A stretch of 61,913 nucleotides of DNA, the filler included, from Sphacelaria rigidula (Eukaryota): NCBI GenBank assembly GCA_964200075.2. It is 11 parts of 11 records of this genome, joined end to end, with 100 filler letters (N's around TTAATTAATTAA, not from the genome) between each part and the next. Parts side by side here need not be neighbours in the genome. Positions count along the whole stretch, not along the records: positions 28,191 to 33,728 come from CAXNAA020026520.1; 10 more parts are not named here. One strand, 5' to 3'. Shown here piece by piece: positions 1 to 61,913 of this stretch (position 1 is the stretch's first letter; every line of letters starts with the position of its first letter). A model generated the notes under the pieces. The model did no database searches, was not told the origin of the DNA, and saw only the letters and a list, made by a program, of their open reading frames with translations. Position numbers and translations under genes: made by a program.

Positions 1-11349: not shown

Positions 11350-13059
11350 GGTATATCTACAGCTGCCGAGCAATGGCACTGGTTGTCCCAAGCTTGCCGA
11401 TGTGGAGAAGCCACGATGCCTCTGTAGTGTCGTGGCGAGATGTTGTTTGCCCCATGTCGTGACGATAGGTTGCCTCATGAAGTGAAGTGACGGTCCCCTC
11501 AAGTGAAGTGAAGACACCGCTTGTCGAGTAGATATGATGTGTCGAAATGTAGGCCAATGTGAAGATACGGGTGTAGTGGCGACATGATGTGACGGGGAGC
11601 GGATGCGAATCGAAAACGGCTTGATCCAAGAAAATGACGTTTCACAATGCCGCACATCAATCAAATTGTACTAGGGACCATTCGTCATTGCTGGGCGTAG
11701 ACCATATTTCGCGCCCAGGACGACTCCAGCATAGATGCCCCGTACGTTGATCAGTAATTCGTTCGGACTCACAAATAATGATCCGAACAATTGCTCGAGC
11801 AATCCTGTGCGTGCGCTCAGCGTTCTTTGGTACAAAGTTGCAGACAGCGCGAAAACGCTGCCACCGCACACAATACAGTGCCAACAGCCTACCACTACAT
11901 GCGCTGGGCAACATGTAACAGCCAGGGACACAAGAGCTGACACGAGTGCTATTTACTGTATGTACACAGCTGAACAATGAACGCGGATTACAGTCTTGCA
12001 ATACGTCCAGGTGCACACAACTAAAAACTGCCGGCAATATGTACTTTGCGCACGCACGTTCGCTGGTTTCCGTCTTGGGACACTTCACTCTCTAGCAGTG
12101 GATCGACAGCACTTACCTCCTGCCTATACGAAACACTTCGTACACAGCGTGCCCGCTGTAACTGTGGGACACGTTGATAGAACGTGCGCACAGTACTGTA
12201 AGATTCCCAACCGGGAGTTTTCCATGTTTTGTTTTATAAAAAAGACAGTTCTCGTACACAGAAGCAAGCGTTATGCAGCACGCCGTATGTGTGATTATGG
12301 GGGTGCGTGGGGTACTTAGCCGTGCGCGGGCGCGCACAGCTGCACGTGAAAGGATGAACCACAGGACATACCTGTGCTGCCGTGTTGGCACGGAAGGTAT
12401 CAGGCATACGCTTCTACCAGGTGTTCCAGCTCCGTTCTGTCCCGCTGATGGTCACTCCGAGGAACCAACAGGCATGTAAAATTCTGGCACCTAAAAACAC
12501 GTGATCGGTGCTTGGAGGACCCCAAACTGAACGGAAAGCACGATTGTTGTGCTACACCGTACGTAGACAATACGAGAAGCAGTGCAGCTCTGTAGCGATA
12601 CAATTATGCAGTACTTCTTATCTTCTCGATTGGGCACCATGTTGTGGTCTGGCCACGAGGTGATAAGGGCATCCCTCTCCAAGCACAAGTACAGTCGGGG
12701 GTTGCAATCTGCAATCAGCCGACTTGAAAGACGGTTGCAGTCGAATGCAGCTCGCGGCACAAATACCCTTGAGTCCGACCAGCACTGCATCATAGGGCAA
12801 AGTCTTGACTCACTTTCACGTGCAGAGAACTGCTCTTGACTTGCTTGTAAGCGAGATGTCTCAAGGTGGAGGGTAGTAGCTCTATTATTAGGCTTGGCTA
12901 CTGGTGAGCTAGAACCGAAGTTGCTAGGTGGTGGAAGTTGTGAGGGGCGAGGGAATCAGGTGAAGGACGCCGAATTGGAATACAACATCGACATGCGAAT
13001 GGAATAAGATCTACTGCACTTGCCACGCGTACGCCGGAACACCCACCACATATACAGTC

Positions 13060-14510
13060 GGACGCGTCGCGTGAGGAGGGTTCAAGCTGAGGTAGCTGCA
13101 AAGGCGGCTGGCCCGTGATTGATCCAGACTGGAGACTTGCTGGAGCTGCATGCAGCGGGAGTTTATAGGACCCCACGGCTGTGTGGTGCGGCGATGAAGG
13201 CAGGTGTGAATTGTGGAGTTCGAGAAGGTTCAGAAGCCTTCGACTAGGCCTGCTCGGAAATGTCGACTGCAGAGATACCGACCGAAGAGCCAGCGGAGAC
13301 GACCATAACCCCAGTTGTTCTGAGAGAAGAGTTGCGGCCTCCCAGTTACGGGAATGTTTATTCTGAGTGTGCTTCTCGTTCGTTTTATTCGAAATATGTG
13401 GAATACAAGAAGCGGGGTCACACAGCAGGGAGTGCGGTAACGCATCCGGTGGTATCCACGGCGCAACTCGTGCCTACCCCCGTCCAACGTGTTTTAGCGA
13501 GGAGGTTCCACGAGAAGAACACAATAACGCCGCTGCAATTGGCTGCAGCGATCAAGAAGCCTGCAGGGTATGCGGCGGGCGCTGAGGTAGAGCTGACCCA
13601 GGCGTCCGCGGCCGTGGCGAAGGCTGTCGCCATGAACCACAAGGGGAAGACCATGCGTGAAAGGGTGAAGCCAATCATGGGAAAGTTGGAGACATACTTT
13701 TCAGAAAATCCCAACGTCGAGATGGTTTATCGTTCCTCCGATGGGAAATTTCGTCCAGGGCCCGCTGCGGTGATCACGAAAGCGACGGTGGAGGGTCTGG
13801 CACCGGCGGAATTCAAACAGACCGTGCTTGTGAAAGTACAGCACGAAACCAATTGGAAGTCAGACCCGTACTTAGTTATGGATACCGTGGTGTCTGAAGC
13901 CCAGGCATGGCGGAAGGTTGCAGTATTCGGGAAATCACCTCCTTCGTCGCCGCAGTCTTCGACTTCGCGTAACCGCGGATCAAAATCCGCAGGCAGTGCC
14001 GCCGCCAACATCATTTGCTTTCAGTGTGGCCAGGTAGGCCACTACGCACGCAAGTGCCCAACGTCTTCCGAGGGGGAGTCTGGGTACACGAGTGCCGCGC
14101 GCCCTCGCAATCACAACGGAGGAAAAGGTATAACTGGGGTAGTGGCGGAGGCAGATCCTCCAGCGGTGGAGGTGTGCAATCGAGTTCCCAGCAACAGCAG
14201 CAGCAGCAGCAGCGTCAGCGTCAGCAGAGATCCAGTTTTGCGTCCGGCTCAGCCGCAGGGGCTGCTGCTCCGCAACGGGCGGTGCAGGTGGGACCGACCA
14301 CTCAAGTGTCGGGCTCGGTGCCGGCGCCGCCGGCAGCAGAGCAAGGCAAGACGCCTGCTGCTGAGCCGGTCGGATTTCAGCTGAAATTTGGGTCCGCTGC
14401 TGCGTCGGCCGGAGTACTGCTGCAATTTGGTTCTGCGGGCGGGGCTTCGTACCCGCCGGCGGTGCCGGTTACTCCAGCGAGGGCGTCTTTGCCTGCGCCG
14501 CACGCGCATG
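13060..14510 (+). mobile_element. gag: Ty3/gypsy family G1: 5' leader and gag (ATG 13260, frameshift near 14135), truncated before the protease
   Basis: CCHC knuckle CFQCGQVGHYARKC; leader and protein colinear with the minus-strand element at 47450-50215, which continues into PR-RT-RH-INT. Confidence 0.85.
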
Positions 14511-14951
14511 TAGAGCAGTCCACCTCCAGTACACGTACGTGCAGGTTCATGATAATCTACAAGTGGAACAATCTGCTGTAGGTGTTTTCTATTGGTTGAC
14601 GGACTTGCGGGTCTGATCGGCAGACCATGTGGATTTGAACATCACATGCTTCACGCATGTGGTTACTTCCGATAACGAAGGCTATGTGTTTATGAATAAC
14701 AACTGTCTTGAAGTCTCCAGGCCCTAGTGAGGGAGGAAGCCCTTGGAGCAATCTTGTGACCTTGTTCTGAGTCCAGGAGGGCTCTATAATAAACGTTCAT
14801 TAAGAGGAAGAGTCCAGGAGGGTTTCTGGAAGAGGTTTCAGCTGTGGACAGCTGCGGAGAAACTATATCAAAATTTGAACACAGTAGTGTGCACTCTGTA
14901 ACGTGAGGGAGCTCGCTGGCAACGGAGAGACGGCTAGGTTGGCTGGAACTG

Positions 14952-16814
14952 TTGCGTGCAGCTATGGCAACGCGCAAGAAAGTGGACGATGGCGACGCAG
15001 GCGAAGAGGTGAAGTTTAAGTTTACTGAGCTTATGCCTGCAGGATCGCTGAAAGTCCCAGAGTACGGACGGCATTTTAGCAAAAATGCGTCCCGACGTTT
15101 TTATCAGAAATACGTCGAGTATGAAGAGCCGGTCAAAATGAACAACAAAGAACGTAGTATGCAGGCCGTCTTACTGACTGTTTCTGAACTGGTGCCGAAG
15201 CACATCCGTGCGTGTTTGTCACGCACGATTTTTGACGGATCCGTGCTTGACGAAGATGATCTCAAGGAGGCACTAGGCCGACACGCGAAATGTTGGGAGG
15301 ATGAAGAGATTGATCCTTCAGTTGCTGCTGCTGGTGTGCGGAAAGCGTTGGCGGCCCGCAACGAGCAGACTGCAATGGGAAGAGTAGAAGGGCAGTGGGC
15401 TGCCCTGGAGGATTTCTTTGCGGAGAGTACTAGCGCTGAGAGTGCGTTCCGCGATGATGAAGATTTCAAACCAGGATCCGCTCAAATCATAACTCGGGAA
15501 ATGTTGAATGGACTGACTCCCCCCCCGAATTCAAAACTAAAGTTCTCAACATGTTGAACATGAAGAGGGGGTGGGAGGAGGACCCTGGACTTGTGTTCAA
15601 CACGGCTCGGGAAGCAGCGGAGGCATGGAAGACGGTGGAAGCGGCGGATAAGCAGCGCCGTCAGCAGCCGCAGCTGAAAAGGAGTGGCAACGGGACTCCC
15701 GGAAGCAAGCGCCAACCAAATGATGAAAATATGGTGAGAAGTGGAAATGGGACTGCCAGTTCCGGGAAAACCCGCACACCAGGCCCAAACTATACAGGAT
15801 GTTTCATATGTGGACACAAGGGCCATTTCCGGAAGGATTGCAAGCAGCAAGGCCAGGCTGCTGCTACACAACGTAGTGACGGTGGGCAGACGAAGGCTGG
15901 CGACAAGCAGCAGCAACAACAGCAGCTGTCGCATGGCCCTGGACAAGTGCCTCACGGAGGGGGGCACGAGTCCCGCCCCTGCAAGGACTGTCTTTTCAGC
16001 CGATGGACAAAGTGCTCTCCGCGGGGGGGCGACGTTGCCACCAGAACCGGTCGCTTCTACTGGTGGCGTGCAGTAGACCATCTCATCGCATTCGTTCCCG
16101 GGTTCGAAATCTGAGGCGGTGCCGGCATGGAGATCGCTCAAAGCGGGTGAGGTGTCAGGTTTTCAATCTGAGGGTCTGCAAGTAGATAACAAGGAAAGAT
16201 GGTGTCTTGCCGACTTGTCTGTCCCGAGTGCAGGGGAAAAGGGTGTTTGTCCGATCAAGGCCATTTTAGACTCGGGATCTGGAATTACGACAATGTCAGT
16301 GGGTGTAGCGACGAAATAACAAGCTATGGTTCCAGATGTTCGAGTGGTCACACCGATGGTTGATGAGCAGCTGGTGGCACTGGCTAACGGCAATGTTGAG
16401 CGCGTGGAGCAGAAAACTTGCCCTGTCCGAACCGCTTCACGCACCAGCTGGGGACCGGTTGTGCTGGACCAATGTTCATATGCGGTCATGCCGGGTACAG
16501 ATGATGTGATCATCATGGGGAGCCCTACGCTGGAGGCGCTGGGCATTGGTGTGTACAGTAGCTTAGGTGCCTGTGCACGTGCAAGAAACACTTCGGTGCG
16601 AGGTGTGAACACATCTGATTTTACGGACTGTCGGCGTGTCAGTACCGCGGTTGACGCTTTACAGCAACCAGGAGGCCGGGCGGAGCCCGTTTATTCCTCA
16701 GTCGAGCGGTTGTTGTCGAGAAGTCCAGCGATGAGCATATCCCCGGAACAAGAGCTTGCTGAGCTTGATGTTGCGCCGGAGGAGGCAGTACAAGCCGCCG
16801 CGGATAACGGCATA
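14952..16814 (+). pseudogene. gag-pol: Second Ty3/gypsy gag-protease (related family G2), frameshifted, cut by the contig end
   Basis: N-terminus PEYGRHFSKNASRRFYQKYVEYEE resembles G1 gag; knuckle CFICGHKGHFRKDC; aspartic protease motif ILDSGSGITT; in-frame stop near 16319. Confidence 0.85.
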
Positions 16815-16914
16815 NNNNNNNNNNNNNNNNNNNNNNNNNNNNNNNNNNNNNNNNNNNNTTAATTAATTAANNNNNNNNNNNNNNNNNNNNNNNNNNNNNN
16901 NNNNNNNNNNNNNN

Positions 16915-16979
16915 AGTTGCTTTATTCTGTGGTATCGCCGCTTCCAGAGACAGCCACAGCTTTTACACTGCCTCATGGG
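16915..16979. repeat. Dispersed repeat at contig start
   Basis: AGTTGCTTTATT.TGTGGTATCG...CTTCCAGAGACA.CCAC.GCTTTTACACTGCCTCATGGG shared with 39470-39534. Confidence 0.8.
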
Positions 16980-17962
16980 TGTCTAACCGCTGGGGGGGAG
17001 GGGAATCAGGAACTCATTGGAGCGAGTTGAAGTTTCAGCAAAAACGGGGAAAATACTACTCGTATAACTCCCTTTAATTGATAAAAACGACGGCAAAGCC
17101 AGCTCCAACACATACTGGCACTCGCGTCAACGACATTCTTCTGGTGAATGAAGTTTTGGCCAAAAATACCTCAAATTGGGCGCGGCATCGCACTTTTCGT
17201 GTGACACGCCCACGCCCGTTTAATTCTAGTGATACAGGAGACTCCAATTATGGAGGTCATGAGTTCGAATCCCGACAGATTCTCTTTTTGTTTCGTCCGT
17301 CGGGCTTTTCATTTATTTTTCTTCATTCAGCGGTGGTGTCGTGTGTTACCAGTTGGTCTGCACTTCACAGCGATATGCTCGAGTCGCGCTGATTTGGAAC
17401 ACTTGAGAACTTGTGGTGTGGAAAGGGAATGCGGGATTTACTGCTGGCCCAGCCCTTACTCCGACGCTCCTGACTGACTGTCAGTAGTGGGTACACCCGT
17501 ACAGCTGTACACTGCCATGGGCTCGAGCACCTCTTTTCAAGCTGCACAGTGAGCCTAGGCAGCAAAGGTTAACTTCTCGTGGCAAAATAATGTCTTATTC
17601 CAAAAGTGCAAGGCACATGAAGGTAAACCCGCACCCGTTTCAATTACTGTACGCATATTTCCACCGCTTTTTTTCGACTCTTTAGGTATGTCCTGTAGTA
17701 TCTTTCGTGGAAATTTTTGTCGAATCGTCATTTTCTTGTACTTACGATCGTCGCACACACGTCACACCGAACTCCACAACACACCCTTCCAAGCCCCCTT
17801 CCCCACATCTCTACATCCAACACTCTCATAAGGTCGTAAACACAGCACGACACCGTACAATCAACTACTTTCCATACAATACAGCGTACCACAGTGTAGC
17901 GCAGTGCAGTGCCGTACATTCAGCACAGCTTCACTCTACATTTGGACCTCGTCAATTCAACT

Positions 17963-18085
17963 ATGTGGCACGTTTTCGGCGCTCTGGTGGTGCTCGGGTG
18001 TGCCGCCGCCACCTTCGCTGCGAAAGAAGAACAAGCAACAGATCCAGATTGCGATAGACACAAGCATCAGCGACGCGACCCCAAG
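17963..18085 (+). CDS. Exon 1 of a secreted GDSL-family lipase/esterase (signal peptide)
   Basis: MWHVFGALVVLGCAAATFAAKEEQ...RDPK, hydrophobic N-terminus; donor AAG|GTATGT, phase 0, compatible with the exon at 20818. Confidence 0.6.
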
Positions 18086-19610
18086 GTATGTGCTCATAGA
18101 TACACGGTATCGTACCGCATCATCTGCATGTGTGTACTAACACCCTGCTCATAGAGTGTACCGCAGCATATGCCCAATACTAGTAATGTTTTTACGAGCA
18201 GTCCGACGAGGTCATCGGACTGTCCGCTCGTGGGAAATACGAGGGGATAACCGCGAGCTTTCGGGAAGTGGGTTTCTGGTTGTCGACCATTATATTCATG
18301 GTTGGCACACATGGCTTTCATCCTTTGACCGGGAGGATGGTTCACCTGCTGGATCGGGCTCAACATCACTCGAAAGAGCGTGTGTCATCTAGATGGCCTA
18401 CCAGCATCGGCTTAGCAACGGTAACTCGGCGCACAATCCAAAACAGCCGAGGTCTACCATTCCGTTTACGGGGTATAGCACCCCCTGCATCACCCTCCCG
18501 CAATCGCGATTCTCAAGCTCAACTCCTGGAAGACTAGATGATGAGATGACGCCGCTACAGGTGGCACAATAGTGTGTGCCCGTAAACACCTAGCTGTCGG
18601 GAGGCTTTTGTCGACATCAATATGCCTATACGAGTATTAGTGCATTGGCATACTTTTGTGCCTTTTGGTTGCAGTTCCTGTCACATCATACTAGCAAACT
18701 CTTCTCATCATCGCAGGGTAACTTCTCTTTTCTGGGAATTTCAGTAGCAACATTTTCTTCCACTCTAAAAAAGAGGCGGAATTGATGCGGTGGAATTGAT
18801 TCGGTTCGTTTTGCTGTTTTCGGGTCCGAGGGAACTTGCACGCTTTCGATCGAAAAAGGCGGTGGAAATCGTGAAGCAGCACTTGTTCACTTGTATTTAG
18901 TGTCCAACTATTCGAGACCGACAGGACAGGAGCGCTGTCTGTTTACCGTCTGCACAAAATGTTTGTGTTTCGTACTGTAGAATCTGAAAAAGGGGGCAAC
19001 GTTCAGTACAAACAAGGCAGCACAGGACTGTCCATACGTGCCTTCATAGAGAAGGATGTTGAACAAGATTCGAACAATAGCAAGTATTACGCTGCCCGTA
19101 GTGTACTGTTGTACTGTACTCTACTACTGTTCAGTACTGTCTACGAGCGTCTTCGGGCAAGTCGGTCGTCCGCTCTACCGCGCAATTCCGTCCCTGACCC
19201 CTACGACGAAAAGATGCTCAAGTTTCCGCTGGCAAAAAATACGCACCATGGCTCTCTGGCAGTCTCAGTTCCCCATTACCGTGTAGTTCATGTACCCTGC
19301 GCTCAACTCGTGATCTATGCTGCGGCTTGTGTTGTTTCGTTGGGAAAGTTGTGTGAAGTTTGCATTGTTCTGTTAAAGGGCACTGGGAAAAGACATTTAA
19401 TCAATCTCCGAGGAAAATGGGCGGTCTCCGAGAAAAATGCAAGTTTGACAGAGAAAAAAACTGCAGACATCGCAAAAACGTGCAGGTGTGCAGGAAGCGT
19501 CTCAACGAGTACAGGAGGGCTACCCGGGTGTCAAAGTTCACCTGGCTCTCGTTGGGGCGTGAACGACGTACGTAGAAACTCGAAAACGGCAGTTTTCCAA
19601 ACTTGTGTCC

Positions 19611-19873
19611 GAGCAATGCTACGATAGGGGTTGCACTTTTTGTTTTGTTTTTTTGGGGGGGGGTTAGGAGCCCAAATATATGGGGCTTACTTTGCAACCC
19701 CAATCTCCGGGGACCGGACACGGAGATACACACAGAGGCCTTTTTTTCGTGAATCGGCATCATTTTCACTCTTTTCAAGTAAAAATGATGCCGACTCTCA
19801 AAATGACCCGTCCAATGCCCCGAGAAACATTTTCGCTAGAACAAGTGCAATCACCCCTATCGTAGCATCACTC
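19611..19873. mobile_element. 263-bp MITE with GAG-initiated TIRs (Sola2-like) in the GDSL intron
   Basis: Left GAGCAATGCTACGATAGGGGTTGCACTT vs right reverse complement GAGTGATGCTACGATAGGGGTGATTGCACTT; flanks GTCC/TTCC; similar TIR near 28016 and 33631. Confidence 0.65.
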
Positions 19874-20817
19874 TTCCCGCAAAAAGCCTCCAATTCTCAC
19901 ACTGTCGTTCCTCGGTGGAATGTTTGATGTAGCCCTGTCCCACCGGTGGAATGGTTGAATGTCTGTCGCTCTATAAAGGTCGTTGTCATCTCTTGGACAG
20001 CGAGAGTTGGTCACATGTGGAATCTGCATCAATTTCACTTAAAAAAATTATGCATCACCCAGGCGACCTACCCTCGCGGTCTTCTAGGGGTTAACGGGGC
20101 TGTTTTTCTTTAACGTAGTCCAACTTTTTCGGGGACAAAATTTCCTCCACGAAAAACATGATGGCATATTTCTCAACCAGATCAAGAGATGAATCAACTG
20201 AAGACTGACTACATGTTATTACACTGAAAATCTATCATAGCGTTGGGATTTTTTTCCAGCAATTTTTCATCCGAATAAGATGGATGATTTCTCGAAAAAG
20301 TCGAAAAAGTCTGAAAAAAAGTCCCGTTCATGGAGTCGTCTCAATCTCGAGATCCCATTAATTATTATTCCACTGTAATTTACAGTCGAATATATCGGGA
20401 ACCTCAAATTTTAGATATCTCTATTTATAATACCAGCTCTAACTTATGGATTACCGAATGACAATAGTAACGAGCGCAACGTAACCACAAACAAGATGAC
20501 CTAGCGAAAGTACACGAAGAACCTTCTTCTCATGGTTATTATATAACAGTACTGCCCGTCCTTGCACGTTCAACAGAGTTTGGGCCGAGTTGCGTTTTAT
20601 TTCGGCTCGGCTTTTTTCACGATCTCGCCTCGCATCCAAACACTAGGCGTTGTTTCAGCAGCGTATGTAGTTAGTACATATGTTTATATGGAACCTAACC
20701 CTAACCCTATAACCCGAGTTTATGACAATCCACGACTGCAGTTCGTGATGAATCAGAGAACGTGCATAATGTCTCTTCCATCGAAGCCGAACTTTTGTAT
20801 GACGCACATTCATGCAG

Positions 20818-20940
20818 ATGGTCGTGTTTGGAGACTCGCTCTCCGACGCGGGCAGAAGATTCTCCGCCCCTGGCAGCTTCGACTTCCCAGAGATCGGAAA
20901 GTTCCCCTGGAGAAGACTCTACGATGCGGAGGATCCTGAG
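20818..20940 (+). CDS. Exon 2 of the GDSL (SGNH) lipase/esterase, catalytic Ser block I
   Basis: TGCAG|ATG acceptor, MVVFGDSLSDAGRRF...EDPE, donor GAG|GTACGC. Confidence 0.85.
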
Positions 20941-22365
20941 GTACGCATTGCACGACATTTTCAAAACCCATCAACACCGTTCGGTCACCGTCAGCGACTA
21001 TACTGTAGGAACAGAATTGTCGGGTACTCGGCAAGTGTTGCCAATAGCCGCTTTTCTTCATACAATTTCGGTCCACCTACCGTTATATACTCATGAGAGT
21101 AGTAGAAGAAATGTACCTCATTTTGTCCAGGCGACGGTTACGTGATGTCAACATGTTAGTAGTACCGTCGTAGCGCGGGATTAATTTGCTGATTTTGTTG
21201 TGGTTGTTTGAGCGCCGTTTGGGTACAGAAAACAAAAACACAACGCCCGGTCCGGTTGCAGACAGTTCAGGTATTTTGCTTTATTTCTGCGCATATGAGC
21301 ACCACCACGTTCATAGTAAAAAAACCAGGTGGCTGACATATTGATACCAGGTTCGATACGTTCAAATGCTCTCGCGTGTTTTTTTCTTCCATGATGAATA
21401 TCCTCTTTCATTCCCTGTCTTTTGTTATCGTGTGTAAAACTCCAAATCGCTTTTTCGGTTGGTTCAGATAATACCCCCCAAACTAAACCGTCGATCCTAA
21501 CAACGTGTGAGCAAAGGGGTGTTGGAGGAGTTAACTTCGACGTATTTAGCGGCCGTCTGACTTGGGGTTAAGGCTGTTCCATTGAGGAGGCTTATCGGTA
21601 AAGCCCACGTTACTGGACTGGTGATGCAGTAGTGAAGCATTTGTTTTCCATGTTTTGACCGTTACATGTGGTGGGATTCACTACTATGGTTGGCGTGTGT
21701 CGGACCCAGGCACCTACTGTATATGTGGTCGGCCTTGGGTAGCCATGGTGCTTGCGCCCACCTCATCACTTCCCTTCTCTTTGCTTCGTCTCGCTGTACA
21801 ATACTACTCTTGTACAACATCCTGATCGGCCGTGTCCGTTGACCGACTCCATCAGCCGTGTCCATCGATTCCCGCCAACGGATGACCAATCACGCAGCAA
21901 AGGCTGCGTCTCATTCATTTCCTGGTTTTACTTTCGATGCGTGGCCCTCCCGCAATTGTTTTGAGTCAAGCCAAGGGTATACTTGAACCTGAACTGTTGA
22001 CTTCAAACACTACGAGGGCGTGCGTTGGCGGACCTGATGCGTCGTGTGTACGTTGCGACGGCTTCTGATCTGTTTGGGGCTGCACAAACCCAGATATGCT
22101 TCTGGTTCATAGTGCCAATTGTCGCTCTCTATATTTCCGTTGTTTAGTATACTCTTCACACGGACGAGTATCTACGATTCACAAAGGAGCGCGCGAACGC
22201 ACAGGCGCGCACCCAGCCCGTGTCGATCATGTTCGGCGCCAAATCATGTTTTTTAGAGATGACACAAGATATTCTCATGTGCCACCAGCTTATCTCAGCG
22301 TTTTTTTTCCGTTGGATTCTTCCTGGATAACTTCCTCCCCCTCCTTTTATATAGTGCTCCGTCTC

Positions 22366-22436
22366 GAAAGGGATGCGAGGTCAATGGTCAGACGACTAAG
22401 GCAAGCAACAAATGAGTACGCCCCCCCCCCCCTCCT
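22366..22436. repeat. Dispersed repeat
   Basis: GATGCG.GGTCAATGGTCA.ACG.CTAA.GCAAGCAACAAATGAG.ACGCCCCCCC shared with 33934-33998. Confidence 0.8.
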
Positions 22437-22611
22437 TTTATCTTACACACATNNNNNNNNNNNNNNNNNNNNNNNNNNNNNNNNNNNNNNNNNNNNTTAA
22501 TTAATTAANNNNNNNNNNNNNNNNNNNNNNNNNNNNNNNNNNNNNNNNNNNNTGGGGAAAGCACTGTTAAAGGCTTGAACCTCATCTCGGAGTTAAACCT
22601 CAATTCGCACA

Positions 22612-25600
22612 ATGTTTTGTTACAAGTGGGAATGTGTCAGGGGTTCCGTTTTTCGACAGAACGTCCCAAAATTTCGAGGGAAGGACGCTGATTATGCTCG
22701 GTACAGACATGAGCTGGTCAACTTCGCGAGTGGCGAAAGAATTGACTGGGTGTTTACCATGGCCGGCGATAGTTCGCACGGCGTAGATGTCGGTGACCCT
22801 GAACTGGCAATGGGGTATAAAGAAACTAGATACGGGAAGGACACAGTGGCAGCCCACGCGAGGGCGAGACGGATGTTTGTGGCCAGTTTAGGAGGAAAGA
22901 GGGAGCAAGATATTTTGCTCACAGTCCACTCACCTGGTGCGGTTTGGGGAAAAATCGCGGGTGTCTTTCGCCCCAAAACAAATGGGGGCGAGAGCCGCTT
23001 CGTTGGGAAAATTCGATGGAGTCAAGATTGGTTTTCGTGATGATCCAGAGCAAAAGCTTCTCGAGATGGAGGAAATTGCACGAGACCTGAACTCATACGA
23101 GGAACAGCCCCTAAGCGAAAAGCACATCCTTTTGAAATACCTCAACGCATTGCCTTTCGAGTATCACGTTCAGAAGCAGTTGCTGGAGGATCGAGAGGGG
23201 CCGCTGACACGGCAGGTTGTGCTAACTTCGATCCGAAAGCGCTTCGAATCGACCGCTTTGAAGTAGGAACTTTCCCGGCGAAAGAAGTCATCCCCGGGCG
23301 ACCAGGCTCTCCTTGCCAGGGGTGGGACCGGAGAACCGAGCGATTCACACCGCAAGGGAGAAGCGGGAAAACCTCGGGGCTCTGGTTAGAAAAGCGGCGG
23401 GAACCAGAGTTCCAGTAGCTCTGGGTTGGCATCGTCGGACGGCAAACCGGCGACTGTGAAGCTGCTTCGCTGCCACATTTGCGACGAGGACACGACGCAC
23501 CGAGCCAGGGACTGCCCGAAGAGATACTGCGGCAGGTGCGGTCAACAGGGGCACACGTTCTGGGACTGTCCGAGATCGACAGCGAAGAAAGAAGATGTGT
23601 CGATGGCGATTGGCGCGGCCGACGACGACAGCGACAGCTCCTCCGTTTGTTCGGTGGCAGACGGGGAGGCTTCCACCTCCTTCGACACCACCATCAACGG
23701 CGACACAGGCGAGTATGCATTGAGTGTTGGGCAGGGGGGTGATAGACAGCAGGGTGAGGGCGAACCGTGGGTATTTGACACGGGGATTACCCAGCACTTC
23801 TCCCACGATTCCCATGGGATGACGGAGTACAGAGATTGCAACGGTAGGGTACTACGGTGCGCGGGTGGTAGTACTTACCCGATCGTAGGGAGAGGAAATT
23901 TGTCTCTTGCCTTTAGATCTGATGGGCAGGATGTGATGCTCAAGTTAATGGATGTTAAGCATGCACCTGATGTCCGTCATCACCTTTTATCACTCACGAG
24001 GATCCAAAATATGAGACACACCTACACTGAGTTTCGTGCAGGTTTCAGGGTAGATCTCATTTCAGGCAATTGAAATACCCGGACAACCACGTCAACTCAA
24101 AACGTACGCCCGCCGCCTCGACCAAAGTGGTAGTGACAAGTGTGCTTCGACATATGCTGCTATTGCCCCGGGGGCTTCGCCTAGCCCCCAGATCGCTGAC
24201 ATGAGCGAATTCCACTGTGCCCACGCCCACGTCCACGAGGACTCACTGCGAAAGACGGCGAAACAGCAGGGAAAGCAGCTGGCTGGGGAGCTGCAGCCCT
24301 GCCGCGGCTGCTCAGAAGCGAAGGGACTGCGACGGCCGATTCCAAGATCGACACACACGAGATTAGCTAAGTCAGTGTCTAGGGTGTTTGTAGATCTTTC
24401 CGGCCCGAAACTAGTCAAGTCTTACGGGCGAAAGTCGTACACGATGATAGTCTGAGATGATCACTCACGGCACACGAAGCTGTATTTCCTCCGGAAGAAG
24501 GATGAGGCAGAGAGATACTTCGCGAAATACATTGCATGGGTCTCTCCGAGAAAAATTGAGATAGTCCGCAGCGATGACGGGGATGAATTCTCGGAGGGTG
24601 CATTTGGTGGACCGTGCGACAGGGAAAATATCAAGCAGGAGAAGACAACTGCCAACTCACCCCAATTCAACGATGTTGCAGAGCGAGCGTTGGGTATCAT
24701 CGAAACAGCACACCTTGCGGCCAAGATCCAAGCATCTGAGCTTTACCCAGATGAGCGCATCCCAAATGGTGACAATCCGTGGGCTAAACAGGTAAACTGG
24801 GCGTATCACGCCCTGAACTGCACCGCTACCTCGGCTAACCCGAACCACAAATCACCGCATGAGATGTGGCAGGGATCACCACCAGACGGTGATCTCATTT
24901 CGTTCTTGAAGCCTGGGTTTTGTAAGAGGAAGCAGAAAAAAACATTACAGCCGAAGGTGGAAAAATGCTGGTATTTGAGCCCAGCCCCAGGCTACCCACG
25001 TGACGCCGTACGAGTTTTGACTGTACGAGGATCTATTACCGTGACAAGATATGTAACATGGGGAAGTACGTCCGCCGCCTCCCCCCCGCACACTACAGCA
25101 AGCGATCCAGACGCCGGGCGAGCCGAAGGATTCCAACGTCGATTAACGCCAGGGAGTGAGCGAGGAAAGGATGGAAAAGTCGACAGTGGACACTTCGTCT
25201 AGCGGTTCCTCAAGCGCACCGTCGTCCCCGCCGAGTTCCGTTGGTGGTAGGGGCGGGGCAGCACCGCAGATCCACGTCAGCAGTCGAAGGGGCGCAGTGC
25301 CTTCACCGTCCCCGCGAGGGGGGGGGGAAGGCGGAGTGATACCAGAGATCCCCGTCCCAGATTTTGTCAGCGGAGGGGGTGAGGAGGAGCTGGAATCATC
25401 ATCATCATCAACGCCAACATCAGCGCCGATGACGACACCTACGCCGACGCCGACACCAACGCCGACGCTCACATCGGCATCGAAAACTCCCTCGTCGCCC
25501 GCACTGTCACCCTCTTTCACGGGTCCCTCGCGAAACGGCGGGGGGGGGACGGCGACGCTCCCCAACTCCCGAGGACCGAGCAACGCCGTCTTGCGTGGGC

Positions 25601-27485
25601 CGACGAGTTGCCAACACCAAGGGCGGGGAGTGCGAGGAGCCAAACGCGCGAGGCCATGGGGTCGGCACACACACGAGGCGAAATGCTGGTGGCTAGTGGG
25701 GCGGAGGAAAGCAAAAAGGAAGCGGAGATGGCGCTGGCGGGAGTGGCCGACGACAAATGCTCAACCGTGGAGATGATCACCGCGGCAGCAGGACAGGTGG
25801 CAGAACAAGACGCAATCGCCTCGATCCAAAACGAGTTAGCCGAAAGCGAGTTTTTTTTTGCTGAGGAAAAGAGAGTAGGGCAGCCTGAACTCGGTTTGCG
25901 TTGGTCTACATGTGAGCAAAATAGAGACAGCCCCCACTAGTATGGATGACATAGCAGAATCAGAGTTTCGAGGTGCATGACTAGGCGCGATGCAGGCCGA
26001 ACTAGGAGGTCATGAAAAGGCTGGAACATTTTCGACTGGCCCTGTACCGGAAGGAGTAAACGTGATCTCAGCGAAGTGGGTTTTTAGTTGGAAAACTGAC
26101 GTAGATGGTGCTATAACGAAGGCAAAGGCAAGGTTGGTAGCACGAGGGTTTGGACAACGTTTTGCAGTCGATTATTTCGAGACTTTCGCGGCAACGCCCT
26201 CCATGGCCTTCATCAAACTGGTCATGGCAGTGGCAGTTCAGGAAGAGTGGCGGCTGTATCATTTCGACGTGACACAGGCTTTTGTTCAAGCAAAGATGGA
26301 AACTGACGTGTACATGAGGCCGCTTGAAGGTTGCGCCGTTTTGACAGACATGACCGTTAAGCTAGAAAAATCTATTCATGGGATCAAGCAAGCGGGTAGG
26401 CAGTGGTCTCGTCTTCTGTGCCAAACTTTACTGGAGGATGTCGGGATGGTGCAGAGTGCGGCTGACCCTTGTGTTTCAAGATGGAGGATGCAGGAGACGT
26501 GCATGTGATTTTAGTTGTCCATGTGGACGAGATTCTTATCAGTGGTACTGAGGAAAAGGTGGGAAACGTGGGCAAAATCCTGAACAAAAAGTTCCCCACG
26601 AACAATCTCGGAGAGGCCACATGGTACATGGGGTGTGCAGTGGATAGAAACTGGGATAGAGGCACGCTGTCGGTGACGCGAATCACGTTCACGGACACGC
26701 TCCTAAAGCGTTTTGAGGTGAGGGGAGGCTCGGAAACCCCTGCATCTGTTTCTGTCAAGTTGGGGCCAACAACGGGCGAAGACACAGTAGTGAATCGCCC
26801 ATACCGTAACGCAGTGGGGGGATTGGTGCGGCTGGCAACAGTCACTAGACCTGACATCGCGAGTTCAGTACGAGCACTCGCTCGCCGATCACATGACCCG
26901 TGCGAGAGGCACTGGGAAGCTGTGGTAAAGGTGCTAAAGTATCTAAATGAGACAAAGGAGTTTGGAATTACGTTCAAGAAAGATCATGACAGGCTTTCAG
27001 TTTATTGTGATGCAGACTACGCTAAAAAGGAAACGGATAGGCGCCTGGTCTCAGGGGTAGCTATAATATACGGTGATGCGGTAGTGTCGGCAACGAGCTG
27101 CACGCAACACTGTGTGACTTTATCAACCGCGGAGGCAGAGTATGTCGCAATGGCCGAGGAGGCAAAGGAGGAACTGTTTGTATAGGCATTGTTGACGTTC
27201 CTGCGACCTCAGACTGTGTCGGGATGCGGGGAGGGCCACGGTGTTGTTTTGTACGAGGACAAGCAGGGAGCGAAAGCTCTGACCGAAAATTCCCTCAGTT
27301 CCGAAAGGAGTAAGCACATCGACGGAAGGTATCACTTCATCCGAGTGCTGGTGGGGACGGGGAAGATCAGAGTTGTGCATGTAGGTTCAGGATGGCAGCA
27401 TGCTGATATTTTGACGAAGCCTCTCACGATCAACCTGCTTACGAGGCACAGACGGTTTTTGATGAACTTGGAAGGTGACAAGTAG
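22612..27485 (+). mobile_element. gag-pol: Ty1/copia internal region (gag-PR-INT-RT-RNase H), decayed by stops and frameshifts
   Basis: Knuckles CHICDEDTTHRARDC and CGRCGQQGHTFWDC; protease WVFDTG; HCAHAH...CRGC; integrase VFVDLSGP; RT AKWVF..KAKARLVARGF, HFDVTQAF, VHVDE; RNase H YCDADYA, STAEAEYVA, RSKHID, ADILTK; INT-before-RT order defines copia. Confidence 0.97.
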
Positions 27486-27581
27486 GTACGTTCTTCTGTG
27501 TACCCTTGTGCAGCTCCGGGTATTTTCAGGTGTTCGTGATGCATTTATTCGCATTTTGGGTTAAGTCACCCACGCTACTTG

Positions 27582-27915
27582 GAGGGGCATGGTTTTTGTA
27601 GGGCATTTCCCGACATGACGTGTATCTGCCTTGACCGGCGTCCATTGATTATCTAGATGAAGCACAAGATGTTGAGGGGAGGAGGTTTCTGCTCTGATGG
27701 CCGGGTTTCCCCCTTGTAACTTTAAGCTTAATCCTGGCCCGGCAGATGTCTTGTGCGTCGCCAACCCCGCTCAGAACAGCGTACCCGAGGCGAATGATTT
27801 GATCTGTGACGGTGCCCTTGCCCATGAGTGTCAACACATATGTCCGCAACGTGGTCGTGAGGATAGCGGAAAGATGGCCACATAGCTTCACGAGTGATTC
27901 TACGGCAGGGCAACA
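27582..27915 (+). repeat. Candidate PPT and 3' LTR of the copia element
   Basis: GGAGGGGCA then TG at 27591, possible end ...GGGCAACA; no 5' LTR available to confirm. Confidence 0.3.
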
Positions 27916-28231
27916 CATTTTTTGCTGAGGCGCTTCACTTCAGGAGCCTCTCGATGACTAACATGTGAGCCATAGCGTGCAGCCTCAAAAAACTCTCGGA
28001 CTAAAACCTACAACAGAGCAATGCTACGGTAGGGGTGCAATTTTTTCGCGAAATTTTGTCTGGTTCAGAGGCTCCTAACGATTCTAGACGNNNNNNNNNN
28101 NNNNNNNNNNNNNNNNNNNNNNNNNNNNNNNNNNTTAATTAATTAANNNNNNNNNNNNNNNNNNNNNNNNNNNNNNNNNNNNNNNNNNNNATCCCGAGGA
28201 AGGGGAGGGGTTCAAAGTGTGAGGAAAAAAA

Positions 28232-28324
28232 AAACACGGATCGTGTGATCGTCGATATTCACACTCACATCCCAACCGTCACAAGGTTTCGAGGACAATA
28301 ACTGAGTCACCGGGGCGACCCGGC
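28232..28324 (-). mobile_element. SINE S1 head, degenerate
   Basis: Reverse complement GGTCGCCCCGGTGACTCAGTT...AAACCTTGTGACGGTTGGGATGTGAG resembles the 1279 copy. Confidence 0.65.
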
Positions 28325-28341
28325 CTGAAAAGATTTCAATT

Positions 28342-28649
28342 GCCGCGCCCTGGTGGTGTAATGGTCCGACTGTCGACATTGGGGTGGAAAGAACGAGGGT
28401 TCGATTCCCAATGCGTTGGGTTTTTTCTTCGTAATATATTATTTCCACCGTGGGAAGCGTGAGAACGTGAGTAAACAAAGTAGACAACTGAGTTTGTTTG
28501 ACGTGAGTTGACGCGGAGCGTGAGTGCTGACCCAATCCGCGAGACCAAAATGTAAGGCGTGTACCGGGGAGAGATGGGCTGATTCCCTCGAGACCACGGT
28601 CTCGTCCCGAGGAAGGGGAGGGGTTCAAAGTGCGACAAAAAAAAAAAAA
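28342..28649 (+). mobile_element. Full-length tRNA-derived SINE family S2 with poly(A) tail
   Basis: A-box TGGTGTAATGG, B-box GGTTCGATTCC (28398-28408), body shared with 33999-34291, tail GAGGAAGGGGAGGGGTTCAAAGTG (also at 28191-28232), A13. Confidence 0.8.
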
Positions 28650-28757
28650 GCAGTGAAAGAATGTCGCAGGACTCCGGCAGAACATGAGACGCCGGGTAAA
28701 ACGATGAGGACGGGTATCTGTCGGACCAAGCCTGTAGCCCACAAAGGGTTCACTCAC

Positions 28758-29021
28758 CGTATAGTACTTGTTCTTGTTGACGTTGTCTCGTACCCACGTA
28801 AGGTTCATGGGCCTGTTGATGATATCGAAGTACCTTGGCGGAGCGTCGTTCCTGGTGAGCACTCTGCTGAAGGGATTTTTCCAGCCGCTCCACTGCATGC
28901 GCATGAGCTTAGTTATGAGCGGCTTGACGGCCGATTTTAACGTCGTCGGGGTCGCCCTTGATGATGATCCCGAGGCGCCATCCTCGTCCGCATTTCGCGG
29001 TCTTTTTGCGATGTTGGCCAA
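28758..29021 (-). CDS. Internal exon encoding the N-terminal half of a bromodomain
   Basis: Acceptor TGCAG|TTG, donor ACG|GTGAGT, 264 nt, phase 0/0; NPF...PPRYFDIINRPMNLTWV...NKYY matches the bromodomain ZA-loop/helix A signature. Confidence 0.85.
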
Positions 29022-30269
29022 CTGCAGACGGGTCGGATACGAGACGCAAAAGGTTTAGGCGAGAGCAGTTCCGACCCTTCACCTTGGGTACGTCCATCTC
29101 ATGACCACAGCTGAAATCTTAGCGGACCAGTGAAAGTGCTACAACTGTTGCAAGCAAGCAACTCAAGCGAGTCCAACCTTTTGCAATGGACGCTGAAGCT
29201 ATGCACACACAGGCATATATTTCAGTGCTAGGTTGAGATAGGCAGTAACTATGACAGCATCGGGGTCGGGACGGCACGGGTATGTTGTTGTACGGGACGG
29301 AACGGTCCATCCCCTGCAATACTCGCGGGATAAGTGAGCCTCATCCAGTGGTATCCCGCCCCGTCTCGTCCTGCCCTGACCAGAACTGTAAATCCCGTCC
29401 CGTGAGATCCCGTTCCGCCACATCCCGTCCTCCCCAGTACATGTGTGTAAACACCCCAAAACCAGTTCTTTGAGCCAGGATCTTGTGGCGCCGACTCTTC
29501 GGCACACTTGTGAAGCAGCAACCAGCGCTTCTTCACACACGACGAGCGCCGAAAAATGGTTTAATCGAACGATAACAAGCGCAACCAGCGACACATAGAC
29601 ACTCACCCCGACTGCCGGAGGAAAAAGCAACATCCCATACAGCATACAGTTCAAGCACAATAAAAGCAGTCAACCAGCACCCGGCTTGTACTCCTCATGA
29701 TGACGGGGCGAATAAGGTCATCAATGTACCGTGCGTGACGACGTACATCACCGATACGTGAAATAACTCCCCCCAGCAACAAACAACATCGAGGTGGTGA
29801 GGGCTTGTCTTTACAAACCGAAATCGAGATTGAATGCGAATTCAATGTTGCGGTTTAGGGTCCGGCATCGGCTGCGAAAATTCTTCGAACATGTATCAAA
29901 TTTGGGCCCAAAGCGCTATGGTAACAACAACAGCTGAAAAACTGACCCTAGGGGTTGAAATGTTGACCAAGAGAGGTTGCGCTGCATCCCAGACAGTACT
30001 CGATAGCTCTCAGCATACAGTGGTCAGCGTCAGAAGTATACAGAATTCGTAATTTCTAAGTTTCTCGAAGATTTTCCAAATTTGTTTCGCTTGCCACCGC
30101 TCATCACAGTGACTATTGGATGCCAAAAAAAAGGCATCTGGAGATATTTTGATCCTCTTGACGAATATCGAAAGAAAAATATCTGCGATCAATACTGAGT
30201 GACTTACGGGCTTGACGTATCTTCGGGGGTCCTGCGAAAGTGCAACCCCAGGTTCTAGCTTTTCGGTAT

Positions 30270-30900
30270 TGTCGGTGGATCGACTCAATCCCGATCATAT
30301 AAGTGAAGACTCAAAAATGATTATTTTTTCGAAATCCCACCTATTTACTGCGCCAAAGCCGGAAAACTATGTTTCTTGGACCACTTACGGTCGATGACAC
30401 CTTCCTGATAAACGGGGTCTTTGCTCCGTATCGCCCCCACAACACCAACTTGGGCATTGTGATTTGAGCACGATCTGCTTACTTTGCCAAAACTATCGAC
30501 GCTAGCACTTTCGAGTGCTCATGGAAAATGTTATGGGAAAAAAACCCCGAAAAAAGGACATCCGCAGAAAATGCTAGACTGAGGTCTGTGCAGTATAGGA
30601 GGGGAACACGATCTCGATCGTTATTGTGAAAAACTGTATACATTTTCGTTTATCTGAACATTTACAAGTTCGTTGCGGACTAGCCGGAAAACTGTTTTTA
30701 TTGGACCAAAAACGGCCAATAACACCCTGCTGATACACGGAGTATCTAGTCCGTATCGCTCCAAAACCACCAACTTGGGCACTGCAGTTTGAGCGCGGCC
30801 TACGCTGTCCCCCTACATCTACCGGCGCTAGTACTTTCAAGTCGTAATGAAGAATAGTACTCGAGAAAAACTCAAAAACTACAACAACTACGAATTCTGA
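30270..30900. repeat. Two diverged tandem copies of an ~325-bp unit
   Basis: AGCCGGAAAACT, TCCGTATCGC..CACCAACTTGGGCA and CGCTAG.ACTTTC each recur about 325 bp apart. Confidence 0.7.
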
Positions 30901-30988
30901 AGATTTTTTATGCTGACTACTATAACTCTTACTCAACCACCCCGGAACATCTACGGCACTCATTCCCAGACGAGTACGCTCAGTTGGC

Positions 30989-32051
30989 GTGGGGGCTGAT
31001 TTGGGATTGGCAGAGGATATTACATCCGCGCCACCACTGTACACCCTGACGGATAGGAGAGTAGTGCTAGGCCCAGGATCATCGTGGATGTGGGAATATC
31101 GGGGGTTGTTTCACGACGGAGCTGAGTCACACTGGCTTTCAGAGGAGGAGGCTTTAGACAGCTTCACTGGGTTACCAGCTGGACGTTTTTCATGCCTTGT
31201 GGGAATTATATCACCCGCAGACTAGACCACGTCCATCTGACACACCATCTCGAGCAGAAAGAGACTCAATTGCTCGGGATAAAGCGTTACGGCAGATTCC
31301 CCGAGGTACAAAGATACGTGAGCGGTTAGCAGACAGCCAAGGTGAGCAACAGAAGGGGTGGTTTCCCTCGACCGTACTATCGCATCAAGTATGAGGATGG
31401 AGACTAAGAGGAGTAGCTACAGGTACGAAAATACGCGGTGGATGCCGGAAATGCCGGAGCAGTTCACGGGTCAAGGGCGAGCGACACATACCTGAGTCGG
31501 ATGGTACAGGAGGAGGTGACTCCTCAGCTGAATTGTGAACGGGATCACTTCTGTGCGCTCTTTGAATTCCCCACGTGGTCTAACCCGCCGGAGCGGTCAA
31601 TAAGATCGAGAACTTCGAAAGACTGGACAGGATTGTTTCTGTACGGTGTTCAAATTGCCTGCATGGTCCAACCAGGCAGAGCGGTCGACAAGATTGGGGA
31701 TTGCTCCAAACTGCCTGAGATCGTTCTTGCACGGTGTTCAAATTCCTCACGTGGTCTACCCCGGCGGAACGATAATCAAGATCCAAGACCACGCAAAAAG
31801 ACCTCGATTACTCGGGGAAGAGGAACATGGTGACGCGGCGATTTATCGTCGAACCACGTTCGGTCCCAGGGGTCTTTCAATCGTAGGTCTGACGGGGGGT
31901 GTTATGGATCGCGGCGTTATGGTGGGAGGGTAATACGAGGATGAGCACAACTATTCGACTGATTGGCTCGGAGGGCTGATTGACGCGACCTACGGGTATT
32001 GCAACCAGAGGAGAGGAAGGGTGTCGGTTCATGACGGTTATAGACACGCCT
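30989..32051 (+). mobile_element. 3' end of an LTR retrotransposon: chromodomain-like + Tudor-like tail, three ~88-bp repeats, PPT and LTR (TG at 31900)
   Basis: LTDRRVV...WEYRGLFHDGAESHWLSEEE, then ALRQIPRGTKIRERLADSQG...RPYYRIKYEDGD*EE; GACGGGGGG|TGTTATGGATCGCGGCG; homologous to 5844-6500(-). Confidence 0.75.
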
Positions 32052-32769
32052 CCGTGTGCTGCACGAAAATTGTTCTGCGTTGGACGTAACCTCTTTTCCT
32101 GGATATCGCTTGCTGCGCATTTTGCTGGTTGGTTGCGAAGAAACGGTGAGCCAGAACACGAATGCGCATAATATTGCATGTAAATTGATATGGCGCGATT
32201 GAGATAAGAGTAAAAACAAACTAGTGCATAGGCAAGAGTGATGAGGTACTAGATTTGCGCTTCTCGTGTATGTTAAAATTGTATAATAATCAAAATGACG
32301 GTGACGCATGAGTTTGTGTGCCCGTGGGTTAACGAAATTTGGGCCGCTTACTAGAAATCACGATACGCATCGCATCGCTGTTCGCGCTGCAGCAACGCCC
32401 AATGAAGATGACGAGCTTATAAGCCGGTCTGTCTATTACATTCACTGTTCAAACCACTTTCGAAAGTCCAACTTTCGAAATTGAGGTAAGAAGGGGCGAG
32501 TTAGAACCGGGGTCGGTCGAAATTTGAAACAGTATTTTGCAGGCCATTCACCAGCCCAGTTTTGGTACTTATACTTTGAAACTTCACGTGGGAAATCGCT
32601 GGGGCATGATGAAAAAACAAAGTGGGACACGTTGAATATCTGCGTGAGTGAAGAACGCCCTAGTATGGTAAAGAACATTTTTACGAGCACATCCTCAACT
32701 CATCGGGAAAGAAAAATGAAGACCCCCTTTCTTTTGTTTTCAGTATGTCGTCGCGATTCTCCATACTCA

Positions 32770-33384
32770 ATTTTAGTCACACTTCTAGATATTGAGCTGA
32801 GAAAATGAGACAAGTGCCAAAAACAACGTCCATTTTGCACTAAAACACCCCCCAAGACAGGTAAAAAAGTCAAAAGTCAGAAAAATATACCAAGGAGCTG
32901 AAAAGATATAGAAATATTCAATATGCCCTAGCGATTTTCCATACCAAATTTCAAAGTAGAACACTCAAAAATGAGACACGAAATCTAGATTTAGTGCATT
33001 TAGTGCCTTTTCTCGTAATATATTGCTTTTATTATAGAATCTTGTGCACGCCTAGATACATAACGAGTGAGATAAATGTGAGGGCATCGATCTTTTTCCC
33101 CTGCTCCAAGGAATGTTCACACCAAAAATTACCATCATCCGAATATATGGTTCGGGGTTTCATAAAGACTTCAGTATGGACGCGATCTCCGTACGGTATC
33201 GGAATTACTCGAAATGGCGTTTAAATTTTAATCAATAAGGAACACTTGGCTCAGACGCTTGAGCAGATGACCATCTTCTCTTTAATTGAACGATTACTAA
33301 GATGTTCGGATCACGGCCGAACTTGTCCATGTCGATGAGACATGGCTGTGGGAGTTTAATCCCTTTTGAGGCTGGCCCAGCTCG
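32770..33384. mobile_element. Family A non-autonomous DNA element copy
   Basis: Colinear with 6725-7331; ends GGCTGGCCCAGCTCG|TA. Confidence 0.7.
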
Positions 33385-33998
33385 TATAACTTCACGCAAT
33401 TCGTTTGTGCTGTTTTTCGGATATCCCTTACTCGAGAATTTGCTTCACACACACAATAGTACAAAGGTGAGGGAAATCAGTAATGTGACTACTAACAATG
33501 TTTCCGTGAAATTGAAAGTAGAGCGGTGATTGAGAGTGGCTTCAACTTGACCAATTTCTCACTCTGGGTCGACTTTCCTTTGCCTGTTACACTGGCGTGT
33601 GCTTACCGCTACACGTCGATATCCCACTCAGAGTCATCCTACGATAGGGGGGGGGGGGTATTTTGGGTCATTTGTTGCTGAAATTTCGAGTCAGATCGTC
33701 GTTGCAAGAAGCAACGGTTTTTCGAACANNNNNNNNNNNNNNNNNNNNNNNNNNNNNNNNNNNNNNNNNNNNTTAATTAATTAANNNNNNNNNNNNNNNN
33801 NNNNNNNNNNNNNNNNNNNNNNNNNNNNGCGTGTCTACCGACGGCGGCCGGGGAACCGTGCCTGGTGGCAGTGTGCAGCGTGGTGGCTATGCGAAATAGC
33901 AGATGTCCCCCCCCCCCCCCGGTCGCTCCGTTTCGAAACGGATGCGTGGTCAATGGTCAAACGGCTAACGCAAGCAACAAATGAGCACGCCCCCCCCT

Positions 33999-34291
33999 CC
34001 CCCCGGTTTTGTAATGGCACAAGCGAAGCCATCAGGTCGGGAGGATGCAGATTCGACTCCTGTCAGATGCGTTCAATTCGGGTTTTCCTGTCCGTGGGTA
34101 AGAATGTGAGAACATGAGAAGCAAAAAATGTGTATTTGACAAGGGTCCACGCGGTGCGGGAGTGCTGATCGAATCTGTGATACCAAGTCGCACTTGCAAG
34201 GCGGGCACCGGGGAAGAGATGGGCTGATTTGTCGAGACATGACACCACGCGCTTGTCTCGAGGAAGGGGACGGGCAAAAAGTTAGCCAAAA
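33999..34291 (+). mobile_element. Diverged SINE S2 copy
   Basis: Degenerate A/B boxes (TGTAATGG, GATTCGACTCC); body GTGAGAAC..GAGTGCTGA..GAGATGGGCTGATT..GAGGAAGGGGA shared with the 28342 copy. Confidence 0.65.
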
Positions 34292-34986
34292 TAGAACTAC
34301 CTTCATTAAAGGCGTGCGGCACGGACGTGACCATGTTGAAATAAGTTTCAACAGAACACTCACGATTCCTACATCATGGGCGCTGCGTCGATGACGAAGG
34401 AAGTGATAGTATTATAGGAGCACTAGTCTCTCGCAACATCGTCATCCTGATACGCACTGGTAGGCGGAAAACACCAAATCGGCGACAAACTTGTCTTCTC
34501 TCGTCCCAAAATACCCCGTTCTGATCCGAAACGTCGGTTGTACGTTCCTTTCACCTGTGGGGTTCATTTACCTCGTTCTCACAGTCTATTACTCTTGATG
34601 AGTACTATATCTTGACCTGATAGCGTGGGAGTCAAGAGTACACTCCTGTTCGAGAACCCCCGACATCTGTCATCATCCATGAAATGCAGGAGGATTACAA
34701 GCACACAGGTAAAAGAAAAAGTGGCCGGCGCAACCCTATCCCACGGGGCACACTATACACGAATCAGATCATGGTTGAATGTGTATTTGGTGGAACTGTT
34801 TCGTGGATTGCTTTTCGAGAAGAGGACGATCACGAGTTATTGTTGAAGAAACTTAGGGTTAGGGGCGTTCGCTGTCGTCGACCGTTGTGGAATGATGGGG
34901 ACATCTAAACTCCCTGCACCCTTCAGCGTCCGACACAGCACAATATCATGTACATTCGTTTCCCATAAAAGCTGGCCCCATCATGA

Positions 34987-35024
<38 letters not shown>

Positions 35025-36478
35025 GGAACACATGTGCTTGATGCTGACAACAGGATGCGCACAGCACCATGATTAGCGCTGCGCTGTGATTTGCTGGATC
35101 AAGCAGGGCCGTTTTATATCGATTTGTACACAAAACTATAATGTTCTCAGGTTGCCGATTACCTCTCCACTTCATCCTCCGCGCGTATTTCCGACTACGG
35201 CTCGACATTTCCGACTCATGTGTACAATTCACAGGGTTAGATCGCCACTTTTGCCCATTTCAAGTTCTAACTCTAACGTCGGGGCACCGCGATATCCAAC
35301 GATTTCGGAGCAATCTCCCCATACTGAATTGATAAGTTGCTAGATTGATTATCATACATGACCTGCTTCCCGAGGGATGTATTTATTAACGAGCGTGGAC
35401 ACAAGATAAACGTAGGTACCCCCCCCAAAAACCCCGAAACGCTCCCTGCAGGAAACTCGAAAGAGGGAGAAGACGAAGAAAGAAAAATATAACTCGAGAA
35501 GCAGTCAAGTTAATAATATAGTTCGCAGCAAGGAATCTTGTGTATAGTGTATAGCTTTGCTCGCTCGTCGAAGGCCTATCCCTGAGTTTCCTACGAAATC
35601 TGAATCGAAGCTTCACACCAGTAAACCGATACACAATGGCCGTACCATTGTGAGCGAGGCTTTCAATCATGTTATAGATCCAGTCGACCGATTATTCTTC
35701 GATTGGATGTTGAAATTTGACTGGTCCCAGCCAAAGAGATGAAAAAGCGTCGCGGGCAGTTCCTCTGCGGGCTTTAAACCTTACGATGCGAAAGTTTGCA
35801 TACCCCAAAGCCAAGTAACACATTACTTCGGTCAAGGCGCATTTGAATCATTAAGCCACGACATCTCGATATTAGCAAGGGTTTTCACGGGACGACACGA
35901 CGGGATGCGACCGAGCGGGATGGCTTTTCCCCCGTTGCCTGAAGAAACGACTTGGTCAGACGGGTATTTTCCCGTTGTCTGGAAAAACAATGGGACGGAC
36001 TATCCCGTAATCGCGCGAATAATGAGCCTGGTCCCGGGAGATCCCGGCCCGATCCAATTCGCCTTCACGGGAAATAAGAACCCCGTTCAGTGGCATCCCG
36101 CCCCGTCCGTTTTTGTGCCCTCGTCACGCCGGCACGAGGAAGTGTGCATGGAGATTCCCCGAAACAAACGCAACGAGACTAAATGTTTCTGGCACCAATT
36201 CCTCGACGCACCAAAGATACGGCAACCTTGCGGTTGCACACACAGCAAGGGGCAACAACGCCCCAAACGAACGACAACAATAGCAACCAACGACACACTG
36301 GCACCCAACGTAATATCGACAAAGAGTAAACACCCGTTCAAAAATTTTATATCTCCGAGGTTAGGAGGCTCACAAGAGAGCTTCTCAGAGAGCAACAAAA
36401 CTCCCACGATTTACGCGGGTTCCACAGAGTCGAACGTCAAAATTAAGAAGTCACGACCTTGGCTTCCTGAGGTGCGCA

Positions 36479-37963
36479 TCAAACACTACATGCTACTGGT
36501 ACATTCAACCATAAAACAACACTGCGGTAGGTAGGTATGGCTATTACCTTTGAATCATTCTGGTCATCCTTCTCCAGCACGTGCATGAGCCAATCACGCA
36601 GCACCGTGTTGTCGGCGCCTCGCCCGAGCGTCAGAGAGTTTTGCTCCTTTGCCTCTTCGACTCCCAGTGCATCGTCGACTCCTTTGTCCCCTTTCATGTC
36701 GTCCACACCTCTGCTGCCATCCTCTTTTCCAAACTCCCCGATATTGGCCCGCTGGAAAAGGCTCGGTCGCCGAAAGCACCCCAACGGCGTAGGAGCCTCA
36801 ATGCGATGTGGATCTGCTGGCGATTCTTTGGCCACTATCACTGCACGTGATACTGCTCTGCTCAGTGCTTTGCTGCCACTAACTTCTTGGCTATTGTTAC
36901 TGAGGAACGTTTCGGACGTGGAATCGAGGTCGTTGGAGACTACACTTTCTCCGCCTAAAGTTCTGCCCCCTAGACTGTGCGATTTTATCCCTATCGTTAG
37001 GGCGGGTGGAAGTTCTTCCATGCTCGGGACAACATACTCTACGCTGATACTGCGAGGTGCTACCGGTATGTCTTCTTGATTTGCTCTGTCGTAGAGGCTG
37101 AGTTTGCGGAGGCTAGTCTGACCCGCTATTTGCGCATTTGCTTTCCCCACTTCGTCGGAAGATGCGCCCTCTCCTTTTTCGAATCCGTTTGTGCCCTCCC
37201 GTTCAATAACATTAGCTTGGCGTGCTTCGCTAGACACACTCAAGTCTCGCCCAATAGTAACTGGGGCTTCGAATTCGTTTGTTCCTTCCCCTTCAGCAGC
37301 TTGACATCCTTCGCTCGTCACACTCGAGTCTCGTTCAATACTGCCTGGGACTTTGGATCCGTTTGTGCCTGCCCCTACAGTAGCTTGGCGTGCTTCGCTA
37401 GACACACTCAAGTCTCGCTCAATTGTGCCTGGGGCTTCGAATTCGTTTGTTCCTTTCCCTTCAGCAGCTTGACATCCTTCGCTAGACACACTCGAGTCTC
37501 GTTCAATACTGCCTGGGACTTCGGATCCGTTTGTGCCTGCCCCTACAATAGCTTGGCGTGCTTCGCTAGACATCCCCAAGCCTCGGTCAGAAGTGACTGG
37601 GACTTCGAATTCGTTTGTGCCCGCGCCTACAGTAGCTTGGCGCGCTTCGCTAGGCACTCTCGAAGCTCGTCCAATAGTGTCTGGGACTTCGAATCTATTT
37701 GTGCCCGCCCCTATAGTAGCTTGGAGTGTTTCGCTAGACGCTGTCAAGACCCGCTCAATCTTGTCTGCGACTTTCGCTGCGTGTGTCCGTCCGCGGCGCG
37801 CTGCCGGGACGGCCGACTTGTCTCCATGGCCATCGTCGTCAGATAGGACTTCAGGTTGGCTCTGGGGCGATAGGCTAGTCCGTTCCAAAGATTCAATACT
37901 TCCCGGCGAGTGTGCGCCATCTGTACCATCACGCTTCCGTCGAGGGTAACCTTTTTGCGCCAT
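36479..37963 (-). CDS. 494-aa ORF (possibly a large first exon ending at 36548) with about 7 tandem 28-aa repeats; function unknown
   Basis: 1.48-kb uninterrupted frame; 84-bp units; candidate in-frame donor AAG|GTAAT at 36548/36547. Confidence 0.6.
   Translation of the reverse strand: MAQKGYPRRKRDGTDGAHSPGSIESLERTSLSPQSQPEVLSDDDGHGDKSAVPAARRGRTHAAKVADKIERVLTASSETLQATIGAGTNRFEVPDTIGRASRVPSEARQATVGAGTNEFEVPVTSDRGLGMSSEARQAIVGAGTNGSEVPGSIERDSSVSSEGCQAAEGKGTNEFEAPGTIERDLSVSSEARQATVGAGTNGSKVPGSIERDSSVTSEGCQAAEGEGTNEFEAPVTIGRDLSVSSEARQANVIEREGTNGFEKGEGASSDEVGKANAQIAGQTSLRKLSLYDRANQEDIPVAPRSISVEYVVPSMEELPPALTIGIKSHSLGGRTLGGESVVSNDLDSTSETFLSNNSQEVSGSKALSRAVSRAVIVAKESPADPHRIEAPTPLGCFRRPSLFQRANIGEFGKEDGSRGVDDMKGDKGVDDALGVEEAKEQNSLTLGRGADNTVLRDWLMHVLEKDDQNDSKVIAIPTYRSVVLWLNVPVACSV
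37180..37740 (-). repeat. 84-bp coding minisatellite with a 168-bp higher-order duplication
   Basis: TTCGCT(A/C)G recurs every 84 bp (37226, 37310, ...); units SSEARQA...GTN and SEGCQAAEG...GTN alternate. Confidence 0.9.
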
Positions 37964-39232
37964 TCATGCCGTAGGGTGGTGTATATACTCGACACGAGTC
38001 AATACTGCCCTGCCTGAGAACCGTACATGTACGTAGTATCGTCCGCTCGTCTACAAGGTCGTTTATAGGATTATACGGAACTGACGGTTTCAAAATGGAA
38101 AATGACTCATTATTAAAAGACGTCGTAAGCTGGCGGTTGCAGTGAGGAAGCAAAAACAAAAGAAGCAAACGTGCGAATCGAGGCAAGCGCAAGCAAGCAC
38201 GCGTGGTGATCAGAGCCAGGCCTGTTGGACAAAACGTCAAACATACCATAGGTCTCATCAGGACTAAAGATTCCTGCCTCCAGGAGTTGACTAGGATCCG
38301 TAAGGATCTTCTTAGACATATCGGCACCGAGCTTGTCCCATGGGAATCATGAACAGCACGGGTGTTCTGCTGTCTTTGTGCTGCCTTGTGCCGTGCGCAA
38401 GAGCTTTCTTCGCTGCACCGCCAAGCTTAGGTATGCAGTAGCACACAGAGAATTCCCGGCGAAAATTCTTGTAGAGGAAATCCACAGCGTCAACTAGCGT
38501 GGTGGAGTCCAAGCTTGCTTGTACGTGTCGCATCTCGAGCTAGAGAATCTATACGGCACATGAACGAAGCAGTGCTACATGACGGGGAATAACACCCCCG
38601 GAAGACGACCACATGTTCATCTCTGATTTTCTCGACAAGTAAGACCGACCTTGTACAGTGGAAAATGAGCTTCAATAAAAGGTGTTCAATACGTATTTCT
38701 CAAAAAAACGCTTCCGCAGACGAGGCCACAATGCGGAAGTGGATTTTGATAAACTTGTCTATTGTGGGTTATACTCTGTCGTCTACCATACATGCGCAGA
38801 CTGTCACTAGAGTACACTACAACAACTGCTATCTAGTGAAACAATGCGGAGAGTAGTCTATGGCGCAGAGAGAAGGCCGTGTATTGGTATGCCCTGCCTC
38901 AATTCGCCATGATCCTCTAACTCCACCTCTCTGCGCATGCGTTTCACTGACTAACAGGTCTCCCACCCGCGTCACCCAACACCCACGGTTTGAAACACTG
39001 CGTTCCACATCCCGTGAAGCCTCGTTACACGACGGTAGGTACCTAGAGTCAATATGATACACGGGACAGTGTTGCAGTCGTCCTGACCATATTCTATTGT
39101 ACATCCCGCCATGCGGGTTCCAGCATAAGCTACGTTTTTTTCCAGTTGCTTTCAATTTTTGCCAAATTATGCACTCCCGCCCTTCATCCAGCTTGGGGCG
39201 GGCAGGGAGGGGTAGGGAAAACCTCATGAATC

Positions 39233-39233
<1 letters not shown>

Positions 39234-39261
<28 letters not shown>
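39234..39261. repeat. (GATT)7, probable non-LTR element 3' tail
   Basis: Read directly; preceded by a G-rich stretch. Confidence 0.85.
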
Positions 39262-39263
<2 letters not shown>

Positions 39264-39275
39264 CGCACTTTAAGC

Positions 39276-39365
39276 CGGTCGCCGCGGTGGCTCAGTTTGT
39301 AATCTCGTAACCTTTTGATGGTTGAGTTGTGGGGTTCAATTCCCGGAGCGATCTGGGATTTTTTC
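39276..39365 (+). mobile_element. SINE S1 head at contig end
   Basis: GGTCGCCGCGGTGGCTCAGTTTG...GGGGTTCAATTCCCGGAGCGATCTGGG matches the 299 copy. Confidence 0.75.
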
Positions 39366-40217
39366 NNNNNNNNNNNNNNNNNNNNNNNNNNNNNNNNNNN
39401 NNNNNNNNNTTAATTAATTAANNNNNNNNNNNNNNNNNNNNNNNNNNNNNNNNNNNNNNNNNNNNAATGAGTTGCTTTATTTTGTGGTATCGAAACTTCC
39501 AGAGACAACCACGGCTTTTACACTGCCTCATGGGCGGGGGGGGCGGGGGGAGGCATAAGCTGAGGCTATACATACAGCGCAGCTTATGTTGGTGTTTGTA
39601 GGATCATCACCACTCTATACTCTGCACCACCACGGGTGAGCCAACTTTGAAAGAGCCGTTGGAGTGTGCAACGGATTTCGTTCGAGAGTCCTCTTCACGG
39701 ACGGCTGATATTTCATTCCATTAATTTACAGTAATCCTCTCACACAAAAGATGTTGAAGACATCGCGCGAAATGGGCGAACGTAGTCATCATCAGCTGCA
39801 CGCGAGCCTGCACGTTGTCTCTACAGCAGTGTTGGGCATCTGCGGGCAGGTGGCGACCTCTGGCTTATGGCGACAGAGGCTGAAAACGTCTGTCACGTCA
39901 CTATACAATTTCGACGTCTCCAACACGCGCATCAAGAGCACGCCACACCTCTGCAATCTCGTCGATCACGGATATCATCAACAGGGCGTTCAATCTTCCA
40001 AGGTATTTGATGCTCAAAAGCATAACGTTTACCTGTCGAACCCGACCCCAAAACTGTGACAACCCAAGGGAAACCAATATCACCCCCGTTACGCACTTCT
40101 CCGTCATTTTTTGCAGAGAAGCTCTCAATATGCTGTACAATTTTCACTGGTGCCAGGTATTAATAGAAAACTTATCGAAGACAAAACACCCCGCCCCGTC
40201 CCCGTAACACACGGCAC

Positions 40218-40772
40218 CTGCTGCGGCCGAACCCGCACACGCCGGTTAGGCTTGAGCGGCTTTCGCTTCGACTCGGCCAGAGCCTGCGCCTTGTCCCATT
40301 TCTTCCCCATGTTCAACGTGCGCCAGCGTCGCGCCCTCCTCGGCACCTGATCCCCCAGCCTCTCCAACTCCGCCTCATAAACTGTATTCTTAGACGCCAG
40401 CTGAGAAATCTCCTGCTGCCCCTCACGAACGCCATCGTCGGTAGCTTCTCCGGTCTTATCGCAGTCGCCGCTGATGGCCGTTCCGTCATCGACGGCCGCA
40501 GGGGCCTGCCTGGCCGGGGACACCTCACCCCAATCCTGACCGCTAGCAAAGGCATCCAATGCGTTGATTACAGCCTTCGAGGACTCGCGTTGCATGAGGA
40601 GAAGGGGGGAAGGTCTCTCGTCCCGGTGGATCATTTCGTTGCTGCTGCCCGGCGGCGCCTGGAGCTTGTGCCCCACGCCTCGGCGAAGGTAGGATGCTAC
40701 CATACCCTGTCGGGCGCCCGCTAGGCCCTCGGGGAAGAGAGAGGCTCTTTCGTCCATCCGTAAGTCTACAAA
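40218..40772 (-). CDS. Probable 555-nt internal exon of an unidentified host gene
   Basis: GC-rich open frame within ORF 40125-40829; CCCAG|TTT acceptor and CAG|GTGCC donor give phase 0/0; coiled-coil-like and basic segments. Confidence 0.5.
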
Positions 40773-43700
40773 CTGGGTACGAGGGAGGGGGTCATCATGG
40801 GTTCGGGAAAATAAGTACGTTGACTTCATTCACCCCAACGGAGGGGGCGTATGGGGAATGCTCTCACGGGTCTAGCGATTTATTGTTTTGGTGGCTTATT
40901 GCGTAAAATACATGATAATTTAAATATTTTGCTGCTCAGGGCCATTCCTTACAATGGAGAACATGATCATTTATAGGGTATTTCATAAGACTGGTGTTAT
41001 AGTTATCCTTTTCACGTGTCCATGTCCCTGAAGCGGTTTAAAGATGTTCCAGTGAGACTTGTGCCGAATTCAGAAATGGTTATATTCTCGACATGAACGA
41101 TCGTGTCTGTTCCGAGTGATGATGTGCTTTCGTACCGACCGGGTCGGTCCATCCCAATTTTTAAAATATCGAAATATCGGCGTAAATAAATATCCCCTCG
41201 CGGCACGCTCTCAAATGTGGCACGACAGTAGCCCTTATTTCGGCCTTTACTTGAGCCACACTAATTACAGAACGTGCCTCTTTGTGCGGTGGGTGATATC
41301 GACCTAGGACACTACTCACAGCCTTGGGTTTTTCAACAACTAAACTTTGGGATCAGCAAAGCGACGAATCTGGAACTGCGGTGCTGGTGTGACTGTATCG
41401 AGCCTGCTTCCCAAAGGAGGCATCCTGGCGTTCAGGGGGACCATTGGACTCTGTGGCGGATGTTGTATTGATTGTTGTCTGTTCTACCGGCCGCCTGCAA
41501 GTACAGACAGTAGTACAGTGTGTCAGGACACAGTGCATCACTGCAGTACCTCAGCTGCGGTTCATAAATCTAGCGTAGCAACCCTGCGGCCCAGGATTTA
41601 TTTTCAATTTTTCATGTTCTTCCTTTCTTGTCGTGACGATAGGGCGTCAGGTGTAGGACCTAGATATTTTAGTTGGGGGAATTTATCGTTCCCCAAACCC
41701 TTAACCTTAACCCCAGGTCGGGTCCGTTTTCCATCCCGAAACTGTCCATCATTAGGGTATATGTATTGGCTTTGTATTCTTCAGCCATTGATTTCAGCTG
41801 TTTCCTTGTTTCGATAACTTTCTTGAGGATTGTTTTATGCAATTGTCCTTTTCGAATGGTTCCCCCATACTTACTTCACGGCTCGGTGCACATGTGTATA
41901 CACGAGCAAAAACATTAAGGTGAGGTAATACAGCATCCCACCAGCTTTGCTGGATCCTAGTACTTACAGAACAATACGAATCTTACATTACGAGATTAAT
42001 GGAATCGCAATGTTGAACAGCCACTTTTGTCTACAGCATGCTCAGGAGATCGTCCACGCCGTTCCGTCCAGTGGGTAGTCGAGGAGTCGCGCCCGTTAAA
42101 AACGACAAGCTAGCAACCTGACCTGAGCACGTGCATGGACGACTGCTGCAATCAAAGGCCGTAGTATCGCACACTCACTAGACGACGCAGTACGCAATGT
42201 ACACAATGCATCAAAGAGAGCGCGGCACCGGTCCCACGTGGATGGTCCCTACACCATAATTTAAAATATTCAAAACAAATAGCTAGTCTCAAGTCAAATG
42301 AGCATCTGTCCGAGCACAATGTACACAAGTAGAGCAGCACAAGATCCTGCCAATCATGTTACAATAGTCAAAACGCCATAACACGACACCCTTGGTGAGT
42401 TACAGAAAGCGATTGGGTTCCATCGAAAGCTATGAACGAGCGGAACAACTTCTTGTACAGCACCGGGGGTTGATTCTCGGCATCGAAAGCGATATGCGTC
42501 CTTTTCAGCCAACCTGAAGTAGATGCTCACGCTCACCACCACCTTCCTCTCGCCATGGATAGGTACCGTGTGCTCAGATTACAGAATGACGAAGGTCTTC
42601 AAGATGGTGTTACTCCATAGCCGCGATAAGATACACTCCAAACGCCATTTCCATGGAAACACACCGTTCCGGGTCATAAATTGGTCATATGGGATCAGCT
42701 GAAGACTCTTTATGCTGGTCGCGCTAAAACTCATCAAACGCCCCGAACACAGCCGCCGCGGAGAAGCGGACCAATATAAATTCGAAATCCGACGTTCAGA
42801 GTTCGTGCAAGGCCGTCTCTACGACGGCGCAGGAAACAACGGTTATCAGCACGGCAAAGACGGACCATTGTCTTAGGTTCTACACGCGCAAATGGTGAAC
42901 AACGCAAGCAGAGTACCGTCGACAAGTAAACGCCATGACTCAGGGGGTGCGGGGTGGTCATGAAGAGGAGAAGCGCTCTATCGGCACTGGCTGTCGTTCT
43001 GCTACAGCAGTACGTACAGTAGTCAGTGTGGACCAGGACGCCGCGGAGCCGCAAACAAACAGTTCGCCGGCACCACGTAAACGGCGCACCTTAGTCACCA
43101 GCGCGCAGGCAGCTGAGGTGAGCCAATGCCCACCGCCAGTGTGAGCACAGTGTGACCGTTGTCTACAGTACAAGCCACAACACGGAGAGAGGCCGAGGAT
43201 ACGAAAATGTTCCGCGAAATATATGTTGCACTGCTCAAACCCATCCCTCCCTGTGGTGCATTACGTGAACGTAGGATTCGGCACTACATGGTACTACAAG
43301 AAAAGCTTCACGAGAATAGTTCTTGATCGGCTGGCACTACATGAAAAGTCCACTACCCATGGTATCGGCACCGAGAGCGCGGCTTGTGATTCATTCTTGT
43401 TGGAACATAACACCGTGCTGTGTGTGGGCCGTTGTCCGGGCGCTCCATAGTTGACGTTGTCCGAGAACATGCGCTATCCCATCATCGGGTTGCAATACAG
43501 CACAGCAAGGATGGTCGCATTCATCCCCATCAACCGGCGAGACCCATGGCGAGAACCCTGCATAACACTAATCCCAGTGCCAAAGTTCCAAGGCTTCACG
43601 CAACAACTCTCACCGCACCTCGTCTGGAGGCCCATCCTGCTCCTGCGAATGTAGTACGGGCAGCTGGGATGCGAACCATCTCCTACCGACAAGTCCCCCA

Positions 43701-45102
43701 TCTGCCGCCACCGCCCACGCCGCTGGCTCTACCGGCGCAGCAGCACCATCCGCATTGCTGCCACTACTGCCCATCACGCCGAACCCACCACGCCCTCGGA
43801 TATGAGCTAAGCTTCTGCTCCTTGCAGTGGACGATGAGAGTCGCGCAAGCACCGCCTGTGGGCCGACGGCAGCCGCTGGTGTGATAGTACGGCCGCTGGC
43901 GGCTGGGTGTGCGGCACCCGTTGCACTGAGGATGGCATAGTACTGAACTTCAAGGAAAAATTGCCCACCACTTCGTCCACGAAGCACCCCCGCCCTCGAT
44001 GCCATGGTGTGAACGGATTGCCTAGAGCTCCACCGCACCGAGCCTATCGGACAGAGGGTCTGCTGGGGTATGACAATAGCATGTAGGGTATAATTAAGTG
44101 ATTTCCGGTAGTTTACTTCCTTGTCAGTGACTGCACACCCTCTGATGTGCAATGTTTTGTGTTGATGCTTAAAACTTTCATTATTATAAAATTCAATATC
44201 CTACATGATTTTATTCATGGTCGAGATACAGGGTGGAATCTCTGCGACGACAATCGTCGGTGAGTGTTGGACCGCTTGGCAAACGGGACGTCATTCCCTG
44301 GTAATCAAGTATGGTAACGAAAACCACACATTTGAGAGTCTGTCCGACAACTGGGTGTCTTTATACCGCCTCTGCAGCTGGGGTCTCGAGGTACAACCTG
44401 GGGAGTGCTGATTGTGGTTTAGTTCTGGAAGGGGACGGACATCATCATCTTGAGGGAAAGTGCTGAAATATCTAGTGATCGTCAGGGTGCACCAGGAGAA
44501 ACTCTGGGAGTGCAGCCCGGGAGCCAGGGCCAAGACACACCATGTCGATTGCACCCATCTCTCAGTTCTTCATCCTGTCGCCCAGGGGCGACACCATCAT
44601 ATCCAAGGACTACCGTGGGGACGTTGCGGCAGGGTTGACGGATACGTTCTTTCGTAAGGTAAAGTTGTGCTAGGGGTACAAATGATACTGACGGTAGATG
44701 GGCGATGTTCTCAATGCTTCTTGTACCATAATTGCTTGTCTTGTACTGTCGGTAGTTGAGAGAGAGGCGCGGCGGAATTCGAGCGTTCTGGCGGACGAGT
44801 GTACCCCGTCCGCGTACGTAGCGAGTGGAATTCTTTGTGCACAAGCCCTGTGTGCAACTGCCCTCGTGTATGCATGCATGTCTCGGCGGAAAAGGGGTGG
44901 ATGGGTGGGGTGGGGGGGGGGGGGGGGGGCCCCCCTTGGGGGTGAAGACAGAAGGTTTGAAGCGGGGCCAACCAGTCTTGCGCGCGAAGAAAAAAAATGA
45001 TTNNNNNNNNNNNNNNNNNNNNNNNNNNNNNNNNNNNNNNNNNNNNTTAATTAATTAANNNNNNNNNNNNNNNNNNNNNNNNNNNNNNNNNNNNNNNNNN
45101 NN

Positions 45103-48100
45103 CACGGACCAGTCCACGTCGCCATCAATTTAGGCGTAACTCCCGGGCGACGCACGCGTGCATACAAAACATAATCGCCTACCTCCAAATTCGGCAATCC
45201 CAGCCACGACGAGGATTCCTCACGTCCACGTGCACGTTCAGCGGCAACACGTTTCTGCACTTGGACGTGGAAACGTGCTTGCAAGTCCAAGACTCCTTGC
45301 AATGCACACTGAATTTGAACATCGTCCAAAACATCACACTTCCATTCCCCCGCCGACGTAGACGCCAACACCGAGAAAGACGTCCGAGGAGCACGACCAA
45401 ACATCACGTGGTACGGTGTACTATCGTAACGACGACGATACGCTGTATTGGGCGCCCATTGCACCGCCGGCAACACGTCCCCCCATTCGGAAACCGCTCT
45501 CCGCTGCTCGAGAAGAATAGAGCGAAGAGCACGAACTACCTCCTTGACCATGCGTTCGCACGTACCGTTAGACCACAGAGAATACGCTACCGCAAACCGG
45601 TGATCAACGCGCAAAGCCTCTGGCAATCGGGTCAACATCGCATTCTTAAAATGCGTGGCGGTATCACTCACCCACACACGGGGCACCCCCGAAGTTTTGC
45701 ACCAATTCAGCAAAAGATGCAGCGGTCAACTCAGCAGTACACACTGCCACGGGTTCCAGAGCCACAAAGTTGCCCAAATCATCCATGAATGCCAAAATGT
45801 ATCGAAACCCAGCATCCTCCGACAAACGTTGGGGAGCTAGCGGGCCACTCTCGCCCACGTACAAGAAGTCATATTGAACGACTTCATTCGGCGTGGTCCA
45901 ATGGACCGTTTCGCCGACCGGGCGGGGAACAGCATTTCCCGCACTCGAATCAGCACAGTGAAGACACTGGCGGACAAATTCGCGCACACGAATTTCTACC
46001 CCCTGCCAGACACAAACCTCTTGCAAGCGCAAGAGCGTCGCAGCCACACCACGATGCCCAGCGTTGCGCATGTGCGCGCAAATCATCAAACGTACCTGCA
46101 ACTGCTTGTCACAACTCGGAATCCACAAAACGTTTCGGCCACGCACATGCACACGAAACAGGCCTTCATTGTCCAAGATAGCAGCACCAACGTCCGACTC
46201 GAAAGATTGCACATCCGCATCTTCGGATCCAAGGTCTTTTCGTTGCGCTTGGCGGACAACAGATTTGAAAGGCATCGAGTCATCAGGTTCACAAGGACCA
46301 TACACAGCCACAGCGCGCACAGGCTGTTGAATTTCAACTGTTGAATTTCGACTGTAGGCACCTCCATACAAACTACCCCAATGGCACTCAAATGCATTCG
46401 GAAACATTGACACCTGACAATCAGTACAAGGATGGAGCAGCGTCACGGCATGAGCCACCAAATCCTTCGCTGCCGCCCACGCCTGCAGCCTGCCCTCCGT
46501 CCACGATGCAGCTTTCTTCGGAAACGTCATATCCGGACTGGATCACCCCGCCTGCGAATTCCGTAACACCAACCCGAGCGCCAAAAGAGCCGCCATGCAC
46601 AACACCAACCAACTCGACTTCACCGGATTGTACCGCCACGGCTTTGCCTTCACCGTGGATGTCCCAGGTTTCAGCTTAACACGCATGGGCTCCACGCGCG
46701 CTGGGGGATCACCCCGCAGCGCACGACGAAACGCGTTGACGCGGAAATGCAATATGCCGCGCAGGCGCTTCGCTTTTGAGACGCTGAGGCCTTTCGCCAC
46801 AGCATCCGTCGCGCTCTCCTCCAGCGCGACCTTCCGAGCGAACTCCTCTTCCGCCCGGTCCATAAACATATCCGGGCCGCGCTCCACCGCCGCGTCCCGC
46901 TACTCGGTCCCTTGCCTGCCAGTCTCCTGAAGAGCATCCACCGACAAGCTCACGCGACGACTGCCCAAAAAGGCGTCCGTCTCCACGTGCGGACCAGGCG
47001 GAGGCAGCCGCGTATTGATGGAGTCCTTCAACCGCTTATACGGGTCGACTCCTAGATCCTGTAGCGTCGGCAGTCCCAGAAGAACAACGCCATCCGACCC
47101 TGGCATAGTCGCAAACGAGATCGGAGGCAACGGCGCCAGCCCCTAAGCAGTCTTGAAGGCTAGCTGCAACGGAACAGTACGCTCCGTGACTGACCCATGC
47201 TGACCTGACGCGGTGACTGCCTGCCGCGCCCCGAGCGGGAACGGAATGCGCAGCGGCAGACCCGGGAATTGACGCTCCAGCATCTCAACCATCTGCACCG
47301 GCAGACTAGTGAAATCAGCGCCAGAATCCAACACAGACCGAACCACACTTGCTGCTGTTGATTCAAAAGAAATAAATCCGCCGGAGTGTATCTGTCGGCA
47401 AGTTCCACGGGAGCTTCTTCCGCTGACCTATGCGCCGCTAATCCCACTTGACGCCACGGCTGCGCAAGTTGCGCAGGCCAAGACGCCCCGGCAGGTTCAA
47501 ACGGCACCGCCGGCGGGTACGCCCCCCAGCCAGCAGACCAAGAATTTGGCGATCCTTCAACCAGCACGTCAACCGGCGTCGCGCCTGGCGCTGCTGCCGG
47601 TGTCGCCATCGGCGCCACTACCTGCGCCGGCGCAGTGTTCGACTCTGTAGAAGTCGGGCCCACCTGCACCGCCCGCTGCGAAGCAACAGCACCTACGGCG
47701 GCGCCGGACCCAGAGCCAGGCCCATGCTGACGCCGCTGCCCCTGCTACTGCTGATTCTGCTGCTGCTGCGGCTGCTGCTGAGGGCTCGCCTGCGACCCTC
47801 CATCGCCGGAGGATCCGCCGCCGTCACCACGATTACCTCGTCTGTTGCCCTTGTGCTGACGATGCTGATGGCGCGTGGCACTAGAATGCCCAGACTCTCC
47901 ACCGGAAGACGTTGGGCCATCGCGCGCGTAATGGCCGACCTGGCCATAGCGGTAGCAAGTAATACTCGCAGCGCGACGAGCCGATTTCGAGCCATGGTTG
48001 CGCAAAGATTTCGGCGAGGAGATGGACGACTGGCCGAACACCTCTGTTTTCCGCCACTCCTTGGCCTCGGCCACGACGGTGCTCCACACGTGGACAGATA

Positions 48101-50215
48101 GCACCCTGTGGGGCGCACTGTGCAGGGTCCGTACAGGGTCGTCCACAGTCTTCGTGAAAAACCCTGACAGTGAAAACGCAAATCTGTACCTGTCGTAGCT
48201 TTTAGTCGAAACCCTGCAAGCAACCCTGTGGAGAGACCCTCCCAATTTTGAAAATCCCAAATTTTCGTTATTTTTTAATTCTTCATTATTTTGGTACAAA
48301 ATCTGTAAATCTATTAATTTTCAATAGCTTGTCTTTCTGTTCGAGATAAATTCATTTTTGCCCGATTCAAAACGGGCGTAAAGGAATTTATCTCGGGTAG
48401 GAGGACAAGCTATTCAAAACAGATCATTTTCTCGCCCAATTTATATGGGAAAAACAAAATTAATTTCGAACAGCTGAAGAATCTATTCAAAATATATCCG
48501 TTTCTCGGCCATTCAAAATGGAGAAAAAAGAAGCATCTATTTCGAACAGCTTTTTCTGCTGCGCAAATCCCATGCACTCTAGCAGATTTGTATTTTGAAC
48601 AGCAGAATAAGCTCGAAATAAATCTTCACTTCGCCCTTCAATTCATCCGGAAATTGGGCAAAAAGATATTTATTTCGAACAGTCTCAGCTGGGCATATCC
48701 CGCATACTGCACCGTTATCAGCGTATGGGATCCGACACGCGGAAAAAAGTGTTGAAAGTAATCCATCCCTTTGCCCCCTGGTTCATGTACACAGGGGCTA
48801 AAGGATAAAAAATTCTCAACAGCTGTTGCTGAATAGATATCCAACACACTGATTACGAGTGTATGTCCACATGCCTACTAGCTTAGATACGACGCTTCGG
48901 CTCGAGGCGTGGATGCAGGGACGATGGTATATACCTCACATATGAGTCCACATAGCTTATGAAAAACCCATGGTCCGTAGTCTACCAAAATCACTGAAGC
49001 GAGCATGCTTTTGTTTATGGAGGTTTTTGCTTAAAAGTTATTAGAAGCACAAAATATTGGCATTGCCAACAACAAATCAGGTAGCTCAATGTATGCAGCT
49101 CTTCACACGCCCGAGTATGCAACCGTGAGTTCAATCCCTGGCACCACAGTTTCTCGGTCGTTTTTTTCTGCCAGTACCATGCCCATGCTGTATGGAGTAT
49201 ATCATATGTGCGTTATGAAGGCTATACAGCATATGAACAACAATGAACAGTACTCGGGGTGACGAAACCCTGTGAAGTGCACTGTGCGGTGCAAAAAAAC
49301 ATCCTACAGCTAAATCCCCGCGAGGAACACTGCCCACTTTCCCTGAATCCTGTAGACGTGCCCCACAGGGTGCTATCTGTCCATTTGTATCATCACCAGG
49401 TAAGGGTCGTCCTTCCAATCCGATTGGTGCTGCAGCTTGACAAGCACGGCTTGCTCGAAATTTTCCGGTGCCAACCCCTCCACCAAAGCCTCAGTGATTA
49501 CTGCTGCCGGGCCGGGAATGAACTCACCATCGGGGGAACAATATTCTAGTTCTATGTTCGGGTTTTCCGTCAAGAACTTCTCCAGATATCCAAGATGGGC
49601 TCCACACGCTCCAACATCGTTTACCCCCGAGAATCCATGGCGACAGCTTTCGCCACGGCCGCGGACGCTTGGGTCAGATCTACCTCGGCGCCCACCGCAT
49701 GGCCAGCATGCTTTTCGATCGCCGCAACCAACTACGGCGAGGTGATGGTGCTCTCGTTATGTTCCAAACAAGCGAACACTCTTTGTACACGAGTGGGCAC
49801 TTGTGCCATAGTCACCACCTGATGCCGCACGGCATCCACTGCATTAGCGTGCTCCACAAGCCTCTCGTACTCCAAGTATTCTGTATAAAAAGTGCGATAT
49901 GCACTCTCTGAGTACCTGTACCTGTCTCCGTCTTGGGGAGATCGCAATTCTTCCCGCATGATCAAGGGTGTCACAGTGGACGTACCTCGGGAGCCGGTAG
50001 CCATAGCTGTAGCTGTAACCGGCTACCTCCGAACCTCTGCAGGCCAGCAGACCTTCGCCAATTGCACTTTCCTTGCTTCGTCACCGCACCACACAGTTGT
50101 AGGAGCCTCCGAACTCCCGCTGCACGCAGCTTCAGCAAGTCTCCAGTCTGGATCAATGACAGACCAGCCGCCTTTCTGCAGCCGCCTCCGCTGGAACCCT
50201 CTCCACGCGTCGGTG
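45103..50215 (-). mobile_element. gag-pol: Ty3/gypsy family G1, internally deleted: leader, gag (50004, split by an insertion), protease, RT/RNase H remnants, integrase
   Basis: Degenerate knuckle CYRYGQVGHYARDG; VLDSGA; RT start; HMRNAGHRG...CLHC; YDFLYV, WVSDTATHF, NGTCERMV; TWTGP; PR-RT-RH-INT order. Confidence 0.93.
48085..49389. mobile_element. 1305-bp non-autonomous CMC/EnSpm(CACTA)-like DNA transposon inserted in the gypsy gag
   Basis: 30-bp TIRs, 27/30 identical (CACACGTGGACAGATAGCACCCTGTGGGGC); 2-bp TSD TC; subterminal ACCCTG repeats; removal restores gag LVMSTVV. Confidence 0.85.
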
Positions 50216-50739
50216 GGTTATCAGGTTCCCACAGCTACTAAACTCCTTCCGTCGAATTCCTTTCAGCAGAGCTCTAGCACTAACACCAGCACTAGAACTA
50301 ATAATATCGATTTTGTGATGCCAGCCAGTGGAAGCACTGTTGAATCACTGCTGTTGAAGGACTGCCCAGTCTTACTGGCCGCAGTTTCAGTTGTCGGCCT
50401 TGACGATATTTCATTATTCAGGAGTAACGTTCCAGGCGGCTCCATAAACCACATCAGGGTATCACCCCGGTGTCCATGTCATCACCCATATCATCACTAC
50501 AGACCCTCAGTCATCATCCAAAAACAGTGGATCCTAGAAAATGAGGTTCATACAAAATACGGGGTTGAAGTGGCATTTCTCTTTTGCAGGGAAGACGCGA
50601 AACACTTGCGTCCGAGCGAAGCCATCTTCCCCCCCAAATNNNNNNNNNNNNNNNNNNNNNNNNNNNNNNNNNNNNNNNNNNNNTTAATTAATTAANNNNN
50701 NNNNNNNNNNNNNNNNNNNNNNNNNNNNNNNNNNNNNNN

Positions 50740-50808
50740 AATGGACACAATCCCGGGGAGCGGTTGATTCTCATTTCAAAATACGTTCTCATTTTTCTGG
50801 CAACCCTG
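50740..50808 (-). mobile_element. DNA-transposon terminus (...CTGGCAACCCTG) at contig start
   Basis: Its last 30 nt are the reverse complement of 5509-5538. Confidence 0.6.
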
Positions 50809-50814
50809 ATATTA

Positions 50815-51126
50815 GGTGAAGGTGAGGGTATCTATCGTCTCCCCTTGCCTCAGAGAATGCCCGCACCCAAATTCGTCTCCATCCGCTGAATGCATCGATC
50901 GGGGGTTTCATAGAAATTTTAGTATGGACGCCATCTCCGATTGGTATAGGAATTCCTAGACATGGGGTTCAATCAACGAAGAAATATGGGCCCAAGCTTT
51001 TGAGCAGATAGGAACCTTCCCCTTGGGTAGACGATTAATACGATATGTGGATCACGGCCCAACTCGTCTGTGTCGATGAGATGTTGCTTTTAGAGCTTAA
51101 ATCCGTTTTTCGGCTGGCCCAGCTCG
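50815..51126. mobile_element. Family A element, partial copy
   Basis: Colinear with ~7025-7331; ends CAGCTCG|TA. Confidence 0.7.
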
Positions 51127-53367
51127 TAGGGCTCATTATCATCTAGATCTACTGTTGCTGTTAAATATCCCATTATTGATGGTGCCGATTTCGTCCTTTG
51201 CTTGCCTTCGCCGGCAAACTAAAGGACAGGGTTATGCTACCTGCCCGTGTATGGCGTTCATGACTGTGGTAAACATCTTTCTCACAACCTCTCTGTGACA
51301 CGGGGGGGGGGGGCAGTCGGGCAGGCTAGGGCATGATCGACCGGCTCTCTCGGGATGCTGCAGCAGCACACATGAGTTAAAATACATTTTGTATAAAGCC
51401 CCGTGCATAGATTGCAGCATGCTTGCTTTCTATGAGTTGTATGCGCAGATACACTCAATCAAACCACCAGCTATACACTTTTCAGACGGTGCGGTAGCGT
51501 ACACTCGTTGCAGCGCTGCAGGCAAGTAGGTAGCTACTGGATTGTTTCTGCTCTTCACTTCGAAAGCACGTCTGTCTGCAAACGACAACCACCGTGCTTG
51601 GCCCCAAAAGCTCTGACACCGCTGCCGGGGCACGCACCGTCTAAGGAGATACCGTAGATACCGCCAACCCGCGGGGCTTTTTACTCTACGACATAGCCCA
51701 GGGGTTCACTCGCAAGGTTCCTGATTATTCTCGCATGCTTGCGAGCGCCACGGCGTGTGCCAAGGGCAGCTCTGCGGAGTAGTGCGCTGCGGTCCGAAAT
51801 ATTTGGCGTTCGCCAAACGTGAAGACTTGGCGAAAACATTTAGCCGCTTCATGTTCGGAGAACGCCAAGCGCCAGGTACGGAAACGCCTAAAATCTTGGC
51901 GATCCCTGAAAACACTGTGTCGATAATAGAGAGTTCGGAAGATTTCGTTTCTGATCATATAGTCAGAGTGTAGAGTGGAAGCGTTGAAACTTCAGATGGG
52001 ACGCTAAAACGTTCATAGCGGAAGCTGATGTGACGTGGCTTGATGTGGACGTTTTTTTCCCGCAGTGATTGGCCGCAGGTTGTGCCGCCAAATGAATGTG
52101 CGATAGCCCAGCGTGCAGTCAGGTGCAGTCCGAAAAAGCACCAGCCAACACAGAATTTGCTGTACTATACCCTGCTGTCAGGGTAGAAGTCTTCTCTCTA
52201 TTCCCAAATATAGGTTCAACTGTTTTTATGGAAGTCAGCCGTCTTGATCGCACACAGTTCAGAGGAAATGCCGGCACTAATATGCCAGAACGAGAAAATA
52301 TGCTTTTTGACTCTTCTTTGAGTATATTACTGGTGACGCCCCGATGTCGTTGCTCTATAATTATACTACAAAATCACCCAAAACCAAATCTTCAAATCAG
52401 AAACCAAAGACCGTAAAAGAGGAGTGACCCGCGGGGGTGAAGACCAAAACCCTTTTGGTCTTCCCCTCTGTGTCTCTTCATCTCTTCAATCGTACTTGCC
52501 CACCTAACCTGTGATGTTAACTCTAAAAGAACCCAGTCTTCAGTCGTCGAACACATTCAAACAGCTGGTTTATGCTGTACAAAGTCCAAGATCAGATTCA
52601 AAAACGCTCTATTTTGTGAATCTACTCTTCAAGATACCCCGTCTGCTCTGACCTTCCGATCCGGAACGCAAGTTTTTCTTACTTTCAAGATCCCAACATT
52701 GAATACGTCAGTGTGCTTATTCCCCGTAGCCGGAATAATGCCCACTGAGCCTTAAAACACCACAAAAACCTTTTTCATACCCGGACAAAGATTATTTTAT
52801 CATGTTTTATCCCGATTCCCCGATGCATACGTTTATATTTTCAAACAAGAACTGGTTTAGTTCCAAACCAAAAAGCCTCCAAGAGCTTCGCTCACCACAT
52901 CAGCCCATTCTGTGAACCTAAATTTCATCTTTTTCTGAGATAAATTCGGTGAACAAACTAATTCAAAAGCCAAAACCTCTGGTGAGCCTCAATATTCCCG
53001 ATTGATACTCAAACCAGCCACCCCAGAAGCTTGAATATTACAAAACAGACTCCCCCAAGATATCGAACATTCATTATTGTATCCGGATTCCTTCCCCGAA
53101 AACTCCACAAATCGGTCCCCTTACTCAAAGATACTGCCTGTGTTCAACCTACACAATCATTCAACAGTCAACTCTAAAGTAATAACAGAGGAAAACACTC
53201 AAACTAAGATGAGAAAATTAGTCAAGCCATTTCATTGTTCTCCTGGCGCAGCTTCATCTCCTTCTCGTCGTCGTGTACCGATGCTAAAACCACCCCCAAA
53301 TATCTAGAATCTTGTGATGTCCGTCTTCAATTCCGATGATCGTCGATGGTCTCCTCCAGTGTTCCAG

Positions 53368-56276
53368 CTACAGCGTGTGTGCAAAGAATTTTGAAGTCCT
53401 GCGCTGCACATGAATATGCCAGCACCAATCCCCCACTCGATTCCTTTCTGCGCTCAGATTCTCCGGTAAGAGGTGTACGTTGTATCTCTTCCCCAAATCC
53501 AGCATCCTCAGAGTGTGCGGGCGCTGTTGTGACGCCGCATCCTCTTGCAGACCCATCACCTGCGCTAGAAGCCACCCCGCCGACTGCATTCGACAATATA
53601 CGTAACAACCGACAATTTGCGGGTCATAAACATGCGGACCAGCAGTGGCATTGCTTTTCAACTCATAGCCCTGAGCCACAAACATTTCTCCCCGTTCCCT
53701 AGCCCCCGCTCGTCTCGCCAAGTTTATTCGGTACTTTCGGTACTTCGAGTTGTCTGGCTTGTCCATCCTAGGATTTCCCATCCAATACGTCAAAATTACT
53801 CGTCCATATTGTTTTATGTCCTCCTCATGTTCCCACCTGGGTCTCTCCAAATTCTCCCAATATGATAGATACTGAACGGAGAGTTTTCCCCCCCAAACCA
53901 CGAGATATACGGTGACTCACGATTTTTGTGGGCTTCAGCCTATACATGTCCAGCTGTATCGACACATCCTCCTCGGTTAGGTGTAACGGAGGGGATAGTT
54001 CCGAATATTGATTCAACACATACTGGCTTAACCCCCAGGGTAGAGACTTCGGCGGCTCCGCTTCATCTTTTGGATTGAAGCACCGCTTACATCTCAGCAC
54101 AGAGACTCGGGGACTCATGATTGCCCCTGGTTCATCTTTCCGGAGTTCAAGCAACAGTAGTTTTTCTCCCACGATATCACCCTTTCCCGAAATACCTGGT
54201 CCCACCACCAAGAGTTTATACGGTCCTCGCCAGGAATGTGACAGTTTCGACGATAAAGCTGTTTTTCCCCCTTCGCGTACCGCGTTCCCCCCGGACATGA
54301 TAGTGCCCTTGGAGTCATACACAAAAACCCAATTGCCTACCTCCCACTTCGGTTTGAGATTTAGAGCTTCTTCCACCTGCTCGTTATTTGCTTCGTGTTT
54401 GGATTTTATCAAAAAGTCCTCCTGTTTCACAAGGTCATATGCTTTAGTTTGACGATCCTTCATCAGCTGCAAATATTCGAGTTGGTCCGCCTTGAGTCCC
54501 TGATGGCCCATCACACCTCTTCTCTCTAGGATTGCCATGGGTAACCTTGGATATCTCCTGATATGCACCTCATTCGGCGCTAACCCTATTCCTCTACTTA
54601 CATTGTTGTTATGAGCAGAAATTGCGTGTAACAATAGCTGGTCCCAGTCTTTCTGGTCATCTGCTACCAAGTACGACAACATCTGGCATAGCGTGTGGTT
54701 CAATCGCTCCACCATCCCATTAGTTTGGGGATGATACGCACTCGTGTATTTTTTCACAGCCCCCAACATTTCATAGACTATCTTTGCCACTTTAGCTGTG
54801 AATTCCGTTCCTCGATCCGACAATAGCGTGTGAGGACATCCCCAGCTCGGGATGTAGTCGTGCGCTAAAATGTTCGCACAACCTTCCGCTGTCTTCTCTT
54901 CTTTTGTGAGCGCATACGCTTCCGCATGTCTACTAAACAAGTCCACCATCAAAAGAATGTAGGTATTCCCTTCGTTGATTTTGATAACGGGCCCAACAAA
55001 TCAAATGAAACCATCTGCCCTGGTTGACTCGGCAGTGGTGAGGAAATAAGAGGCCATCTCACTGTATGCCTCGAATTTTTCCTGGCCTGACATGTATAAC
55101 AACGTCTGATCCAGAATTTTACACTGTCCTTCATTCCAATCCACCAGTAATATCGCTTCAGCAAAGATAACGTGATACCTTCCCCCAAATGAATGGCTTC
55201 TTTGTGAGTTTGGTCCATTACCCAAGGTCTCAAAAGCAGTGGCACATACGTTCTGGTAGGCTCTTCGCCTAAATACCTCTCGAACTGTCCCGGATTTCGG
55301 TCCAGCTGACTGGGTATTGGTGTCTCCTTTTTTACTAACAATAATCCTCCGTTCGAGACCTCCACAAGTGTTCCCTGTTTCAATAACCTTTTGAACTCGG
55401 ATAGATCGATTCGTGTGGGAACCCCCTTTTCTTGATCTTTAGTCAACACCGTCACTTGTTTCTTCAGATATTCGATGACTGTTCTCGACGTGAGATCTTC
55501 CTGCTGAATTTGTGCCCAGTCATTTGCCGATTTCTGGCATAACCATTCCCCAAAGTTACAAGCTTCTTCTGCTTCGAGAGTCGGGTGTACCGTTGTTAAT
55601 GGTTCCGCACTACTGATTTTTTCGTTGGTCGTGGGTTCGATGACTAACACGGCTCTATGTTCTTGAGGTCGCAGTAGTCTTCTCCCAATTTCCGTGATCG
55701 GACACGCATCCAAAATTAATCCTTGTTCCTATTGTCCTCTGACCGTGTCACTAATCTGTGGACAAATTATTGGTGTGTCATCTTTTACCACATACGAAGA
55801 CTTTTCCACCTTTCCACTCTCCACCCGTGCACTGATACTATCTCTCGCTCTTTGTAGCTCGATCCATTTTTGGTCAGCTTTTTCAGAGGTTGTGAGCGGT
55901 ACTGCACTTACTTTTCCCCCCCCAATTTTGAAAACTGATCCAGGGTTTAGCCCATTCAAGTTTGAATCGTGGGTGTTCACTACTGACCCTACATGTCCAA
56001 CCCTGGTCGAGTTTTTAATAATTCTCGGCCATGTTCCACTTGCGCCAATAAAATAGACATCCACGTCTCTCGGGTCCGTTATTCGGGCATCCCCAGACAT
56101 ATCGTCATCATCCGGCGGTTGTGGTAAGCGAGACAACATATCCGCATTCGCGTTCACGCGTCCTGGCTTGTACTTGATTGTATAAGTGTACGCACTTGAA
56201 AAGTCGTGCCATCGCTGAACCCTTGGAACCTTTTCTGCAAGGCTCAATAAATTTCGCAAAGGTTGGTGATCAGTAT
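53368..56276 (-). mobile_element. pol: Ty3/gypsy pol 3' part: RNase H end, long linker, H2C2, integrase core, GPY/F, chromodomain and C-terminal extension (few frameshifts)
   Basis: TDHQPL..YKPGRVNANADMLSR; HKEAIHLG..YYWW..CYTCQ; FDLLGP, SDRGTEF, NGMVERLN; WRGPY; IVSHR..QYLSYWENLERPRWEHEEDI. Confidence 0.95.
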
Positions 56277-57681
56277 NNNNNNNNNNNNNNNNNNNNNNNN
56301 NNNNNNNNNNNNNNNNNNNNTTAATTAATTAANNNNNNNNNNNNNNNNNNNNNNNNNNNNNNNNNNNNNNNNNNNNCAGGATGCCCTTGTCCCCTGGTCA
56401 TCATCCAGGATCCACTATATACTCAATCGTGTCGGCGTGATTTCGCCACAGAGTGCAATTTCGAGAGGAGGCGCTGGTGAAGTATGCGAAACTCGGTACT
56501 GACTAGAAACATCATAGGCACGAACACTATTTAGACCACACGCGTCGGGTATCCGAGTGCTTCCTGATTCTGCATTTATGCAGCGTAAGGATGGGCGTTT
56601 TTCAATTTCGGGTTGTTCCTCAATGTACTACAAGCTGTCTGTCAAGGCATGTATTGCATACACCTCCTCGACATACCGCTCGAACTGTATTGAACTTCTC
56701 TCCAGTGTGACAAACATCCCTCCAACGCATATGAGTAATGCAGAGATATTTTGTGTTCGAACCAGCAACCGCACGTGCTCCCATTTTCACCAGACTGTAT
56801 CAAACACCACCGTAGCCAGCCCAGTACTTCGCGCCAGCGCACCACCAAAAACGGTAGTCTGACAACCCCATGTACCACCCGATAATTTTCACTAAACTTG
56901 TCCAGAGTATAAAATGGTGGTTGCATGCCTTCACGATTACATCCTAAATCACGGTGTCAGCCTCCATACTTGATCGCCGGCCCGGTGTTTGATATTTAAC
57001 AAAACAGGAAAAGAACACACAGCCTGAAGGAACTTTCTCTTCAGCCTCCGGTGATCAACTGCTCCACAAGAATGAACTCAAGCCAACCACGGTTCCCGAC
57101 CACGCACCAAAGCGTCAGCGGTGCGGTCTCGTTTCATGTCACGCGGCCAGCGGACCCACACCTCAAAACCGAGTGAACGTTGGCCGGCGCTAGCTCAGGC
57201 TTGTGGTGTGGGTACAACGGGTCCGATCAGTCCTGGGTCGTTGGGTAAGATCCCGCGAAACCACGCGTGGGTGTAGCTCTCACGATGAAGAATTTTGGCG
57301 TTCCATCATTGGAATTGATCACTCTAGTGTACCACTTCATCGTTCAAACTGTTGGCAGCTACCTCCTCCCCGACCATCGGGGTGGGAGGCCACTTCTTCT
57401 GCAGGTACCCACATACCGAGAGAGAAGCTGCCTCGCGGTATTGTGTTGCTGCCCCTACGGCTATCCATCATATGGTACATGTTAGCCCAGACGTCCACAG
57501 GGCGTCGGGCCCGTTTGTAGTTGAGCAAAGTTATTCTACTGTGGATCATGATCACAGAGAACCCTCGTTTTCCGTTGCTCTACGGGTTGGAGAAGGACCC
57601 CCGGCAGTGACCCGGTCGGTGAGCCAAAAGCTCACACCATCACGAACACTCCCGCGAACTTCCCAACAGTGACAGGTCACG

Positions 57682-60600
57682 ATGGTATGCCTCAGGTGTG
57701 GGATGTGCCGCTACCGCTCTCTGCCCCCCCCGCTGACCCCTGAGCCAGCACCAAAAAAGAGGTCGAGGCGGAACGTCTTGAGCCACAAGTCCACGCAACC
57801 TGCTGTCGGTTCGTTGTCGCGTTCACGTGTGCGTCCGCCAGTGGCGACCTCACACCACGATAGTCTCACGCGGGAAACAGACGATTCGTCTCCTGCAGTT
57901 CCAAGTTTGGCACCCGGCAACGTGTCTCCCGATAAATCCGAGGAAACCGTGTCTATTTCCAAGCAAGTGTAAATATTTTGGACGTGAGTTCCGCTGATGT
58001 AGACACACAAACCACGTCCGACGGCGAAAACTAGTCGCCCCTTTTGTCCACTACTGTATATGATTCGGCAGACACATCGCAGTGCAGAGCTGAAATTTCT
58101 GTCGACCACGCACTTGGGACATCCACTACCGAGCCGGCAGTGCATGCCCCCCCATGCCGACATTACAGCCGACCCGCCTCACCCACGACGGTCACCAGTA
58201 ATAGTCGCACCCCCATAGCGGTCTACGAGATACGTAGTCCTGACGCCCCAACATTGAAGAACACCCAAGACCAGTGCCCACATCTCCAGGCCCCACAAGA
58301 CCACCCCAGAGTATATCTCAGTGCCAAACTTCAGGAGGTACAGCGAACACATATCGATTCGTTGCCAGAAATTGGCCCGGATCTTACGAGTGGCGTTGTC
58401 ACCTTGGACGATGTGTCTTTCACAAGTAGAGTTGGAGTTCATGGTGGGTCTTGTGCAGACCGTCAACTTATGGCCTGGCATTACCGGACTCGGGCTCCCC
58501 CCAGACCTTTCTCACCGCCAGTTGCTGGCAGGACAAGCTCCGCACCGGCGCGGCCGATGACAAATGTCTGTCCGCTGTCCCCCCCATGCACCTTCGGTGG
58601 CTTCGGGTCAGGTTCTGCTTTCGAGTACCACCAAGGCTGTGCAATAAAGTGCTCAGCTCTTCAATGATACGCACCCCATGGCACGACCGTCTGTTTGAGC
58701 TTTGATTGTTCCACACAATGCCATGGCATTTGATGTTTTGTTGGACAGAGAATAGCTGGCAGCGTTTTCCGACACATATGTTCGGACAGGAGGATGTATT
58801 TGCGAAGAACGGACGGCAGAATTTTTTCTGAGGTCTCTGCAATGATTCGAGTTGTTGGGGTATGCGTCGGCTCCGCTTTTATTTACAACTATCTGATATA
58901 TGTCCCCGCACCAGTACCACTTCCCAAACTAATCTCGAGCAAAATGCCGACTGTTATGCACCAGTTTCGGCTGACACAAGGATTCTGACCGCGTCGGACC
59001 TCAAAAACTGTTGGATTGTTTCCAGCCTGAGCGGCGAGCAAGTTTTTTGCGCCTATGGAATGACGTTCCACCACACCTGCCACATCACCTTCATTCTCGA
59101 CGGTGCCGGTTGTACTGAAGCGGTCATCGACAAACTCCTAGATGTTCTGATCCGCTATGCCGCGCGATTTTCCAGCACACCTCTGGATTTGGATCGATGC
59201 ACGATGGCTCCGTTTAAGATCAACGTGCCATAAGAAACACCGCCCATCGCCACACGCCCGTATCGCACGAAACCGCTGCTGGCTGATGAGGTATAAGTAG
59301 CCATGAATAGCTACCTACTGGCGGAGGTCATCTGCGTACGCCTCCACGGAGACTCCGGGTTGTGGCATGAGTGGGCTGAAACCTGTTGGAAATATTTTGT
59401 GGCTTGTGGTGTTTGGTACTGTTCTCGAAATAGACCGACTGCTATCACGAAGACAGTAGTATAGCAGAGGTTGCACAGTGGTAGTCAAACCACTAGCTTC
59501 TGCAGCAGACCGAAAGTCCAAAGACAAAAATGGTGTTTGGGGCTCTTCACTTTGGCCGAACAAAATCAAGGCAGCCTCTTTTGCGAGCACAGTGCTGAGG
59601 AAATGAAGAAGAGCTGGGCAAGCTTGGTAAGCTTGGGAGAGTGATTGCAAGGGCGATAGGAACCACCGATTACAAACATGATCAATCCTGGAAGAAGAAT
59701 CAAACACTCTACACGTACGTGGGGTCTAATCGTATCATTTGACTCAACCCCGCTGCTGGTGACGCGGTAGCCTTGTCAGTTCTTGAGCTTGGATCAACTG
59801 CAAACTTGCACACAAGACATGTTTCAGCTTACGTTGCCTTTTTATACTCTGCTAGAGCATCTTTCAGTGACAAATCATGGCAACACGCCTACTCCAGCAG
59901 TATCCTACTTGAAGCGTCATTCAAACAGGTAAGCTATAAATCAACACAGAAGAGGTACTCTCGGTGAAAAAGATACTAATGAAACATTTTTACATGGTTC
60001 GTTGTTTCGTTGAACCGTAATAGATTATACCGCTATCTTATGTTGCAACGACTTCATTCAAGCACAATGAATATGGACTGAATCGTCTAGATTTTTACAA
60101 CAAAACCGAGACGTCAGGTTTCGAGCATGAGTGGGCTGACACTTTCTACCCCGAGAACGGCGCTCGGTGGTTTGCCCCCTTGATCCCTTCCTTTGATTTC
60201 TGGGATGCTAACACCCATGCAAGTACCATACTTCGTATCTGGATATGCCCTTTTCCGAGTGACGGGCTGCCGCATGAATGTTGCCGCCGCACCGGAGCTC
60301 ACGGTCCCCCGCATTTGTTTTCACTGTATAATACGCGATATCATTTCTAGTAGAACGAGGGTACACAAGAAGAAAAAATGAGCTTGTTTTCCTGCCCAAG
60401 ATCGGGCGCGAGAGCGATTAGCCGAGCCTGCGTGCCGCGCAACAATAAACCACCTGTCCCAAAATTGCCCACTCCCGTTCCCCTCAGCGGATATCCTCAG
60501 ACCGTCGGACGGCGCCGGGCACCCACACAGCACGGAGTTGTTGAGCTGGCACGCAAAGGCGAACTGCGCATGGATGATTACGGTGTTATACGTTTGATGC

Positions 60601-61851
60601 ACAAACCCACGCGGGCATATCAGTCAGACCGTCCCAGCGGTAGATGTGCTCGATTACTCGGTCAAGAACATCTTCGCATTTACATACCAATGCTGCTTTC
60701 GAGTGTCGTGACATTCCACCATGGGTCCTGCATGAGTGTCATTCCAATATTTCGACCGATCTGGTGACAATTCGAACGACCCAGTTCATCGAGCGGTTCT
60801 ACTGGTGGGTAGGTACCGACCAAAGTGTCCACTGGTGGGTACGTCGTTGTTTGATTTGCCAGGCACGCAAGACGTCTCGCCACACTGTGCGTTGACCAGT
60901 TATGTCCATGCCGCTCCCCAATGGGCCCGGTAAAGTTATATCTTGGGACTCTTTCAGACCGTTGCCTCTCACGGATAGAAGCAACAAATACATTTTATTG
61001 ATTACTCGTCGATTTAGTCGTCACGCCGTCATGCATGCTGTATCAGAAACTAACTATTCCGCAGAGGGCACTGCCAATTTCCAGGTGTACAACTATGCCA
61101 CAATGGGGTGTTCCCAGGAAATTGTTGTTCGACAGCGGCCAACACTTTTCTGGCAAACTTTCTGCTGCGGTCAGTACACTATTGGGTTCCCATTGCATCT
61201 TTATGAGCCCGTACCAACCCCTAACGAACGGTGGAACGGAACGCGTCAATCATACGATGGTACAAATGCTGTCCGCCGTCACAAACGAACGGCAAACAGA
61301 TTTGAGATCTGCATCCGCCCTTTGTCCAAATGAACTGCAACAATTCGGCCCACACCGCCGCCGGCCTTGCACCAAATGAAATTCACATTGGTCGCATGCC
61401 GCGGCTGCTGTTGACCGCATTCGAGCGCCGCAACGGGAGCGGTCATCAGAATTTGGACCAGGATATCAGGGAGTATCATGAACTTTTGAGTCATCGTCTA
61501 CGGCTGGCATATGATTTGTTGCGCGAGCCAAACCAAATCAATTTGGCAAATGCGATCAGTGTCAATGCCACGTTGGATGCGGTTATGCATAAGCGCCAAG
61601 TGTGGAAGGTAGGTGCATGGGCGTGGGTGTACAACGATGTACAGACAGATCGCCGAGGAGTCAGCGCGAGTAAGGATTCGCCGGATAAGGTGTTGAAGGC
61701 CAAGCTGTCCCTCAATTGGACCGGGCCGTGGAAAAAGTTTGGCGTTGGGTCCAGTGCTACCGCACCGGATGATCGACCCATCGGGGAAAACCTTTTGTAC
61801 TTCGATTTCCCCACGAATGAGGCTGGGCCTCCGCAGACGAACCGCGTGTAA
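57682..61851 (+). mobile_element. gag-pol: Heavily decayed Ty3/gypsy element related to 53368-56276 (gag knuckle remnant, RT start, integrase)
   Basis: CLRCG; PIATRPYR at ~59240; RFYWWVG..WVRRCLICQARKTSRHTVR; FDSGQHF, NGGTERVNHT, GLAPNEIHIGRMPRL, LNWTGPW. Confidence 0.88.
59384..60102. mobile_element. 719-bp solo LTR
   Basis: TGTTG...CAACA inverted termini flanked by a perfect 5-bp TSD AAACC (59379-59383, 60103-60107). Confidence 0.85.
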
Positions 61852-61913
61852 CAGTGTTTTCGTGAGATTGAGAGTAGATTATACGATTGAGAGTGAAAAG
61901 CGGTCAATCAGTG

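Follow-up and report, generated by a model that had tools for sequence, protein, structure and literature searches.

Two decayed 3' ends of a Tudor-bearing Ty3/Gypsy retrotransposon family in Sphacelaria rigidula, and a conserved chromo-like module ahead of the Tudor domain in its relatives

The window, by which we mean the whole 61,913-nucleotide stretch of Sphacelaria rigidula DNA that was analysed, consists of 11 pieces of about 5.5 kb each with N linkers between them. Within it lie two 3' ends that belong to a single family of Ty3/Gypsy LTR retrotransposons, one on the plus strand (copy 1, 30930-32052) and one on the minus strand (copy 2, 6497-5845), both 5'-truncated and frame-broken; as the initial annotation had it, the second copy lies on another contig. 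Both were compared with P0001, a 312-residue protein from a 1265-bp ENA contig, which was the sole match when longer proteins were searched for with the copy-1 frame of 99 residues (74% identity, 77% of the query covered). In tblastn of the window, P0001 matched copy 1 through residues 122-310 across three frames and copy 2 through residues 239-307. The features recognized are as follows, L002 being a natural DNA locus of the same family that is described further below.

30930..31232, plus strand: copy 1, remnant of the middle (chromo-like) module, about 90 aa, corresponding to P0001 residues 122-218 (tblastn)
31233..31289, plus strand: copy 1, inter-module linker (PRPSDTPSRAERDSIARDKALRQ) (tblastn of P0001)
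31290..31482, plus strand: copy 1, Tudor-domain remnant, with similarity to P0001 as far as 31482
31536..31799, plus strand: copy 1, three diverged direct repeats of about 88 nt, in the untranslated part that separates the ORF from the polypurine tract (self-BLAST offset of 88)
31891..31899, plus strand: copy 1, polypurine-tract-like run (GACGGGGGG) directly 5' of the LTR, with the same junction in L002 (730-740)
31900..32052, plus strand: copy 1, start of the 3' LTR (TGTTATGG...), from an alignment in which likeness to copy 2 stops at about 32046-32052
6291..6497, minus strand: copy 2, Tudor-domain remnant in a single frame (tblastn, P0001 residues 239-307, 59% identity)
6102..6277, minus strand: copy 2, two repeat units of about 88 nt resembling those of copy 1 (alignment)
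5845..6012, minus strand: copy 2, run of purines (6012-6005), then the first part of the 3' LTR, from 6004 down (alignment)

The strings quoted in the initial annotation are all present, on the minus strand in copy 2 and in three separate frames in copy 1, whose coding tail is therefore read in three frames. In copy 1, the stop-to-stop frame 30926-31225 contains LTDRRVVLGPGSSWMWEYRGLFHDGAESHWLSEEEAL, frame 31158-31394 carries QLDVFHALWELYHPQ...RGTKIRERLADSQGEQ, and PYYRIKYEDGD falls in the third, where a stop at 31405-31407 is followed by EE and a second stop at 31414-31416. Its breaks lie near 30990-30995 and 31174-31178, and letters are absent at 31353-31361. The copy 2 frame (6530-6366, minus strand) carries IRERFADSQGEQEEFDEVVFDFRQPYYRIKHEDGD, a stop at 6365-6363 and then EEMTQLQV, and nothing 5' of the linker is present in this copy. 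The stop common to both copies falls in a column occupied by one aromatic residue in 38 of 40 family members, and stop codon reassignment as its cause was rejected because relatives read through this column and copy 1 is broken elsewhere too.

When profiles built from the family were run against the six-frame translation of the window, the middle module was detected in the three frames of copy 1 (E 9e-25, 1.5e-6 and 7e-4) and the Tudor domain in copy 2 (E 3e-16) and copy 1 (E 1.7e-5 and 8e-4), and these profiles matched nowhere else than in the two copies. Profiles for the integrase core and C-terminal domain of the family matched in neither copy, which agrees with the absence of the core reported at first. 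BLAST of 30800-32200 against the whole window revealed no third copy, and copies 1 and 2 are alignable with each other only from about copy-1 position 31285 on, with 78% identity over 318 nt. Both copies encode nothing functional and are dead members of a published kind of element. Rfam gave no matches on 28191-33728, ARAGORN found no tRNAs, and the window ORFs 53371-53916 and 36482-37963 each had no match among solved-structure sequences.

Downstream of the coding tail, the units of about 88 nt from copies 1 and 2 aligned with a mean column identity of 79%, and in both copies, as in L002, a polypurine tract immediately precedes a 3' LTR whose first letters are TG. The GGGGGG/TGTTA junction lies 494 bases 3' of the copy-1 stop, and about 150 bases beyond it are common to both copies. 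This junction occurs twice in the window, only in these copies, against an expected 0.03, and none of 100 shuffles reached two. Fifteen contigs show loose ends at 31900 and depth drops after about 32031; position 31900 behaves as an element boundary. What is seen here of the LTR is the start of one 3' LTR, the 5' parts being missing from both copies, and neither a 5' LTR nor a primer-binding site or target-site duplication is present. The original reading of these segments as the coding tail of an LTR retrotransposon is upheld.

In two sequencing runs that contain DNA of the window, we counted over 30800-32100 a total of 1308 contig pieces (run X1) and 1287 (run X4), about half of them less than 90% alike, and some carry single-letter indels relative to copy 1 exactly at the frame breaks of copy 1. 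From these numbers and indels, the source organism has many copies of the family, and others among them are free of the breaks of copy 1. On the 5' side, contigs break off at 30924, where a different, very high-copy repeat adjoins copy 1. The members with a species name belong to three brown algae, Ectocarpus sp. CCAP 1310/34, Nemacystus decipiens and Cladosiphon okamuranus; further members are unnamed sequences, among them one contig labelled marine metagenome. In a FastTree tree of about 75 columns (supports not considered), copy 1 grouped with P0001 and P0046 and not with the named proteins of Ectocarpales.

P0001 shows, with no break, an integrase C-terminal domain (...KLVHDLWTGPWVV...), which we take to be of the GPY/F type, followed by a first module (PLYTLTDRKVV...WVWEYRGLFHDGAESHWLSEEEVLDSFTGLQLDVFHALWELY), a linker and a second module (IPRGTKVRKQFEDSQGKLREFEGVVFDFRRPFYRIKYGDGDWEEMTRLELREHVV). 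A longer-protein search with P0001 yielded 15 relatives (44-52% identity over 60-96% of P0001), and its search at similar length added 27 more proteins. Pfam identified rve in 13 of the 15 longer relatives, Integrase_H2C2 in 10, RVT_1 in five and, at the extreme C-terminus with E<=0.01, the PTM/DIR17-like Tudor family PF21743 in nine. P0002 (1978 aa), P0073 (1982 aa) and P0011 carry RVT_1, RT_RNaseH, Integrase_H2C2, rve and the Tudor in a single ORF, so that reverse transcriptase, RNase H and integrase follow one another in one polyprotein in the order typical of Ty3/Gypsy elements, and a Pol profile built from seven proteins had Ty3 Gag-Pol (7q5b, E 8.7e-79) as its best solved relative. In intact relatives, the tail and an rve integrase are thus translated in a single frame, a check that the initial annotation had proposed and that the single ORFs of P0002 and P0073 answer directly.

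With our own profiles, both modules were found in 57 of 87 sampled proteins, always in the order middle module then Tudor and about 20 residues apart, and in 54 of these 57 the Tudor ends no more than 43 residues from the end of the protein. The middle module occurred without a Tudor in none of the 87, and the 27 proteins with the Tudor only comprised 18 multi-Tudor proteins and nine short fragments; this co-occurrence is partly by construction, since the protein sample was seeded with these modules. Among seven integrase-bearing members, mean pairwise identity was 0.60 in both the middle module and the Tudor, compared with 0.64 in the rve core and 0.57 in the integrase C-terminal domain; in the linker it was 0.52 among seven relatives. 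Natural DNA tells the same order: the tail of L002 is unbroken and is followed by a stop, 119 nt and then GGGGGG/TGTTA, and in a second locus, L001, which has one frameshift and one stop, the rve core leads on to the tail, so that integrase or its C-terminal domain is contiguous with the tail in both. These were the two loci recovered from 180 pattern matches in metagenome contigs; none of 78 pattern matches in viral contigs and none of 91 in genome contigs was a relative.

In intact members, a single Pol ORF runs from reverse transcriptase and RNase H through a long stretch that has no family assignment to the integrase zinc finger, the rve core and the C-terminal domain, and then through an aromatic-rich module of about 90 residues, a linker of about 20 residues and a single PTM/DIR17-type Tudor that ends some 10 residues short of the stop. 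In the full-length relatives, the part that separates RNase H from integrase is conserved. Residues 921-1300 of P0002 had no match among solved-structure sequences, and a reading of this stretch as a cytosine methyltransferase was dropped, as it drew on motifs for which neither Pfam nor PDB gave support. The family's own three modules showed no similarity to one another in hhalign, and a hydrophobic-moment scan was uninformative.

The terminal module was originally taken for a Tudor of the PTM/DIR17 type, and this assignment holds. P0001 scored 29.8 bits against PF21743 (cut-off 27.2), over profile positions 1-46 of 48, and the family matched in 37 of 43 members at E<=10. Copy 2, with X at its stop, reached 19.4 bits (E 9e-4), under the 27.2 cut-off, and copy 1 had no Pfam match. 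When 1.84 billion representatives were scanned in full with HMMER, the copy-2 reading as query retrieved 31 proteins at E<=1e-3, and PF21743 was present in 27 of the 29 that were new; some of the matches are short tails of the same element and others are of cellular type, with two to four tandem Tudors. The Tudor profile of the element in turn matched all of 10 host-type multi-Tudor proteins (E 3e-18 to 2.5e-38) and had no match among solved-structure sequences. Most likely, then, the domain was captured from a cellular multi-Tudor chromatin-protein gene of the host. In the family, the columns W/Y274 (41 of 41) and D280, G281 and D282 (39 of 41 each) are kept, and conserved aromatic and acidic columns of this kind are putative contributors to a methyl-lysine cage. 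The Tudor closes Pol, behind the integrase, as it does in the published Ectocarpus element Gypsy-10_Ec32.

The module ahead of the Tudor is real and conserved to the same degree as the integrase, with aromatic columns that are nearly invariant (W174 in 37 of 37 members, Y176 in 35 of 37, W210 in 41 of 42). To our eye it presumably follows the chromodomain pattern, with DRRV..., an aromatic-x-aromatic strand, W-x-x-E-x-E and then a helix. Pfam Chromo (PF00385) matched none of 43 members at E<=10, none of the 15 longer relatives at E<=0.01 and no frame of the window. A profile of the tail run against solved-structure sequences matched no chromo and no Tudor domain and gave three chance acetyltransferase matches (E about 0.1). 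The silence of Pfam on small barrels weighs little here, because Pfam also misses the certain integrase C-terminal domain of this family, for which an SH3_Tf2-1 match was absent from the scan of the 43 members.

Atlas comparisons, by language-model features and by structure, gave leads towards a chromo-type fold. For P0001 residues 128-222, with named clusters only, the feature neighbours among the matches listed were Chromo, at 0.86-0.89 and so below the 0.9 bar. For residues 150-216, with all clusters, the top feature neighbours (0.92) were unnamed phage proteins and the first named family was Chromo (0.90). By structure, the best neighbour of residues 150-216 was a chromo-domain protein (TM 0.60 over 61 residues, from a low-confidence model with pLDDT 0.57), and SH3_Tf2-1 (TM 0.53) and Chromo_shadow (TM 0.52) were nearly as good for the same model. 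We somewhat favour a chromo-type fold for the middle module. That the module is moreover a second, highly diverged chromo-type methyl-lysine reader, which would give a tandem chromo-plus-Tudor arrangement on the integrase, is a plausible reading to which we lean less than halfway. The initial proposal that two Royal-family domains are fused to the integrase thus stands in its Tudor half, through PF21743, and went unsupported by Pfam in its chromodomain half. A limited full-text search found no description of a chromo-like module and a Tudor on one integrase, and this second reader-like module ahead of the Tudor is possibly the one new point.

It may instead be that the Tudor alone binds chromatin and that the middle module is an extension peculiar to this integrase which reads no histone mark, be it a structural spacer, an additional barrel for DNA binding or a chromoshadow-like multimerization piece, an alternative that we take seriously and consider somewhat doubtful. 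It would fit the complete lack of Pfam Chromo matches in both protein sets, the appearance of Chromo_shadow and the integrase domain SH3_Tf2-1 among the Atlas structure neighbours, and the account in PMC12477816, where InterProScan and HHpred were used and, in the accessible text, solely a C-terminal TUDOR domain is given for Gypsy-10_Ec32. Against it, the module equals the Tudor in conservation and keeps its aromatics almost without exception; it also occupies the place of the chromodomains of chromoviruses, the listed Atlas feature neighbours that bear a family name were all Chromo in both queries, and the blindness of Pfam extends, as said, to an integrase domain that is certainly there.

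A further departure would be that the Tudor tail has nothing to do with aiming and acts on methyl-arginine proteins or RNA granules, in particle assembly, or in blunting host silencing. Tudor domains as a class also bind methyl-arginine, which is what lends this proposal some ground; it nevertheless seems unlikely to us, since the closest cellular relatives are of chromatin type (with Myb in P0019, and with PHD plus bromodomain in P0031) and the Tudor sits at the end of the integrase, the place used by elements such as MAGGY that are targeted through a chromodomain (bioRxiv 10.1101/2021.11.30.470311). Finally, a tail that is a once-captured host exon, or a chimera of assembly or gene modelling, is scarcely credible. 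One gene model, P0016, does look chimeric, with 807 residues past the Tudor and without a Pfam family, but the same order and spacing recur in 57 of 87 proteins from several sources as one fixed architecture, the DNA of L001 and L002 joins integrase or its C-terminal domain to the tail, the order from tail to polypurine tract to LTR is identical in the window and L002, and at least three named species carry the tail. The single capture of a host exon, named at the outset as what would overturn the proposal, is refuted by these observations.

The account that in our judgement best covers the whole, and that we hold with considerable confidence, is that the window copies are dead Gypsy 3' ends of the Gypsy-10_Ec32 lineage, whose Tudor, probably captured from the host, likely biases landing sites. 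By analogy with the chromodomains of chromoviruses, on which this role is modelled, the Tudor barrel would hold the integrase-cDNA complex on nucleosomes with a methylated lysine and so bias where the element lands. The middle module, probably a small chromo/SH3-like barrel with a C-terminal helix, would either read a second mark or support the Tudor. Dual histone-mark targeting, as first suggested, would be the outcome if the former applied.

Which mark might be read is constrained by the hosts. Ectocarpus is without H3K27me3 and H3K9me1/2/3 (PMC12477816), and in Ectocarpus and other brown algae alike H3K27 methylation is lacking and H3K9 methylation largely absent, while H3K79me2 and H4K20me3 accompany repression and repeats (PMC12477816; PMC13076208). 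With so little H3K9 and H3K27 methylation in these hosts, the Tudor would have to read some other mark. The association of marks with repeats in brown algae and the binding of plant-type Tudors make H3K79me2, H4K20me3 and H3K4me1 candidates; our first guess would be a repeat-associated mark, for example H4K20me3 or H3K79me2, and our second a gene-body mark, for example H3K4me1.

Reader domains on integrases are the clearest cases in which a transposon chooses its landing site by chromatin state. Repeats in brown algae are silenced in the absence of DNA methylation, H3K9me and H3K27me, so that an integrase tipped with a Tudor could lead to the mark by which a 'safe' landing place is defined in these genomes, and a tandem chromo-plus-Tudor integrase, if true, would read a pair of marks in chromatin without H3K9 and H3K27 methylation. 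The family is sufficiently widespread for that purpose, and its insertion sites could be compared with existing ChIP-seq maps of brown algae. The Tudor fusion itself is already in print and the window copies are ordinary decayed fragments; what the present analysis adds is the conserved, unannotated module before the Tudor and the conserved, unassigned segment that links RNase H to integrase in relatives of full length.

Among known systems, the nearest is Gypsy-10_Ec32 of Ectocarpus, an element of 11,528 bp with 636-bp LTRs, a C-terminal Tudor and 'many deletion derivatives' (PMC12477816, Genome Biol 2025), whose publication in 2025 contradicts the initial remark that such a fusion had not been described for LTR elements. 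That paper assigns putative C-terminal chromodomains to three Ectocarpus Gypsy lineages, unrelated to chromoviruses and to Chronos, and treats the Tudor element as a lineage of its own, the fourth; in its accessible text the unrelatedness is stated for the chromodomain lineages, not for the Tudor lineage. What Gypsy-10_Ec32 and the family in the window share is a Ty3/Gypsy make-up, a brown-alga host, a Tudor at the C-terminal end of Pol, a large size and many deletion derivatives. P0009, a protein of Ectocarpus, can be aligned to P0001 with 46% identity over 92% of its length and, judged by this protein and the published description rather than by the consensus of the element, the window family appears to be the Gypsy-10_Ec32 lineage. 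It differs in that the window copies fall on another sub-branch, with P0001 and P0046, in the short-alignment tree, in that about 150 bp of common LTR start are visible here against the 636-bp LTRs in Ectocarpus, and in the conserved module before the Tudor, whereas the published account, in its accessible text, mentions the Tudor only.

With the chromoviruses (MAGGY, Tf1) and the Chronos elements of oomycetes, the family shares a small reader-type domain at the C-terminal end of the integrase, after a domain that we take to be of the GPY/F type, and a presumed role in aiming integration by reading chromatin (bioRxiv 10.1101/2021.11.30.470311; PMC5348765). In contrast to these elements, its terminal reader is a Tudor (PF21743) and no chromodomain, its chromo-like module fails Pfam Chromo in all 43 members, and H3K9 methylation, which the chromodomain of MAGGY reads, is largely lacking in its brown-alga hosts. 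The cellular PTM/DIR17-type Tudors, represented by P0017 with four, P0019 with three plus Myb, and P0031 with two plus PHD and bromodomain, have in common with the element the PF21743 family and its signature (G-T-x-V-x-K/R-x-F ... P-Y-Y/W-x-V-x-Y-x-D-G-D-x-E-E-L), but they come in several tandem copies without retroelement domains, whereas the element has one, which unlike theirs carries W after DGD in 38 of 40 members. Single plant-type Tudors offer a further parallel: those of PDS5C/RDM15 and MSH6 bind H3K4me1, and MSH6-Tudor fusions are reported from brown algae as well (bioRxiv 10.1101/2024.10.15.618488). The Tudor profile of the family matched no solved Tudor chain. The likeness lies in the design, in which a single Tudor barrel ties an enzyme to a histone methyl mark and, in the element, may do so for an integrase.

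The window is repeat-rich throughout, and the following features accompany copy 1 and copy 2, the decayed 3′ ends of the Tudor-bearing Ty3/Gypsy family.

6102–6277 (−): diverged ~88-nt direct repeats of copy 2, two units
13248–14381 (+): gag-like frame with zf-CCHC
23390–24070 (+): Pol_BBD frame
25981–27182 (+): Copia-type RVT_2 piece (E 6e-30)
28215–29054 (−): stop-to-stop frame of 279–280 aa with a match to the bromodomain family (PF00439; E 5.4e-5, 23.5 bits)
~30250–30924 (+): an unrelated repeat, present as a tandem pair of ~325-bp units (78% alike)
31536–31799 (+): diverged ~88-nt direct repeats of copy 1, three units
36482–37963 (−): 494-aa open frame, largely ~32-residue tandem peptide repeats (…SSEARQATVGAGTNEFEVP…)
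45103–46542 (−): a third Gypsy-type integrase zinc finger
53368–56328 (−): a different Gypsy element with Integrase_H2C2 and rve

The ~325-bp repeat adjoins copy 1, ending at 30924, and in sequencing runs its summed word depth is about 1e5–2e5, versus 1e2–1e4 for the Gypsy tail, with 70 contigs from these runs continuing differently beyond 30924. The bromodomain frame, some 2 kb upstream of copy 1, probably belongs to a host gene. For the 494-aa frame, neither a Pfam nor a PDB search returned a match. The different Gypsy element has rve followed by a frameshift, past which it carries a chromo-like stretch of its own (…LSVQYLSYWENLERPRWEHEEDI…) as well as another that is barrel-like; searches of Pfam and PDB with this post-frameshift part gave no match, and no similarity was found between it and the middle or Tudor modules of the copy 1/copy 2 family.

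In both copies, the ~88-nt repeats fall within the interval that separates the ORF end from the polypurine tract. At L002, the natural DNA locus of a relative with an unbroken tail, only 119 nt separate these two points, and no ~88-nt repeats were seen on reading this interval.

Among protein relatives, the 1916-aa eukprot model P0016 carries the middle-plus-Tudor tail at residues 938–1109, followed by 807 more residues, and a Pfam search at E ≤ 0.01 gave no family for it. The gene model is probably chimeric, extending across the end of an element. The full-length Pol of the family, represented by two longer relatives from outside the window, has a conserved stretch of 570–670 residues separating RNase H from the integrase zinc finger (residues ~858–1431 in P0002 and ~352–1019 in P0011). 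This stretch goes unmentioned in the paper describing the Ectocarpus element Gypsy-10_Ec32 (PMC12477816). P0002 and P0011 align as one single HSP with 44.6% identity, and the stretch in these two proteins had no match in a Pfam search or in a PDB sequence search. Read by eye, it lacks the catalytic Pro-Cys of C5 methyltransferases, and it contains a Gly-rich loop and two later motifs that we take to resemble motifs of those enzymes.
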